Source: an uncultured Desulfosarcina sp.
GTDB lineage: Bacteria > Desulfobacterota > Desulfobacteria > Desulfobacterales > Desulfosarcinaceae
DNA length: 64,000 nucleotides
Direction: 5' to 3'
Assembly (NCBI GenBank): GCA_963674945.2
Contig: CAXXWQ010000003.1
Location: 480,001-544,000 of the forward strand
The notes under the pieces are model-generated. The model was given only the letters and a program-made list of their open reading frames with translations, did not search any database and was not told where the DNA came from. A program made the translations under genes and the position numbers. Shown one piece after another: positions 1 through 64,000 of the stretch. Every line of letters starts with the position of its first letter. Position 1 is the stretch's first letter.

Positions 1-384
1 TGCATTGGCCAGCGCAAGATAAAGCGTCCCCACGGCCAATTCCGCACAGTGAAAATGATCTTCGGGTAGCGTTTCCAAAAAAGCTGCCACGGCCTCGGGC
101 GAGATTTCCCACGCGGCATCCATTGATTTTCCCACCACCAAAGAAACGATCGCATTACAACAGGCATTGGTGTTGAGGCATCCATCGATATCGTAGGAGA
201 GGTTTTGAATCATATCACCTTCCAGGGTCAGGAAGAATTCCACTGTGTCGCCGCAGTCGCCTGTTTTTTTTCCATGACCGTCTGCCTTCGCCAGTCGTTC
301 CCTGTGATCGGTGCGAAAGGCCATTTCCAGAAAAACCAGGGAGTGGTCCTGCCATAAATCCGAGGTTTCCTTCGTACTGTTCAT
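1..384 (-). CDS. NifU/IscU-like iron-sulfur scaffold family protein (runs off the window edge)
   Basis: Hand translation from ATG at 384 (GGAGG RBS): MNSTKETSDLWQDHSLVFLEMAF...TGDCGDTVEFFL...IDGCLNTNACCNA...EDHFHCAELAVGTL. It has the CGD, GC and HCA motifs of NifU_N proteins. Absent from the ORF track because it is truncated. Confidence 0.8.
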   Translation of the reverse strand, partial: MNSTKETSDLWQDHSLVFLEMAFRTDHRERLAKADGHGKKTGDCGDTVEFFLTLEGDMIQNLSYDIDGCLNTNACCNAIVSLVVGKSMDAAWEISPEAVAAFLETLPEDHFHCAELAVGTLYLALANA

Positions 385-588
385 CCGGTTCCGCCTCCTT
401 GTAAACACAAACGGTCGCCGATCATAAAAGTCGTGATCGCCTTTGTCAACCGGCATGCCGTGGATACGGCAGATCTCGACCAATTTTTCCTATTTCTGGA
501 CGAACACCATCCAATTGTGATAGTTTGCCCGAGCAAAAAATCTGCCGGCTGGGCACCAAACACAAGGGATCGATCCTCCAAATGGAAT

Positions 589-1110
589 ATGCTGGATATG
601 AAAACAGTCGCTATTATCGCCAATGCAGCACAACTGGCCATCATCCTGACAATTTTCTTCGTCCGGGGATTTGAAATGGATTTTTGGGCAATCGTTCTTC
701 TGGCTCTGCTGATCATCGTACCCGCCATTAGCTTCCTGGCCTTTTGTTTCGCCAGGCAATCAGTGTTGAAGGCAGATGTAACCGGCGACAACGATGGAGC
801 GCCGATAAAGCGATCGGCCATTCGCGTCCGGTATCCCCACGGCCGCGGCGCCGTCCTGGCAATCGGCGATGCCGCCCTTTCCGTGATCGATCTTTCCGAA
901 TTCGGCGTGCGGGCACTGGCGGGCCGCAAAACCCCCTTTACCGAATCGGAGACGGGGACGATCCGATTGAAAAGCGGAGCGAAAATCGCGTTTCGAGGAA
1001 CCGTGATGCGAAGAAATGATGCGGAAGTGGTATTCCAGTTTTCCGATCCCATTGGCACAGCCGTCATCTTGGAAGAGAACAAGGCAATAAAGGATACGAT
1101 CCATGAATGA
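589..1110 (+). CDS. membrane-anchored PilZ-domain protein
   Basis: Two N-terminal hydrophobic helices, then RSAIR (RxxxR) and DLSEFG (DxSxxG) PilZ motifs. Start moved from 433 to ATG 589 (598 also possible). Confidence 0.7.
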   Translation: MLDMKTVAIIANAAQLAIILTIFFVRGFEMDFWAIVLLALLIIVPAISFLAFCFARQSVLKADVTGDNDGAPIKRSAIRVRYPHGRGAVLAIGDAALSVIDLSEFGVRALAGRKTPFTESETGTIRLKSGAKIAFRGTVMRRNDAEVVFQFSDPIGTAVILEENKAIKDTIHE

Positions 1111-1777
1111 ACGACCAGATAAAACAAACGGCAACCGGCCTCTTTTTCGAATCCTCGCTTTCCAGCAAGGTGGCCGGGCCGAAAGCAAAGTCAGGGGAAT
1201 CGGCCAATATGGGCAAGAGCGCTTTACCATCTCCCTGATTACCATCGACCAGCCCCTTCCCGAAGTGGTGGACGACACTTCTGAGTATTTGCCCGACTGC
1301 ATCGACGCGGATCTGGTACTCGACTTTCTCAAACACCCCGACCTCTCCCACGATCTGGCCCTGTTATGCCGGCGGCACGACATTCCCATCGTGGCATCGG
1401 GGAAAAAGACAACCGTGGCGGGAACCCACACGCCGCCGGTGTGTTGCGCATTGGCCCGCCACCGGGAACTCGGACCCTATGGCAAACGATTCGGTGCACC
1501 GGAATTCGACGTAACGGTCAAATCAGGCAAAATCGAAACGGTTTCGGTGCGGCGCGGCGCCCCTTGCGGTGCGACATGGGAAGCGGCCCGACGCATTGTG
1601 GGATACGCCATCGAAGAGGCTCCGGTTCGCTTGGGTTTGGACACCCAATTTTTCTGTACAGCCGATCCGTCCAATTGGGATCCCATCTGGGGGAAAAGCC
1701 CGGTCCACCTCGCCGCCGATCTGCACAGGGCCGCATTCACAGCGGCGCTGAAGAAGGCGTTAAAGGAAGATAGATAG
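1103..1777 (+). CDS. DUF166-family protein
   Basis: HPDL, PPVCCAL, FGAPEF, RGAPCGATW, CTADPS and SPVHLAA motifs resemble DUF166. Overlaps the PilZ stop codon. Confidence 0.65.
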   Translation: MNERPDKTNGNRPLFRILAFQQGGRAESKVRGIGQYGQERFTISLITIDQPLPEVVDDTSEYLPDCIDADLVLDFLKHPDLSHDLALLCRRHDIPIVASGKKTTVAGTHTPPVCCALARHRELGPYGKRFGAPEFDVTVKSGKIETVSVRRGAPCGATWEAARRIVGYAIEEAPVRLGLDTQFFCTADPSNWDPIWGKSPVHLAADLHRAAFTAALKKALKEDR

Positions 1778-1831
1778 AGGGCAAACTGCGCGGGAGCGTC
1801 AAATGACGTATCCGCGCCAAAGAATGGAAAA

Positions 1832-2008
1832 TCAGGGGAAACGAGGGTGTACACGCCGATCCTGTCCGCAGCGGCGGTCTTTTTCCGCCACTCTGCGCTC
1901 CGGGATGTAGTTGTTGTATGTGTAAATTCGTCTCTCTTTTCCGAAACGTCTTCCTCCATTGTCGATGAGTACCCATTTCTTCGAATTCGCAACTTCAGCG
2001 GTGTACAT
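1832..2008 (-). CDS. 58-aa Arg-rich microprotein with repeated (D/E)RR motifs
   Basis: Hand translation: MYTAEVANSKKWVLIDNGGRRFGKERRIYTYNNYIPERRVAEKDRRCGQDRRVHPRFP*. AAGGA lies upstream of the ATG. Below the ORF-track size cutoff. Confidence 0.65.
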   Translation of the reverse strand: MYTAEVANSKKWVLIDNGGRRFGKERRIYTYNNYIPERRVAEKDRRCGQDRRVHPRFP

Positions 2009-2236
2009 TCGGAATCCTTACTTTTTGGGCAGGACACGGGCCTGATTTCTTTTTTATGGCGCCACCCGCACCCAATTTGTTGAACGTTGACATCGTTATC
2101 GTCCATTTAGCAATATATATACCGAGAAACGAGAAATTCGTTTGTTCTTTCTAAATCAGGGAGTTATTCATCCTCCTTCAAAATAGAAAATCAAAAAGGG
2201 AGAAAGTCACGACACAATTCTTAGGAACATTTTTGC

Positions 2237-4162
2237 TCAATTGTACTTTTTTTCCACTACACCGTGTTTTTTTCCATCGCCTCTCCCCCTCCTTCCGCGG
2301 TGAGCCAAGGAAGAGGGGGGGGGGTCACGGCGCCCCCTTTTTCTTCGTCCCTTCCCCCCTTCGGACGATTTCGACTTTGTGACCATGGCCGCCCCTGCAA
2401 ACCGGCCCGAAAGGTGGTTCGCGTGAAGCGCCGTAAGTGCCTTGCGGATCAGTGGCGCACTGGACGGATTGCGATACTGAATCAATGCCCGCTGCATCTT
2501 TCTCTCGCGAAATGACCTGGCCACGTAGAGGGGCGCACCGGTAAACGGGTGCGACCCCGTGTGGTACATGGCACCGGACATCGTCATGGGCAGGGGGATA
2601 AAATCTTGCACCTGTTCGGGATGAATGCCGTGGTCGATCAGGTATAAGGCCAACTGTAGGGCATCTTTCAGGGTCGATCCGGGATGAGCGCTGATGAAGT
2701 AGTTCACCAGGTAGCACCTGGACGGCAGTTTTGCGTTGATGCGATCGAACCGGTTGACAAAGGCTTCGTAAACGGATCGATGGGGCTTTCCCATGGCATC
2801 GAGCACACCGTCGGAGACATGCTCGGGTGCCACCTTCATCTGTCCGCTGACGTGGTATCGACAAAGCTCTTCCAGCGATGCATCCGTACCCGTGTCGAAT
2901 AGATCGTAACGAAATCCGCTTTGCACGAAGGCGTGCTTCACCTTTTCCATATTCCGGATGCGCCGATACAGGTCCAAGCTTTTTTGTTCTCCGGAATCGA
3001 GGTGGGGACAGGTCTTCGGCACCATGCACCTTCGGTCCGGACAAAAGCCCTTTTTCCTCCAACGCGGACAATCGGCGCCGTAAAGATTGGCCGTCGGGCC
3101 GCCCATGTCCGTAATGGTGCCGTGAAAATCCGGATCTTGAACCAATCGACGAACCTCGCGCGCGATCGAGTCGGCGCTGCGACTTTGCACCATACGCCCC
3201 TGGTGGAAATAGAGGCTGCAGAAATTACACTCCCCCGTACAACCCCGATGGGTGATCAGGGAATGGCGAACCGTCTCCAGTCCCGGAACACCGCCACGCT
3301 GCTCGTATACAGGATGCCAGCGGCGTGTGTAGCCATATTCATAAAACGCATCCAATTCGATACTGGAAAGGGGGCCGGGCGGCGGATAGAGAACGGCAAC
3401 GCGATCGCCGTGGGCCTGCACCACGATCTGCGCCGTCATGGGATTTTGTTCCGCATAATATCTTTGAAAGGCCAGGTTGAATTTTTCGTGGCTGTCGGCC
3501 ACCGCTTCGAAGGATGGCAGCTCGATGAACGCTGACAATCCAGCAGTATCCTTACGAATGACACCTGTTCCCGGAACCGGGCCCAAGGAGTCCAAGGGCA
3601 GGCCGCCTTCGAGATGGCGTGCGACGGTTACCACCTGCCGTTCCCCCATGCCGTATACGAGGATGTCGGCCCGGGCATCGAAGAGGATACTCCTTCGAAC
3701 CCGGTTCTCCCAGTAATCGTAATGGGCCAGACGGCGCATGCTGGCCTCGATGCCGCCGATCACGATGGAGACGTCCTTGAATGCCTGCCGAACCCGGTTG
3801 GCATATACGATAAGGGACCGGTCGGGCCGCAGGCCGACGCGGCCCCCCGGTGATAGGGTGTCGGATTTGCGGGGCCGTTTGTTTGCCGTATAGTTAGCCA
3901 CCATGGAATCCACATTTCCCGACGTAATTCCAAAAAAGAGCCGGGGTCGACCCAAGCGGGTAAAGTCGTCGATCCTGCGCCAATCGGGCTGGGCGATGAT
4001 CCCCACCCGAAAGCCGGCGGCTTCCAGTACCCGGCCGATCACCGCGGCCCCATAGGCCGGATGATCCACATAGGCATCACCGGTGATGAGAATCACGTCT
4101 AGCCGGTCCCATCCACGTCGCCGCATGTCTTCTTTAGATATTGGCAAGAAGTCGGATTTCAT
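2237..4162 (-). CDS. ygiQ: YgiQ-family (UPF0313) radical SAM protein
   Basis: GDAYVDHP, GNVDSMVANYT, RGCTGECNFC (CxxxCxxC), DMGGPTANLY, APEH and YFISAHPG motifs. Confidence 0.9.
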   Translation of the reverse strand: MKSDFLPISKEDMRRRGWDRLDVILITGDAYVDHPAYGAAVIGRVLEAAGFRVGIIAQPDWRRIDDFTRLGRPRLFFGITSGNVDSMVANYTANKRPRKSDTLSPGGRVGLRPDRSLIVYANRVRQAFKDVSIVIGGIEASMRRLAHYDYWENRVRRSILFDARADILVYGMGERQVVTVARHLEGGLPLDSLGPVPGTGVIRKDTAGLSAFIELPSFEAVADSHEKFNLAFQRYYAEQNPMTAQIVVQAHGDRVAVLYPPPGPLSSIELDAFYEYGYTRRWHPVYEQRGGVPGLETVRHSLITHRGCTGECNFCSLYFHQGRMVQSRSADSIAREVRRLVQDPDFHGTITDMGGPTANLYGADCPRWRKKGFCPDRRCMVPKTCPHLDSGEQKSLDLYRRIRNMEKVKHAFVQSGFRYDLFDTGTDASLEELCRYHVSGQMKVAPEHVSDGVLDAMGKPHRSVYEAFVNRFDRINAKLPSRCYLVNYFISAHPGSTLKDALQLALYLIDHGIHPEQVQDFIPLPMTMSGAMYHTGSHPFTGAPLYVARSFRERKMQRALIQYRNPSSAPLIRKALTALHANHLSGRFAGAAMVTKSKSSEGGKGRRKRGRRDPPPSSLAHRGRRGRGDGKKHGVVEKKYN

Positions 4163-4180
4163 ATTAGGCCATAATCATAT

Positions 4181-4282
4181 AGTGTTAAGTGGTTACATGT
4201 TAAGTTTTAAGTCAATGTATTCTATCGATCAGAATTGATTTTTATCCTTCCCTTAACACTTAACACGTAAAACTTAAAACTT
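4181..4282. repeat. inverted pair of 7-nt tandem-repeat arms (TTAACAC/TAAAACT type)
   Basis: Left arm agtgttaagtggttacatgttaagttttaagt (4181-4212) is close to the reverse complement of right arm cttaacacttaacacgtaaaacttaaaactt (4252-4282). Confidence 0.7.
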
Positions 4283-4363
4283 TTCCGTACGTTGTATCAA
4301 AACCCCTTGAGACACCCTATGCAATGGTGTAACTATTGCCATCAAAAAGTTGAGGAGGTATTC

Positions 4364-5188
4364 GTGGCGATCTACTACATAGATGGTGAATTCATTGAGG
4401 CGGAAAAGGCGGTCATTCCCGTGGACGACCTGGCAATACTGCGGGGCATTGGCGTCTTCGATCTTCTTCGCACCTACGACGGCGAGCCCTACTTTTTGGA
4501 CGCCCACATCGATCGGCTGGTGAATTCGGCCAGAAAGATCGGCATCGACCTGCCCTGGTCCCACGATCAGATCTCCCAGGTGGTAAAACAGACCCTGACC
4601 CAAAACCACATCCCCGAGGCCAATATCCGTATCGTGGTCACCGGTGGCTCCAGCACCGATTTCATGACCCCCTCGGGACCGCCCCGCCTTCTGGTAATGG
4701 TGACGCCGCTGCCCCGCCTTCCATCGCACTGGTACACGAAGGGGGTAAAAATCATCTCCATGGAGGTGGAGCGACCCATTCCCGGTGCCAAGAGCATCAA
4801 CTACATCTCGGCCAGCCTGGCACTAAATAAAGCCGCCGCCGAAGGCGCCATCGAGGCACTCTACATCGATCGAAACGGCCTGGCCTTAGAGTGCACCACC
4901 GCCAATATCTTTGCCTTTATCGGGAATAAACTGGTCACACCGGGCCGGGGGATCCTGTCCGGCGTGACCCGAAAGGTAATGCTGGAACTGGCCGAAGACC
5001 TCTTTCCCATCGACATCCGGGATATCTCGAAAACCGAGCTTTTGGGGGCGGACGAGGTTTTCATTACCGGAACCAGCAAGGGTGTCGTGCCGGTGGTACA
5101 GGTGGATGACCGAATCATCGGAGACGGCCTTCCCGGACGAAATACAAAGCGATTGATGAAAGAAATGAAGCATCATACGAAGCATTGA
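4364..5188 (+). CDS. class IV PLP aminotransferase (branched-chain or D-amino-acid aminotransferase family)
   Basis: GTG after a GAGGAGG RBS; RGIGVFDLLRTY, HIDRL, KSINY, ECTTANIF, ILSGVTR and ADEVFITGT motifs. Confidence 0.9.
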   Translation: MAIYYIDGEFIEAEKAVIPVDDLAILRGIGVFDLLRTYDGEPYFLDAHIDRLVNSARKIGIDLPWSHDQISQVVKQTLTQNHIPEANIRIVVTGGSSTDFMTPSGPPRLLVMVTPLPRLPSHWYTKGVKIISMEVERPIPGAKSINYISASLALNKAAAEGAIEALYIDRNGLALECTTANIFAFIGNKLVTPGRGILSGVTRKVMLELAEDLFPIDIRDISKTELLGADEVFITGTSKGVVPVVQVDDRIIGDGLPGRNTKRLMKEMKHHTKH

Positions 5189-5209
5189 CAACTTCGATTC
5201 CTCTCCGAA

Positions 5210-5509
5210 TCAAGGACGGGTAGCAACGGGCCGGCCGTCAACGGTCAGAACCGGCAGATCTTCGCCGGTGTCGATCAGCGCAACGCCGGTGGCGCTGTTT
5301 CCCGAAAGATCCTCGTGACGGGTTCGAAGATACGAAAAATCGAATTCGGCCAGGGCCGCCTGAAGCAGTTCCAGTTCTCTCTCCAGCTTTGCTCGTTCTC
5401 CCTTTGCTTTGAAATAGTCCGACAGGGTGGAATTGAAGCGCCGCTTCACTTCTGTTTCGATACAGTGTCGGCTGAGATCCAAGGGGATACGGACCATTTG
5501 GATTACCAT
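5210..5509 (-). CDS. hypothetical protein, third gene of the dynamin-like operon
   Basis: 99 aa with GAAGGA upstream; starts 16 nt after the GTPase stop; helical/coiled segment. Confidence 0.65.
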   Translation of the reverse strand: MVIQMVRIPLDLSRHCIETEVKRRFNSTLSDYFKAKGERAKLERELELLQAALAEFDFSYLRTRHEDLSGNSATGVALIDTGEDLPVLTVDGRPVATRP

Positions 5510-5525
5510 CCTTCAAGCGGATTTC

Positions 5526-7286
5526 TCAGCGCCCCAGTTCCAGAACCGTCTTCACCTGTTGCCACACCGGACTGTCGGACAGATTGTGCTGGTGGTCCAC
5601 CGCCTTTTGGACGCGACCGAAGACACGTTCGATCAGGCGCCCTTTCCCCGCCGCCATGCGCACCACTCCCTGCAAAAGAAAAAAGCTGAGCAGCAGAATC
5701 AGAAGTATGGTCCAGAAGGCGTGGAGGAAAAAGTCACCGGAAAGAATCGTGCCGGAGAAAAACTTGGTGGCGGTCAGCCATGCCGAATAGCCCAAAACGA
5801 CTAATACGGGAAGGTTGAAGAGAAGTTGGAGGAAACCGTTGCTCAACCTGCGGGCGACCCTTGTCAACTCCGATTCCAGTGCATCGTTCCAGATCTGGTA
5901 AAGATGTGCACCGATTTTCTCCTTTTGCCCCAAAACTCGGTCGTCGCCGCGTGTAGCGGCGGAAAACCGGGCCCGAACCAGGGTCTCGGCGATATCGGGC
6001 CACCTGCGGGAAATGGCGCTATCGTATCGATAAAGGGCCATATCCGCACCCTCCCCTCCATCCGCGGCCGCAACCGCTTTTTTGGATTCGGAAAATTGAC
6101 GGAGGACGGACACGGCACCGAAAATCTGATGAAATGGATTGCCGAACCGAAACAGGGAAGCCAGACCGGTGCCGAAAACCAGAATGCGGCTCCATATGGC
6201 CACCATCCAACCGACGGGTCCCAGCCATCGTTGGGCAAGCTGCTGGTAAAGACGGACATTGAGGCCGGATGCCAGTGCATCGCCATCGGTACGAAATGTG
6301 GCTACTGCCTGCCCCAGGGCCACAGACTCGGTCTCCTCCATCTGTGTCAGGGCCGATTCCAGCAATGTACGCTCTTTTCCCGCTTCCTGGGAAATGGTTT
6401 GCGTAAGATGCGCGGCGAGATTACGCGCGTTTTCAAGCCGTCGATCCACGGAGTAGCCTGATCGGTTAAAGGTCTTTTCGATCAGGGTGCGAAGCTGTTC
6501 GAACTGGTTTCGGTCATGTTTGGGCATGGCGGTTTCCGCCCAGGACGGATCATGGAGTCGGCTTCGGGCGGAAACGCACAGCACTGCGGCGGGCTTTGCG
6601 GACCATGCCTCTTTGATGTACCGGTCGAATTCGGGCATGATGGTCTCTGTCAGCTCGGATACCTCCAATCGATCGCACTTGTTGACCACGACCACCAGAC
6701 TGGCACCGGAAAACAGTCGTACGTAAGGCGCCAGGAAATCGGTATGGTCCCGACGTTTGGGATTCTCCCCGTCGAATACACAGATCAGGACATCCGACAG
6801 GCCGATGGCCTGGTGGATGATGGGAATGTGCCTCTCTTTTCGAGTGCTATCCGTATCCGGAGTGTCGATGAGGATGACGTTCTCCAGTCGGTCTGCCGCC
6901 TCACTGGCATGAATCCGAATATTCTCTCCCCCCAACTTCTCCACCAACTGGTCTGCATCCGCACGTTCCCGACAAAAGGCGACCACATGTTCGGTGGTGG
7001 GCCGTCGATGGCCGGCGGGAGACAGGTCGTCCTGGCCGGCCAGGGCGTTGAGCAGTGTGGACTTTCCCGAGCCGCTGGGACCGACTAGGGTGACCACCAG
7101 TTTCCTGTCGAACCTTTCGGCCAGTCGATCCAGCATCGCCAGGGCCGCATGGCAGCTCTTTTGAAGCCCGGACGCTGGACGCCACAAATCCAATCCGGCC
7201 AGCATCTTTGCGAGGCCTTGAATATCCGTTCGTACGGTTTCCAGTTCGGCCATGGCCCGAAGGCGGGTAATCTGTGAGTCCATCAT
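5526..7286 (-). CDS. dynamin-like / large P-loop GTPase with C-terminal membrane segments
   Basis: G1 GPSGSGKST, G2 RRPTT, G3 DTPD, G4 NKCD; long helical stalk; hydrophobic hairpins near the C-terminus. Confidence 0.8.
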   Translation of the reverse strand: MMDSQITRLRAMAELETVRTDIQGLAKMLAGLDLWRPASGLQKSCHAALAMLDRLAERFDRKLVVTLVGPSGSGKSTLLNALAGQDDLSPAGHRRPTTEHVVAFCRERADADQLVEKLGGENIRIHASEAADRLENVILIDTPDTDSTRKERHIPIIHQAIGLSDVLICVFDGENPKRRDHTDFLAPYVRLFSGASLVVVVNKCDRLEVSELTETIMPEFDRYIKEAWSAKPAAVLCVSARSRLHDPSWAETAMPKHDRNQFEQLRTLIEKTFNRSGYSVDRRLENARNLAAHLTQTISQEAGKERTLLESALTQMEETESVALGQAVATFRTDGDALASGLNVRLYQQLAQRWLGPVGWMVAIWSRILVFGTGLASLFRFGNPFHQIFGAVSVLRQFSESKKAVAAADGGEGADMALYRYDSAISRRWPDIAETLVRARFSAATRGDDRVLGQKEKIGAHLYQIWNDALESELTRVARRLSNGFLQLLFNLPVLVVLGYSAWLTATKFFSGTILSGDFFLHAFWTILLILLLSFFLLQGVVRMAAGKGRLIERVFGRVQKAVDHQHNLSDSPVWQQVKTVLELGR

Positions 7287-9244
7287 CCTCTCTTTTCCAA
7301 AATGCGGTCGAGTCCTGCCAGCGTCTCATCCATGGCCGCGATTCGGCCATCGGCCTCTTTGACGAGGTTACCGCCAAAGTCCAATAGGGGGGCGGTGATG
7401 GTATCGTGGAACATGGTGTCGATGGCCTTTAATTTGTGTGTCAGCCATGCCCGGGCCACGGGCGCCAAAAGCGCCTCCAGTTGTCTCACATCTGCTTTCT
7501 TCATCCCGGCCGTGGCGGGTATGGCAACAAGGGCGTACAGATCGTTGAGACCGAAAAGCCCTGCCAGCTTTACTTTGATGCCCGTTGCCCCCACGGGGTC
7601 ACCGGTATGCAGAACGTACGTAACGGCTGCCGTGGCGGGGATGATATTGAGCATGGCGGAGAAGGTCTGCCGAATCTGGTCAAAGGTGGTCATCCGGGCG
7701 CGCTGTTCGTCCACCAGTCGTTTAAGTTCGTTTTCCAGTTGAAGGGTAAGGTCCAGGGCTTGATCCCGATTCGCCATCATCTGTTCGATGGTCGCCTCCC
7801 AATTCAACGATTGAACACGTTTCCGGGCGTCCGAGAGGGCCGGATGCGCGGGAACGGTCAATTCAATCATCCCCGATTCGGTCCTTCGCTCCGAGACGCC
7901 GGGCAAGCCGGAAAGTCGCCGGACCGATGTGCAAAGGGAATCGATACCGGGAGTGGCAGTCGATAGCCGGACAGTAATTGTCTGGTCCACCGCCGCACGG
8001 CGCAAACGGTTGGCTGCCCGGACGAAATCGGCCTCCATGGTCGCCGCCATTTTTCCGCCGGACGGATCCTTCGCCCGCCCCTTGCCTTTTCCGCCGACCC
8101 ACCTTCCCACACCCATCAACAATCGGACCGGTGTTTCCACCACCCGTCCGGTGGTCCGCATGATCTTTACATGGGAGGGGTCCGCCTCCTGCCAAATCTC
8201 TGAAAACCGACGGATCACCGCATCCATGGGCAGGTGCCCCAGCGCATCCTGCACGCATTTTTTTTGCATGGCATCCAAAAGGTCGAGGTAGGTGGCAAGA
8301 TGGTCCTTCGATGCCCGCGCCGATTGGACGAACCCATGGCCTTTTTCAATCACGTCGGCAAAAACCGAACGATGGAGTTCGCCGCGAAGCTTTCGCGGGT
8401 CGATTTGTTCCAGCGCCTCCAAAAGACCGGGCTGTGCCCCATCGACCGGTGTGATGGCCATGGACTTTTGACCGGCCGCCACACGGTTGTCCTCATCGGC
8501 ACGAAATATTCCCAGTACGTGCCTGTCGGTGTCTTCCCCGTAAAGGTTTCGGGCTACCGTCTGGGCATGGGACCGGACCTCCGCGGCGGTAAAACTGGGA
8601 TACACCCGGTAGACCAGCATGCATTTTCGAATCCCTACGGTGGTGAGCATGCGGGCGATGAAATCGGTGTTGTCCCGATTGTTGTAGTTCGCGTTGGTAA
8701 AGATGTAGATGAACACGTCGGCTGCATGCAAAGCTCGCTCTGCCATGTCGCGGTTCTGATAGCTGCCCTTGGACCCGGTATCGAAATCCGGCGTATCCAT
8801 CAGGGCCAGACCCGCCGGTAACGCCGTGCTGTAGGAAAGAAGCGGATCGCCGACGGTGGTCAACTGATCCATGTGGGCCATCTCTTTCGGAGGGTACCCC
8901 AGGGGCTCGAAAAGCACTTCGGCGATTTGTGGCGTATGGCGGTAACTGGCACGGATGGAAACGAGAAGTCGCCGGTTGATACCGGCCCTGCCGCCCGTGG
9001 GCGAAATAGCATGACCGACGAGGGCGTTGAACAGTGTTGACTTGCCCGAGGAGCCACCGCCACAAATGGCCACCGCCAGGGGAAACGATGCCATGAGGCG
9101 GGGAATCAGGCGCGCGTCCACCGCCGCCGTCCACTCCCGGATATCCGGTTGCAGTGCCGGCATCAACCCGTCGACCAGGGCGCCCGTCTCTTTTTTCAGA
9201 GACCTGAGCCCGTCAATGGTCTCTTCACTGTACAATGGGTCCAA
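7283..9244 (-). CDS. dynamin-like GTPase with degenerate G2/G4 motifs
   Basis: G1 GGGSSGKST and G3 DTPDFD are present. The expected G2 reads AGIN and the expected G4 reads YRVY. ATGA overlap with the downstream GTPase; GGAGG RBS. Confidence 0.75.
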   Translation of the reverse strand: MDPLYSEETIDGLRSLKKETGALVDGLMPALQPDIREWTAAVDARLIPRLMASFPLAVAICGGGSSGKSTLFNALVGHAISPTGGRAGINRRLLVSIRASYRHTPQIAEVLFEPLGYPPKEMAHMDQLTTVGDPLLSYSTALPAGLALMDTPDFDTGSKGSYQNRDMAERALHAADVFIYIFTNANYNNRDNTDFIARMLTTVGIRKCMLVYRVYPSFTAAEVRSHAQTVARNLYGEDTDRHVLGIFRADEDNRVAAGQKSMAITPVDGAQPGLLEALEQIDPRKLRGELHRSVFADVIEKGHGFVQSARASKDHLATYLDLLDAMQKKCVQDALGHLPMDAVIRRFSEIWQEADPSHVKIMRTTGRVVETPVRLLMGVGRWVGGKGKGRAKDPSGGKMAATMEADFVRAANRLRRAAVDQTITVRLSTATPGIDSLCTSVRRLSGLPGVSERRTESGMIELTVPAHPALSDARKRVQSLNWEATIEQMMANRDQALDLTLQLENELKRLVDEQRARMTTFDQIRQTFSAMLNIIPATAAVTYVLHTGDPVGATGIKVKLAGLFGLNDLYALVAIPATAGMKKADVRQLEALLAPVARAWLTHKLKAIDTMFHDTITAPLLDFGGNLVKEADGRIAAMDETLAGLDRILEKRG

Positions 9245-9337
9245 AGCTACAAAGGCCTCCTCTCATGACCAGGGAAATCCACATGGTGTATGGTTTGATG
9301 AAACCCCTTCGAAGGGGGAAAGAAAAATTATACCGCT

Positions 9338-9499
9338 AAACGTTGAACACCGAACGTCCAACATCGAATAAGGAATTCTGCCGTTTTTTGATAAAATCGC
9401 ACCTCGCGGATGGAGACTAATGATATATCGATTTCTTTATCAAACGACGGAGCGAAGCGATCTTCTCATTCAGCGTTGGACGTTCAATGTTCAATGTTT
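9338..9499. mobile_element. MITE-like element with ~32-bp terminal inverted repeats built from 7-nt units
   Basis: aaacgttgaacaccgaacgtccaacatcgaat (9338-9369) versus attcagcgttggacgttcaatgttcaatgttt (9468-9499). No transposase inside. Confidence 0.6.
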
Positions 9500-9595
9500 A
9501 CAAACTTCTTTATCATCCAATGTCTCGCCGGATAGGTCCCGACCTCTTCGTTTCGCTCGGTCACATCCCTGGGTGTTAATAAACTGCACATATCA

Positions 9596-9623
9596 TTGAC
9601 AAGGCGCTATTTGTTGCCATCTT
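9596..9623 (+). promoter_or_regulatory. putative sigma70 promoter for the small Cys-rich gene
   Basis: TTGACA-N16-CATCTT with a TG extended -10 element. Confidence 0.4.
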
Positions 9624-9665
9624 ACCCAATATGCCATTTCCTTCATTTTTTCTCGGAGGCAAGCC

Positions 9666-9881
9666 ATGGGATGGATCCGTATTCCCGGCCTGGCCGGAAG
9701 GGTGTATGTGCCGGACGATGACGACCGTTTCGTGAAAAAACACCCCTGTAAAACCTGCTTCTCCTGCCAATGGTGCGACGAAAACCGATGCCGCGTGTGC
9801 CGACAAGACAAAAAAGTAACGACCATCATCTCATCTCGACGATGCGCCACCACCTCTTATACACCCAAGGGAAGTGGTTAG
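9666..9881 (+). CDS. small Cys-rich protein (CxxCxxCxxCx4CxxC), putative metal/Fe-S binding
   Basis: GGAGG RBS; sequence HPCKTCFSCQWCDENRCRVC. Confidence 0.6.
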   Translation: MGWIRIPGLAGRVYVPDDDDRFVKKHPCKTCFSCQWCDENRCRVCRQDKKVTTIISSRRCATTSYTPKGSG

Positions 9882-10022
9882 CCGTTAGCACTTAGCTCTT
9901 ATCTGTTTATTATGGAACAATAATAATTTGTTATCATATTTGGTCGCACGCAAAGGTTGTTAATTTTCAAAATATGCTGCCGCTCGCCAACAGCTGAATG
10001 CTTGTTGCGCAACTCAATTTCC

Positions 10023-10958
10023 TCACCCATCGCTCAACTTGTCCCAAAACGCTTTTCCAGCATCCTGCTGCCGGTTCACGCCGGGAGGCGGCGGCGGAAC
10101 ATCACTTTGCGGACGGCCTCCCCGGAGACGACGAATGCGTTCTTCCATGGGGGGATGAGTGGAAAACAGGTTCTGAAGGCTTTTTCCCGACAGCGGGTTG
10201 ACAATAAACATGTGGGCCGTCGATGGATTGGCATTCATGGGAATCTGCCGGGCGTAGGCACCCAATTTTTCAAGTGCCGTCGCCAGACCTTCCGGACTTC
10301 CGGCGATCTTCGCACCGGTGGCATCGGCCAGGTACTCCCGGCTGCGGGATACGGCCATCTGAATGATCATGGCAGCCATGGGAGCGATGATGGCCATGAC
10401 GATGGTTCCGATGGCCCCCATCCCACCGCCGTTGTCATCGTCCCGGCCCAATCCACCGAACATTGCGGACCATCGTGCCATGGAGGCAAGCATCATGATG
10501 GCACCGGCCATGGTGGCGGCAACAGTGCCGATGAGAATATCCCTGTTCTTCACGTGGGCCATCTCATGGGCCAGCACCCCCATCACCTCGTTGGGATTCA
10601 TCCGGTTGAGGAGACCCTGGGTGACGGCCACCACGGCATGATCGGGATTTCGACCCGTGGCAAAAGCATTGGGCGCTTCCTGGGGGATGATGTACACCTT
10701 GGGCATGGGCAGACTCGCCTGCCGTGCCAGCGTCTGCACCATCCCATACAGTTCGGGCGCCTGTTGGGGTGTCGCTTCCCGTGCCTGGTACATCCGCAGT
10801 ACAATTTTATCCGAGTACCAGTAGCTGAAAAAATTCATTCCCGCGGCCAGCACCAGAGCGATGACCATTCCCTGGCGTCCACCCAGAAGGTTGCCGATAA
10901 TCACGATAAAAACCGTCATGACGGCCAACAAGAGTGTGGTTTTTAACTGGTTGCCCAT
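10023..10958 (-). CDS. htpX: zinc metalloprotease HtpX
   Basis: [15 protein letters not shown] (HExxH), [10 protein letters not shown] and [12 protein letters not shown] motifs. Confidence 0.95.
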
Positions 10959-10981
10959 GGATTTTTCCCTCCTTGCCGATA

Positions 10982-11031
10982 TTGACGGCTTCGTACAAAG
11001 TCCGATATCTGACTTTTTACGAGTTCGCCAA
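10982..11031. repeat. short palindromic element, internally deleted relative of the 20806-20932 element
   Basis: ttgacggcttcgtacaaagtc...gactttttacgagttcgccaa shares termini with the 20806-20932 element. Confidence 0.65.
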
Positions 11032-11236
11032 TCAGTTCAGTATCTTTGCATGTCCACCAAATATAACGCCGAATGGACCGAAGGCAATAGATACCTTACT
11101 TTCGGCAAATGCGATTACCCTGTAAACAAACGGTGTGAGACTTTACAACCACCTGTTTTGGTGTTAGATTTAGCGATCTGAACATTTGTGCCGCGCGAAT
11201 TCTAATCGAAACAGCAACAGGTTTTGGGGAGTCATC

Positions 11237-11689
11237 ATGGACTACATCAAAATTAAATTTGGCGGAAGTTTTGACCCCACCGGCAAAGGGCTGGGCAAAA
11301 CCATGCAGGATATTTTCCGGCCCCGCCCCGTTAATCCGATGTTTTCATCTCGAGAACACATGTGGACGCCACAGATGGACATCTACGAAACTCCGGAAGA
11401 AATCATGATATGGGCAGAAATCTCCGGTGTAGAGAAGGAGGACCTGGATCTGGAGATCAACTCCAGAGCAGTAAAAATCTCCGGTATTCGCAAAGAGATG
11501 CCCAGGGTTTCCAACGGCACCTATCGCCTCGCCGAAATTCAGTACGGCCGGTTTGAACGAATCTTATACCTGCCCTCGCCCGTTGACACGGATGTGGTCT
11601 CCTCCACGTACACCAATGGGCTGTTAAAAATCAGGATCGCCAAACTACGATTGGACCAGGTGCATCAGATTCCCATTAGCGACGAGTAG
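11237..11689 (+). CDS. Hsp20/alpha-crystallin small heat-shock protein
   Basis: PQMDIYET, ISGVEKEDL, EIQYGRFERILYLP and YTNGLLKI motifs; ATG 11237 follows GGGGAG. Confidence 0.92.
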   Translation: MDYIKIKFGGSFDPTGKGLGKTMQDIFRPRPVNPMFSSREHMWTPQMDIYETPEEIMIWAEISGVEKEDLDLEINSRAVKISGIRKEMPRVSNGTYRLAEIQYGRFERILYLPSPVDTDVVSSTYTNGLLKIRIAKLRLDQVHQIPISDE

Positions 11690-11772
11690 ACAAGCCATTG
11701 ATTCCTCTCATGGGGCCATCGATGCAAACAGACGGACATGGCCTCTTTCCATAGACCCTATAGGAGGGCGAA

Positions 11773-14124
11773 ATGAAAGACAAACAACCATCTTTGGACT
11801 ACAACACTGAAAATATACCGAAAGTGCTTCCCATCCTGCCGCTTTTCGATGCGACGCTATTTCCCAAAATGGTTCTTCCACTGGTGGTGATGAAAGGCGA
11901 GTCGGTCCAGCTGATCGATGAAGCCATGGCCAAGGATCGAATGATCGGTCTGGTGGTGGCGAAAAAGAAGGAAGACGTGAAACCGGATCCCGAAAGCGAC
12001 GATTTGGCCAAGGTAGGAACGGCTGCACTGATTCTAAAGATGGCCAAAACCGAAGATGACCGGGCCCAACTTCTCGTACAGGGCTTAAGCCGCTTCCGAG
12101 TGAAGTCCTTCATGGACGACAAACCGTATCTGATGGCAGAGGTCGAACACTTTTCCGACATCGATCACACAAATAAGGAAACCGAAGCGCTGATGGCCAA
12201 TGTCATCAAGCAGTTCGACCGCATTGTACAACTCTCTCCAGGCCTGCCCCAGGAGATGGGAGCCATGGCCAACTCCATCAAAGAACCCGGGACACTGGCT
12301 GACATGGTGGCGTCCACCATCAACTCTACGCCCGAGGAAAAGCAGCAGATTCTGGAAATTCAGGATTCCACAAAACGCCTCAAGGCGGTGACAAAACTGG
12401 TTCACCATCAATTGGAGATATTGGAGCTGGGCAACAAAATCCAGTCACAGGTGAAAGGTGACATGGACAAGCGCCAGCGAGAATACTACCTTCGCCAGCA
12501 GCTCAAGGCCATAAAGGAAGAGCTGGGTGAAACCGACGAGTCCACGGTGGAACTGGATGAGTATCGTGCAAAAATTACCGAGAAGAAACTACCGGAAGAA
12601 GCCGTAAAAGAGGCGGAGCGAGAACTGGACCGTCTGTCCCGCATGCATCCCTCGTCCGCCGAGTACACGGTTGCCATGACGTACCTGGACTGGCTCACCG
12701 AGCTTCCCTGGGCGGAAAGCACAAAGGATAATCTGGATATCAAAAAGGCACGGAAAGTACTCGACGATGACCACTTCGGATTGGAAAAACCGAAGCGGAG
12801 AATCATCGAGTACCTGGCGGTGAGGAAATTAAAACCCGACTCCAAAGGCCCAATCCTCTGCCTTGTGGGTCCTCCGGGAACCGGCAAGACCTCCTTGGGC
12901 AACTCCATTGCCCGTGCATTGGGGAGAAAATTCCATCGCATCTCCCTGGGCGGGGTCCGGGACGAGGCGGAAATTCGAGGACATCGGCGAACCTATGTGG
13001 GTGCCATGCCCGGCCGGATCATCCAGGGCCTGCGGCGGGCCGGCTCAAACAACCCCATCTTCATGCTGGACGAAATCGACAAGGTGGGATCCGATTTCAG
13101 GGGAGACCCCTCCTCGGCGCTTTTGGAGGTATTGGATCCGGAACAAAACTTCTCTTTTTCCGACCACTACCTGGATGTTCCCTTCGATCTGTCAAAGGTC
13201 ATGTTCATCACTACGGCCAATGTCCTGGACACCATTCCCTCGGCACTTCGGGATCGAATGGAGGTAATTGAACTGCTGGGCTACACGGAGGACGAGAAAG
13301 TCAAGATTGCAACCCGCTACCTGATTCCCCGGCAACGGGAGGCCCACGGACTCAAGGCCAGTCAGATCAGCATCACCACCGGTGCCATTCGACGCATCAT
13401 CTCCGGCTACACCAGGGAAGCCGGCCTTAGAAATCTGGAACGGGAGATCGCCACGATCTGCCGGGGTGTTGCCGCAAAAATCGCCGAGGGTAAAATCAAG
13501 AAGGCGACCATCAAAATCGACGACGTGGCCGAATTCTTGGGGCCTGTGAAGCTTCAGCCGGAAACCAAAGCCCGAATGACCACGCCCGGGGTTGCCATGG
13601 GGTTGGCCTGGACCCCCACCGGCGGCGATCTCTTGTTCATCGAAGCCACGGCCATGAAAGGCAAAAAGAACCTCACCCTGACCGGTCAATTGGGCGATGT
13701 GATGAAAGAATCGGCCACGGCGGCCTTGAGTTTCATCCGCGCCAATGCAAAGCGCCTGGGAGTGGATGAGGCTTTCTTCGAAAATCACGATCTTCATATA
13801 CATGTACCCGCAGGCGCCATTCCCAAGGATGGACCATCGGCCGGTGTTACCATGCTCACGGCACTCACCTCCCTGCTGAAGAACAAACCCATACAAAAGG
13901 ATCTTGCCATGACCGGAGAGATCACGCTGCGGGGTCAGGTGCTTCCCGTGGGTGGAATCAAGGAGAAAGTGCTGGCCGCACACCGGGCCGGTATCAAGAC
14001 CATCTTGCTGCCGCAGTGGAATGAAAAGGATTTGATGGACATCCCCAAAAAGGTTCGCGACGATATCCAATTCCATTTTCTCAGCAAAATGATGGATGTG
14101 CTGAAGATCGCCATCAAGGAGTGA
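11773..14124 (+). CDS. lon: ATP-dependent protease Lon
   Basis: LON N domain, [27 protein letters not shown] (catalytic Ser) and GGIKEK motifs. Confidence 0.97.
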
Positions 14125-14182
14125 TCCGGATCCGATACGGCACCCAGACACGGTACACCAAACACAGTACAATCGATCGACG

Positions 14183-14956
14183 ATGAATCAAAAAGACTGG
14201 CGACCCGATATCCGGCAGGAAGACGACAACCGATCCTTTTGGATGATCGCCTGGTGTCTGCTGGCCCTATTCATGATGCAGGCCTGCGCCGCGCCGCCGC
14301 CGCCCCCAGAAACGCCCAAGGACCACCCCAAACCCTATCGGGTGTATGGAACCTGGTACAAGCCCATACCCCATGCCAGGGGGTTTTCCCAGCGTGGCGT
14401 CGCTTCCTGGTACGGCGAGAAATTCCATGGACGCAGGACCTCAAGTGGCGAAATCTATAATATGTATGCCATGACGGCGGCCCATAAGACCCTGCCGCTG
14501 GGCACATGGGTCCAGGTTCGCCATATCGACAGCGGCCAGACCATCAAGGTCCGCATCAACGACCGGGGGCCCTTTGTTCACGGCCGTATCATCGATCTCT
14601 CCTATGCCGGTGCAAAAGCCTTGAACATGGTGGGCCCCGGCACGGCCGAGGTGGAGATCGTTGCCCTGGGGCAGCGCCAATCATCGGCATCCGGAGACAC
14701 CTTCGTACCCATGGACTATTACACAGGAAAATTCACCTTCCAGGTGGGAGCCTTTTCCAGCCGGGAGAATGCGGAACGTCTTCGGGCGAAACTGGACGGA
14801 GTTTTCGAAAATACCCATGTGACCGCCTATGACCGCGGCGATGCCATCTTTTACCGGGTCCGTGTGGGCAGATGCAACGATCTGGAATCCGCCGATAATA
14901 TGGAACGGCAACTGATCCGCAGCGGTTATCCCGATGCGTTTATTGTTGCCGAATAA
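14183..14956 (+). CDS. rlpA: septal ring lytic transglycosylase RlpA with SPOR domain (lipoprotein)
   Basis: Lipobox-like QAC; GVASWYG, TAAHKTLP and INDRGPFV..RIIDLS motifs; C-terminal QVGAF SPOR domain. Confidence 0.92.
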   Translation: MNQKDWRPDIRQEDDNRSFWMIAWCLLALFMMQACAAPPPPPETPKDHPKPYRVYGTWYKPIPHARGFSQRGVASWYGEKFHGRRTSSGEIYNMYAMTAAHKTLPLGTWVQVRHIDSGQTIKVRINDRGPFVHGRIIDLSYAGAKALNMVGPGTAEVEIVALGQRQSSASGDTFVPMDYYTGKFTFQVGAFSSRENAERLRAKLDGVFENTHVTAYDRGDAIFYRVRVGRCNDLESADNMERQLIRSGYPDAFIVAE

Positions 14957-14960
14957 ATAT

Positions 14961-15038
14961 TCGGTTCTCAGTTCTCGGTTCTCAGTTCGTGGACTCTTGA
15001 ACCTTGAACCGAGAACTGTGAACGGGGAACCGTGAACC
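14961..15038. repeat. inverted heptamer tandem-repeat array
   Basis: (tcggttc tcagttc)x2 followed by ttgaacc ttgaacc gagaact gtgaacg gggaacc gtgaacc. Confidence 0.75.
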
Positions 15039-15601
15039 CCATGCCTGGTATTTCAACCGTTTTTTTGGACCGCGACGGCGTCATCAACGTCGATTCACCT
15101 GACTTCATCAAGTCCTGGGCCGAATTTCATTTCATCCCGAAAAGCATAGAGGCCATCCGTCGCCTCACCGAAGCCGGAATCAGGGTGATCGTCATCACCA
15201 ACCAATCGGCAGTCCACCGGAGAATGATCACACTTGCAAGTCTGGAAGAAATGCATCGAAATATGTGCCAGGCCGTAGAAGAGGCGGGTGGCCGCATCCA
15301 GGATATCTTTTTCTGCCCCCATCTCCCCGACGAGGGGTGTGACTGCCGGAAACCTGCGCCGGGAATGATCCTGGCCGCCTGCCATCGCCATGGAATCGAT
15401 ATTGCCGAAAGCGTCATGGTCGGCGACAGCGCCAAGGATATCCTGACCGCAAAAACCGCCGGATGCGGCCTTTCCGTCCTGGTTCAGACCGGAAACGGCA
15501 AGCGGGCCGAACAAATTTTACGGGATCAAGGCCGGCAGCCCGATCACATCGCCGCAGATTTAGACCAGGCGGTCGACTGGATCATCGGGTATCATCCATG
15601 A
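15032..15601 (+). CDS. gmhB: D-glycero-D-manno-heptose 1,7-bisphosphate phosphatase
   Basis: FLDRDGVIN, ITNQS, CPH..CDCRKP and MVGDSAKD HAD motifs. The start may be ATG 15041. Confidence 0.88.
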   Translation: MNPMPGISTVFLDRDGVINVDSPDFIKSWAEFHFIPKSIEAIRRLTEAGIRVIVITNQSAVHRRMITLASLEEMHRNMCQAVEEAGGRIQDIFFCPHLPDEGCDCRKPAPGMILAACHRHGIDIAESVMVGDSAKDILTAKTAGCGLSVLVQTGNGKRAEQILRDQGRQPDHIAADLDQAVDWIIGYHP

Positions 15602-17784
15602 CATCACCCCCGACCATCACCCTCACCGGCCGAATCCAGAAAATCACCTATTACAACCGCGACAACCATTTTGCCATCATTCGGTTGCGCACCGATGAGA
15701 ATGAGAGCACCATCACGATCAAGGGAACCATGCCCGATCCCAAGGCCGGAGAATCGGTACGGGTGAGCGGAGTCTGGGAAAACCACTTTCGCTATGGACA
15801 GCAGTTTCGCTTCTCGCATTTCACCGAGGCGCTTCCGGCAACGGTGGCGGGCATCCGCGGTTATCTGGCATCGGGTTTCATAAAGGGCATCGGCCCGCGC
15901 TTGGTGGAACGAATCATCGACCGTTTCGGTGCCGAGACCTTGACGGTGATCGAGACGGCCCCGCATCGTCTTACCGAGGTAAACGGCGTCGGGAAAAAAA
16001 TATCGGACCGCATCGCCGATGCGTGGCAGTCCCACCATGTGGCAAGACAATTGGTCCGTTTCCTTGAGGAAATCGGAGTGGACACCGCCCACGCCGCCCG
16101 CCTTCTCAAGACCTATGGTAAACATGTGATCGACATCTTGTGTGGCGATCCCTACCGGGTGGTGGAGGATCTTCCCCGCATCGGCTTTCCCATCGCGGAC
16201 GCCATCGCCCGCAGGGCCGATACGCCGTTGGATGAGACGGATCGTGCCAAAGCGTGCATCCTGCACCTGTTGGAACGTGCCGTGGACCGGGGCCACGCCT
16301 TCATGGCCCAAGACCGGCTATTGGATCGATGCGGATCCGAATTTCACATTGATCCCGAGACGGCAGCGGCCGCCCTGGACCACCTGGTCCAGGGCGGCGA
16401 ACTGGTGGTAACGAAGGCAGGCGAAGAATCCGCTTCACCACTGGTTTATCCCAGAATGCTTCACGAATCCGAGTTGATTATCGCCCGCCGCATCGGTGCC
16501 ATGCAGACCGTTACCGCCACGATCTCTTTGCCGGATCAAAAATGGATACGAAAAGAGATCACCAAGAAGCTGTCCATCTCCCTGTCACCTTCGCAACAGG
16601 AGATCCTTTTCCAATTGCTGACCCACAAGGTGTCCATCGTTACCGGCGGTCCCGGTACGGGAAAGACCACATTGATCCGCTCCATCAACGCAGTCATGGA
16701 ACGCATGGGGCATCGTGTGGCGCTGATGGCGCCCACGGGTCGTGCCGCCCGTCGTCTTGCCGAAGTGGCCCGCAGACAGGCGGTGACCCTGCACAAGGCA
16801 TTGGGGTACAACTTGTCCGATGGAAGGTTCGATCGCTCCGAAGATTCGCCCCTGGAGGCCGACGTAGTCATCGTGGATGAAGCCTCCATGGTGGACACGA
16901 TGCTCATGGCGCAACTTCTCCGGGCTGTTCCCGTTTCCTCCATCTTCATCCTCGTGGGCGATGTGTGTCAACTTCCTTCCGTGGGTCCGGGCAGCGTTCT
17001 GGCAGACATGATCCGCTCCCAATGCATTCCCACCTTCGAATTGACGCAAATCTTTCGCCAGGACGAACAAAGCACCATCGTGATAAATGCCCATCGGGTT
17101 CGAAATGGTGCGCCACCGATCCTCGTGCATCCCGAAAGCTCCGATGAACCGTCCGATTTTGTATTTATCGAACAGCCCCATCCGGACCGGATTGTTGAGA
17201 CCATCGTCGATCTGTGCACAAGGGAGATCCCCCACCGTTTCCGATTGGATCCCATCCGAGACATCCAGGTGCTCACCCCCATGCACCGTGGCTCGGTCGG
17301 TACGATGAACCTCAACCGCCGTCTTCAGGAAGCGCAGAACACCTGCGGTACGCAGGTGACCGTCATGGGCAATCGTTTCAAGGTGGGAGACAAGGTGATG
17401 CACCTGAAAAACAACTACGCCAAGGAGGTGTTCAACGGCGACATCGGCATCCTTTACGGCGTGGATCCGGATCACGAACGGGCGGAGGTGGACTTCGACG
17501 GCCGCATCGTCGGTTATGATTTTATCGAAATGGAGGAGTTGGCCCTGGCTTATGCCATCAGCGTTCACAAATCACAGGGATCGGAGTACCCGGCGGTGGT
17601 GATCCCGCTGGTGACCCAACACTACATCATGCTCCAGCGGAATCTGCTTTACACGGCGTTGACCCGGGGCAAAAAACTGGTGGTTATGGTGGGCACGACA
17701 AAGGCCCTGCACATTGCCTTGGAAAACAATCGCCCCCTTGAGAGGCGTTCCATGCTTTCCCAGCGGTTAAACCGGCAAGAATGA
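15598..17784 (+). CDS. recD2: ATP-dependent RecD2-like DNA helicase
   Basis: N-terminal OB and HhH regions (GIGP, GVGKK); GGPGTGKTT, DEASM, GDVCQLPSVG, HKSQGSE and YTALTRGK motifs; ATGA overlap with gmhB. Confidence 0.93.
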   Translation: MTSPPTITLTGRIQKITYYNRDNHFAIIRLRTDENESTITIKGTMPDPKAGESVRVSGVWENHFRYGQQFRFSHFTEALPATVAGIRGYLASGFIKGIGPRLVERIIDRFGAETLTVIETAPHRLTEVNGVGKKISDRIADAWQSHHVARQLVRFLEEIGVDTAHAARLLKTYGKHVIDILCGDPYRVVEDLPRIGFPIADAIARRADTPLDETDRAKACILHLLERAVDRGHAFMAQDRLLDRCGSEFHIDPETAAAALDHLVQGGELVVTKAGEESASPLVYPRMLHESELIIARRIGAMQTVTATISLPDQKWIRKEITKKLSISLSPSQQEILFQLLTHKVSIVTGGPGTGKTTLIRSINAVMERMGHRVALMAPTGRAARRLAEVARRQAVTLHKALGYNLSDGRFDRSEDSPLEADVVIVDEASMVDTMLMAQLLRAVPVSSIFILVGDVCQLPSVGPGSVLADMIRSQCIPTFELTQIFRQDEQSTIVINAHRVRNGAPPILVHPESSDEPSDFVFIEQPHPDRIVETIVDLCTREIPHRFRLDPIRDIQVLTPMHRGSVGTMNLNRRLQEAQNTCGTQVTVMGNRFKVGDKVMHLKNNYAKEVFNGDIGILYGVDPDHERAEVDFDGRIVGYDFIEMEELALAYAISVHKSQGSEYPAVVIPLVTQHYIMLQRNLLYTALTRGKKLVVMVGTTKALHIALENNRPLERRSMLSQRLNRQE

Positions 17785-17793
17785 TGAAGACCA

Positions 17794-18255
17794 TCATCCT
17801 TTGTCGGTATCGCCCTTGTCGGTATCGCCTTTGTCCGAATCGGTGGAATTTGCCGGTGGGACGGGAAATTTGTAGAAATTGATTCCTTCGGCCCGAAGGG
17901 TCTCTTCTTCCTGGGGCGTGCTGACGCCACGAATGTTTCTTCGTTCACTCACCCCGTAATGCATCTTCAGCGCCTCCTCGGCGAAATCGGCGCCGACATT
18001 GTCGAAATTTTTCTCCACATATTCGACGATCCGTTTTCCCATGGCCGCATAATAATCAATATTTCTATTCGTCACAGAAGGGCTTGTGGTTGCCCCTTTG
18101 ATGGCAAAAGTGGAAGGAATTTTCGAAACGATATTGCAATCACAGACCGGGCATGCAATAAAACCTTGCTCCTGTTGCCGATCGAATGACTCACTGTCTT
18201 CGAACCAACCTTCGAACCGGTGTCCATTTTCACATTGTAGGTCGTAAGCGATCAT
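17794..18255 (-). CDS. DUF1178-family protein
   Basis: MIAYDLQCENGHRFEGWF, CPVC and NVGADFAEEALKMHYG motifs. Confidence 0.88.
   Translation of the reverse strand: MIAYDLQCENGHRFEGWFEDSESFDRQQEQGFIACPVCDCNIVSKIPSTFAIKGATTSPSVTNRNIDYYAAMGKRIVEYVEKNFDNVGADFAEEALKMHYGVSERRNIRGVSTPQEEETLRAEGINFYKFPVPPANSTDSDKGDTDKGDTDKG
17798..17842. repeat. 15-nt tandem repeat x3 encoding D(S/T)DKG at the DUF1178 C-terminus
   Basis: cctttgtcggtatcg / cccttgtcggtatcg / cctttgtccgaatcg. Confidence 0.85.
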
Positions 18256-18411
18256 GAATCCTTCACCTGCCTGTTTCTGTTACGCTTTTTGAATTATCAC
18301 AGCCGGTGGCGTTTGAAAAGAAATTATTGACAGACGATCGTATTTCAACTCAAAATGGATTCGTTTTTTCCCTTACCAATTAACAACAACGCAAGACGGA
18401 TGGAGTGAAAA

Positions 18412-19083
18412 GTGGCGAAGAATACCTTGAAGGTGATGTCTTGGATCGTTCCCATCGTTCTATTGATAACCATAACAACCGGATTTGCGGAAAACTATTA
18501 CGTGACGGACGATTTCGAGATCACCTTGCGATCGGGTCCGGGAACGGATCGAAAGATCCTGTCTCTCATAGATAGCGGCAAGGCATTGACATTAAAAGAA
18601 AAAGGGGATGATTGGTCCCTGGTTCAAACCTCCACGGGCAAAGAGGGATGGGTACTCAACCGATACCTCACCACCAAAGAGCCCTGCGCCATGGTATTGG
18701 AACGGGTAAGACAGGACTACGATGTCATGTCCGCGAAGTTTCAGGACTTGAAGTCGAATTTCGACGAACTGAACAAGGAAAAGAAATCCACAGACACGAA
18801 TCTGTCCCAAAGTCGCCAGGAACGCGATGAACTCGACGTCGCCTATCAAAAGTTGAAAAAGGAGTCCGCCGATTACCTGAATCTGAAAAAACGACACCAG
18901 CAGATGGTGTCCGACCTGGAGGCCGAGAAGACACGTTCCGCCAAACTGGAGGAGGAGAACATGCAGATGAAGAGAAGCCGCATCATCCAGTGGGTACTCA
19001 CCGGAGGCGGGATCATGCTCGTGGGCTTTTTCATCGGCCTCTTCAGTTCCAGCCGACGCAAACCCCGATCCTCACTGTACTGA
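18412..19083 (+). CDS. SH3-domain protein (YgiM/TIGR04211-like)
   Basis: Signal peptide; YVTD..ITLRSGPG and EGWV SH3b motifs; coiled coil; C-terminal transmembrane helix with basic tail. Confidence 0.85.
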   Translation: MAKNTLKVMSWIVPIVLLITITTGFAENYYVTDDFEITLRSGPGTDRKILSLIDSGKALTLKEKGDDWSLVQTSTGKEGWVLNRYLTTKEPCAMVLERVRQDYDVMSAKFQDLKSNFDELNKEKKSTDTNLSQSRQERDELDVAYQKLKKESADYLNLKKRHQQMVSDLEAEKTRSAKLEEENMQMKRSRIIQWVLTGGGIMLVGFFIGLFSSSRRKPRSSLY

Positions 19084-19084
19084 T

Positions 19085-20725
19085 ATGGACTCTCAAACCG
19101 ATTTTCTGATCATCGGCAGCGGAATCGCCGGATTGATGTTCGCACTGAAGGTGGCCCGGGACAGAACGGTTGCCATCGTCACGAAAAAACAGGCCGTGGA
19201 CAGCAACACCAATCTGGCGCAAGGCGGCATCGCCTCGGTATTCGACCGGGATGACTCCTTCGATCTGCACATCCAGGACACCTTGAATGCCGGGGACGGG
19301 CTTTGCAATCCGGACGTGGTTCGACAGGTCGTGGAAGGCGGTCCCGAACGGATTCGGGAACTGTTGACCAAGGGCGTTCAATTTAACGCCCGTGGAGACG
19401 AAGCGTTCGATGAGAAGAGCGCTGTATTTCATCTGGGGCGCGAGGGGGGACATTCGCGCAACCGCATCGTCCACGCCCACGACATGACCGGCAAGGAGGT
19501 AGAGCGGGTATTATTGGCCGAGGCCAGAAAAAACAAGAATATCCGGTTTTACGAAAACCACATGGCCGTTGATTTGATCACCTTTTCCACCCGCATCAAA
19601 CGAGGCCTGGTCACCACAACCCATGAGGATTACTGTTGCGGAGCGTATGTCCTGGATCGCAAAACCCGCCGGGTGAGGAGCTTCGGTGCCGGCATCACCC
19701 TTTTGGCCACCGGCGGCGCGGGCAAGGTCTACCTGTACACCAGCAATCCGGATATCGCCACCGGCGACGGCATCGCAATGGGGTATCGTGCCGGTGCGAC
19801 GGTGGCCAACCTGGAGTTCGTCCAGTTCCATCCCACCTGCCTCTTTCACCCGGCTGCGAAAAATTTCCTTATATCGGAGGCGGTCCGCGGTGAAGGGGGA
19901 TGCCTGAAGGATGCCGAAGGAAATCCCTTCATGGGAAGATACGATTCCAAAAAGGACCTGGCCTGCCGGGATGTCGTGGCCCGGGCCATCGACAACGAGC
20001 TCAAGCGAACGGGTCAGGACAGCGTGTTTCTGGACATCTCTCACAGGCCCGCAGACTTCATCACCAGCCGTTTTCCAAACCTGTATGAAAAGTGTCGCAC
20101 CTTTGGCATCGACATGACCAAAGAACCGATACCGGTTGTACCGGCCGCCCACTACATGTGTGGCGGCGTGGTCACGGACATGTTGGGTCGAACGGATATC
20201 AATCGTCTCTACGCCGTGGGAGAAACGGCGTGTACCGGTCTTCACGGCGCCAATCGCCTGGCAAGCAACTCTCTGCTGGAAGCGCTGGTCTATGCAGATG
20301 TCGGGGCCCGAAAGGCCCTTACGGATCTTGGCGAAAATGGTAACGGCGCCCTTCCGGACATTCCTGACTGGGATGATGTGGGCACCACGGACAGCGACGA
20401 AGAGATCATGGTTGCCCACAATTGGGACGAAATCCGCCGTCTCATGTGGAACTACGTGGGCATCGTCCGGTCGGACAAGCGCCTGGCACGTGCCAAACGC
20501 CGGATCGATACCATTCAGAATGAAATCCGGGAATATTACTGGAATTTCAAGATCTCGCCCGATCTTATCGAACTGAGGAACATCGCCACGGTCGCCGAGT
20601 TGATCATTGAATGCGCGATCCACCGAAAGGAGAGCCGCGGTCTTCACTATAACATCGGCTATCCGGATCGGGACGATTCCCGGTGGCGTAAGGATACGGT
20701 GATCCGGCGGCAGATCGTCGGATAA
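19085..20725 (+). CDS. nadB: L-aspartate oxidase
   Basis: GSGIAG, AQGGIA, REGGHS, EFVQFHPT, LISEAVRGEG, HGANRLASNSLLE and ESRGLH motifs. Confidence 0.96.
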   Translation: MDSQTDFLIIGSGIAGLMFALKVARDRTVAIVTKKQAVDSNTNLAQGGIASVFDRDDSFDLHIQDTLNAGDGLCNPDVVRQVVEGGPERIRELLTKGVQFNARGDEAFDEKSAVFHLGREGGHSRNRIVHAHDMTGKEVERVLLAEARKNKNIRFYENHMAVDLITFSTRIKRGLVTTTHEDYCCGAYVLDRKTRRVRSFGAGITLLATGGAGKVYLYTSNPDIATGDGIAMGYRAGATVANLEFVQFHPTCLFHPAAKNFLISEAVRGEGGCLKDAEGNPFMGRYDSKKDLACRDVVARAIDNELKRTGQDSVFLDISHRPADFITSRFPNLYEKCRTFGIDMTKEPIPVVPAAHYMCGGVVTDMLGRTDINRLYAVGETACTGLHGANRLASNSLLEALVYADVGARKALTDLGENGNGALPDIPDWDDVGTTDSDEEIMVAHNWDEIRRLMWNYVGIVRSDKRLARAKRRIDTIQNEIREYYWNFKISPDLIELRNIATVAELIIECAIHRKESRGLHYNIGYPDRDDSRWRKDTVIRRQIVG

Positions 20726-20762
20726 TTCCTATCCAGAAATGACCTATTTCCGGATAGGAATT
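20724..20762. terminator. strong hairpin after nadB (probable terminator between convergent genes)
   Basis: aattcctatcc-agaaat-gacct-atttcc-ggataggaatt inverted repeat. Confidence 0.55.
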
Positions 20763-20805
20763 ATATCCCGTTCAATTATGATGAATTCTTAGGATGATGG
20801 GTTCC

Positions 20806-20932
20806 GGGCGGCTTCGTAAAGAGTTCGAGATCAAGGATTGCGAGCCCTTAAGGAATGAGGCGTATCTATAATACGTCGCAGTGACGAGGGGTGAGGCGTA
20901 ACGCGGATATCGGGCTCTTTACGGAGCCGTCC
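20806..20932. mobile_element. ~127-bp MITE-like repeat with ~27-bp imperfect terminal inverted repeats
   Basis: gggcggcttcgtaaagagttcgagatc ... gatatcgggctctttacggagccgtcc; non-coding interior; related short copy at 10982. Confidence 0.7.
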
Positions 20933-20933
20933 A

Positions 20934-22004
20934 TTATAACGATTGCATCTGGGTGGTGACGAGTATGGAAGTGCCCCTCGGGTTTTCCAATCGAACCTGT
21001 TTGTCCTCTACCAGTCGCAGGCATGTATCCACCACATCGACATCGTAGAGACGACCGCTATTGGTGATCAATTCCCCCATGGCTTTCTTCACTCCCAACG
21101 ACGGACGATAGGGCCGATGAGAACCGATGGTTTCGAATACGTCGGCGACACTTAAAATTCGCGCCTCCAACATAATGTCTTCCCCGGCAAGCCCGTTGGG
21201 ATATCCCGATCCATCCATCCGCTCATGGTGCTGCATGACGATCTCCGCAACAGGCCAGGGGAAATCGATCTTCTTCAGGATATCGTATCCGGACTGTACG
21301 TGGGTCTTGATCATCTGGTACTCCGGATCGGAAAGGCGTCCGGGTCTGCACAGGATCTCCCCCGGAATGGTAATCTTGCCTAGATCATGAATCACGGCGG
21401 CCATGCGAAGTCCGTAGATTCGATCCTCGGGAAGTTTCATCTGGGATGCGATGGCACAGGAAAGGTCGGCCACGCGAATCTGATGACCCGCCGTATAGGG
21501 ATCACGCATCTCCACGGCCAGTGCGATGGCCTGTACGAACCCTTCCAGCGCGTTTTGAAAACGGGTGACATTGCTGCGAAGTTCACTGGCCGTCGCCTTG
21601 AGCTGACCGCGCGTCTTTCTTTCATGGAAGACCCGCTTGAGCCGTGCAACGATCTCGGCCAATCGTATCGGTTTCTCGATAAAATCACTGGCCCCCTGGG
21701 CGATAATCTCCTCGTAGGCAAAGTTGTTCACCAGGCCTGTGATGATGATCACGTCCGCATCGTACTGGTGCTTGATCTCGCGGCACAACTGGATGCCGTT
21801 CATCCCCTTCATCTGAACGTCTGAAATGACCACCTCGATGGGATGCGACGGAAATAGGGTCAAGGCGGTCTCGCCGCTGTCCGCGGTAAGACACCGATAG
21901 CCGGAAGCCGTTATGCCATAGGAAAGAATGTCCCGGATATCGTCATCGTCGTCCACCACCAGCACGAGTGGTGACAATGGTTCTTCGTTCGTTTCGGACT
22001 TCAT
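20934..22004 (-). CDS. response regulator with HD-GYP cyclic-di-nucleotide phosphodiesterase domain
   Basis: REC domain (VVDDD, SDVQM); RDPYTAGHQ, HDLGK, HHERMDGSGYP and HRPYR motifs; ATG 22004 after AAGGAGG. Confidence 0.92.
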   Translation of the reverse strand: MKSETNEEPLSPLVLVVDDDDDIRDILSYGITASGYRCLTADSGETALTLFPSHPIEVVISDVQMKGMNGIQLCREIKHQYDADVIIITGLVNNFAYEEIIAQGASDFIEKPIRLAEIVARLKRVFHERKTRGQLKATASELRSNVTRFQNALEGFVQAIALAVEMRDPYTAGHQIRVADLSCAIASQMKLPEDRIYGLRMAAVIHDLGKITIPGEILCRPGRLSDPEYQMIKTHVQSGYDILKKIDFPWPVAEIVMQHHERMDGSGYPNGLAGEDIMLEARILSVADVFETIGSHRPYRPSLGVKKAMGELITNSGRLYDVDVVDTCLRLVEDKQVRLENPRGTSILVTTQMQSL

Positions 22005-22084
22005 ATAAGGCCTCCTTAACAGGGTCCAGGGCCTATGAATGCATACGTGTCTGGCCATCGTGCCGGCAATGGAAAAGGAAAGAC

Positions 22085-23068
22085 TTACGATTTGGAAATG
22101 AGAAAAGCCAAATAGCCAACATAACATCCAAGTAGAATCAGACCTTTTCTACGTGAAATTGTCAAGTCCTGTCTCATCAAAAACCAGGGTAGCGCGCTGA
22201 TGACCATCATCGCCAAATAATCCACCACCAGACCACTTTGGAAAAATCCGTCGGATATGACAATGGGTCTCACCATTGCGGTGGCACCGACGACACTGAG
22301 GATGTTGAAGACGTTGCTCCCCACCAGATTCCCCAATGAGATATCCATCTCCTTCTTCATGGCCGCCACCACCGACGTGGCCAGTTCCGGAACCGAAGTG
22401 CCGAAGGCGACGACGGTCAGGCCGATGAATTTTTCATCGACCCCCAATCTGGACATGATACTCACCGCAGCATCCACCAAAAGATCCGCGCCGACGATCA
22501 CACCGGTCGTCCCCAATACGATCATCAGAACCTGCATCCATGTCTTTTGGAGAAGACCGGTCGAGGGGGGCGGCAGGTTCGGCGTCACGGGAGCGGCCCC
22601 CGGCAATACCCGGGTGGTAACCACCGTTACCTTGTAATTGAACCATGTATAAGCAATGACGCCACCAAAAAGCGTTGCTCCCTCGATCCTCCCGATGAAT
22701 GCGTTCAGGGAGAGAAGAAACAGATAGACGGAAATCGCCAGCATGAGGGGAATGTCACGGGTGATAACGGTTCGGCTCGTCGTGACCGGCTGGAACAGGG
22801 CCGTCAGTCCCAAAACAAGGGCGATATTGCAGATATTGCTGCCCACCACGTTGCCCAGGGCGATCATGCTCTTTCCCTTGACGGCCGAGACCAGACTCAC
22901 CACCAACTCCGGCGCAGAGGTGCCGAAGGCCACGACGGTGAGTCCGATCACCATGGGTGTCAGTCCCAGGCTTCGCGCCAGGGTCGAAGCACCTCGAACC
23001 AGCCAGCCGGCGCCATAGTAAAGCAGCAGCAATCCGGCGATGAATGAGACAAAGTGAATGAGGGTCAA
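22085..23068 (-). CDS. calcium/sodium antiporter (YrbG family)
   Basis: Duplicated GTSAPEL/GTSVPEL and GNVVGSN/GNLVGSN alpha repeats. TTG start at 23068 is inferred. Confidence 0.9.
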   Translation of the reverse strand: MTLIHFVSFIAGLLLLYYGAGWLVRGASTLARSLGLTPMVIGLTVVAFGTSAPELVVSLVSAVKGKSMIALGNVVGSNICNIALVLGLTALFQPVTTSRTVITRDIPLMLAISVYLFLLSLNAFIGRIEGATLFGGVIAYTWFNYKVTVVTTRVLPGAAPVTPNLPPPSTGLLQKTWMQVLMIVLGTTGVIVGADLLVDAAVSIMSRLGVDEKFIGLTVVAFGTSVPELATSVVAAMKKEMDISLGNLVGSNVFNILSVVGATAMVRPIVISDGFFQSGLVVDYLAMMVISALPWFLMRQDLTISRRKGLILLGCYVGYLAFLISKS

Positions 23069-23099
23069 GATCGCACACCTTTTTGATGAATTGCGGTTG

Positions 23100-24041
23100 C
23101 TATCCGCCTCCAGCGCCGAAAAATCGAATCGTCGCCGGTTTGCGTCCGGCCACACGCTGGTAGGTCTCTTCGGGCCATCCCAGAGCGATGACGGCGTAGG
23201 GGGTCTCATGGTCGGGAATGCCCAGCATCCGGACAATGTTGGGGTCTCTTTTCATCGCCTCGACGACGAATCCGATAAGACAGGTGCCCAGTCCCATGGC
23301 ATGGGCGGCCAACAGCATGTTACCGGTGGCCAGCATGGCATCTTCGGCCGGACAGGATGCCTGTTTGTCTGCGGCCACGACGATTGCCGCGGTGGCACCG
23401 TGAAAGAGAAGATCCCGTCCGTCACGCTCCCAGGCAATCAACCCTTTTGTAACGGTATCAAAGTGCTGGATGTAGTATCTGTCCAGCTCCGGTTTGCCCA
23501 TCCATCGAAGAACCGATCGAAGCCAGCTCTTTCCGGCCATTTTGTTTATTTTTTTGAAAAAATCCCCAACCCGTCGCCCCAGTCCGTCCAGGGCGGCGCG
23601 ATCCGGCAGGATGGTGAAGGTCCAGGGTTGACAATTGGAACCGGAAGGCGCGGTGATGCCCGCATTTACCAGATCCGTGAGCAGTGTTCGATTCACCGGT
23701 CGATTGCTGAAGTTGCGGCAAGAACGCCTGGAAGCCATGAGATTGACCAGATCCGCCCTATCGTATCGACCGAAGGGCAGCCATCGGATGTCCGGACAAA
23801 ACGTATGGAACATGGAAGATAACGGCCGGACCGCATCGACCCGGATGGCGTTGGATGGGCATACCGCCGCACAATGATCGCATGCCATGGATTCACTGCC
23901 GGTGACCACCGCCTTTCCGGCGGCGATGGATATCGTCTCTTTGGGACAAACCAAAACACACATGCCGCAACCGATGCATCGGGCCGCATCGATCGTCGTG
24001 GTTACTTCGCGGCGCGTGCGCTCTTTTCCGGAATCGGACAT
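23100..24041 (-). CDS. nitroreductase with N-terminal ferredoxin domain
   Basis: CIGCGMCVLVCP and SMACDHCAAVCP; RRSCRNF, APSGSNCQPW and GLGTCLIG motifs. Confidence 0.9.
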   Translation of the reverse strand: MSDSGKERTRREVTTTIDAARCIGCGMCVLVCPKETISIAAGKAVVTGSESMACDHCAAVCPSNAIRVDAVRPLSSMFHTFCPDIRWLPFGRYDRADLVNLMASRRSCRNFSNRPVNRTLLTDLVNAGITAPSGSNCQPWTFTILPDRAALDGLGRRVGDFFKKINKMAGKSWLRSVLRWMGKPELDRYYIQHFDTVTKGLIAWERDGRDLLFHGATAAIVVAADKQASCPAEDAMLATGNMLLAAHAMGLGTCLIGFVVEAMKRDPNIVRMLGIPDHETPYAVIALGWPEETYQRVAGRKPATIRFFGAGGG

Positions 24042-24056
24042 TTTGTTCCGCTCGTG

Positions 24057-24275
24057 TTACTCACGGTTGGTATCATCATTGGATGGATCGGTTGAATCCG
24101 GCCACTCCCGCTGGAACACGAATCCACCGTCCTCACCGGAAAACAAGCCCGGTCCGGGTTTCTCCTCCCTGCTGTCCTCGTATACGAAGGGTTGGTGGGA
24201 AGATGCACAGCCGGCGCCCAAAAGTCCCAGCGTCACCGCCAGGTATATCCAGATCCATTTGAACCCATGCATCAT
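24057..24275 (-). CDS. small lipoprotein
   Basis: Signal peptide ending LLGAGC; PGPGLFSGEDG segment; coupled to the porin stop codon. Confidence 0.65.
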   Translation of the reverse strand: MMHGFKWIWIYLAVTLGLLGAGCASSHQPFVYEDSREEKPGPGLFSGEDGGFVFQREWPDSTDPSNDDTNRE

Positions 24276-25549
24276 TAGAATTTTACCCGCATACCTGCCA
24301 TGATGGCGTTGATGTTGTCATAATCGGTGCCGTTTCTGTCAAGGGAATGGAAGCGGTAGCCCACGTAGGCTTCCGCCCCCCACGATTCGAGATCCTGGGC
24401 CATCTGGAAGCCGATCATATCCGCCTCGTCACCGTCTTGATCGATATCCGTGGATCGGCAGTAATCCATGGACAGAGAGGTCACCCCCATGGGACACCAG
24501 TTCGCCCGGTAGCCGAATTTGGTGTAGAAAAATGTGCCGTCGTCACGCCCGTCCATTTTGGGGTCCCGGGTTCCCATGGCGAAGGTTCCGTTAAACCCCG
24601 TATCGTGAAGCACGGAGACCGATCCGGCCAACTGTTCGTCCACCGTATCCGAGGTACCTCCTGGATTGGAAAAGGCCGCGGCTGCGGCCACCTTGAATGC
24701 ATCGATCCGTGCTGAATAGCGAATGGCGATGTCTCCGCCGCCATCGGCAATATATGATGCCGATCCCATAAAGCCATTGAAGGTGGGAGTGTCGTATCGA
24801 ATCCGCTCGTCACGGCCGAGACCGTCCATATTCGTGAAGACATTTGAGATGCGGGTACCGGAGAGGCGATTGGTATTTTTGTCGTAAAACAACTGGCCAC
24901 CGGCCATGTCAACGATGCTCGAATATCCCACCACGGAGGTACCGGACAAATCCATTTCAGACGTCCCATCCGAGGCGGTGGAACCCCATCCCATGGAAAG
25001 CTTTCCATAGATCATGGCATCTACCCAAAGGTCCAGATGCCGTTTTCGGAAGTGATTGTCTCCCACGTCACGCCTTTCGATCCGGCTGACGAGATTGCTG
25101 TCATTGGATTGAAACTCGACCTCGATCTTCGAACCGATTTCGTAACGCTCATTGGGAATGACGGTTCCCGTTAGGCCCATGCGGGTCGACGAATTGTCAT
25201 TGTCCACCAGGTACAAATTTCCATCGTCTCCATCGTCACTGTACAAAACGGCCTTGTTGACCTGACCGTAAATCCGAACCGTGGCCTTTGATTTGGTTTT
25301 GACGGTTGTCTCATCACCGGCCGTCGACCGGCCCGTGGTTTTCTCTTCCTGTAAGGCTTCCACCTGCTTTTGCAGCCGGTCGATGTTTTCCTGCTGTGTC
25401 TGAATCTGATCCTGTTGCTGTTGGAGTATTGTCTCGAAACGCTTCGTCTCTTCCACCTGTTCACCATAGGCCGAAGAGGCTGTGAAAACGCCGATTACGG
25501 TGAAAAGTAAAAAAAGTTCCTTGCATCGCATCCATCTTTCCCTTCTCAT
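24275..25549 (-). CDS. outer-membrane porin with N-terminal coiled coil
   Basis: Signal peptide; Gln-rich coil; IYGQVNKAV, SSTRMG and IRYDTP motifs; C-terminal Phe (MRVKF); ATG after GGAGGTG. Confidence 0.82.
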   Translation of the reverse strand: MRRERWMRCKELFLLFTVIGVFTASSAYGEQVEETKRFETILQQQQDQIQTQQENIDRLQKQVEALQEEKTTGRSTAGDETTVKTKSKATVRIYGQVNKAVLYSDDGDDGNLYLVDNDNSSTRMGLTGTVIPNERYEIGSKIEVEFQSNDSNLVSRIERRDVGDNHFRKRHLDLWVDAMIYGKLSMGWGSTASDGTSEMDLSGTSVVGYSSIVDMAGGQLFYDKNTNRLSGTRISNVFTNMDGLGRDERIRYDTPTFNGFMGSASYIADGGGDIAIRYSARIDAFKVAAAAAFSNPGGTSDTVDEQLAGSVSVLHDTGFNGTFAMGTRDPKMDGRDDGTFFYTKFGYRANWCPMGVTSLSMDYCRSTDIDQDGDEADMIGFQMAQDLESWGAEAYVGYRFHSLDRNGTDYDNINAIMAGMRVKF

Positions 25550-25593
25550 TTTCACCTCCCTGATTTTCTGCCCCCCTTTCCTTGGGGATATGG

Positions 25594-25917
25594 TTATTCG
25601 ATATAATCCACCCGGGGTGGTGCAAACACCTCGACGGCCACCGACGCTTCCAAAGCACGGGCGCCATGAAGAACATCCGCCCCGATGCACCAGCTATCGC
25701 CCGGAGAGACGTCGTATTCGGTACCATCGACAATGAGCACAATATGCCCGGAGAGTAACAGGCCCGTTTGCTCGTGTGGATGATCGTGGAGGGGAATGTC
25801 GTACCCTTTCTTCAGCTTGAATTGTGCCATGAGCGTCTCATCGCCATGGACCATCGTACCCAGTTCCACGCCGTCAATCATCTTTCGAAATGTGAGTTGT
25901 TCCGCTTTTTTAAACAT
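25594..25917 (-). CDS. cupin-domain protein
   Basis: PLHDHPHEQTG, PGDSWCI..DVLHG and VEVFAPPR motifs. Confidence 0.88.
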   Translation of the reverse strand: MFKKAEQLTFRKMIDGVELGTMVHGDETLMAQFKLKKGYDIPLHDHPHEQTGLLLSGHIVLIVDGTEYDVSPGDSWCIGADVLHGARALEASVAVEVFAPPRVDYIE

Positions 25918-25949
25918 GTTTTGCTCCTTGCCAGAAGAGAGAGAGGTAT

Positions 25950-27449
25950 CTATTCAACGGCATTCGTGCCCTTTTCACCTGCCTCGAAATCCCCGTCTGT
26001 CTCATAGGCGGACGGAATCGTCTTATTGCTCTTTACCCCGAGAACTTTAAGTTGTTCGGCCCGCCGGATCAGATTGCCCCTGCCGGTGGCTAAGCGATCC
26101 CGGGCAGTGTGATACGCCTGCCTGGCCCGATCCAATTGTCGCCCCACATCCTCCAGCGCCTCGGTAAAACCCACGAATTTATCGTACAACGCTCCCGCCT
26201 GCTTTGCGATCTCCAATGCATTTTCGTTCTGATCCGCAAAGCGCCAGAAGTTCTGAATCGTCCGCAAGGTGACCAGAAGCGTGGATGGTGAAACCAGTAC
26301 GACATTTTTATCGAATGCTTCGGTAAACAATGTTCGGTCATGTTCGAGCGCCAGGAAAAAGGCACCTTCAATGGGAACGAACATGAGAACGAAGTCCAGC
26401 GTTCGCAATGCATCGATCCCTTCGTACTGCTTTCCGCGCAACCCGTTGATATGGTTGCGAACGGATGACAGATGAGCCTTGGCGGCCGTTTGCCGTTCCT
26501 TTTCATCGGTTGCACTGTGAAATCGTTCATAGGCGACAAGGGACACTTTGGAATCCACGACCACATCTTTTCCCTCGGGCAGCCGTATGATGACGTCTGG
26601 CTGGAGCCGTTTCCCGTCGCTATTGGTCATGCTCACCTGGGTTTCGTAAATCCGCCCCTTTTGCAATCCCGATCCTTCGAGGATCCGGGAGAGGATCACC
26701 TCCCCCCAGCCGCCCAGCGTCTTGACATCCCCCTTTAGTGCCTGGGTCAGATTCAACGCATCCTTTCCGATGCGTTCGTTGAGGTTTTTCAAATTGCCGA
26801 TTTCGTGCAAAAGGGTGGCCCGATCCCTTGATTCCTTGTCATAGACGTCTTCCACCCGCTTTTTGAACCCTGCGAGTTGTTCACGAAGCGGTGTGATCAA
26901 CCCGTCCATCTGGATCCGGTTCTGGTCGGTAAATGTTTTCCCCTTCTCATCCAGAATCCGTTGTGCCAGCACCTGAAACGCATGGGTCATCTGTTCCTTT
27001 GCATCTTGCAAAAAAGTGATTCTCTCCTGATCCTGTCTTCGTTCTTCCTCCAAAAGGACGGTCATTTCCGAAAGGCGCTTTTCCAATGCCAGGTTTTCGG
27101 CATTGCATCGATCCTTTTCCCGCCCAACTTGTTCAAGGGCCCGTTCGAGCTGTGGAATTCGCTCGACGGATCGAACCAGGGCGGCGTTTCGCGCTTCGGA
27201 TTCGGCCATGGCATCCCGGCGTTTGTCCAGTGCATCGGTTGTGGCCTTCAACTCTTCGCTGACTGTCTGCAACTGGTGGCGCGTGTCGGCCAATTTATCC
27301 GACAGGGACGCTTTCTCCATGTCCGCCAGTCGGACCAACGCATTCAATTCGCCCTTGCGTCGCACTCGAGACAGGACCAACACAAGTATGGTCACCAAAA
27401 GAAGGCCGACAACCACTCCGAGCAGGCAGGCAATCTCAATTAGCGTCAT
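25950..27449 (-). CDS. rmuC: DNA recombination protein RmuC
   Basis: N-terminal transmembrane helix and coiled coil; GGWGEVIL, QPDVIIRLP, VDSKVSL, DFVLMFVPIE and LYDKF motifs. Confidence 0.93.
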   Translation of the reverse strand: MTLIEIACLLGVVVGLLLVTILVLVLSRVRRKGELNALVRLADMEKASLSDKLADTRHQLQTVSEELKATTDALDKRRDAMAESEARNAALVRSVERIPQLERALEQVGREKDRCNAENLALEKRLSEMTVLLEEERRQDQERITFLQDAKEQMTHAFQVLAQRILDEKGKTFTDQNRIQMDGLITPLREQLAGFKKRVEDVYDKESRDRATLLHEIGNLKNLNERIGKDALNLTQALKGDVKTLGGWGEVILSRILEGSGLQKGRIYETQVSMTNSDGKRLQPDVIIRLPEGKDVVVDSKVSLVAYERFHSATDEKERQTAAKAHLSSVRNHINGLRGKQYEGIDALRTLDFVLMFVPIEGAFFLALEHDRTLFTEAFDKNVVLVSPSTLLVTLRTIQNFWRFADQNENALEIAKQAGALYDKFVGFTEALEDVGRQLDRARQAYHTARDRLATGRGNLIRRAEQLKVLGVKSNKTIPSAYETDGDFEAGEKGTNAVE

Positions 27450-27814
27450 AGGGTTTTCCGAAGGGCATCGATACGATTATGTTCAACCGACACTGAGCGT
27501 TTCAAATTTTTGGAAAGAAAGAATACCTTGAAATTATAAAACGATGGTTCAATTCTTTCCTCGAATAGGTTTAATAGTGGTTATACGCGAGTTGGAAAAA
27601 CAAATCCAGTCCATACCAACAAAGGGATGGAAACGCGACCGGCAAAATATGGCGGTGGCGTAAGCGAATTTTTCGGTGGGTATTGTTTTTTATGGAACGT
27701 TGGCTGCCAAAATCAGCGATATTTCCAAACCTTATCGAAAATATCGGTGGTCAGGGAGGAATGCCTATGGATCGGCGTCGATCATGAATTCAAATGACCG
27801 GGGCAGGATTTCAT

Positions 27815-28104
27815 TCATGAGTGGTACTGGATACCATGGTCGGTGGGCCGGTGAACCATTGCCCCCAAATAAGGCCTTGCAACCCATGCATTCCCCCTGC
27901 AGTCACACCAGCCGCCGTTTTTCATGCATTGTTTGCAGATCACGGCACCACAATTGATACACTGATAGGCGCGCCGCTGCAACGATGGCCCTTCCAAAAA
28001 AGCGGCGAGGCACGGTTGTGATCTTTAAGAAGACGAATGGAGCGCCCGCAAACGATACAGGTTTCCCGGTGAGGACTTTTGACATCGATGCGTGTTTCCG
28101 TCAC
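27815..28104 (-). pseudogene. small zinc-finger-like gene interrupted by a 1-nt frameshift in a T6 run
   Basis: AAGGAGGT RBS and GTG at 28104 give MTETRIDVKSPHRETCIVCGRSIRLLKDHNRASPLF. The frame beginning at 27997 gives LEGPSLQRRAYQCINCGAVICKQCMKNGGWCDCRG. One extra T at 27996-28001 would fuse them. Confidence 0.55.
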
Positions 28105-28283
28105 TGGTCCACCTCCTTTTCCAGGAAAATATTTGAAATCTTGATCTTCAGCCCAAGCCGTTTTCCACATTTACGATCCGAGCATCCATCGACCCGTCGC
28201 AATGGAAGACGACGAGTGGATTCGGGGGATGAAATAGAATCATACGCGTTGGATAAAAGGTAAAACAGTATATCAATCCAAGA

Positions 28284-28299
28284 TGTGATGGGATTCACA
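28284..28299. promoter_or_regulatory. perfect CRP box TGTGA-N6-TCACA
   Basis: TGTGA TGGGAT TCACA read directly. Confidence 0.75.
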
Positions 28300-28306
28300 C
28301 GCAGCG

Positions 28307-28322
28307 TGTGACTGTGCTCACG
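28307..28322. promoter_or_regulatory. second CRP box TGTGA-N6-TCACG
   Basis: TGTGA CTGTGC TCACG, centred 23 bp from the first box. Confidence 0.65.
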
Positions 28323-28390
28323 ATCACTTCGAAAGGTTGACGGATTCGAGCAACGAAAAAAGCGAGGAGGGGGTAAATTTTCCTTCGGCG

Positions 28391-29026
28391 TCAAAATGTG
28401 TAGGGTAGCTTTTTATTGATTTTCATGCGCCCCATCGTTTTGGAGATGTAGCCGCCGTCGACCAATTCATTGTAGATACGGCACACGGTTTCCCGGGAGG
28501 ATCCGACGATGTCGGCAAGCTCCTGATGGGTCAGCTTCTCTTCGATGACGCCGTCGGCATTCTTGTTTTCGATCAAAAAGCGGGAAAGGCGACCATACAC
28601 GTCGAGAAAAGCCAGTTCACCAATCTGATCGGTCGCTTTTCTCAGTCTTTCCAACAGCGTTTTGATCATGTTTTGATAGATCTGGGGATGCATGGCGGCA
28701 AATTCAAAAAAAGTCTTACGGGGCAAAATCTTGAACGTACACTTCTCCTTTGTGACAACAGTGGCACAACGGGCCTCGTGATCGAACAGGCTCATCTCTC
28801 CGAAGTAGTCCAAGGGACCGAAGCGGTTGACGACGAACTGCCTTCCCGACTCATCGCTGCGCAGGGCCTTGGCCCGGCCTCTCACCACGATGAAAAGGCA
28901 GTCCGTATCGTCACCCTCGTTGATCACCAGGCTGTTTTTCGGAAACGATCGATCCAGGCAGATCGTCTCCAGTGCTGAAATATCCTCTTGGCCTAAATTG
29001 GAAAAAAGTGGAACCTTCTCGAGCAT
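28391..29026 (-). CDS. CRP/FNR-family cyclic-nucleotide-binding transcription regulator
   Basis: FGEMSLF...ARCATV phosphate-binding cassette; LAFLDVYGRL hinge; LTHQELADIVGSSRETVCR HTH; ATG 29026 after GAGGT. Confidence 0.92.
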   Translation of the reverse strand: MLEKVPLFSNLGQEDISALETICLDRSFPKNSLVINEGDDTDCLFIVVRGRAKALRSDESGRQFVVNRFGPLDYFGEMSLFDHEARCATVVTKEKCTFKILPRKTFFEFAAMHPQIYQNMIKTLLERLRKATDQIGELAFLDVYGRLSRFLIENKNADGVIEEKLTHQELADIVGSSRETVCRIYNELVDGGYISKTMGRMKINKKLPYTF

Positions 29027-29107
29027 GTTCTTGACCTCGATCGGTGCCGGCGGACTGCCCCGATCCCCCAATCGAGAATATGGGCGTCGTTGGCGGCCAC
29101 CGGCTTC

Positions 29108-29284
29108 TTACTCCTCGCAGGGACCTACATCCTCACAATCCGGATGGGTGCTGCAGTCTTCCAAGCATTTGTAGATGTACTCCGCGCTGCCGCTGACGAT
29201 GATCTTACACTTACATCTCCGTTTGTTGCATCCGGCGGCGAATACCAGGAAAAGCGCCAATAAAATCAGGACAAACCTTTTCAT
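29108..29284 (-). CDS. 58-aa Cys-rich lipoprotein (not in ORF track)
   Basis: GAGGAGGA RBS; MKRFVLILLALFLVFAAGC-NKRRCKCKIIVSGSAEYIYKCLEDCSTHPDCEDVGPCEE*. Confidence 0.75.
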   Translation of the reverse strand: MKRFVLILLALFLVFAAGCNKRRCKCKIIVSGSAEYIYKCLEDCSTHPDCEDVGPCEE

Positions 29285-29306
29285 TTTGCTTCCTCCTCAA
29301 TCAGGG

Positions 29307-32300
29307 TTAAAAGGACAATGCAACCTGAGCAATGATCAAACGATCCGGAACGTATAACGGTGACAATGGCTCGCTGGTATTAAAATTTACGTCTTGAAAT
29401 GAAAATCGTTTATCGAATAGATTTTTGGCGCTGAACGTAACGGTCCCCAGCCTTTTGGGCAGACGATAGCCAAGGGTGATGTCGGCCACCCAGAAGCGAT
29501 CCTTTTGCGTCTCGCCGGCATCGTCAAGCTTCTGGTTCACATGGGTTCCGACAATCTTGGAAAAGATACCACAGTCAAAATAATAGGCAAGGGTAATCGG
29601 GAACCGATATGTCGTCAGGCGTTTCGGCGTCACGGTAATATATTCGAATTTCTCGACGAAGGCTTCCCCGCTCACGGAAAGATTGCCCCAGGGGATCCAA
29701 TTCAGATAGGCACGGTGCAATTTTTCCTCCTGGTCCTCGTAAACCGTGGCCTCCGAAGAGGTGTCATAGTTGGGAATATCGAGATCGCGCCAGGACAGTT
29801 CGATGCCGCCGAAAAGTGTGTCGAGAATCTGGACATCGGCGGCCACCCCGTATCGTGTCACCTGGCTGCCGTCGATATCATCGAAAAACTGGTTGAACCC
29901 CGCGACCTGTGTCGGCTCCAGGGTCTCGGCAACCGCAAAGGGCCGCTTGACATTCTGAAACCATGCGGCGCGCAAGGAAAGGAAATCCAGCGGCGACCAC
30001 AAAAGGCCACTTTTCAAACGGAACCATTCATCATCGACCACATAATTGTTGATTGCATCATAAGCGGCCCCGACCACACCGACCAAGCCACGGACGATGG
30101 TCGTGTTTGCGTAAAGGTATGCATTGGCATGGTAGGTGTTGCGATCGTATCTGGCCGATGTCGTAGATATATCATCCGGAAGGGAAGGATTCATGGTTAC
30201 TGCGGAAGAAGAATCGATTCGAATCTGATCCATGTGAAAGGCTCCCATTCCCGCAATGATGGCCGTTTTCGTTGACTGATGGATCCATTGAACTTCCCCG
30301 CTGAATGCATTTGCATCCGTTGCGATCAGCTGGTCTTCGTAGGACGGATTTTCGATTCGACTCACCTCGAAGCGATCCGACAATCGTTCGGCCGCATCAC
30401 TTCCGATGAGGGAAACGATCAGATGATCGCGGGGACCCATGCACACGTTTCCTCCCAGGCGAAGACTCTTTTTCGTCTCTTCGGTGCGTTTGTCGGGCGC
30501 GAATCGATCGGGACCGAACAGCATGCGCACATCGCCCCTGTCCGTATCCCGATACCGATATTCGGCTTGAATGCCATGCCTTTTTGGCAGGGACACCTGG
30601 GCGAAGACGTTATAAATATCGTGGGTGAGGTCGTTGTTTTCCCGAAACCCTTCGGTCTGGTGATGAAATTGGCCGAGTGCGTAGGAGAAATTCCGGTAAA
30701 TGCCGGACAGCGTCAGTTCATCACCGAACGTCTCGTTGTTGCCCACCACACCGGACGCCTGGAAGGTATGGCCGTCGCTTACGAACAACGGATTGAATTC
30801 GTTAAACGCCATCCGGGATGGCCCCGTTCCCTGGAGAATCAGAAGATTGGTCTCGTTCTGCTGCGACTGCAGCGGATTCACGTTGACGGGTTGCAACAAC
30901 TTGGCCTGTAACAGCTCACTGGAACGGGCGATCTCATGTCGACGAAGCCGCACATAGGTATCGGACAGGAACCGATGCCCCGCATGTTCGCCGTAGTTCG
31001 TGTTGACTGCCTTCCACCCTTGCACCAGTGCCATCTGTTCAAATCCGAGATCGCTGTAAATCCGTCCCAGGTTTGCGCTACGCGCGGCGAGGTCCTGGTC
31101 CAGCAGCAGTCGAGAGCGGTATATGGCGCGATTGTCGTTCAATTCAATGGATTTTTGCAAATCCAGTAATGCTTCCACGGGCCGGTTGAGGCTCTGCTTG
31201 CGGATGGCGTCATAGAACCAGGGGGTGGGATCGTTGGGATCCAGTTCCTTTGCGATTTCAAACTGCTCACCGTCCTTTGGACCCCGCTTCTCATCGAAAT
31301 AGGCCTTTCCCAGATAACTTCGAATGAGCGAATTGTGCGGATCCAGGCCGGCGGCAATCTCGATCTCCTTTCGTCCCTGCGCCAGGTCTCCATCGCGAAT
31401 GGTTGCCAGCCCGAGACCAAGGCGCGGCAAGGGGGCTGACGAGTCTATGTGGATGGCCGTGTTGAATGCCTTTCGCGCCTCATCGGTTTCTATGCGGGTC
31501 AGATGGGCAAACCCCAGTAAAGAGTGGGCATTGCCATTGTAGGGATCGCGCCGGATAGCCTCTTTGGCGGCTGCGACGCCTTGGTCCAGGTTCCCGAAAG
31601 AGAGCCGCAAGTCAGCCAAACGGGCCCAGGCGATGCTGTTTTCAGGAGCCTGTTCCACCGCCTCCATTGCGATGTCCAGTGCGGCATGAAGTTGAAACGC
31701 GGCTTGGAGGGCATAGGAGAGGGCAATCTTGGTGGCTGCCGATCCGGGGGAGAGACGAACCGCTGCCCGGGCGGTAGACAGGGCGATGGTTGGACGGTTC
31801 TGGACGATATCGATAATGGCCAGAAGCGCCATCGCATCGCCATCTTCCGGCGCCATCGCCAGGGCGCGACCGATATCGGAGCGCGCCTCGACAACACGGC
31901 CCACGTGGAGCAGGAGTCCTGCACGAAGCAAAAAGTATCGTTCATCTTGATCCTGCGGAGCCGTGCTGCCGAGATGATCAATGGCTTCGTCGATCCGACC
32001 GTCACGAACCAGGTCGAATATCGTCTCATCGATTCCGGCCCAGCCTTCGGGCGCCAAGGACAGTACGGACGGGTAGTAGAGCGCCCACTGAACGCTGTCC
32101 TGCGGGTGAACGAGAATTCGGCGCTGTGGTGCGGTACCGGCCGAGGCAACGACCCCCTGCCCTTTCTCCAATAGAACAGAGCCATTGGCATTCTCTGCGA
32201 GAATGCGTCCTTGGAAAAGATCGATACGGGTCTTTTCGGAACCGACTTCCACAAAAAATTCGGTTCCCTGGACCACGCCGTTGACGAAAGGGGTGAAAAT

Positions 32301-32681
32301 TTTCAGGCTTCGGGGACGATGGCTGAAGAAATCAGCGGCCCCTTTGATCAATTTAAGAATATACGTGGAAGGACGTTCGATCTCGGTAAAGACAAGATGG
32401 GTGTCTTGATTCAACCGCACCAATGCATCGTTGCAGAGCACGAAACCGGCCCGGCTGTTGTGACCCACCCAGACTTGATCACCGGCGAAAAAAATGTCGT
32501 TAAGACGAACCTGCTGGTACTTCGACTCTCCCAATCGTTGCACCACAACACGACCCTGGATGGAAACGATTTTGCTCACCCAAGCCTCATTCCGATCCCC
32601 CGCCACCGCCACACCATCGATTTGAACAAAACCGGCACAACAAAACCAGAAGGTGAGAAAAAACAGCATCCTGCGCAGCAC
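29307..32681 (-). CDS. outer-membrane receptor: FecR domain + TPR repeats + C-terminal beta-barrel
   Basis: Signal peptide; FecR-like region (GDQVWVG..SRA, TPFVNGVVQGTEF); many TPR helices; alternating beta strands ending VALSF. Confidence 0.85.
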   Translation of the reverse strand: MLRRMLFFLTFWFCCAGFVQIDGVAVAGDRNEAWVSKIVSIQGRVVVQRLGESKYQQVRLNDIFFAGDQVWVGHNSRAGFVLCNDALVRLNQDTHLVFTEIERPSTYILKLIKGAADFFSHRPRSLKIFTPFVNGVVQGTEFFVEVGSEKTRIDLFQGRILAENANGSVLLEKGQGVVASAGTAPQRRILVHPQDSVQWALYYPSVLSLAPEGWAGIDETIFDLVRDGRIDEAIDHLGSTAPQDQDERYFLLRAGLLLHVGRVVEARSDIGRALAMAPEDGDAMALLAIIDIVQNRPTIALSTARAAVRLSPGSAATKIALSYALQAAFQLHAALDIAMEAVEQAPENSIAWARLADLRLSFGNLDQGVAAAKEAIRRDPYNGNAHSLLGFAHLTRIETDEARKAFNTAIHIDSSAPLPRLGLGLATIRDGDLAQGRKEIEIAAGLDPHNSLIRSYLGKAYFDEKRGPKDGEQFEIAKELDPNDPTPWFYDAIRKQSLNRPVEALLDLQKSIELNDNRAIYRSRLLLDQDLAARSANLGRIYSDLGFEQMALVQGWKAVNTNYGEHAGHRFLSDTYVRLRRHEIARSSELLQAKLLQPVNVNPLQSQQNETNLLILQGTGPSRMAFNEFNPLFVSDGHTFQASGVVGNNETFGDELTLSGIYRNFSYALGQFHHQTEGFRENNDLTHDIYNVFAQVSLPKRHGIQAEYRYRDTDRGDVRMLFGPDRFAPDKRTEETKKSLRLGGNVCMGPRDHLIVSLIGSDAAERLSDRFEVSRIENPSYEDQLIATDANAFSGEVQWIHQSTKTAIIAGMGAFHMDQIRIDSSSAVTMNPSLPDDISTTSARYDRNTYHANAYLYANTTIVRGLVGVVGAAYDAINNYVVDDEWFRLKSGLLWSPLDFLSLRAAWFQNVKRPFAVAETLEPTQVAGFNQFFDDIDGSQVTRYGVAADVQILDTLFGGIELSWRDLDIPNYDTSSEATVYEDQEEKLHRAYLNWIPWGNLSVSGEAFVEKFEYITVTPKRLTTYRFPITLAYYFDCGIFSKIVGTHVNQKLDDAGETQKDRFWVADITLGYRLPKRLGTVTFSAKNLFDKRFSFQDVNFNTSEPLSPLYVPDRLIIAQVALSF

Positions 32682-32757
32682 TATTTCAACCCCTTTCTAT
32701 CCTTTGGCCAATCCGTTCCGATTCAAACCAAGTCAAAGCAAAGTGGATGGATGATGA

Positions 32758-35022
32758 CTATTTTTTTTCCAGGCATACGACACCATCCCAATCACCGCCA
32801 GGTGGATGATGTCTAACATCCCGGCATCGATGGATATAAAACAGCGACGGGCCATCCATTTCATCGATTTGCAGTGCCTGATCAAAACATTGTTCCGCTT
32901 CATCCCAGCGACCATGTTGAAATGCATCCAGTCCTGACGAAAAAAGACGGCATAGGGCATCCTGCTCCTCCCATCGGTCCGGATCCGGGAGAATAAGCTC
33001 ATGAACATGCACGGGTTGAGATTTTCCTTTGAAGACGAATCGTCCGACCGGACGGCTTATCAGACCATCGTTTGCGCAAATGGCGTCCTTGGAAACCAGA
33101 ACCTGCGTCCCGAGGTATTTATTCAGACCTTCCAGCCGGGAGGCCGTATTGACGATATCCCCTACGGGTCTGTATTCAAAATGATTCATGGCACCGATGT
33201 TTCCCAGAAGCATTTCACCCGCATGAATTCCGATTCGGGTCGGCATGGCATTTTGCCCAACCTGTTTGTTGAATCGCCTGACGGTTGTCGTAATCTCGAT
33301 GGCGGCACGGCAAGCTGCATTTTTGAGTTCATCCTTCGCCTCGGGGGCCGACCAAAGTGCCATGACCGAATCACCCACCACCTGCAGCACCAGCCCCTTG
33401 TTGTCTTTAATGGGTCCAAAGACGGCCTCGTAGTACCTGTTCATCAGCCGTGTGAGACTTCCAGGATCCAGACGTTCCGAAAGGGCGGTGTAATTCTGCG
33501 CATCCGTAAACAGGCAAACCCCGTAAAACACCTGGCCACCGAGACGAAGCGCCTTCGTGTTGGCCGATAACCGATCCACCAAATCGTTCGGAAGATAGTA
33601 ACCGAACGCCTCGCGGATATTCTCCCGCTCTCGGGAGACCTGCCGGTATTTCAGGACGATGCAAACGATGTAAGAGGCATGCGTTTGAAGTAAAATGGGT
33701 ACCACCAAGGGATACCAGACGCCGCTGACTTTAAACTGATAGTTGGCCACCACAAAATAGAATCCGTTTAAAAGCACAAGGCCGAATGCGGAAACGATGG
33801 AGGAGAAATGAAGGCTGATGAGTACTGTGATCACCCCCCAAATCATCAGAAAAAGCGTGCATGGGACTGGTGGCAAAGGATAAACGGCTTTGTCCTCAAC
33901 GAGATTGGCAAAGGCCGTGGCGGCGATTTCCACACCGCTGACATCCTGTCCCGTTTTCCCGGAAAAGACGGTGTAGAAACCGTCATGGGTCTTTATCCAG
34001 TTGCTGCCGGTCTGTCCCACAAAGTAGGCCTTTCTTCCTGAAATCATCGATTTTTCACCGATGTTATCGGATTCAGGTTCTACCAGCAGTTGGTGATAGG
34101 GAAGGTTTGGAATCGTGCCTGCCGGACCGTAAAAATTAATGTATCGGCTTTTTCCATTTTTATAGAGGTTTAGGAGAGAACGGATCAACTGCCTGTTGAC
34201 ATATGTAATTTCCTCTTCAGGAACACTCGATAGTGTTTCCAATGCTTCTTCGGCCAATGTCGAATTGTTCTCGAAGAGCGTCCGCAGGGGACGAATCATG
34301 GTAACGATGGTCCGTTCGTCGTAAAGTCCGTCTTCGGCCACGGGAATCACACGGCCGATTTCGCCATTCACGGACAGGAGAAGATCGATAAATGCGGGAA
34401 AAGCTTCCTTGGCAAAGATATGAAAGGTCACGACCGGTAAGGTCGGAATGTTCCCGGAACCGGGCCGAAAAAGCCAATATTGATTCAGTTGAATGGGAAT
34501 TTTCGGAAGTGGGAAGGGAGCTTGCCCGACGGCGGCGTCGCCGAGCAGGGGGATGGCCGATATCATCCGCTCGATGTTGAGACTGACCGTTCGACTGCCG
34601 CCTTGATCCTGGATCGGAAGGGTCCGCCTGTCGATACTTTGGGTCAATACGACATTACCGGCATTACGAATGGCCGATGCGAACATCTCATCGTTGACCT
34701 CATCTTGGGGTTCATAGAAAATCATATCGAAGGCGATTACCCCGGCCTGCCTGGTGGACAATTTTTCGACAAGGTTGGCGTGGAGCTGTCTTGGCCATTT
34801 ATTGGGAACGAACGGAAGGCCCAACGCTTTGGCGGATTCACTGTTGATGGCGACAACCGCCACATCGACATTTGCCTTCTCCGGTCCGCGAAGGATATAT
34901 AAAAGTTGGAGGCCGAGGCTCTCCTCTGCGTCCAATATCATGGGTATCATACTGGAAATTACACCCAACAAGCTGATCCCAATGCATATGTAGTATCTCG
35001 CCCTCGGTTGACGACGGGACAT
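32758..35022 (-). CDS. CHASE2-domain membrane class III nucleotide cyclase
   Basis: CHASE2 (WPRQLHA, IAFDMIF, SGVEIAATAFANL); three transmembrane helices; cyclase motifs LFTDAQNYT, VVGDSVMA, GIHAG, GDIVNTASRLEGLNK; C-terminal TPR-like tail WDGV. Confidence 0.92.
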   Translation of the reverse strand: MSRRQPRARYYICIGISLLGVISSMIPMILDAEESLGLQLLYILRGPEKANVDVAVVAINSESAKALGLPFVPNKWPRQLHANLVEKLSTRQAGVIAFDMIFYEPQDEVNDEMFASAIRNAGNVVLTQSIDRRTLPIQDQGGSRTVSLNIERMISAIPLLGDAAVGQAPFPLPKIPIQLNQYWLFRPGSGNIPTLPVVTFHIFAKEAFPAFIDLLLSVNGEIGRVIPVAEDGLYDERTIVTMIRPLRTLFENNSTLAEEALETLSSVPEEEITYVNRQLIRSLLNLYKNGKSRYINFYGPAGTIPNLPYHQLLVEPESDNIGEKSMISGRKAYFVGQTGSNWIKTHDGFYTVFSGKTGQDVSGVEIAATAFANLVEDKAVYPLPPVPCTLFLMIWGVITVLISLHFSSIVSAFGLVLLNGFYFVVANYQFKVSGVWYPLVVPILLQTHASYIVCIVLKYRQVSRERENIREAFGYYLPNDLVDRLSANTKALRLGGQVFYGVCLFTDAQNYTALSERLDPGSLTRLMNRYYEAVFGPIKDNKGLVLQVVGDSVMALWSAPEAKDELKNAACRAAIEITTTVRRFNKQVGQNAMPTRIGIHAGEMLLGNIGAMNHFEYRPVGDIVNTASRLEGLNKYLGTQVLVSKDAICANDGLISRPVGRFVFKGKSQPVHVHELILPDPDRWEEQDALCRLFSSGLDAFQHGRWDEAEQCFDQALQIDEMDGPSLFYIHRCRDVRHHPPGGDWDGVVCLEKK

Positions 35023-35491
35023 CGGATCTCCTCAATCTTACGTAAACCACACAAACGCGTTCTTGTCGCGACAACATTTTCGTATAAGGTGCGGAAAATA
35101 CGTAGATTTCATGCTACTAACGAACTGGCGTGATCACCCTTCCTCCGCCGTTGTATCTGGAAAAGGGATTCCGCGTGGAACGCGTTGGACACGCCTTTTT
35201 TCAACCAGTAACGGTCGCGCGTCAGAGCAAATTCATCGATTGTTGATCTAATGGGGCTGAAAGAATCGAATTGGTTGAATTATGCCAAATTATTACAAAA
35301 ACGCCTGGATATGTCAACACAAAGAGGAGACATCCGACGCCTTTCACCTTACAAAGAAGGTTACGGGCATAAAGGCGCCATCGGTATCCTCCCACACGAA
35401 CAGTATCGTGAAACTTTGCGGCAAATATGATAAGCAATTCACAATTGAAGTCGTTTCGATCCGATGTACAAGATCGTAGACGCGGATCTTC

Positions 35492-36421
35492 TTGAAAATT
35501 CAACCTGGTTTACAGGAAAAGCAGGTGAAGACAACCGAATACAACGGCTCATATAATCGACTGGAACGCCTCGACCGTTACCTCGCGGAAAAAGAATCGC
35601 AGGTTTCTCATTTACGGGACGATTGTGAAAAAAAAATTGTCTGGTACAACGGCATACGACGCAGACGGAAATTGGCCATCGTTTACATTCACGGTTTTTC
35701 CGCCAGCCGCAAGGAGACCTGGCCCCTGTGTGACAGACTGGCCCGCCTTGTAAACGCCAATTTGTTTTACACCCGGCTGGCCGGACATGGGCAGGATGGA
35801 GCCGCAATGGGCGAGGCCCGGGTTTCGGATTGGTTGAACGATGGTATGGAGGCGGTGTCCATAGGCCGGATGCTTGGAGAGAAGATTATCCTTGTGGGTA
35901 CGTCCACAGGCGGCACCCTGGTGACCTGGTTATCATCCCAAAAGGAGGTGATTCCTGTGATCGCGGGTTTGATCTTGATTTCTCCCAATTTTTTCCCCTT
36001 AAATCCCATGGCAGCCGCTACATTGTGGCCACCGGGTCTCCGGTTTTTTGAACGATTGATGGGAAGCTGGCGATGTTTGACGGTCTCAAACACCACACAG
36101 GCGAACTACTGGACCGTCCGATATCCGATTCGGTCCATACGCACCATGATGCAACTGGTCCGCCTCTCCTGGCGGGTCAATCTGAGAAGGATTGCGGCCC
36201 CCGTGTTGATGCTGACCAACCCGTTCGACAGGATCGTAAACGTATTGCTGGCGAGGATCCGTTTCTCGGGTTTCGGATCCAAGGCCAAACGGGTAATATG
36301 GTTTACGGCCAACAAGGATCCGGACCGCCATTTACTGGCCGGCAACCTGATGGCTCCGGAGGGAACCGATGAAGCACTGGCAAGGATTCAACGTTTTCTC
36401 TCCGAATTCGTCCTTAATTAG
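35492..36421 (+). CDS. alpha/beta-fold hydrolase (esterase/lysophospholipase-like)
   Basis: YIHGFSAS, RLAGHG and the GTSTGG nucleophile elbow. Start codon uncertain. Confidence 0.82.
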   Translation: MKIQPGLQEKQVKTTEYNGSYNRLERLDRYLAEKESQVSHLRDDCEKKIVWYNGIRRRRKLAIVYIHGFSASRKETWPLCDRLARLVNANLFYTRLAGHGQDGAAMGEARVSDWLNDGMEAVSIGRMLGEKIILVGTSTGGTLVTWLSSQKEVIPVIAGLILISPNFFPLNPMAAATLWPPGLRFFERLMGSWRCLTVSNTTQANYWTVRYPIRSIRTMMQLVRLSWRVNLRRIAAPVLMLTNPFDRIVNVLLARIRFSGFGSKAKRVIWFTANKDPDRHLLAGNLMAPEGTDEALARIQRFLSEFVLN

Positions 36422-36647
36422 TTTTATTCAAACCGTGTGCTGTGTACCCGGAGCCAACCCGAGCGACACAGCACTGACGTGCTTTCAGATAGCCGGCCGA
36501 TGGAGCGAATATCCAAGCCACACGTTTCGCGGGTAGTCGTTGACTGACAGATAGGGGTTTGCTAAGAATTGGAATCTCCTCTTCTTGTTAAGACATCCAA
36601 CAAAATGGGAGATATCCCCAAAGCAGTATATCATTTGAAAGGAGGCC

Positions 36648-37382
36648 ATGATGAGGTCTTTGTTTCTTCTCGCCCTTTCCCTTTTCGTCATTGCAAGTCC
36701 AAGCGCCGTATTGGCCCAAACCCAATCTTCCCTCGATCGAAATCTTATTTTTGCGGAGGGAACGGCAGAGGTCACGGGCCAGAATGACTCGGCCGGGATT
36801 TCACTTTCGGTGCAAAGTGAAGCCCGAGAGATGGAATCGGCGGCAACCGACAATGCCGCCAGAACAGAAGCCGTTTTGCAGGCAATCAAGTCGCTTCGCA
36901 TTGAAAATCTGAAGGTAAAAACCAGCGATTATCGCGTTACGCCCCAAAAAGATTTTAAGGCAAGACCGCCTGTAACCAAGGGGTATGTCGTTCACAACGA
37001 TATCGAGATCACGACGGAAGGCTTTACTCCTGAAAAGTTGGCCGACCATGTATCGAAGATTATTGACACAGCCCTTATGAAAGGCGCAAACACGGTTCGG
37101 AACATTCAGTTTTATGTCAAGGACAAGCATGAACTGGAAAAACAGGGACTGACACTTGCAACCAAAGATGCCATTGTCCAGGCGCAAATCCTGGCCGGTG
37201 CCGCGGGTGTCAAGCTCAAACGAATCGTTTCCATCAGCACCCGACCGATCGCTGCGCCGGTACGGGCCGAAATGCTCAGGGCTGCCACAATAACCGCAAA
37301 AGACGCCTCCATGGAACCCCCCATCGAGTCCGGGGAAAGCAAAATTCGAGTCCGCGTGAGCGTGGTATACGAAATGGAATAG
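36648..37382 (+). CDS. SIMPL/DUF541 periplasmic protein
   Basis: Signal peptide; GTAEV..DSA; A..LA..AGVKL; PIESGE..VRVSVVYE. Confidence 0.85.
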   Translation: MMRSLFLLALSLFVIASPSAVLAQTQSSLDRNLIFAEGTAEVTGQNDSAGISLSVQSEAREMESAATDNAARTEAVLQAIKSLRIENLKVKTSDYRVTPQKDFKARPPVTKGYVVHNDIEITTEGFTPEKLADHVSKIIDTALMKGANTVRNIQFYVKDKHELEKQGLTLATKDAIVQAQILAGAAGVKLKRIVSISTRPIAAPVRAEMLRAATITAKDASMEPPIESGESKIRVRVSVVYEME

Positions 37383-37394
37383 AGTGAAAGACGT

Positions 37395-37883
37395 ATGACC
37401 ACATCGATTCAAGAGGGTTATCTTCCGGGAATCATCGGGCGCGTCACTGAATTGCACGCGTACTATTACAGTCGCCATTGGGGATTCGGCCAGTTTTTTG
37501 AGGCCAAGGTGGCATGCGAATTATCCGCCTTCTTGAACCGGTTTGATGAGAGGCGTGACGGTATATGGTGTGTTACACATGCCGGACGCATCGAAGGAAG
37601 CATCGCTATCGATGGTATTCATGCGGGTAATGAGGGCGCTCACTTGCGGTGGTTTATTGTCTCGGAGAATTTCATGGGAAAAAACCTGGGAAATCGGCTG
37701 ATCCAAAAGGCCGTGGATTTCTGCCGATCCGCAGAGCACCGCAATGTTTTTCTTTGGACCTTCGAAGGACTGAACACCGCTCGCCATCTTTATGAAAAGC
37801 ATGGATTTTGCCTGGACGTTCAGAAAAAAGGAGATCAATGGGGCAAGCAGGTCATCGAACAGAAGTTCGTTCTCAGGATCTGA
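37395..37883 (+). CDS. GNAT N-acetyltransferase
   Basis: AHLRWFIV...GKNLGNRL, LWTF and ARHLYEKHGF motifs. Confidence 0.88.
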   Translation: MTTSIQEGYLPGIIGRVTELHAYYYSRHWGFGQFFEAKVACELSAFLNRFDERRDGIWCVTHAGRIEGSIAIDGIHAGNEGAHLRWFIVSENFMGKNLGNRLIQKAVDFCRSAEHRNVFLWTFEGLNTARHLYEKHGFCLDVQKKGDQWGKQVIEQKFVLRI

Positions 37884-38001
37884 TTTACTCTATTGTATCA
37901 ATCGAAGCGTAATAGATCTGGCGGATTTTCGACATACTTCCAACTGACCAAGCAGATAGATTCATGCAGCTTTGGAAGGAATTGAATCTTACGAAGACGA
38001 A

Positions 38002-38424
38002 TTACTCATCCGATACCCTGACCTTTCGCCGCAATTCCTTCAGCCGTCCCCGCCGGTTCTTGATGTCCATCCGTCGACGGCGGGCGCTACGGGAAACGCG
38101 GGTGGGCTTCCGTTTTTTCACCGGCACCATGGCATCCCGGATCAGCCGTACCAGTCGCAAGTGCGCCACATCGCGGTTTTGCGCGAAGGTGCGATGTTCC
38201 TGAGCCTTGATCACGATGATCCCATCCCGGTTGATACGCCGGTCACGGCTGGATAGGAGACGGTCCTGTACTTCCCTCGGCAGGCTGGAAGAACGGATAT
38301 CGAATCGAAGATGAACCGCCGACGCTACCTTGTTCACGTTCTGGCCACCCGCACCACTGGCACGGATGGCGGTCATTTCCACCTCATTGTCCTGAATGAA
38401 AAGATGGGGTGTTATCTCGAGCAT
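38002..38424 (-). CDS. arfB: alternative ribosome rescue peptidyl-tRNA hydrolase ArfB
   Basis: RASGAGGQNVNKV (GGQ) and a basic C-terminal tail RKPTR...RR. Confidence 0.93.
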   Translation of the reverse strand: MLEITPHLFIQDNEVEMTAIRASGAGGQNVNKVASAVHLRFDIRSSSLPREVQDRLLSSRDRRINRDGIIVIKAQEHRTFAQNRDVAHLRLVRLIRDAMVPVKKRKPTRVSRSARRRRMDIKNRRGRLKELRRKVRVSDE

Positions 38425-38699
38425 GGGGTACTATCTCTACCTTAAACTGGGCGTTTCAAATTTTTTTGAAAAATGTGAAACCCATTGGGATTGCCGATCT
38501 CGCCGCATCTACGGTGTCAGATGTCTTCCATTATAGTAGGCAAGAGATAGAAAATTCAACGATTTCTCAACATGATTGTATATTTGGTAATCCCAAAAGG
38601 GCATACAGTGAGAATATGTTGCGTCGTACAGAACCAAAATGGACAGCAAATTCGGTGCTTACCGGATGGCGCAGGGGCGTAAAAACTGAAGGGAAGAAG

Positions 38700-38737
38700 G
38701 GCGCAATACAAGGGCACCCAATCCTATGTATTGCGCC
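38700..38737. repeat. REP-like palindrome or terminator downstream of metF
   Basis: ggcgcaataca-N16-tgtattgcgcc, a perfect 11-bp stem. Confidence 0.5.
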
Positions 38738-38780
38738 GACTCCATTGAAAAAAGCGTGGGGGTTGCCCCTGGCAAGGATG

Positions 38781-39659
38781 CTACAATCGTCCCTCCTGTC
38801 GAAGCCGGGATACAATCTCCTTCGTGGATCTGCTGCGATCCATCGTGTAAAAGTGCAAACCGGGAACACCCTGTTCCAGCAGCCCCCGGCACTGCTCGGT
38901 GGCGAATTCCACCCCGAATGCCAGAACCGAATCCTTGTCCGCATCCGCCAACCGGTCCAGTTCCTTTTGCAATCCCTCGGTAATCGTCGTTCCGCAGACT
39001 TTGGACAGGGTTTTGGTTAATCCGATGGTATAGACGGGCATAATCCCGGGAACAATCGGAATGGTCACACCCGCTGAGCGGCATTTCTTCACGTATTCGA
39101 AGAAGACGTCGTTATTATAGCAATACTGGGCCACCACGTAGGATGCTCCATTATCCTGTTTGAGTTTGAGGTATTGGATATCCTTTTCAAGGCTTTCCGC
39201 CTGAATGTGGCCCTCGGGATAGCCGGCACAACCGAGACAGAATGGATACCGATCCTTGATATAGGAGATCATGCTGGAAGCGTGCTGAAAACTATCCTTA
39301 CTCGCGACGAAATCCTCATTTTGGGGTTCGTCGCCGCGAATGACAAAAATGGTTTCAACACCCAGTTTCTCATACCGGTCCATCTCCCTGGAAATATCTT
39401 CGGGACCGAGTCCGAAACCGGCGATATAGGCAACCGTGGAAATCTTTTTGTCGGCGATCAATTTCGTCACCGTTTGATAGGAGCCCTCCCTTGTCGATCC
39501 ACCGGCACCGAATGTTACCGATACATAATCCGGGTCTGTTTCTACGAGTGTGTCGATTACCTTATCGAACTGTGCCGCAGCCGTTTCATTTCTTGGAGGA
39601 AAAAATTCGTACGAGATGACTGGCTTGCCGTTGGCAGCATACCGTTTCCCCACATCCAT
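38781..39659 (-). CDS. metF: 5,10-methylenetetrahydrofolate reductase
   Basis: SYEFFPP, VSVTFGAGGST, IRGD, AGYPEGH, PIVPGIMP and GLHFYT motifs. Confidence 0.92.
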   Translation of the reverse strand: MDVGKRYAANGKPVISYEFFPPRNETAAAQFDKVIDTLVETDPDYVSVTFGAGGSTREGSYQTVTKLIADKKISTVAYIAGFGLGPEDISREMDRYEKLGVETIFVIRGDEPQNEDFVASKDSFQHASSMISYIKDRYPFCLGCAGYPEGHIQAESLEKDIQYLKLKQDNGASYVVAQYCYNNDVFFEYVKKCRSAGVTIPIVPGIMPVYTIGLTKTLSKVCGTTITEGLQKELDRLADADKDSVLAFGVEFATEQCRGLLEQGVPGLHFYTMDRSRSTKEIVSRLRQEGRL

Positions 39660-40039
39660 GGTTTCCTGTCCTTTCTTTTTATTGGGCTTTGTTTCATAAA
39701 AAGTACTAATTTAAAGCACAGATTGCGCCACTATCGCCCATGTCTCATAAAAAAAGGAAAATGGCCCAAAGGCCCCACGGATCTTACGCGTGCGACGGTT
39801 GCGCGCATCCATCCCTGGATTCGGTGGGTGCAATGCTGCAACCTTCATGGAACTGGAAAAGGCGCAAAGGCGCTACTGATTGCCCATTGAAAGAAAATAG
39901 CGCCGAAATTGTCTTTTACCTTTACATACGCGTCGACCTTGATAGTTAAATTCATTGTCGTGTCCTTTCTTGTTTGTCATCAAATTGTATTGTTTTGATA
40001 TTCAATGGTTCGGGAATTTTCTTGGGGGGGGGGATAATC

Positions 40040-40939
40040 ATGATTCGATTGGGTTTGTGTTGTATTTTCGTCCATGCGCCCATATCATTCCGGCGTACCA
40101 CGGCAACCTACGTTGCCAAAATGAAACGAGAAGACCAACTTCGCCGCATTGCGGATCTGTGTCTGCACAATGCCAATGCATTGTTCGATGCGCTTTCCTA
40201 TTGCCGTGACAACCGTATCGGCGCCTTTCGCATCAACAGCCAGATCCTGCCGTTGATCACCCATCCCCGACAAGGCTACAGGATCCAGGAACTGCCCGAT
40301 CACAACAAAATCATCGATGCCTATTGTCAATGCGGCGAATTTACCCGGCGTCACGATATTCGCACCAGCTTCCATCCGGACCAATTCGTCGTAATCGCCT
40401 CACCCCGTGAGAATGTTCGTCGAAATTCATTGAAGGAACTGATCTACCAGGCCATGGTCGCCGATTGGGTGGGCGCCGATGTGATCAACATCCACGCCGG
40501 CGGGACCTATGGCGACAAGCAGGCGAGCCTGAAACGCCTGGAATCCATCATCCGGACACTGCCCGATTCGATCGTATCTCGACTCACCCTGGAAAACGAC
40601 GATCGGAGTTTTACGCCGGCCGATCTTCTGCCGGTATGCAGACAAACGGGCATCCCCCTTGCTTACGATGTGCACCACCATCGCTGCCTGCCGGACGGCC
40701 TTACCGAAGACGCGGCCACCCGGACGGCCCTGGACACCTGGAACCGGGAACCCTTGTTTCATATCTCCTCCCCCCTCGAACCGCAGGGCAAAGAGACGGG
40801 TCGACGTCATGCCGATTATGTGGATATCGCGGATTTTCCTGAATCGTGGAAGGGGCTGGATATCACCGTAGATGTGGAGGCCAAGGCCAAGGAATTGGCG
40901 GTGCAAAAACTGATGGACGATTTAGCAGCGCTGCGATGA
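40040..40939 (+). CDS. uvsE: UV DNA damage endonuclease
   Basis: RLGLCC, FRINS, SFHPDQFVV, NIHAGG, LENDD, YDVHHH, HADY and VEAKAKE motifs. Confidence 0.92.
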   Translation: MIRLGLCCIFVHAPISFRRTTATYVAKMKREDQLRRIADLCLHNANALFDALSYCRDNRIGAFRINSQILPLITHPRQGYRIQELPDHNKIIDAYCQCGEFTRRHDIRTSFHPDQFVVIASPRENVRRNSLKELIYQAMVADWVGADVINIHAGGTYGDKQASLKRLESIIRTLPDSIVSRLTLENDDRSFTPADLLPVCRQTGIPLAYDVHHHRCLPDGLTEDAATRTALDTWNREPLFHISSPLEPQGKETGRRHADYVDIADFPESWKGLDITVDVEAKAKELAVQKLMDDLAALR

Positions 40940-41056
40940 CAAAGTGCCTGCATCCGTTGATTCCGAAAGCGTTTCAATGGTAAAAGGTAAGGGAATGGAC
41001 GAAATGTTTTCCGCCTGTTGCGCAACACACATCAATGTAAGGAAAGGCCCGGCCCC

Positions 41057-41518
41057 ATGCGTCAAGAAGAATCGACCCGAAGTGCCATTCAATCCCTGTT
41101 GCGCCAGCAGCAGCTCGGGGTACTCTCCACCGTGGGCAATGACATGCCCTATGCCAACCTGGTTGCCTTCGTGGCATCCGAAGACCAACGCCACCTCTAT
41201 TTCGTTACCCCCCGGGCCACACGGAAATATGCCAACCTGTCGGCCAACGCCAACGTGGCCCTGCTGATCAACAACAGCAACAACCATCCGGATGATTTTC
41301 ACGATGCCGCGGCCGTTACGGCCGTCGGCACGGCATCCACCGTATCGGGATCCGCGCTTGTGACGGTTCAAAAACGGTATTTGGCCAAACACCCCTACCT
41401 GGAAGCGTTTGTTCGCTCCCCCGACTGTGAGATGGTTGACATCCACGTGATCCAATACATTCTGGTGGAGCGTTTCCAGAACGTCAGCGAATATCGGATC
41501 GACCATGAAAGCGAATGA
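41057..41518 (+). CDS. pyridoxamine 5'-phosphate oxidase-like FMN-binding protein
   Basis: GVLST..PYANLVAF and TRKYANL..N.NVALL motifs. Confidence 0.82.
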   Translation: MRQEESTRSAIQSLLRQQQLGVLSTVGNDMPYANLVAFVASEDQRHLYFVTPRATRKYANLSANANVALLINNSNNHPDDFHDAAAVTAVGTASTVSGSALVTVQKRYLAKHPYLEAFVRSPDCEMVDIHVIQYILVERFQNVSEYRIDHESE

Positions 41519-43049
41519 AACAAAAACCGCTCCCATTCTCGTGGTCGGCGCCACCGGATACGTAGGGGGCCGACTGGTCCCCCTGTTGGCGGAAAAGGGC
41601 TACCGGGTAAGGGCCATGGCCCGGTCCAGGGAAAAACTGGAATGTCGACCCTGGGCCCGCCATCCCAATGTGGAAACCGTATCCGGCGATGTGCTGGACA
41701 AAACCTCCTTCGCCCACGCGGCCCAGGGGTGCAGGGCGGCCTTTTACCTGGTTCACTCCATGATTGCCGCGAAAAAGGGCTACGCCCGGGCGGACCGACA
41801 GGGTGCCCTCCACATGGCTGCCGTGGCCGCAGCCGCAGGACTCGAACGAATCATCTATCTGGGAGGGCTGGGTGACAAAGACGATCGGCGCCTCAGCCAC
41901 CACCTGCGTTCCCGTCACGAGGTGGAGGCGGTCCTTTCCGCCGGCCCGGTTCCGGTTACCAATCTTCGGGCCGCCATGATCCTCGGGTCGGGCTCGGCAA
42001 GTTTCGAAATGCTGCGCTACCTGGTGGAACGGCTGCCGGTGATGACACCGCCCCGGTGGGTGAATACCCCCTGCCAACCCATCGCCATCGGTGATGTGCT
42101 GGCCTATCTGGCGGGGGCACTGGAAAACGAGAAAACCGCCGGCGACACCTTCGACATCGGCGGGCCGGACGTGGTCAATTATCGAGACTTGATCCGCATT
42201 TACGCCCAAAAGGCCGGTCTGCGCCCCCGCCTTGTCGTCACCATGCCCTTTCTTACCCCCAATTTGAGTGCCAAATGGATTCACCTGGTAACGCCGGTGC
42301 CCGCCGCCATCGCCCAACCATTGGCCGAGGGCCTGGCCATCCCCGTCGTCTGCCGGGACGATCGCATTCGACGGCTCGTCCCCATCACGCCGACGGGTGT
42401 GGAACAAGCCATCGAAACCGCGCTGGAAAAAGTGCTCACGGATCAGGTGGATTCCTGCTGGTACGATGCCGGACGACTGCTGCCGCCTGCCTGGGCCGCC
42501 TGCGGCGATGCAGACTGGGCCGGCGGAACCCTGATGACATGCGGTTACCGTGTGCAAATCGATGCCCGGCCCCATGAAGTGTGGCGCGTCGTGCGGGCTG
42601 TGGGTGGAACGCATGGGTGGTACTACGGCCAGTCCCTGTGGTGGCTGCGGGGTTTTCTGGACCGCCTGGCCGGTGGGGTGGGACTTCGCAGGGGCAGACG
42701 GCATCCGGAAATGCTCTGGGTGGGTGACGGCCTCGATTTCTGGCGGGTACTGGAGGTGGAAGAGGACCGGAAACTGGTGCTGCTGGCGGAAATGAAGTCG
42801 CCCGGAGAAGCTACCCTTACGTTTGAAATCATCCCCCTTGGGGATACGGCAACCCAATTAACCCTCATGGCCCGTTTCCTTCCACGGGGGCTGGCCGGGA
42901 TTCTGTACTGGTATACGCTCTATCCCTTTCACGAGATCATCTTCTCCGGCATGGCCCGGGTCATGGCCCGGGCCACCGGAAAACAGATCCGCGGAAAACC
43001 CCAACGGTTCACGCCGCGCATCGCCGACAGCTGTTCGTTGCCGGGATGA
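41505..43049 (+). CDS. NAD(P)-binding SDR with C-terminal DUF2867 (YbjT-like)
   Basis: GATGYVGGRL, YLVHSM, SHHLRSR and GSGSASFE motifs; C-terminal GDGLDFWRV and AEMKSPG. Confidence 0.88.
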   Translation: MKANETKTAPILVVGATGYVGGRLVPLLAEKGYRVRAMARSREKLECRPWARHPNVETVSGDVLDKTSFAHAAQGCRAAFYLVHSMIAAKKGYARADRQGALHMAAVAAAAGLERIIYLGGLGDKDDRRLSHHLRSRHEVEAVLSAGPVPVTNLRAAMILGSGSASFEMLRYLVERLPVMTPPRWVNTPCQPIAIGDVLAYLAGALENEKTAGDTFDIGGPDVVNYRDLIRIYAQKAGLRPRLVVTMPFLTPNLSAKWIHLVTPVPAAIAQPLAEGLAIPVVCRDDRIRRLVPITPTGVEQAIETALEKVLTDQVDSCWYDAGRLLPPAWAACGDADWAGGTLMTCGYRVQIDARPHEVWRVVRAVGGTHGWYYGQSLWWLRGFLDRLAGGVGLRRGRRHPEMLWVGDGLDFWRVLEVEEDRKLVLLAEMKSPGEATLTFEIIPLGDTATQLTLMARFLPRGLAGILYWYTLYPFHEIIFSGMARVMARATGKQIRGKPQRFTPRIADSCSLPG

Positions 43050-43050
43050 A

Positions 43051-43386
43051 TCAGCAGAAATTGCAGATCATGCTGTCCTGGGGCACATAGGTCTTGTAGG
43101 CGCGATCCGTTGCCCTGGCAATATATCCCGGAACCGCGATACCCGAATCATATTCGGCATAGTTGACGAAGGTTCTCCCGTCGATTCTCACCTTCATTCC
43201 GATCTGGGGGTCTTTCAGGGGAACGATGGCGTTGGTGTTGTGATAGCATTCCTCCAGTCCATGGAGGCCAAGTTCCGTGGCCTTTCTGGAAAGGCTCACT
43301 TCCATGTAATGTCGCCCGCCTTTTTGTATTTTCTCACCGTACTCCGATTCTATATGTGTCAGTAATGCATCGATTATGTTCTTCAT
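43051..43386 (-). CDS. hypothetical protein
   Basis: 111 aa with AAGGAG RBS; follows DUF2177 in the operon; ends MICNFC. Confidence 0.7.
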   Translation of the reverse strand: MKNIIDALLTHIESEYGEKIQKGGRHYMEVSLSRKATELGLHGLEECYHNTNAIVPLKDPQIGMKVRIDGRTFVNYAEYDSGIAVPGYIARATDRAYKTYVPQDSMICNFC

Positions 43387-43405
43387 TCTGGTTCTCCTTT
43401 TTGTC

Positions 43406-43840
43406 TCATGTAACGATCCCTGCCTTGAACAGCAGCTTGATCAAGGCCATTGTGACGACAGCGGTTCCGCCGGTCAGCACGGTTCCCCAACCGATGTCCA
43501 CCACCGTCACGAAAAGCGGCCAGGATTTGAGGAGCGCCAGGCAAGTCAAATCGAAGGTGCAGTAGGCGAAAAAGCCCAACAACGCCCCCATCAAGGCAAC
43601 CTGCATGCCGCTCCAGCCGTGTTGCAGCCCCGGTATGAGAACGAACATTTGAATGCCGGCAATATAGACCAGGTAGAAGAGAATGGCCGCCGGCCAGTTT
43701 ACCTGTTCGCGCAGCAGGTGTCCCAGGTGCCTGGCGTAAAACCCCTTGGCAACGACGCCCAGCCAGATGAGATCGATGGCAAAGAAGACCACAACCGTTA
43801 TCGCGTACAACAATGAAAAATTGACCAGGGTTGCCTTCAT
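43406..43840 (-). CDS. DUF2177-family membrane protein
   Basis: IDLIWLGVVAKGFY, AAILFYLVY, YCTFDLT and VDIGWG motifs. Confidence 0.88.
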   Translation of the reverse strand: MKATLVNFSLLYAITVVVFFAIDLIWLGVVAKGFYARHLGHLLREQVNWPAAILFYLVYIAGIQMFVLIPGLQHGWSGMQVALMGALLGFFAYCTFDLTCLALLKSWPLFVTVVDIGWGTVLTGGTAVVTMALIKLLFKAGIVT

Positions 43841-43947
43841 TTTGCGTTCTCCCTCGCCGGCCTTCTTCTTTTGCTGGCCGAATTGACTTATCTTACAACG
43901 CCAACCAGCGCAGCGTTCCTCTCCACGACGGGGCTTTCCATATGGTT

Positions 43948-45951
43948 TTACGGATCGGTATCACCACGAGTCTGAAATGCCTCGTTTCCCTCCCGCGTCA
44001 GTACCAATTGCAGATCTCCGATTGCCCGTTCCCGAAATGCCGCTTCGCAACTGCCGAAATAGTAGGCCCACTTTCGCTGGAATGTGCGATCGAAACCCAG
44101 TCGCCCCACGCGATCCAGATTTTCACGGAATCGTTTGTGCCAGCGGGAAAGGGTTGTGGCGTAATGGCTGCCGATATTCTCCACGTGGTCGACCATGAGA
44201 CGGCTGCTGCGGGTCATGGCCCGGGTCAATACCGTCAACGAGGGGAGCAGGCCACCGGGGAAGATGTGCTTTTGGATCCAATCGTGGGATCTGCGATATT
44301 GTTCGTAACGTTGATCGGCGACGGTAATGGTCTGCATGACGGCGATGCCGCCGGGGGCAAGAAGGCGGTCAAGCTGCTTAAAAAACACGCCGTAGTAATT
44401 GTGTCCCACAGCCTCCAGCATCTCGATGGAGATGATCTTGTCAAAACGACCGCGCATCTTTCGATAGTCGCAGAACCGGATCTCGATGCGGTCTTCCAAT
44501 CCGGCGCGCCGAACCCGTTCTTTTGCGAATTCGTATTGTTCTTTGGAGATGGTAATGCCGGTGACCCGGCATCCGGTTCGCCGCACCGCTTCCATGGCAA
44601 AACCGCCCCAACCGCAGCCGATTTCCAGCACATGGTCCTTTTCCGTAAGTCGCGCCTTTTCCATGATCGTGTGAAACTTTCTTCGTTGGGCGACCTCCAG
44701 CGGCGCGTTCGGGTCATCGAAAACGGCGCATGAATAGGCCATGGTGTCATCCAGGAAGGTCTGGAAGAAATCGTTGGACAGGTCGTAATGGTCGCCGATG
44801 TTGCGGCGACTCCCGGAAAGGGTGTTGGCGCGGCGCAAAAAGCTGATATATTCAAGAACCCGGTTCAACAGACCCGCCTTGAAATCTCCCTCCTGAAGAG
44901 ATCTTCGGTTGCGGATAAAAAAACCGACGACGCCGGCAATGTCGTCGGTGTCCCACTCATCGAACATGAAACCCTCTCCCAACCCAATATCCGAACCCAG
45001 AACCACCCTCGAGAAAAAACGATGGTCGTTGACCTTCATGCGGACCGGATCGCTTGCGTCTCGTCCACCGAAGTCGTGCACCGTTTTGTCAGGCATGGTC
45101 AATTGCAGACGCCCCTTCTCCGCCCTGGCCAGGTGGTTTATCACCAGCCGGGAACAGTAGCGCTGAAACAAGGAGGGGGCCGGCCGTCGGACGGTCATGG
45201 CGCTTTGGGGAACGGGTTTGGAGAAAAAGTCGAGTCCGCGGGAAAAACGCAGCTTGAACGCCTCCCGATAGATCCGGGGTATGGTCATATGGGGGCGAAC
45301 AGGATGGCGAAGAAGTGTCTTCACTTGGTTGTACAGGGTCAGGGGCCTGCCGGTACCCGTGAGGCGGGCACGCAGCACATGTTCTCCCTTGCGGTGCAGA
45401 TCGATCCGAATATCCAGTTCCCGACGAATGTCGGCGAAAGTGAAGTGATAGGTTCCGTCCATGTCGTTGAAAGGAGATACATGGAAGGCCTTTTGCACCT
45501 GAAAGCGGGCTGGGAATTGGCCGTTGGCCGGCTCGGATGAGAAGAGCGGGTAGATGTGTTTTTCCCCGAAGGTATTGTTGACCTCGGTGATGACGGCCAT
45601 GAGCCGATCGCCCATTGAGAAGCAATAGTAAAAACTCACCGGATTAAAGACATAGCCCATGTGTCTGGGCGACGTGACCATGATGACCCGGCCGATTTCT
45701 TTCCGTGGGATCCGAGGAGAGAGATATGTGAGAACTTTTTCCCGTATACCATTCGTGTTCTCATCCAGATGGTCTGCATCGTACAAGGCCACCGGACGCG
45801 GGCGGTTGTACCCGAAGAGGAGCGACCGCCGGTTCAGTTCGCCGAGATCGTCCAGATCCAGTGCATACACGTGGTGACGGTAGATCAAGCGATGTCGATT
45901 GGGAACATATCGTTCATGCTCTACAAATCCTTCGTAGATATCAGAATTCAT
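43948..45951 (-). CDS. DUF1365 domain fused to a cyclopropane-fatty-acyl-phospholipid synthase-family methyltransferase
   Basis: N-terminal HER..P, FNPVSFYYC, EVNNTFGE and KAFHVSPF (DUF1365); C-terminal HYDLSNDFF, LEIGCGWG, SIEMLEAVG and HIFPGG. Confidence 0.9.
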   Translation of the reverse strand: MNSDIYEGFVEHERYVPNRHRLIYRHHVYALDLDDLGELNRRSLLFGYNRPRPVALYDADHLDENTNGIREKVLTYLSPRIPRKEIGRVIMVTSPRHMGYVFNPVSFYYCFSMGDRLMAVITEVNNTFGEKHIYPLFSSEPANGQFPARFQVQKAFHVSPFNDMDGTYHFTFADIRRELDIRIDLHRKGEHVLRARLTGTGRPLTLYNQVKTLLRHPVRPHMTIPRIYREAFKLRFSRGLDFFSKPVPQSAMTVRRPAPSLFQRYCSRLVINHLARAEKGRLQLTMPDKTVHDFGGRDASDPVRMKVNDHRFFSRVVLGSDIGLGEGFMFDEWDTDDIAGVVGFFIRNRRSLQEGDFKAGLLNRVLEYISFLRRANTLSGSRRNIGDHYDLSNDFFQTFLDDTMAYSCAVFDDPNAPLEVAQRRKFHTIMEKARLTEKDHVLEIGCGWGGFAMEAVRRTGCRVTGITISKEQYEFAKERVRRAGLEDRIEIRFCDYRKMRGRFDKIISIEMLEAVGHNYYGVFFKQLDRLLAPGGIAVMQTITVADQRYEQYRRSHDWIQKHIFPGGLLPSLTVLTRAMTRSSRLMVDHVENIGSHYATTLSRWHKRFRENLDRVGRLGFDRTFQRKWAYYFGSCEAAFRERAIGDLQLVLTREGNEAFQTRGDTDP

Positions 45952-47236
45952 GAGTTCCTCCCAGTGCGGCCGCCACCTGGAAACCGGAACGGGCGGCATC
46001 TTCGTGAAACCCGTAACCGAAATAGCTGCCGCAAAACCAGGTGTTGGCAGCGCCGTTGAGACGGGAAAGCGCGGCTTGGGTGTCAAGGCTTTCGAAACTG
46101 TACACGGGATGGGTATAGGTCATGTGCGCGATGACCTTTTCATCGTTCATCGGCGCGAAAGGGTTCAACGTAACCAGATAGGGATTTCGGGTCTCGAGCC
46201 GTTGGAGGCGGTTCATGTGATAGGTCAAGGTAATCGGCGATGTCGCGTCAAAGGTCCGTTTTCGGATGAAATTCCATGAAGCCCAGGCCATGGAGTTGGT
46301 GGGCATCCAGGTGAGATCCGTATGCAGGTAAGTCTCGTTGACACTGTATTGCCAAGCCCCCAGGAGCCGGCGTTCCGCATCACTGGGGTCGGCCAGCAGT
46401 TCCAGGGCTTCATCGGCATGGGTGGCGATGATGACCCGGTCGAATGGACGGGCGGTGCCGTCGGCATGGGTCAGGGCCACCCCATGGTCTGTTCGGCGAA
46501 TGGACACCACGGGAACGCCGGTGTGAATCTCTCCCGGGAATTGCTCCAGAAAACGTTTTACGTATGTGTGGCTCCCGCCGGCGACGTAGTACCATTGGGG
46601 GTGCCCGAAAACGGTCAAGAGTCCATGGTTGTGAAAAAACCGGGCGAAGGTGAGCATGGGAAACCGGTCTACGACCAGGTCCGGTGCCGACCAGATGGCC
46701 GCCACCATGGGGTAGAGGTATTGCCGTCGAAATCGCGTGGAGAACCGGAAACGCCGTAAAAAGTCACCGAGAGTGAGAGATGTAAGCCGGTTGGCCTGCA
46801 AAGAGCGACGAACCAATCCATTGAACCGCAAAATCTCGACCAGCATCCACCAATAGGTGGGCGACAGCAGGTTGCCACGTTGGGCAAACAGCGTGTTGAT
46901 GTCACAGCTGGCGTATTGAAACCCGCTTTTTTCGTCGAAGTAGGAAAATGACATGTCGCTTTTTTCGATGGCGACACCGAGTTTGGAAAAAAACCGGTTA
47001 AGAATCGGATAGGTTCGATCGTTGAAAACGATAAAACCGGTGTCCACCGGCGTACCGGCATCCGGGCCATTGGGAATGGTGATGGTGTGGGTGTGGCCGC
47101 CAACATAGTCGTTTTTTTCGAACAGGGTGATGCGGTGGACGTCCTGGAGGGAGTAGGCGGCAGCAATACCGGCTACACCGCCGCCGACGATGGCGATTCG
47201 CAATGTCTTAGTTTCATTCATCGGTTTCTCCGTCAT
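45941..47236 (-). CDS. FAD-dependent oxidoreductase (amine-oxidase-like, UfaD-like)
   Basis: IVGGGVAG, GGHTHT, VDTGFIVFN..TYP, WASWN and GSYFGYGFHED motifs. Confidence 0.88.
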   Translation of the reverse strand: MTEKPMNETKTLRIAIVGGGVAGIAAAYSLQDVHRITLFEKNDYVGGHTHTITIPNGPDAGTPVDTGFIVFNDRTYPILNRFFSKLGVAIEKSDMSFSYFDEKSGFQYASCDINTLFAQRGNLLSPTYWWMLVEILRFNGLVRRSLQANRLTSLTLGDFLRRFRFSTRFRRQYLYPMVAAIWSAPDLVVDRFPMLTFARFFHNHGLLTVFGHPQWYYVAGGSHTYVKRFLEQFPGEIHTGVPVVSIRRTDHGVALTHADGTARPFDRVIIATHADEALELLADPSDAERRLLGAWQYSVNETYLHTDLTWMPTNSMAWASWNFIRKRTFDATSPITLTYHMNRLQRLETRNPYLVTLNPFAPMNDEKVIAHMTYTHPVYSFESLDTQAALSRLNGAANTWFCGSYFGYGFHEDAARSGFQVAAALGGTHEF

Positions 47237-47363
47237 CACGCTTACCTCCAGCAAATGAAAGTTAGGATATACGCACAAGAGACTGCGGGAAACGCTAACT
47301 AGCTGTTCTGCAAAAGTTTATCAGGATCTCGATATCTTCAATACCAATGGGTTGACCGTTTAG

Positions 47364-47382
47364 TGATAGGACAAACCTATCA
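47364..47382. promoter_or_regulatory. palindrome in the divergent promoter of the lipid-modification cluster, candidate operator
   Basis: TGATAGG-ACAAA-CCTATCA, with flanking CCGTTT/AAACGG extending the symmetry. Confidence 0.45.
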
Positions 47383-47560
47383 AAACGGGGGGTCTCTGCC
47401 CATGGATGCATCAAAAAATGGCGGGGTGAGAATCGAAATTTATCGTACCATTCTCCGCTGTTGGGTTCAACCTACCAATGGCCACCCAATCCAGTAATAT
47501 TGAAATATGCTGATGAAAGGCCAAAATTAAGCGCATGACCAATTCAAACGGGAGGGCATC

Positions 47561-48157
47561 ATGCGTCAACTATCGGCTCAAATTCAAGCGGGAATTCAAG
47601 TTGCGCTTTTCGCATCCGCATTGATGGCGATGCAAAGCGTTGAACCTGCCTCGGCCAATCCGATCGAGGGTGTCCGGTTTCCCAAGGCCTATGGCGTCGG
47701 CGACGGCGCACTGGAAATCAAAGGCACGGGCGTCTTGCGTTACCTGGGCTTTATTAAGGTGTATGCCGGTGCACTCTATGCGCTGCCGAATGTGTCACCC
47801 AAATCGATTCTGGATGACACCCCGAAACGACTGGAAGTAAAATACTTTCATTCGATCAAGGGGGAAGACTTCGGACCGGCCACCTACAAGGGGTTGTCCC
47901 GGAATCTGACCGACGAGGAGATCGAAACATTACGCGAGCGCATCGAATATCACAACAGCCTCTATGTGGATGTAAAACCTGGTGATCGCTGCGCACTGAC
48001 CTATGAACCGGGAAAAGGGACAATTCTTTCACTCAATGGAAAGACGTTGGGGGTGATCGAGGGACCTGATTTTGCGGCTGCCATCTTTTCCATGTGGCTG
48101 GGAGAAAATCCTTTCGACAGGCGTTTTCGGGATGATCTTCTGGGGATCGATGGGTGA
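47561..48157 (+). CDS. chalcone-isomerase-like periplasmic protein
   Basis: Signal peptide; KVYAGALY, DVKPGD and FAAAIFSMWLGE motifs. Confidence 0.85.
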   Translation: MRQLSAQIQAGIQVALFASALMAMQSVEPASANPIEGVRFPKAYGVGDGALEIKGTGVLRYLGFIKVYAGALYALPNVSPKSILDDTPKRLEVKYFHSIKGEDFGPATYKGLSRNLTDEEIETLRERIEYHNSLYVDVKPGDRCALTYEPGKGTILSLNGKTLGVIEGPDFAAAIFSMWLGENPFDRRFRDDLLGIDG

Positions 48158-49554
48158 TTCAAATGACCAGGCCGGATCTCAAGACAAAACTTTCCTACAG
48201 CCTGCCGGCATTTGCGTTGGCTGTCATCGGCATTCCGGTATATGTCTATATTCCCAAGTTCTATACCGACGTCGTTGGCATCGATATCGCCATCGCCGGA
48301 TTTCTTCTCTTTGGTGTCCGGCTTTTCGATGCCGTCACCGATCCCATCGTCGGGACCTGGTCTGACCGGACGCGAACCCGCTTCGGCCGCCGCACGCCTT
48401 TTCTGGTGATCGGTTCCCCATTGCTTGCCGCGGCACTGATCCTTCTCTTCAATCCGCCGGATTTCTCTCCAACCATGGGTACGATCTGGTTTGGACTGTG
48501 GATCTACCTTCTCTTTTTCTTCTGGACTCTGGTTACGGTTCCCTATGAGGCATTGGGACCGGAAATTACCTTCGACTACGATGCACGGACCGACCTCTTT
48601 GCCTGGCGGGATGGTTTTCTCATCGCCGGCACCCTGATGGCCGCCGCCTCACCGGCGCTTGTCCAATCTGTTTTTGAAACCGGCACGGGTCCATCCGGTG
48701 AACGAATGCAGTTGTTCTGGATCTCAATTTTCTATGGACCGCTGGTAGTACTATTGTGCTGGACATGTGCTAAAATAGTAAAAGAGAAAATGGTTCTGCC
48801 CCCGGGCGTTTCGACGGCAAGCCGGCGTGAATACCGTACGATATTCCGGAACCGACCATTCATGATCCTTCTTGGTGCCTATACGATCAGTGCCATCGGA
48901 AGTAATTTACCGGCAACATTGATCCTCTACTACGTCGAATATGTACTCGGTTCCCATCGCGCAGACCAGTTCCTTCTTCTCTACTTTATCGCCGGCATCA
49001 TTTTTCTTCCCATCTGGGTCGGCCTTTCCCGCCGGTTCGGAAAAAAACAGACCTGGATCGGTGCCATGCTGGTAAATACCGGCGCCTTTGCGGCGGTCTT
49101 TTTTCTGGGACCGGGCGATGAGCTCCTTTACGGCCTGCTCGTCTGCCTGTCCGGCATGGGTTTTGGAGCCACGTTGGCCCTGCCCTCCGCCATTCAGGCG
49201 GACGTGATCGATTACGACGAATTGAAGACGGGAGAGCGCAGAGAAGGACAATACATCGGTCTTTGGTCCGTTTCCAAAAAACTGGCGGCGGCCACGGGGG
49301 TCGGCGTCGGCCTGTCGGTATTGGGCAGCGTGGGATACGTTCCCAATGCTGCACAGTCCGAAACCGTAATTCTTGCCCTGCGAATCCTTTATGCCCTCGT
49401 ACCCTCCGTGTGCAACCTGCTGGCGATCACCATCGTCCTCGCCTACCCGATCGATGGCAAGATACACCGGTGTATTCGAGGAGCCATCCGCCGGCAAAGA
49501 GAGGAACGAACATCGGTACAACCAATGACCACGTCCCAATCATGTGGTCTGTGA
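48154..49554 (+). CDS. MFS transporter, GPH/MelB-like
   Basis: RLFDAVTDP.VG..SD.TRTRFGRR and ADVIDYDE..TGERREG motifs; about 12 hydrophobic segments. Confidence 0.88.
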   Translation: MIQMTRPDLKTKLSYSLPAFALAVIGIPVYVYIPKFYTDVVGIDIAIAGFLLFGVRLFDAVTDPIVGTWSDRTRTRFGRRTPFLVIGSPLLAAALILLFNPPDFSPTMGTIWFGLWIYLLFFFWTLVTVPYEALGPEITFDYDARTDLFAWRDGFLIAGTLMAAASPALVQSVFETGTGPSGERMQLFWISIFYGPLVVLLCWTCAKIVKEKMVLPPGVSTASRREYRTIFRNRPFMILLGAYTISAIGSNLPATLILYYVEYVLGSHRADQFLLLYFIAGIIFLPIWVGLSRRFGKKQTWIGAMLVNTGAFAAVFFLGPGDELLYGLLVCLSGMGFGATLALPSAIQADVIDYDELKTGERREGQYIGLWSVSKKLAAATGVGVGLSVLGSVGYVPNAAQSETVILALRILYALVPSVCNLLAITIVLAYPIDGKIHRCIRGAIRRQREERTSVQPMTTSQSCGL

Positions 49555-50383
49555 AACAAAATGGGAGGACGGGATGGAACCATTTTTCGCCATTCACATT
49601 GTCAACCTAATCCTTGTATTTATCTTGATGACCGCAGGCTGGGTTTGGAGTATGGCACGAAAAAACGTCACCATCGTCGATAGCCTGTGGGGGATTGGTT
49701 TCGTGATGATCGCATGGAACACGTTCGTCATGGGAGACGGCGATTACGGCCGGAACCTGCTGGTATCTCTTTTGGCCACAGCCTGGGGAATGCGCCTTTC
49801 CGGCCACCTGACGTGGCGCAATTGGGGGAAACCGGAAGACCACCGATACGGCAGTTGGAGAGAAAAATCCGGTTCATCCTTCTGGTGGGTCAGCCTGTTC
49901 AAGGTGTTTTGGCTCCAGGCCCTCTTTTTGTGGGTGATCTCGCTGGTCCTTCAAAAGGCCCAACTGTCGCAGACGCCAACCCGATTGACGGTTCTGGATT
50001 TTTCCGGCACCCTCGTGTGGATCATGGGCTTTTGTTTCGAGGCAGCCGGCGATTGGCAACTGGCCCGGTTCAGATCCGACCCCAAGAATCGGGGACAGGT
50101 CATGGATCGGGGACTCTGGGCATTCAGCCGTCATCCCAACTACTTCGGCGAGTTTTTGATCTGGTGGGGATTTTTCCTTGTCGCCCTTGCCACCCCCGAC
50201 TCCTTTTGGACCATCATCTGCCCCGTGCTCGTCACCCTTGTACTCTTGAAAATGACCGGCATTCCCATCACCGAGAAAGCCCTGCAATTCAGGCGTCCTG
50301 GATACAGCGAATACATTCGAAGGACCAGTCCATTCTTTCCACGACCACCGAAACCCGGAACCGAAAGGGAGAAATCAAAATGA
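49544..50383 (+). CDS. DUF1295 / steroid 5-alpha-reductase-like membrane protein
   Basis: [26 protein letters not shown] and [10 protein letters not shown] motifs. Confidence 0.88.
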
Positions 50384-51417
50384 AGATACTCACGGACATG
50401 GCCGAACGGTCATGGATGCCAGATCCGGTGATTCGCCTCGGCATCCGCAGATTGAACCGCATGCGCATCGCGCAGGAAACATCTCGCCATGGTGTCGACC
50501 GCAAAGCCGTCATCGCAGCCTTTGCCCAAGAGATGAAAAACGCCCCCATCGCTTTCTCCCCGGACATGGCCAACGACCAGCACTACGAACTACCGGCGGC
50601 ATTCTTCCAGCAGGTGCTAGGCAAAAACCGCAAGTACAGCTGCGCCCTCTGGAAAAGTGGAGTAGGTTCACTGGATCGCGCGGAGGAGGATATGTTGGCG
50701 TTGACCGTTGATCGGGCACAGCTCGCCGACGGTATGGATATCCTGGAGCTGGGATGCGGCTGGGGGTCGTTGACCCTCTGGATGGCCGACCGCTTTCCCA
50801 ACAGTCATATCACGGCGGTTTCCAATTCCCATTCCCAGCGCCGTTTCATCGAAACCTGCTACCGCGCGCGTGGGCTGAAAAACGTACAGGTGATCACGGC
50901 CGACATGAACGAGTTTTCAATCGACCGACGTTTCGACCGTATCGTCTCCGTTGAGATGTTCGAGCACATGCGCAACTGGTCGGTCCTGCTGGGCAACATC
51001 AGCCGGTGGCTAACGGACTCTGGCCGGGCGTTCCTTCACATCTTCACCCACAGCCGTTTCGCTTATCCTTTTGAAATCGAAGGCGGTGACAACTGGATGG
51101 GCCGGCACTTTTTCACCGGTGGAATCATGCCCGCCGACGATCTGATTTTCAATTTTCAGGAGGACCTTCGTGTGGAAAAACACTGGCGAATAAACGGCAT
51201 CCATTACCAGAAGACCGCCGAGGCGTGGCTTACCAACATGGATCGCCGCAAAGACTCGATTCTACCCATTCTGGCCGAGACTTACGGAACCGGCGCGGCG
51301 AAAGTGTGGTTCCAGCGCTGGAGAATTTTTTTCATGGCTTGCGCCGAAGTGTGGGGACATCAAGGCGGCAATGAGTGGATCGTCTCCCACTACCGGCTAA
51401 GAAAAAATAGGGGTTGA
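50380..51417 (+). CDS. SAM-dependent methyltransferase (CFA synthase / coclaurine N-methyltransferase-like)
   Basis: [37 protein letters not shown] and [12 protein letters not shown] motifs; ATGA overlap with DUF1295. Confidence 0.88.
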
Positions 51418-52194
51418 ACCTGAGCTGCGCTCTTTCTTTTCGACTTCACCAACAATGAAAACCATTTGTTGCGGTTTTACATACTTGTCAAACCATTTCA
51501 TGGAGTAGGACTTATCTCCTTTAAAGTGCAAAATGCGGGTGGTGGGCAGGGGTGTTTCAGGGAAATAGTAAAAATTATACTCATCCGTTGTCAATACGAG
51601 TACATTTACATCGTGGGCATTGTAAATTCTTCCCGTCATCGAAAAGTCCACATATGGCAAGAGAAGGCTGTTGAGCGCTTCCTGATCCGTAACCGTTGTC
51701 GTCATCGGTATTTTGTGGATCCATTTTTCCAGAAACAAACGCAACCCGGGTGAATTTTTGAAGAGCAATACTCCGGCGTTGACATAGCAATCATACATGG
51801 GCGGCCATGTGATGGAGATTCCTTCACCGGATCGGCGCATGGTGACGGCCATATCGAAATCCATATCAAACACATCGTCTAACGGTTGAATGCAAAAGGC
51901 ATCTCCGTCTATCCAGGCAAAATGGCAAGTGTCGCCGATATGGCGTTGCATGGCATCCAGGATGATACGGGGCTTGAAGGTGGACTTTGATATCGGAGGC
52001 CCTGTGAACATGATGGAAGGGCTGGCCACCATCGCAAGGTCCGATGAGATATCGAACGGCTTACCGATTCCCAGCCCACCGATGTCATAGACCAAGGTAT
52101 CATGGCCGCAACAGGAATTCATTTGCACGGCGCCTTCGATCATTTGCCTGTAGCTGGCGTCACCGGCGGTGATGATTTTTATTGTTGATCCCAT
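51397..52194 (-). CDS. putative nucleotide-diphospho-sugar transferase (GT-A fold)
   Basis: VYDIG, FKP..I, WIDGD (DxD), NAGVL, DQEALN, YNF and ILHFKG motifs. Confidence 0.7.
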
Positions 52195-52763
52195 GGCGTT
52201 ACAATATTGCACCGTTTAACGGGTGGACGGTCCCATGTCCATACCAGGTGCCGGTCGTAAAAGGATTGTAAATAGCTGTAAAAGGCAAGGTCGTTGTCAA
52301 CAGGTCGATGAACGGAAAATCCCATTTTTGGTGCACATGTAAGGTTCATCCAGTTCGATGGAAGAAAAATATCGGTAAATAACATGGGCTTTGCCGTCGA
52401 TTGAACGGCAAGATGAACGATGATATGGTCCAGGTGGCCGTATTCCCCCCAAGGGTTGTGGGTGAATACGGCATCCGCAGCAGGGTCGATGTTGGCGGTG
52501 ATATTCGCCATCATCCGTTTGAGTTTTCCATCCCGGGTGGACAATCGATAAAATTCGCTCGCATAGTCCAGGGATCGAGCCCGGATTCCCAGCGCCGCTG
52601 CCATTTCCTGCAATGCGACCTTACGGTGCCGGCACCACTTTCGGTCAGGATTTGCGGAGTCATTTGAGCAAATCAAGATGGAGTCGACGGACCGCTCCAT
52701 CAGTACAGGCCAGCCGAAAATCACCTCGTCGTCCGGGTGGGCCATCACCAGCTGCAACTTCAT
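52179..52763 (-). CDS. PIG-L/LmbE-family deacetylase-like protein
   Basis: AHPDDE and THNPWGEYGHLDH motifs. Confidence 0.78.
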   Translation of the reverse strand: MKLQLVMAHPDDEVIFGWPVLMERSVDSILICSNDSANPDRKWCRHRKVALQEMAAALGIRARSLDYASEFYRLSTRDGKLKRMMANITANIDPAADAVFTHNPWGEYGHLDHIIVHLAVQSTAKPMLFTDIFLPSNWMNLTCAPKMGFSVHRPVDNDLAFYSYLQSFYDRHLVWTWDRPPVKRCNIVTPWDQQ

Positions 52764-53440
52764 GGCCGGTGAACCCCGTAATGGCAGCGGACGGCATCGT
52801 GGCCTACGTGCAAGACGATTTCATTGCCGATGCCGACATGTTCGGCGCAAACACACCACTGGAATGGTAGCAAACAGGGAAAGAATCCCGTTTCCCAGCA
52901 AGCATGCCACCATGCCAGCGGCCCACGGACGGGCCGCTGCTCCATAATACGGCAAAACATTCGGGCGGTGGAAACCGCCTTGGCGTGTCGTTTGTCCAAA
53001 GCGGCGATGGCCGCGTTAAAGGCAAAACCGTTTCCTCCTCCTACAAAATCGACGCTCCCGCCGTCGATTCCAATGGTTGCATCGATCTTGGCCAGCATTC
53101 TTGGGTTGGCGGGCAAACACAAACCGAATTTTTCGGTCAAGGGAATAATGGTGTTCACTTCCGGGGCAACAATCCGCATATCCCCGTCAAAGGAGACACA
53201 AATTTCCGCATCGGATTCCAGCATCCCTTTGATCTGCCAATAATCATTCATATGATGGCCGTAGCGTGGATCATCTATTTGGAAGGGACGAGACACCCGG
53301 TGCACGGCATCAAAGCCCGGTGGGATTTGCGGAATGTCGGTAAACAAGGTAAAAAAGGCATCCGGAAAATAGTTGCGGAAGTGTTGGATTTCTAAATCTA
53401 CTACCCCGAACTCGGCGAAGATGACTTCGATTTTTTTCAT
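52760..53440 (-). CDS. hypothetical protein, possibly glycosyltransferase-like
   Basis: LFTD, SFDGD (DxD), FNAA, LPFQWC and VLHVG motifs; ATGA coupling to the PIG-L gene. Confidence 0.55.
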   Translation of the reverse strand: MKKIEVIFAEFGVVDLEIQHFRNYFPDAFFTLFTDIPQIPPGFDAVHRVSRPFQIDDPRYGHHMNDYWQIKGMLESDAEICVSFDGDMRIVAPEVNTIIPLTEKFGLCLPANPRMLAKIDATIGIDGGSVDFVGGGNGFAFNAAIAALDKRHAKAVSTARMFCRIMEQRPVRGPLAWWHACWETGFFPCLLPFQWCVCAEHVGIGNEIVLHVGHDAVRCHYGVHRP

Positions 53441-53491
53441 CAACAGGATTCGATTGGAAGATAGTAAAACAGCTTCAATTCGAGGGGTGGA

Positions 53492-53518
53492 ATTATAAAA
53501 ACAAAATCAATCTGTCAA
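53492..53518 (-). promoter_or_regulatory. consensus sigma70 hexamers upstream of the glyco cassette
   Basis: TTGACA-N15-TATAAT on the minus strand; the spacer is shorter than the optimal 17. Confidence 0.5.
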
Positions 53519-53674
53519 CAACAATTCGCAACCGCAAGATCTACCGCAGTTGGATGGTAAATTAACATAACGGCCTTTTAAAATGAATAAAACATGCAGT
53601 CAAGATGGTGGCCAATTCTTGCCGACAAGCAGTTGTTTGAGAGATACAGTACACCAGTTCGTAAATTTGCCGAC

Positions 53675-56311
53675 CTATACTCTCTTTTCTTCCCTCTCCG
53701 ATTTCGATGCGGTCTCTTTGTCCGGAGACTGGATAGGCGGTTCGGATTCGGGAGCTTTTGCCATGGCTCGCGTATCATCGCTGCGAATATGCAGATCCCG
53801 TTGTGGGAATGCGATTTCAATACCGAGTTCGCGAAACCGATGGTCCAATGCGAAACGCACATCGGTGGATGTGCTGAAATAGTGATCGACACGTGCCCAG
53901 TAGCGAAGCCGAAATATGAGTGCGCTGTCACCATGATCCATGAACAGTACATCCGGTTTGGGGTATTGTAAGATCTGGGGAAGGTGATCGGGAATCTCCA
54001 GAAGTGTCCTTCGCACCAGTTCAATATCTGATCCATAGGCCACCCCGACATCCACGTGACGCCGCATGGTGGGATCCTTGAAACTCCAGTTGGTCACCTG
54101 CTGGCTGATAAAGTCCGAATTGGGAATGATGATCGTCGCATTGTCGAAGGTCTGCACAACCGTTGCCCGAACATTGATTTTCTTGACTTCGGCCCACAGG
54201 CCGTTTACTTCGACGTAGTCCCCCAACTGAATGGGCCGTTCGAAAAGCAAAATGAGACCACTGATAAAGTTGTTGAATATATTCTGTAATCCGAAACCGA
54301 TGCCGATGCTCAGAGCGCCGAATACCACCGCCAGTGAAGTTGCATTCACGCCCAGTACGCCCAGTGCCAGCAGGATCCCCAGTCCCCATCCGATATAACT
54401 GGAGATGGTAACGATGGAATCCTTGAGGCCTCGTTCAAAGTCTCTTGCGTCGAGAATTTTTTCGCTTAAAAACCGTTTTCCGATGCGTGTGGCGACATGG
54501 GTCATGTAAAATATGACCACGGCCAATAGGATCCCTTTGACACCGACACGCAAACTCCCCACTGAAAATTCAAAATTAAAAAGTGCCGCCAGCGCCGCAA
54601 CCATAAAATCCGAACCTGCCCAAGCGAAAAGAAGTCCGGCCAGCACGGCAGACAACCATACCAGGCGGGCGACCTGTATCAGGAGCCAGCCAACCGGTCC
54701 GACGACGATGGGCACGCTCCCGTCTTCCTGGGAATCGAACACGCGTTTTTGCGAAACGTGCCACTCCTGAATGGACAGCCAGCCTATCGTTGCCCACAGG
54801 AAAAGTGCAAATGTTTGTACCCATGAAACCAGCCAGTGTCTGGCCAAATTATGGTAACCGACGAGGTCCATCAACAAGGCGACACCAAAAACCATGAAAC
54901 TCAGACCACGAACGGAAAGGCAAAGGGCTTTGGAAGGTGAGGTTTCTCCCCGGCGGACACAATTCGTGAATGCAGTGTCAAACGCCCGCCAAAATGAAAC
55001 CACCCGGACAAACAGAAATATCTCCAAGGCCAAACGGAATATCCAGGTGGTCTCACTCTCTGTGCCGAACAGATTGATCATCAGGAAATAAACGATGATC
55101 AAAACACGCAGTACACGCAAAAACCCCACCGACCGGTGTTGAATCATACGTTGCAGGTCTGACTCGGAACCGCCCGAGCGGAGTTGAAAAAACGAAATTC
55201 CCCATTGTGTCAATAAGAGTGTAAATACCGTTTGTTTTAAAAATCCCGCAAAAAGGTAGTTGATGTGTGGGAGTTTCAACTGGTCATAAAGCCACAAGAG
55301 AACTGCGGCACATATGAGCAGGAAAGATCGTCGCAGCATAATCAAGGCCAATCGCCGCGTTGACATGGCAGGGCCATCCAAACGATGCTCGATCGATTGG
55401 AGAAATTTTCGGATTTTCCTTCTTGCAAAAATGGCAGAAAGAAACAGTACCAGCAAAATTGTTTGTGCGATGGAACCACTGCGCTGAAAGTTTACCCATT
55501 GCTGCTGCCAGAAACTTGCCTGGAGAAAACCACTGGTGCGATCCCAGGCCGCTATCAATTCCCGTTTCAAGCTGTTGATGCCCAGATTCGCCATTGGATG
55601 CAGATTTCGCTTGAACAACTCTGACTTCTCCTGCGATCGCAGGCGTTCTTCCAATTTCCGCTGGGTTTCCACCAAATCGGACTTCGTCTTTTTTAATTTG
55701 TCAAACAGTTCGGTAAAGTCTTGTAAAAACCGTTCACCCCGCCTCTTCTTGTCCAACAGAATTTCATGAAGCTTTCTTAAATTATTTAAAATTTCATTAT
55801 TTTTCGATCCTTTTGCTTTCTCCTCCCGAAGTTCCGTCATCCTTTTTTCAGCAATGGAAATGCGGTCGGAAAGCTGTGCGATCCAGTCGGGCACAATATT
55901 TCCAATCTTGGCAAATTCCTCGATTCGATCCGAAAGGCTTTTCACAGCGAGTCGATTGTTGTTCAAAGTGGTCTTGAGGATTTCGTTTTGCGTTTGCAGG
56001 GTAAGCAGCAGATTTTCGTCCGCGGTATTTTGTGCACGGTACGCTTTTATTTCGTTGATGGCGGTCTCTTTGAGTACCTCCCAACGTTGAAGGTTCTGTT
56101 CCATCACCGCCAGGTCGGATCGTTCTCCCTGGAACACACTTTCGAAGGGCAGCTTTGCCGGTTCTGTGGCTGTATTCGCTATTTGGGTTTCGACCTGAGA
56201 CGCTTCACCCAATTTTGCATCGGATGAAAATAAAAAGAGGAGAAGTATGCCTGCGGTCAACGTAACCCATACACATTGAAATAACGCTTTCCTGCGATTA
56301 TGAGAAAACAT
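53675..56311 (-). CDS. large MscS-family mechanosensitive channel (MscK-like)
   Basis: Periplasmic coiled coil and many transmembrane helices; GALSIGIGFGLQNIFNNFISG, IIPNS, VGVAYGSD and IAFPQRDLH motifs. Confidence 0.9.
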   Translation of the reverse strand: MFSHNRRKALFQCVWVTLTAGILLLFLFSSDAKLGEASQVETQIANTATEPAKLPFESVFQGERSDLAVMEQNLQRWEVLKETAINEIKAYRAQNTADENLLLTLQTQNEILKTTLNNNRLAVKSLSDRIEEFAKIGNIVPDWIAQLSDRISIAEKRMTELREEKAKGSKNNEILNNLRKLHEILLDKKRRGERFLQDFTELFDKLKKTKSDLVETQRKLEERLRSQEKSELFKRNLHPMANLGINSLKRELIAAWDRTSGFLQASFWQQQWVNFQRSGSIAQTILLVLFLSAIFARRKIRKFLQSIEHRLDGPAMSTRRLALIMLRRSFLLICAAVLLWLYDQLKLPHINYLFAGFLKQTVFTLLLTQWGISFFQLRSGGSESDLQRMIQHRSVGFLRVLRVLIIVYFLMINLFGTESETTWIFRLALEIFLFVRVVSFWRAFDTAFTNCVRRGETSPSKALCLSVRGLSFMVFGVALLMDLVGYHNLARHWLVSWVQTFALFLWATIGWLSIQEWHVSQKRVFDSQEDGSVPIVVGPVGWLLIQVARLVWLSAVLAGLLFAWAGSDFMVAALAALFNFEFSVGSLRVGVKGILLAVVIFYMTHVATRIGKRFLSEKILDARDFERGLKDSIVTISSYIGWGLGILLALGVLGVNATSLAVVFGALSIGIGFGLQNIFNNFISGLILLFERPIQLGDYVEVNGLWAEVKKINVRATVVQTFDNATIIIPNSDFISQQVTNWSFKDPTMRRHVDVGVAYGSDIELVRRTLLEIPDHLPQILQYPKPDVLFMDHGDSALIFRLRYWARVDHYFSTSTDVRFALDHRFRELGIEIAFPQRDLHIRSDDTRAMAKAPESEPPIQSPDKETASKSEREEKRV

Positions 56312-56539
56312 GGCGCCGCCGTCCGGACTTGTTGTTTTTAATGAGGATACCAATTGATTGCGACAAAAAATAGCAATAAAGTGCGTCACCGGCCACCCGC
56401 AGAGCGGGTGGCTTGGATATCGGGCTAGGGCCGGATATCCAAAAGCACGTCGGTGCTTTCATCGTTCGGGTTGGTTTCAGGTGCAAATCACCCGGTTTGA
56501 ATATGATGAATCAATATCATCCGTCAAGCGGATATCTTT

Positions 56540-57082
56540 TCAAAGGAACGCCGATAGATCCGATGGCACACAGGTTTCGGCCCAGTCGACGACCTGCTTT
56601 GTGTAACGTCCGAGGCGGCACAGACGCAGGAAAAAGCAGCGGGTCTGTTCGGTGGACAACCGGTTGGAAAAATAAAGCAATTTAGGCAAAAGCAACGCGT
56701 TGACATGGGGGATGCCGTGTCTGCGGCACGCCCTCACCGCCTTTCCGTCATCGATGATCACGAAACGAAATCCGCCGCACAAAAACATTCCCAGCGTGTC
56801 TCGCTCGCCCCGATGGAGATTTTTGATATCGTTATCAAGACCATACAGACGAGTCGGATCCGGACCATCCACGACGGCGATGCCCCGCCGCTTCTGGGCC
56901 AAGAGACGAAATTCCGCCGCTCCTGGTCGCCGGGGAACGGTCACCTCGGCGAACACACTGCTGGTCATGAGAAGTCTGACGAGCCGGCAACACGAATCGA
57001 TCAGACCGACCTTCTGCAGCAAAATGGCAGACGAGGCATCGATGATGGCACTGCTATCCGTGTTGACCGACGCTTTGCCCAT
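56540..57082 (-). CDS. PIN-fold protein (DUF3368-like)
   Basis: IIDASSAI, VFAEV, LHRGERDT and IIDDGKA form the acidic pattern of PIN domains. Confidence 0.6.
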   Translation of the reverse strand: MGKASVNTDSSAIIDASSAILLQKVGLIDSCCRLVRLLMTSSVFAEVTVPRRPGAAEFRLLAQKRRGIAVVDGPDPTRLYGLDNDIKNLHRGERDTLGMFLCGGFRFVIIDDGKAVRACRRHGIPHVNALLLPKLLYFSNRLSTEQTRCFFLRLCRLGRYTKQVVDWAETCVPSDLSAFL

Positions 57083-57113
57083 GGTCTCTTCTCCGACAAA
57101 TATCCTTCAATGG

Positions 57114-57200
57114 TTAGAGAAACGAACAATAGATCGCCGCGTCCTGTGCCGAAGTTAGCGCCCCTCCCCCCACCTGCCAGATTTCGCTGGTTATCTGCAT
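57114..57200 (-). pseudogene. 28-codon remnant, probably an internally deleted metallo-beta-lactamase-fold hydrolase
   Basis: GAGGAGG RBS, then MQITSEIWQVGGGALTSAQDAAIYCSFL*. The N-terminus resembles the first strands of MBL-fold hydrolases. Confidence 0.45.
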
Positions 57201-57453
57201 AACACGACCTCCTCGAAATGGATTCGTTGCGTGAAGCCGCATCGCCATCGATATACACCGTTCTCGTTTCATCGCCATGATATCCATAACCGCGTGTTTC
57301 TTCAACCCGTTCGTAACAAACGGAAAGTTTGGTGGCAACCGCTTTGGTTCAAATACCATTTGCTTCCCTTTGGCGATTTAAGTAGAGTTGGGAAAAATTA
57401 CATCCGCCAACGATTTTGGGCCCACACCGTGAACCATTCATCGGGGAGGACTT

Positions 57454-59823
57454 ATGAAGGACAAACAGGGGAACAACCGACAAAACGAATCGATTTCCCC
57501 CAAGCGTTTGGCCCGATGGCTTCGAATCATCGAAGTCGGTTTGCCGCTGTTGGTTATCGTCCTCATCATCCTCAGCTGGTTTGTGGCCTTGAATTATCAG
57601 CGGACCCTGGTCGAGACGGTAATCGCCTCCTATCAGGAGACCCAATTGGAGGTGGTTCGCGCAGTGGCCCGCAGCATCCACCCGTTTTTGGAAGATCATA
57701 TCTCCCGGGGCGATTCCATTGACAATGTGGAACAGCAGATTCTCAAGCGGTTTGTGGCGCCCGTTCAGCTTCTGCAAAACGGTGATGCCTGGATCTACGC
57801 ACCGGATCACGTGGTCTTTGATCTGAGTTCCGATTTTCCCGACATCTATCGCGACAAAAGCATGAAGGAAATATTCGCCCTGCAAGCAAAAAAAGGCGCC
57901 GTGCACTATGAAGGGATGAGCACAGCCGTGACCCAGGCACGGGAAGGCGTCGGATGGTATGTCTGGCTCCCCGACAAAGGCAGGGAGATCGCGGCGTGGA
58001 CGCCGGTACGATTCGGCAGCTATGTCTGGACCATCGGACTCTCCACACCGCTTCCCGAAATCCTGCGTGCCACCGGTGCCGAGCGGCAAAAGCAAATGAT
58101 GCAGGCGGTCATGTCCCTGGCGACCTTGTTTGGTATCTGTTTTTCCCTTTCCGCGCTTTGGTGGGAACGTCGCCGGCGACAACTCCACCAGGCCATCGAA
58201 CGGCAAAACAGGGAATTGCAGTCTCTGGTCGGCAACCTGGAAAATGAGGTGAATCGGCGCAGTGCCAGCGAGTCGGCCACAAAAGAGCTGCACGAGCGGC
58301 TGAATACCCTCATCGAGGCACTTCCGGATGTTATTCATTTTAAAGACAACCGGGGACGCAACCTGGTGGTCAACAAGGCCTACGAGAATATGGCCGGCAT
58401 GGATAAACAGTCGATCCTGGGAAAACAGGACGATGATCTGCTGCCCCCCGATATTGCCGAACAATGCAAGGCTGCGGACGATCGGGTCAGGAAAGAAAAA
58501 ACGGCCGTACGTTTTGAAACGACCCAACGGTTATCCGATGGCCGGGTGGTGTACTGGGATGGGTTTAAAGCGCCTCTGTTCGACGAAGAGGGCCGGTTAA
58601 CCGGGCTGGTATGCGTCAATCGAGACGTCACCGATTACAAGGAGGCCGAAAAAGAGCGTCAGCGATTGCGCGAAAGACTTCTTATTTCCCAGAAAATGGA
58701 GGCCATCGGCACACTGGCCGGAGGCGTTGCCCATGATTTGAATAACATTCTCTCGGGGATCATCAATTATCCCGAGTTGTTGATCGACCGGCTGCCGCCG
58801 GATGATCCGTTATTGCGCCCCTTGCAGGTCATTCAATCCGCAGGCGAGCGGGCTGCCAGTATCGTACAGGATCTGTTGATCATGGCACGACGGGGCGTGG
58901 CCGACAAACAGGTCCTCGATGTAAACACGATTATCACAGACTATGTGAAAAGCCCGGCCCATCGCAAAAGAGTCCTGGCACATTTCGACGTTTGGGTGGA
59001 CCTGCGACTCGACGCCGACCTGATGCGTATTCGGGGCTCATCCGATGATATTGCCAAGATTGTGATGAATCTGATCATCAACGCCCAGGAATCCTTCGAC
59101 GGCCCCGGCACGATTACCGTTTCCACCGAAAATCGATATTTGGACGACGTAAAAGTCGGAACGACGGATATCAAAGAGGGTGAGTATGTACACCTGAGTG
59201 TCAGTGACGACGGCCCCGGAATTTCCCCTGAAGACCTTCCTCGCATTTTTGAACCCTTTTTCACGAAGAATAAATTGGGCATGAGTTCCACGGGCCTTGG
59301 TCTTGCGGTGGTATGGGGAACGGTGCAAGATCATCACGGCGCCATCGATGTGAAAAGCACTCCGGGCGAGGGAACCGTCTTTGACGTCTTCTTGCCGGCA
59401 ACCCGCGAAGTACCCGCCCAACCACCCGAGAAGATCGAGCGCGAACGGCTGATGGCCAGAAAAGAGTCGATTCTGGTGGTGGACGATATTCCCTTGCAGC
59501 GGGATATCGCCCATGAGATGCTGACTGGGCTCGGCTATCGCGTGCATGTGGTTGAAAGCGGCGAAGCGGCGGTGGAATATCTGCAGAACCACACCGTCGA
59601 CCTGGTGTTGCTGGACATGATCATGGGCGACGGCATGGACGGACTGGACACGTATCGCGCTATCAGTGCCCTTCAGGACATCCCCAAAGTGATCATCGCC
59701 AGCGGCTATGCGGAGACCGACCGGGTACGCGAAGCCCAACGGCTGGGTGCCGGTGCCTATGTCAAGAAGCCGTTTTTGATGGAAATCCTCGCCCGGGCCA
59801 TTCGCCGGGAACTGGAAAAATAG
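57454..59823 (+). CDS. hybrid sensor histidine kinase (periplasmic sensor, PAS, HisKA, HATPase, REC)
   Basis: Two transmembrane helices; PAS domain; GGVAHDLNNIL, NLIINA, DDGPGI, FEPFFT, GLGLA, LLDMIM and ASG motifs. Confidence 0.93.
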   Translation: MKDKQGNNRQNESISPKRLARWLRIIEVGLPLLVIVLIILSWFVALNYQRTLVETVIASYQETQLEVVRAVARSIHPFLEDHISRGDSIDNVEQQILKRFVAPVQLLQNGDAWIYAPDHVVFDLSSDFPDIYRDKSMKEIFALQAKKGAVHYEGMSTAVTQAREGVGWYVWLPDKGREIAAWTPVRFGSYVWTIGLSTPLPEILRATGAERQKQMMQAVMSLATLFGICFSLSALWWERRRRQLHQAIERQNRELQSLVGNLENEVNRRSASESATKELHERLNTLIEALPDVIHFKDNRGRNLVVNKAYENMAGMDKQSILGKQDDDLLPPDIAEQCKAADDRVRKEKTAVRFETTQRLSDGRVVYWDGFKAPLFDEEGRLTGLVCVNRDVTDYKEAEKERQRLRERLLISQKMEAIGTLAGGVAHDLNNILSGIINYPELLIDRLPPDDPLLRPLQVIQSAGERAASIVQDLLIMARRGVADKQVLDVNTIITDYVKSPAHRKRVLAHFDVWVDLRLDADLMRIRGSSDDIAKIVMNLIINAQESFDGPGTITVSTENRYLDDVKVGTTDIKEGEYVHLSVSDDGPGISPEDLPRIFEPFFTKNKLGMSSTGLGLAVVWGTVQDHHGAIDVKSTPGEGTVFDVFLPATREVPAQPPEKIERERLMARKESILVVDDIPLQRDIAHEMLTGLGYRVHVVESGEAAVEYLQNHTVDLVLLDMIMGDGMDGLDTYRAISALQDIPKVIIASGYAETDRVREAQRLGAGAYVKKPFLMEILARAIRRELEK

Positions 59824-60003
59824 CCCCGACGGGAAATCAGGGCGTTACCTTGGCAATTTGACAACTTGAAATCGAAAATAGGACAATGGAAACGGCTCGG
59901 CGATAATACAACCTGTTGACACGAAATCAAAGAGCATGAAAGGATGGCCGGAATTTGTCTTCGGCCATTTCGTTTGAGCAAAAATCCAAGGAATCACACT
60001 CCA

Positions 60004-62514
60004 ATGACAAAAATAGTGCAAGCCTTCCAACGTCTGTACAACAACATTGTTTTTGGGCACCCCGTACGTGTTCTGATCTGCCTCATGATTCTCATTGCAG
60101 TTCTGGGATACAAGGCCAGGGACTTTCGGATCGACGCGTCGGCGGACGCCCTCTTACTGGAAAATGATAAGGATTTACGCTATTCTCGAAAAATCGCCGA
60201 ACGGTATGGGGTCCACGATTTTTTGCTCGTCGCCGTGAGCCCCCGAAATGGCGATCTTCTCGATGAAAAAAACCTGAATACATTGGACCGCTTGCGAGGC
60301 GAGATCGCAACCATGGATTGGGTCGAATCGGTCCTCACCATATTGGATGTACCACTGTTTGAAAGCCCGCCCGTCTCCTACTCGGAAATTTCCAATGAGA
60401 TTCCCAACCTGAAATCGCCTTCGGTCGACAAAAAACTGGCCAGAACCGAATTGCAGGAGAGCCCTTTTTACCGGGACCTTCTGGTCAGCCCGGACATGAA
60501 AACCACGTCCATCGTGGTCAACATCAAATCCGATCCGACATACACCGATCTGATCAACGAGCGAAATGGCTATCTGGATCAGAAGGCAGAAAATGGCCTG
60601 TCCCGCCGGGAGGCGCAAAGGCTCCATATCGTGTTAAAAGAGATCCGGACGCATAAAATCCGGATGAATGAAGAGCAGCATCGAAATATCGCACAGATTC
60701 GACAGATTCTGGATCAATACCGTCCCGATGCCAAGATTTTCCTCGGCGGCGTCAGCATGATCGCCGACGACATGATCACCATCATCAAAAACGATCTCAA
60801 GATTTTCGGCATCGGTGTTTTCCTGCTGCTGGTTTTCATGCTGGGCGTTATCTTCAAGAGTATGCGCTGGATTCTCGTTCCCATGCTCTGCTGTTTCTTA
60901 GCCGTCGTTTGCATGATGGGCGTTCTCGGCACCTTCGGCTGGGACGTGACGGTAATCTCTTCCAACTTCATCTCTCTGCAATTGATTATCACATTGGCCA
61001 TCGTGGTCCATCTGGTGGTGCGCTATCGGGAATATCAGGTCACCCGCCCTGACGCAGGACACCGCACCCTCACCCAGGAAACCGTCCGTACCAAGTTCGT
61101 CCCCTGCCTCTACGCGGCCCTTACCACCATTGCCGGTTTCGCCTCCCTGTTGCTCTGCGACATCAAACCCGTCATCCAATTCGGATGGATGATGAGCATC
61201 GGCATTCTTTTCTCCTTGGCGTTGACTTTTCTGCTCTTTCCATCCGGCGTTATTTTGCTGAAGAAACCGAATCCACCGATGCCACATAGGTTTTTCCGTT
61301 TTTCCATCCCCGGGTTTTTTGCCCGGTTGACCGAGAGGAAGGGGCCAGCGATCTTGATTATTACCGGTATCTTCTCGGTCCTGGCCGTGATGGGCATCTA
61401 TCGCCTGAAGGTGGAGAACAGCTTCATCGACTATTTTAAAAAATCGACCATGATCTACCAGGGAATGGCCGAAATCGATCAGAAATTGGGCGGTACCACG
61501 CCATTGGATGTGATCGTCCGATTCGATGCCGCCGCACCGGCAGCCGATCTTGCCGAGGAGAATGATCCGTTTGCCGACCCCTTCGACAATCCCGACGAAA
61601 CGGAGGATCCCAACAAATACTGGTTCATGGAAGACCGCATGGTGAAGATCGAACAGGTCCATGATTATCTGGAGAGCCTTCCCGCCACGGGAAAAGTTCT
61701 CTCATTGGCAACAGTGCTGAAAATCGGGAGAAGACTCAACGACGGCCAATCATTGGATAGCCTTGAAATGGCGGTTCTCTATTCGAAAATTCCAGACGAA
61801 TACAAGGATCTCATCTTGCGTCCGTATATCTCCTTCGATAACAATGAAGTCCGATTTACGATGCGCATCATCGATTCCATGCCAACGCTCAACCGCAATG
61901 CATTTCTCAAGAAAATCAAACACGATCTCGCCCATGAATTGAACATCGATAAAGGCAAGTTCCAATTGGCGGGGACGATGGTCCTGTACAACAACATGCT
62001 GCAAAGTCTGTTCGCATCCCAGATCAAGACTTTAGGAGTGGTGGCACTGGCACTGCTTTTGATGTTTGTACTGCTCTTTCGTTCCATTAAATTGGCATTG
62101 ATCGCCCTTTTTCCCAATCTTTTCTCGGCGGGTATTGTTCTGGGGGTAATGGGGTGGATGGACATCCCGCTGGACATCATGACAATCACGATTGCGGCCA
62201 TCAGTATCGGCATCGCCGTGGATGATACCATTCACTACATCTATCGATTTCGTGAGGAGATAAAGACCGACGGAGATTACATAAAAACCCTGCACAGATG
62301 CCACAACTCCATCGGCCATGCCATGTACTACACATCGATAACCATCATCATCGGTTTTTCGATCCTGGTCTTCTCCAACTTCTGGCCCACGATCTATTTC
62401 GGGATTTTTACCAGCTTGGCCATGCTGATCGCCCTCGTTGCCGCCTTGACGCTGCTTCCCTATCTTTTGATCATCGTAAAACCGTTTGGTCGAGGCGCGA
62501 GCAGCAGCCAATAG
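60004..62514 (+). CDS. MMPL/RND-family membrane transporter
   Basis: Duplicated transmembrane-periplasmic architecture; TTIAGFASL, LGGTTPLD and IGIAVDDTIH motifs. Confidence 0.88.
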   Translation: MTKIVQAFQRLYNNIVFGHPVRVLICLMILIAVLGYKARDFRIDASADALLLENDKDLRYSRKIAERYGVHDFLLVAVSPRNGDLLDEKNLNTLDRLRGEIATMDWVESVLTILDVPLFESPPVSYSEISNEIPNLKSPSVDKKLARTELQESPFYRDLLVSPDMKTTSIVVNIKSDPTYTDLINERNGYLDQKAENGLSRREAQRLHIVLKEIRTHKIRMNEEQHRNIAQIRQILDQYRPDAKIFLGGVSMIADDMITIIKNDLKIFGIGVFLLLVFMLGVIFKSMRWILVPMLCCFLAVVCMMGVLGTFGWDVTVISSNFISLQLIITLAIVVHLVVRYREYQVTRPDAGHRTLTQETVRTKFVPCLYAALTTIAGFASLLLCDIKPVIQFGWMMSIGILFSLALTFLLFPSGVILLKKPNPPMPHRFFRFSIPGFFARLTERKGPAILIITGIFSVLAVMGIYRLKVENSFIDYFKKSTMIYQGMAEIDQKLGGTTPLDVIVRFDAAAPAADLAEENDPFADPFDNPDETEDPNKYWFMEDRMVKIEQVHDYLESLPATGKVLSLATVLKIGRRLNDGQSLDSLEMAVLYSKIPDEYKDLILRPYISFDNNEVRFTMRIIDSMPTLNRNAFLKKIKHDLAHELNIDKGKFQLAGTMVLYNNMLQSLFASQIKTLGVVALALLLMFVLLFRSIKLALIALFPNLFSAGIVLGVMGWMDIPLDIMTITIAAISIGIAVDDTIHYIYRFREEIKTDGDYIKTLHRCHNSIGHAMYYTSITIIIGFSILVFSNFWPTIYFGIFTSLAMLIALVAALTLLPYLLIIVKPFGRGASSSQ

Positions 62515-62746
62515 CCCTAAGATAAAAACTTGATTTTTTTCAATGCATAGATAATGTTATCGGCAATCGCATTTTTTCAAATGCCTTCATTGAAACTTGG
62601 AAAGGCCCTAAAATACAAACCAGACAGGCATCTATCAATAGGGTAACAGAAAAATTCTCAAAACGTATTGACCTACTTTTTTTAGATCAATGATGATTCA
62701 AGTTTTGTCCAGCGCCCATCTATCAGCAAAAAGTTTTTGAATACGT

Positions 62747-63733
62747 ATGCGAAAACGTCCGAAAATCAGAAAAGCCAATACGTTGCGGCCGGATGAGTTA
62801 GATAGGCTACTCGTCCGCGAACTGGAAGCTGATGCACTGCAGAGCCTGGTCGATCTTGGTGCAAAGTTAGATGTTGCCCCAACAACTGTTCTGAGAAGAA
62901 TACGAAAGCTGCGTGATGCGGGAGCTTTCGATTTCGTTACGGGTATCGAGCCGCAAGCCCTTGGATACCAAACAAGAGCGTTGATCGGAATCAAGATGCA
63001 ACCCGGATCAGCCGATGATGCAGTAAATGCCCTTCGATCCTGCCATAATGTCCAGCTTGTCATACAGACCTATGGTCGCTATGACGTGCTAACCCCGACG
63101 TTTTTCCGCAATAATGAGGAAATTGTCGCCTTTGTTGATCAGGAACTGGGACGACTGGAGCATATCGCAAACTTCGACGTATTCGTATTCTTGGAAAAAT
63201 TGAAGGATTTTGGGGGGGCAATGGGCAATCGGCCTAGCAATACACACAACCCTCAAGAGCATTCCCTGGACGAATTGGATTTGAATCTGATTAAGGAGTT
63301 GGAATTGCAACCGAGGACGAGCACAACGACTCTGAGCAGAAGACTGGGGACTTCCTGGCAAACAATACAAACCCGATTGGAACGACTTCGGTCCAAAGGG
63401 GTGATAAATACGGTTACTCTGGTTGATACGCGTTGTTTCGGCTTAAACGTTGGCGCTTTGATATTTGCCAAAATCCAGCCTGGAAAGGTCCGTGACGTTG
63501 CAGTCGCGCTGACTCACGAAGATAAGGTAATCCAGGTAGCAATCATGGGCGGCCGATTTAATCTGATCCTCTGGGGGATATTTCGAGACTCGGAGGAGAT
63601 GTCCACATTTGTCAGGAATAATTTGGGTAACATTCCTTGGGTTATGGAATATGAGGTTTTTATCCAGGTAGGGCTTCCAAAAAAACCTTCAACTTCGGTA
63701 GTTCATCAAATTGTCCCCCAGCAGTGTCCATAG
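62747..63733 (+). CDS. tandem-duplicated Lrp/AsnC-family transcriptional regulator
   Basis: Two HTH+RAM units (DELDRLLVRELE...GRYDV; LDELDLNLIKELE...GRFNL). Confidence 0.82.
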   Translation: MRKRPKIRKANTLRPDELDRLLVRELEADALQSLVDLGAKLDVAPTTVLRRIRKLRDAGAFDFVTGIEPQALGYQTRALIGIKMQPGSADDAVNALRSCHNVQLVIQTYGRYDVLTPTFFRNNEEIVAFVDQELGRLEHIANFDVFVFLEKLKDFGGAMGNRPSNTHNPQEHSLDELDLNLIKELELQPRTSTTTLSRRLGTSWQTIQTRLERLRSKGVINTVTLVDTRCFGLNVGALIFAKIQPGKVRDVAVALTHEDKVIQVAIMGGRFNLILWGIFRDSEEMSTFVRNNLGNIPWVMEYEVFIQVGLPKKPSTSVVHQIVPQQCP

Positions 63734-64000
63734 TTTTTCATCATAAAGCCTTATTTGTTCCATATCCATCTATACAAAAACCGCAATTTACCAGGTATGA
63801 TCTCTGAACCGACAGTACAGTAGACGTATCTCATCGGAACACAATCTGCACAAAATCACTGGGCACAGATTCGCTTCCCTTCAATATTTTCATCAAACAC
63901 CCCCATAACCATCGGTATCTGATTAAGGCCATCGCCTGCCATACGATGTAACAAAAGCGGTCCGAAAGCCACTTTCGTTGATTCTGACAGCAAACCTTGA

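Follow-up and report, generated by a model that had tools for sequence, protein, structure and literature searches.

A CHASE2 cyclase and NsrA-like receptor cluster in an uncultured Desulfosarcina, a putative variant of the Sinorhizobium NsrA-CyaK-Clr relay with a candidate lipoprotein ligand

We analyzed a 64,000-nt stretch of the genome of an uncultured Desulfosarcina sp. (the window; contig CAXXWQ010000003.1, positions 480,001 to 544,000), in which five co-oriented minus-strand genes had been proposed to form a self-contained trans-envelope signaling system (Table 1). The cyclase, receptor, lipoprotein, and CRP-family regulator stand as proposed, with intergenic gaps of 76 nt (cyclase–receptor), 22 nt (receptor–lipoprotein), and 81 nt (lipoprotein–CRP); the fifth is the 3′ fragment of a frameshifted gene. 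The candidate sigma70-type promoter is weak, because the scan that returned it gave eight sites versus 6.4 expected; the terminator scan was at chance level (12 versus 8.9 expected), and an Rfam search gave zero matches.

Table 1. Genes and sequence features of the cluster (positions in the window)
Feature	Coordinates	Strand	Description and basis
Candidate sigma70-type promoter	35289..35317	-	267 nt upstream of the cyclase start; 11/12 consensus match, extended -10
CHASE2 class III nucleotide cyclase	32758..35022	-	754 aa, inner-membrane; Pfam, hydropathy, alignment to solved cyclases, 119 homologs
NsrA-like outer-membrane receptor	29307..32681	-	1124 aa; Pfam, AF2, Foldseek, hhalign
Cys-rich lipoprotein, "type B" partner	29108..29284	-	58 aa; translation, family alignments, trees, complex model
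CRP-family regulator	28391..29026	-	211 aa from ATG 29026, alternative start TTG 29071; Pfam/NCBIfam, CAP alignment
CRP box, 1 mismatch	28307..28322	.	Motif search; 23-bp tandem kept at loci L021 and L022
CRP box, perfect TGTGA-N6-TCACA	28284..28299	.	Among 8 perfect boxes in the 7.08 Mb genome
Frameshifted eight-Cys zinc-finger gene, candidate target	27815..28104	-	Alignment to homologous genes

The cyclase–receptor pair

The cyclase contains CHASE2 (Pfam E = 1.6e-21) and Guanylate_cyc (6.8e-15) domains, with C-terminal TPRs falling under the cut-off, and its hydropathy profile has one N-terminal TM and further TMs at about residues 380-460. The metal-binding residues D507 and D551 and the transition-state residues N625 and R629 are intact and are invariant in 119 of the 119 matches listed. 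The base-selecting positions are occupied by Q547 and R618, where adenylate cyclases have Lys and Thr or Asp; Lys is found at the first of these in none of the 119 matches listed (QR 100, DR 13, NR 4, QL 1, DT 1). The clade comprises at least 1665 database proteins, the closest members of which lack the ATP-reading Lys. A canonical guanylate cyclase would have Glu at the first and Cys, Gly, or Ser at the second position, and this assignment was rejected for the Gln/Arg enzyme; in relatives, enzymes with Glu/Gly lie outside this clade. Other cyclases of the same genome, with Lys/Thr, could supply cAMP.

The receptor harbors a FecR domain (2.9e-8), TPRs, a weak TonB-barrel match, and a C-terminal Phe, and is arranged as FecR (residues 36-189), TPR/helical (219-596), and barrel (637-1123) regions, the last predicted to have 22 strands in an AF2 model with a pLDDT of 81.9. 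Foldseek matches this barrel to TonB-dependent transporter barrels (E of about 1e-15, 10-14% identity); Pfam returned no plug family match, and in the model the barrel comes after helices and a stretch of low confidence. TonB-dependent transducers (FecA/FecR cell-surface signaling) have the 22-strand barrel fold and a FecR domain in common with the receptor, but here FecR is part of the receptor chain, joined to it by TPRs, and the output is a cyclase rather than an ECF sigma factor.

An hhalign comparison aligns the receptor over its full length (99.8%, 22% identity) with an Ensifer adhaerens protein taken to be the NsrA ortholog there, which adjoins a CHASE2 cyclase, and it is through this ortholog, not S. 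meliloti NsrA itself, that homology to NsrA is shown; S. meliloti pSymB was absent among the plasmid matches listed (40 of 76 records in one search). Of 29 family loci, 28 have the receptor directly after the cyclase, and the remaining one ends at a contig edge; the same order holds in 7/7 close phylum loci. The full-length receptor homology, the CHASE2 neighbor, and this adjacency support the original prediction of a trans-envelope relay like NsrA/CyaK/Clr.

CRP regulator, boxes, and zinc-finger gene

Aligned to CAP, its closest match among solved structures, the CRP conserves the CAP-type R180/E181/R185 helix and carries Cys, Ala, and Thr at the positions of S83, T127, and S128, respectively. 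The genome encodes just one other full CRP-HTH protein, an HcpR, which was ruled out as the reader of the boxes, as it sits elsewhere beside hcp and has Pro at position 180; Pro180-type HcpR is linked to a TTGAC-N4-GTCAA motif (PMC1274295).

The two predicted CRP boxes, 23 bp apart, are supported by conservation. Loose matches (≤2 mismatches) occur in the window at chance level (20 versus 24.6 expected), 23-bp tandem pairs are found four times in the genome versus zero times in each of three shuffles, and seven of the eight perfect boxes lie outside long ORFs, though such ORFs cover about 82% of the genome. At two other places in the genome, tandem boxes precede a gene encoding a 102-aa membrane protein.

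The 60-aa ORF originally read as the zinc-finger output gene (27815-27997) is the 3′ portion of a longer gene with its start at 28104, which contains a net two extra nucleotides near 28014-28020 relative to four of five homologous genes compared, the fifth aligning only downstream of the frameshift point. This alignment rules out a position in a T6 run at about 28000. The frameshift letters are identical in contigs of runs X1 and X2 (one sample, perhaps that from which the window came) and X4 (a second sample of the same study), and the frameshift is therefore not only an assembly error of the window; assembly error as the sole cause is ruled out for this strain group. An intact paralog in the same genome (G000:C4:1150685-1150978) lacks a box. 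A box (≤1 mismatch, ≤500 nt upstream) is present at 10/10 zinc-finger loci in nine other genomes against a background of 0.68%, a count over loci that are kin and not independent. Because these intact orthologs all have the box, the family is a likely CRP target, and the prediction of an output gene survives for the family, although the copy here is broken. Neither Atlas nor Pfam gave a family assignment for this zinc finger.

This CRP, used as query, was found in 15 of 17 genomes with a Gln/Arg cyclase and in 0 of 12 same-genus genomes with an Asp/Arg cyclase; the Gln/Arg enzymes form one clade, and this co-occurrence thus counts as one event. The five-gene form, proposed as self-contained, recurs in only two of nine further genomes with the zinc finger. 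In the gene-neighborhood comparison that had been proposed, the pairing of cyclase and receptor is near-universal, whereas linkage of the CRP and target is confined to a sub-lineage.

The small partner of the barrel

The lipoprotein has a lipobox (Cys19) and belongs to no Pfam family. Cys19 is only five residues from the first Cys of the domain, and with the lipid so near, surface exposure or release of the lipoprotein must be assumed. A profile search of 1.84 billion representatives gave 18 matches, 15 of them 58-191 aa long, with the other three (585-1290 aa) dropped as likely Cys-rich false positives (one inspected); a word search for relatives returned only the lipoprotein itself, and an Atlas search gave no usable match. 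A small gene of either this type B or a second type, A, lies beside 31 of the 50 receptor matches listed, the others having other partner types, being fragments, or lacking an ORF that passes the filter. Homology between the two types was ruled out, as their alignment covers the signal peptide only; Pfam matched none of six type B partners and, at chance level, one of 25 type A partners.

The type of lipoprotein agrees with the barrel tree but not with the FecR/TPR tree. The six type B receptors among 37 form one clade in the former (SH-aLRT 100), whereas the FecR+TPR tree requires four changes of type (AU p = 1.06e-109). The barrel and the small gene are physically adjacent, so that co-inheritance follows from linkage alone; the two have apparently been exchanged together between strains, by recombination that would change specificity.

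A complex model of lipoprotein and barrel scored 0.79, compared with 0.00 for the best of three controls that did not include a type A partner. Of 157 solved complexes, 116 attain the mark used for this score, as do two of 215 mismatched pairs, counts that are only rough with the alignments used here; by the tool's own warning, close cousins also pass. Model runs share at least 92% of contacts, with a partner pLDDT of at least 79, and all 39 contact residues lie on the outer loops or outer strand halves of the barrel. These residues are its least conserved, with 26% identity within type B and 10% to other receptors, compared with 47% and 35% for the rest of the barrel. The model predicts that the lipoprotein docks on the variable extracellular face.

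The reading that we consider on balance probable is an NsrA-CyaK-Clr-type relay in which the lipoprotein is the cognate ligand of the barrel, the cyclase probably makes cGMP, and the CRP provides the output. Here, the adjacent lipoprotein would be the cognate extracellular ligand, with binding activating rather than blocking the receptor. It is rather unlikely, in our judgment, that the lipoprotein of this same relay is instead a resident lid or cork that closes or modulates the barrel, or protects it against phages or bacteriocins, the true signal being foreign. The complex model, which places the lipoprotein in the outer mouth, fits a lid as well as a ligand, and a lid would also be in keeping with a lipid anchor on a very short linker and with solved TonB-dependent-type barrels with bound lipoproteins or peptides (FhuA-Llp and FhuA-microcin J25, among the Foldseek matches); on the other hand, some partner-family members lack a lipobox and many type A partners have no obvious signal peptide, one genome encodes three receptors with three different small partners, and variability within the barrel peaks at the contact surface, as a recognition code would predict. 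The foreign signal of a lid has a precedent in NsrA, which senses foreign basic proteins (uL2) (PMC7529298, partial text); this, together with the lack of a small gene after the rhizobial pair at L082 (one pair inspected), unlike here, where a partner gene follows the barrel, means that a self-ligand is not needed for the receptor class.

Messenger and proposed relay

Q547 and R618, together with a CRP pocket that departs from that of CAP, indicate that the messenger is probably not cAMP. Judged from sequence, cGMP has about an even chance of being the product, cAMP is doubtful, cUMP or another nucleotide is improbable, and an inactive cyclase is quite improbable. A class III enzyme that makes cGMP, PfPucC of a Pucsar system, likewise pairs an acid or amide with a basic residue at the base-reading positions (Glu/Lys at those equivalent to Lys/Asp, with contacts taken from an AF3 model), although it is antiphage, is associated with TIR or TM effectors, and belongs to a different clade with Glu/Lys, not Gln/Arg (preprint 10.64898/2026.08.12.744502, partial text). 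A Pycsar/Pucsar antiphage system was ruled out for the cluster, which has a membrane CHASE2 cyclase and a CRP-HTH effector, not a soluble PycC/PucC with TIR/TM. On the CRP side, the Clr Thr that is replaced by Ala here binds both cAMP N6 and cGMP O6 (PMC10127613, partial text), and the pocket therefore does not select cGMP; it matches neither that of CgrA nor that of XC_0249.

We regard as improbable an ordinary cAMP version of the NsrA-CyaK-Clr relay, in which the Gln/Arg pair would still let ATP in and the small gene would be a passenger. The catalytic residues are intact, the CRP is closest to CAP and has CAP-type boxes, and Rv0386, a mycobacterial adenylate cyclase, has Gln at the first base position. 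Specificity residues also predict poorly in Ma1120, where swaps gave no clean specificity switch (PMC4215837, partial text). Against these points, Arg at the second position can act only as a hydrogen-bond donor and would be placed opposite the 6-amino group of adenine, the T127 equivalent is lost in the CRP, the Lys-less clade is split from the Lys enzymes with a support of 100, and the position of the small gene is widely occupied, with an occupant that varies with the barrel. That the cyclase makes a cyclic pyrimidine (cUMP) read by the CRP, or is a nucleotide-binding pseudo-enzyme, is very unlikely: the donor/acceptor edge of uracil would match that of guanine, a long Arg could take up the space left by a smaller base, and Pycsar uridylate cyclases have bulky and basic pocket residues (PMC11224242, partial text), but at the S128 position the CRP has Thr in place of the Asn with which PycTIR reads uracil, Pycsar cyclases are absent among 48 solved-structure matches, and the invariant catalytic residues argue against a dead enzyme.

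In the relay that we favor, with the lipoprotein as ligand, the signal would reach the CHASE2 cyclase by way of the TPR and FecR parts of the receptor, a FecR-CHASE2 contact being suggested by analogy to NsrA and CyaK, both of which are required for signal perception (PMC7529298, partial text). The product of the cyclase would probably be cGMP, not cAMP, and the CRP would then induce genes preceded by TGTGA-N6-TCACA boxes, with the zinc-finger protein and the 102-aa membrane protein as putative outputs. The receptor and its self-made ligand would be exchanged as a cassette on a conserved signaling chassis.

To our knowledge, work on relays of the NsrA type has been limited to a single symbiont. 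As judged by sequence, the cluster is a variant of that relay. An outer-membrane barrel receptor, a CHASE2 cyclase, and a CRP output are common to it and to S. meliloti NsrA, CyaK/CyaD1/CyaD2, and Clr, and in NsrA the barrel (within residues 600-1200) is likewise C-terminal (PMC7529298, PMC13001267, PMC5498481, PMC10127613, partial texts). The cyclase precedes the receptor here, whereas the receptor comes first in the rhizobial loci; the base-selecting residues are Gln/Arg rather than the Lys/Ser of the rhizobial cyclases (L081, L082); the CRP pocket has R-C and A-T in place of the R-S and T-T of Clr; and the boxes are CAP-type, unlike the Clr box. CHASE2 cyclase clusters of Campylobacterota, which have spread by horizontal transfer, also include FecR-domain outer-membrane and TPR proteins, but as separate FecR and TPR genes accompanied by a phosphodiesterase, and the available part of that report mentions neither a small partner nor altered specificity (PMC9239204). 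The Gcy/CgrA cascade of Rhodospirillum centenum likewise has a CRP with a CAP-like box in a linked promoter and reads cGMP; CgrA keeps the CAP signatures except R-T, and no barrel receptor is described for this cascade in the available text (PMC10187061).

It supplies a candidate ligand encoded in the genome, whose binding site is predicted, natural variants of the swap as specificity controls, and a CRP with mapped boxes usable for a reporter. The favored relay, if true, would add a peptide-to-cGMP route of surface recognition in abundant marine sulfate reducers; with cAMP as the messenger and the small protein as a lid, it would be a modest extension of a known pathway. A broader and more speculative extrapolation, which we hold to be unlikely, is a widespread self-recognition code, in which hypervariable small disulfide-rich proteins and their cognate barrels are swapped as cassettes on a constant FecR/TPR-CHASE2 chassis, and kin or neighbor identity would be read at the cell surface as cGMP via a charge-reversed cyclase and a dedicated CRP, inducing further receptor-ligand pairs. 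At one of the two other places with the 102-aa membrane protein, the next gene along encodes a second receptor, whose small partner is a different one.

Cluster layout and relation to known systems

The window cluster is a variant of the NsrA–CyaK–Clr kind, which it would resemble in its workings as far as the accessible text of PMC7529298, PMC13001267, and PMC5498481 describes that system, and from which it differs in cyclase residues, CRP pocket, box, gene order, and small partner. The window receptor is homologous along its full length to a presumed rhizobial NsrA ortholog, which bears out the likeness to the Sinorhizobium meliloti CHASE2 cyclase, FecR–TPR barrel, and CRP cascade drawn in the original prediction. 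Unlike the window cluster, its counterpart in Campylobacterota is split, according to the part of PMC9239204 available. A search of the open-access literature found no paper on this relay in this lineage, on the small partner, or on the Gln/Arg cyclase clade.

Five co-oriented minus-strand genes had been proposed; four are intact and in place, separated by 76, 22, and 81 nt, and the fifth ORF is a gene fragment.

Features of the candidate signaling cluster and its CRP boxes
Feature	Position	Strand	State
CHASE2 class III cyclase, 754 aa	32758-35022	minus	intact
FecR-TPR-barrel protein, 1124 aa	29307-32681	minus	intact
Lipoprotein, 58 aa	29108-29284	minus	intact
CRP	28391-29026, alternative start 29071	minus	intact
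CRP box	28307-28322		
CRP box	28284-28299		

The named cyclases nearest to the window enzyme are Desulfosarcina records (57-58%), so the host probably belongs to this genus. The flanks (24275-27449 and 35492-37382) look unremarkable, with a porin-like protein, cupin, RmuC, alpha/beta hydrolase, and SIMPL protein, and reveal no sharp step in GC.

Of 65 family genomes, 32 have the cyclase (E ≤ 1e-50), 23 the CRP (E ≤ 1e-45), and 10 the zinc finger; in the phylum sample, 18/301 match the cyclase at a cut-off of E ≤ 1e-60, and close relatives occur in five other genomes. The co-conservation expected across Desulfobacterota holds for the cyclase–receptor pair: a FecR receptor directly follows the cyclase at 28 of 29 family loci (loci given for 30/33 matches, the window's own excluded) and at 7/7 close phylum loci, and the one exception lies 195 nt from a contig end. 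It does not extend to the order CRP, two boxes, zinc finger, which recurs in 2 of the 9 other zinc-finger genomes; two further ones have zinc finger and cyclase in head-to-head orientation, and another two have the zinc finger within about 3 kb. Of the 22 other CRP-bearing genomes, 11 have the CRP after the receptor, and the remainder have it elsewhere. Stops or frameshifts split the receptor genes of several relatives (loci L026, L040, L045, L047, L048, and L058).

Cyclase residues and the candidate messenger

Alignment to solved cyclases places Q547 at the position of the adenylate-cyclase Lys and guanylate-cyclase Glu, and R618 at that of the adenylate-cyclase Thr/Asp and guanylate-cyclase Cys. 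Among the best 119 of 1665 homologs, these positions read QR in 100, DR in 13, NR in 4, and QL and DT in one each, with no Lys, and D507, D551, N625, and R629 are kept in all 119. The Lys-less cyclases form a clade of their own that excludes both the Lys and the Glu/Gly enzymes. With an acceptor in first place and a donor in second, the residue pair would suit guanine or uracil, not adenine. PfPucC, as far as the preprint text available goes (10.64898/2026.08.12.744502), makes cGMP, with Glu/Lys at both positions in an AF3 model.

The CRP pocket has Cys, Ala, and Thr at the positions of CAP S83, T127, and S128. A window-type CRP is found in 15/17 Gln/Arg genomes versus 0/12 Asp/Arg genomes of the same genus, an association that counts as a single event because the Gln/Arg group is one clade; two Asp/Ser genomes carry an R-T/S-T CRP. 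We make no firm call on the messenger because the Thr lost in the window CRP contacts cAMP and cGMP alike in Clr (PMC10127613), the pocket is unlike and fits none of CgrA, XC_0249, and PycTIR (PMC10187061, PMC3770947, PMC11224242), residue swaps in Ma1120 gave mixed specificity (PMC4215837), all as described in the portions of these papers available, and the genome also encodes Lys/Thr cyclases. We give cGMP an even chance of being the product; cAMP is rather unlikely, a pyrimidine or other nucleotide more doubtful still, and an inactive cyclase the least probable case. At loci L034, L038, L039, and L046, receptors with no detected small gene are convergent to a Glu/Gly CHASE2 cyclase, a guanylate-cyclase-like pair.

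CRP boxes and the genes behind them

Both boxes predicted after the CRP gene are present, and such 23-bp-spaced pairs number four in the 7.08-Mb genome versus zero in each of three shuffles. The window CRP is their likely reader, because the sole other CRP-HTH protein of the genome, an HcpR adjoining hcp and carrying Pro180, belongs to a type tied to a motif other than CAP-type boxes in the accessible part of PMC1274295.

The zinc-finger gene, proposed as the target, begins at 28104; relative to 4/5 homologs compared, it carries a net two extra nucleotides near 28014-28020. The letters at this frameshift are identical in contigs from sequencing runs of one study: X1 and X2, both of a sample that may be the source, and X4, of a second sample. 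The same genome has an intact paralog at G000:C4:1150685-1150978. Support for the target comes from nine other genomes, where a box (≤1 mismatch, ≤500 nt upstream) precedes 10/10 zinc-finger loci, which include kin and hence are not independent, versus 0.68% of random windows; the intact paralog in this genome has no such box.

Two further tandem 23-bp boxes (G000:C4:1935730-1940200, locus L041, and G000:C1:99156-99900) lie upstream of paralogous 102-aa membrane proteins of no Pfam family; downstream of the C4 copy lies a second receptor of the FecR-TPR-barrel kind, together with a small gene of type A, possibly a feed-forward part of the regulon. Other perfect boxes (G000:C3:994459, C3:1069584, C4:2448386, C2:425298, and C2:443510) precede, as labeled from reading the sequence, three ORFs, one long, acidic, and lipoprotein-like, one radical-SAM-like, and one of 659 aa, and a pair of intergenic stretches that are nearly identical. 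Loci L097, L098, L100, L107, L109, and L121 retain a perfect box after the CRP gene even with no detected zinc-finger gene, and thus the target slot seems conserved while its gene varies. In another genus (L111, L114, L115, L116, L118, and L120), the same CRP lies behind a perfect box and adjoins a roughly 1130-aa zinc-ribbon–cyclase–AAA–TPR protein whose first base position is Arg. A two-mismatch box at 35428-35443, upstream of the candidate cyclase promoter in the interval to the divergent hydrolase, is at chance level.

Receptor, small partners, and the proposed relay

An AF2 model of the receptor (37 sequences; pLDDT 81.9, pTM 0.76) comprises a FecR domain (36-189), helical repeats (219-596), and 22 strands (637-1123), and the structures that Foldseek ranks highest against it are barrels of TonB-dependent transporters, with 10-14% identity. 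Small genes 3' of receptors, in 50 listed entries including some fragments, are of type A (a two-Cys hairpin at the end) in 25 and of type B, like the window lipoprotein, in 6; the rest have further types or no ORF passing the filter. The signal peptide is the only part common to both types, a Pfam search of both returned no family, and a type B profile run against 1.84 billion proteins retrieves 18, of which 15 are short family members. With labels assigned from the small proteins after barrel scores had been seen but before the trees, quick trees (LG+G4) place all 6 type B receptors of 37 in one barrel clade (SH-aLRT 100); on the tree built from FecR+TPR, type B needs four changes and a single clade is rejected (p-AU 1.06e-109). 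This shows mosaic receptor inheritance; adjacency alone could be enough to explain a small gene travelling with its barrel.

Modeled as a complex, receptor residues 500-1124 and lipoprotein residues 19-58 reached a score of 0.79 versus 0.00 for the best of three controls, none of them a non-cognate partner; the mark is passed by 116/157 solved complexes and 2/215 mismatched pairs, counts that are only rough with the alignments used. Runs agreed in at least 92% of contacts, with lipoprotein pLDDT of at least 79, and the model supports the proposed binding of the lipoprotein to the barrel. All 39 predicted receptor contacts fall on the long-loop face, which strand parity marks as extracellular, and conservation is lowest at these positions; the available part of PMC7529298 proposes that the NsrA ligand docks on the same face.

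Most likely, the lipoprotein would be surface-exposed or released and dock on its cognate barrel at the outer mouth, the TPR/FecR arm would signal to CHASE2, as NsrA/CyaK genetics suggest, the cyclase would make a non-cAMP nucleotide, probably cGMP, and the CRP, judging by conservation, would switch on boxed promoters. The outputs would include the zinc-finger family, whose member in the window is broken, and possibly the second receptor–partner pair. The main rival keeps the same relay and makes the lipoprotein a lid on the receptor.

A third receptor paralog (L042, G000:C4:2288177-2291599) has a partner of type A but neither a cyclase nor a box in its vicinity, and its sequence clusters with Asp/Arg-lineage receptors. 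At L021:6251-15175, two tandem receptors, each with a small gene, lie behind one cyclase, and the type B gene there repeats its domain three times and has no lipobox.
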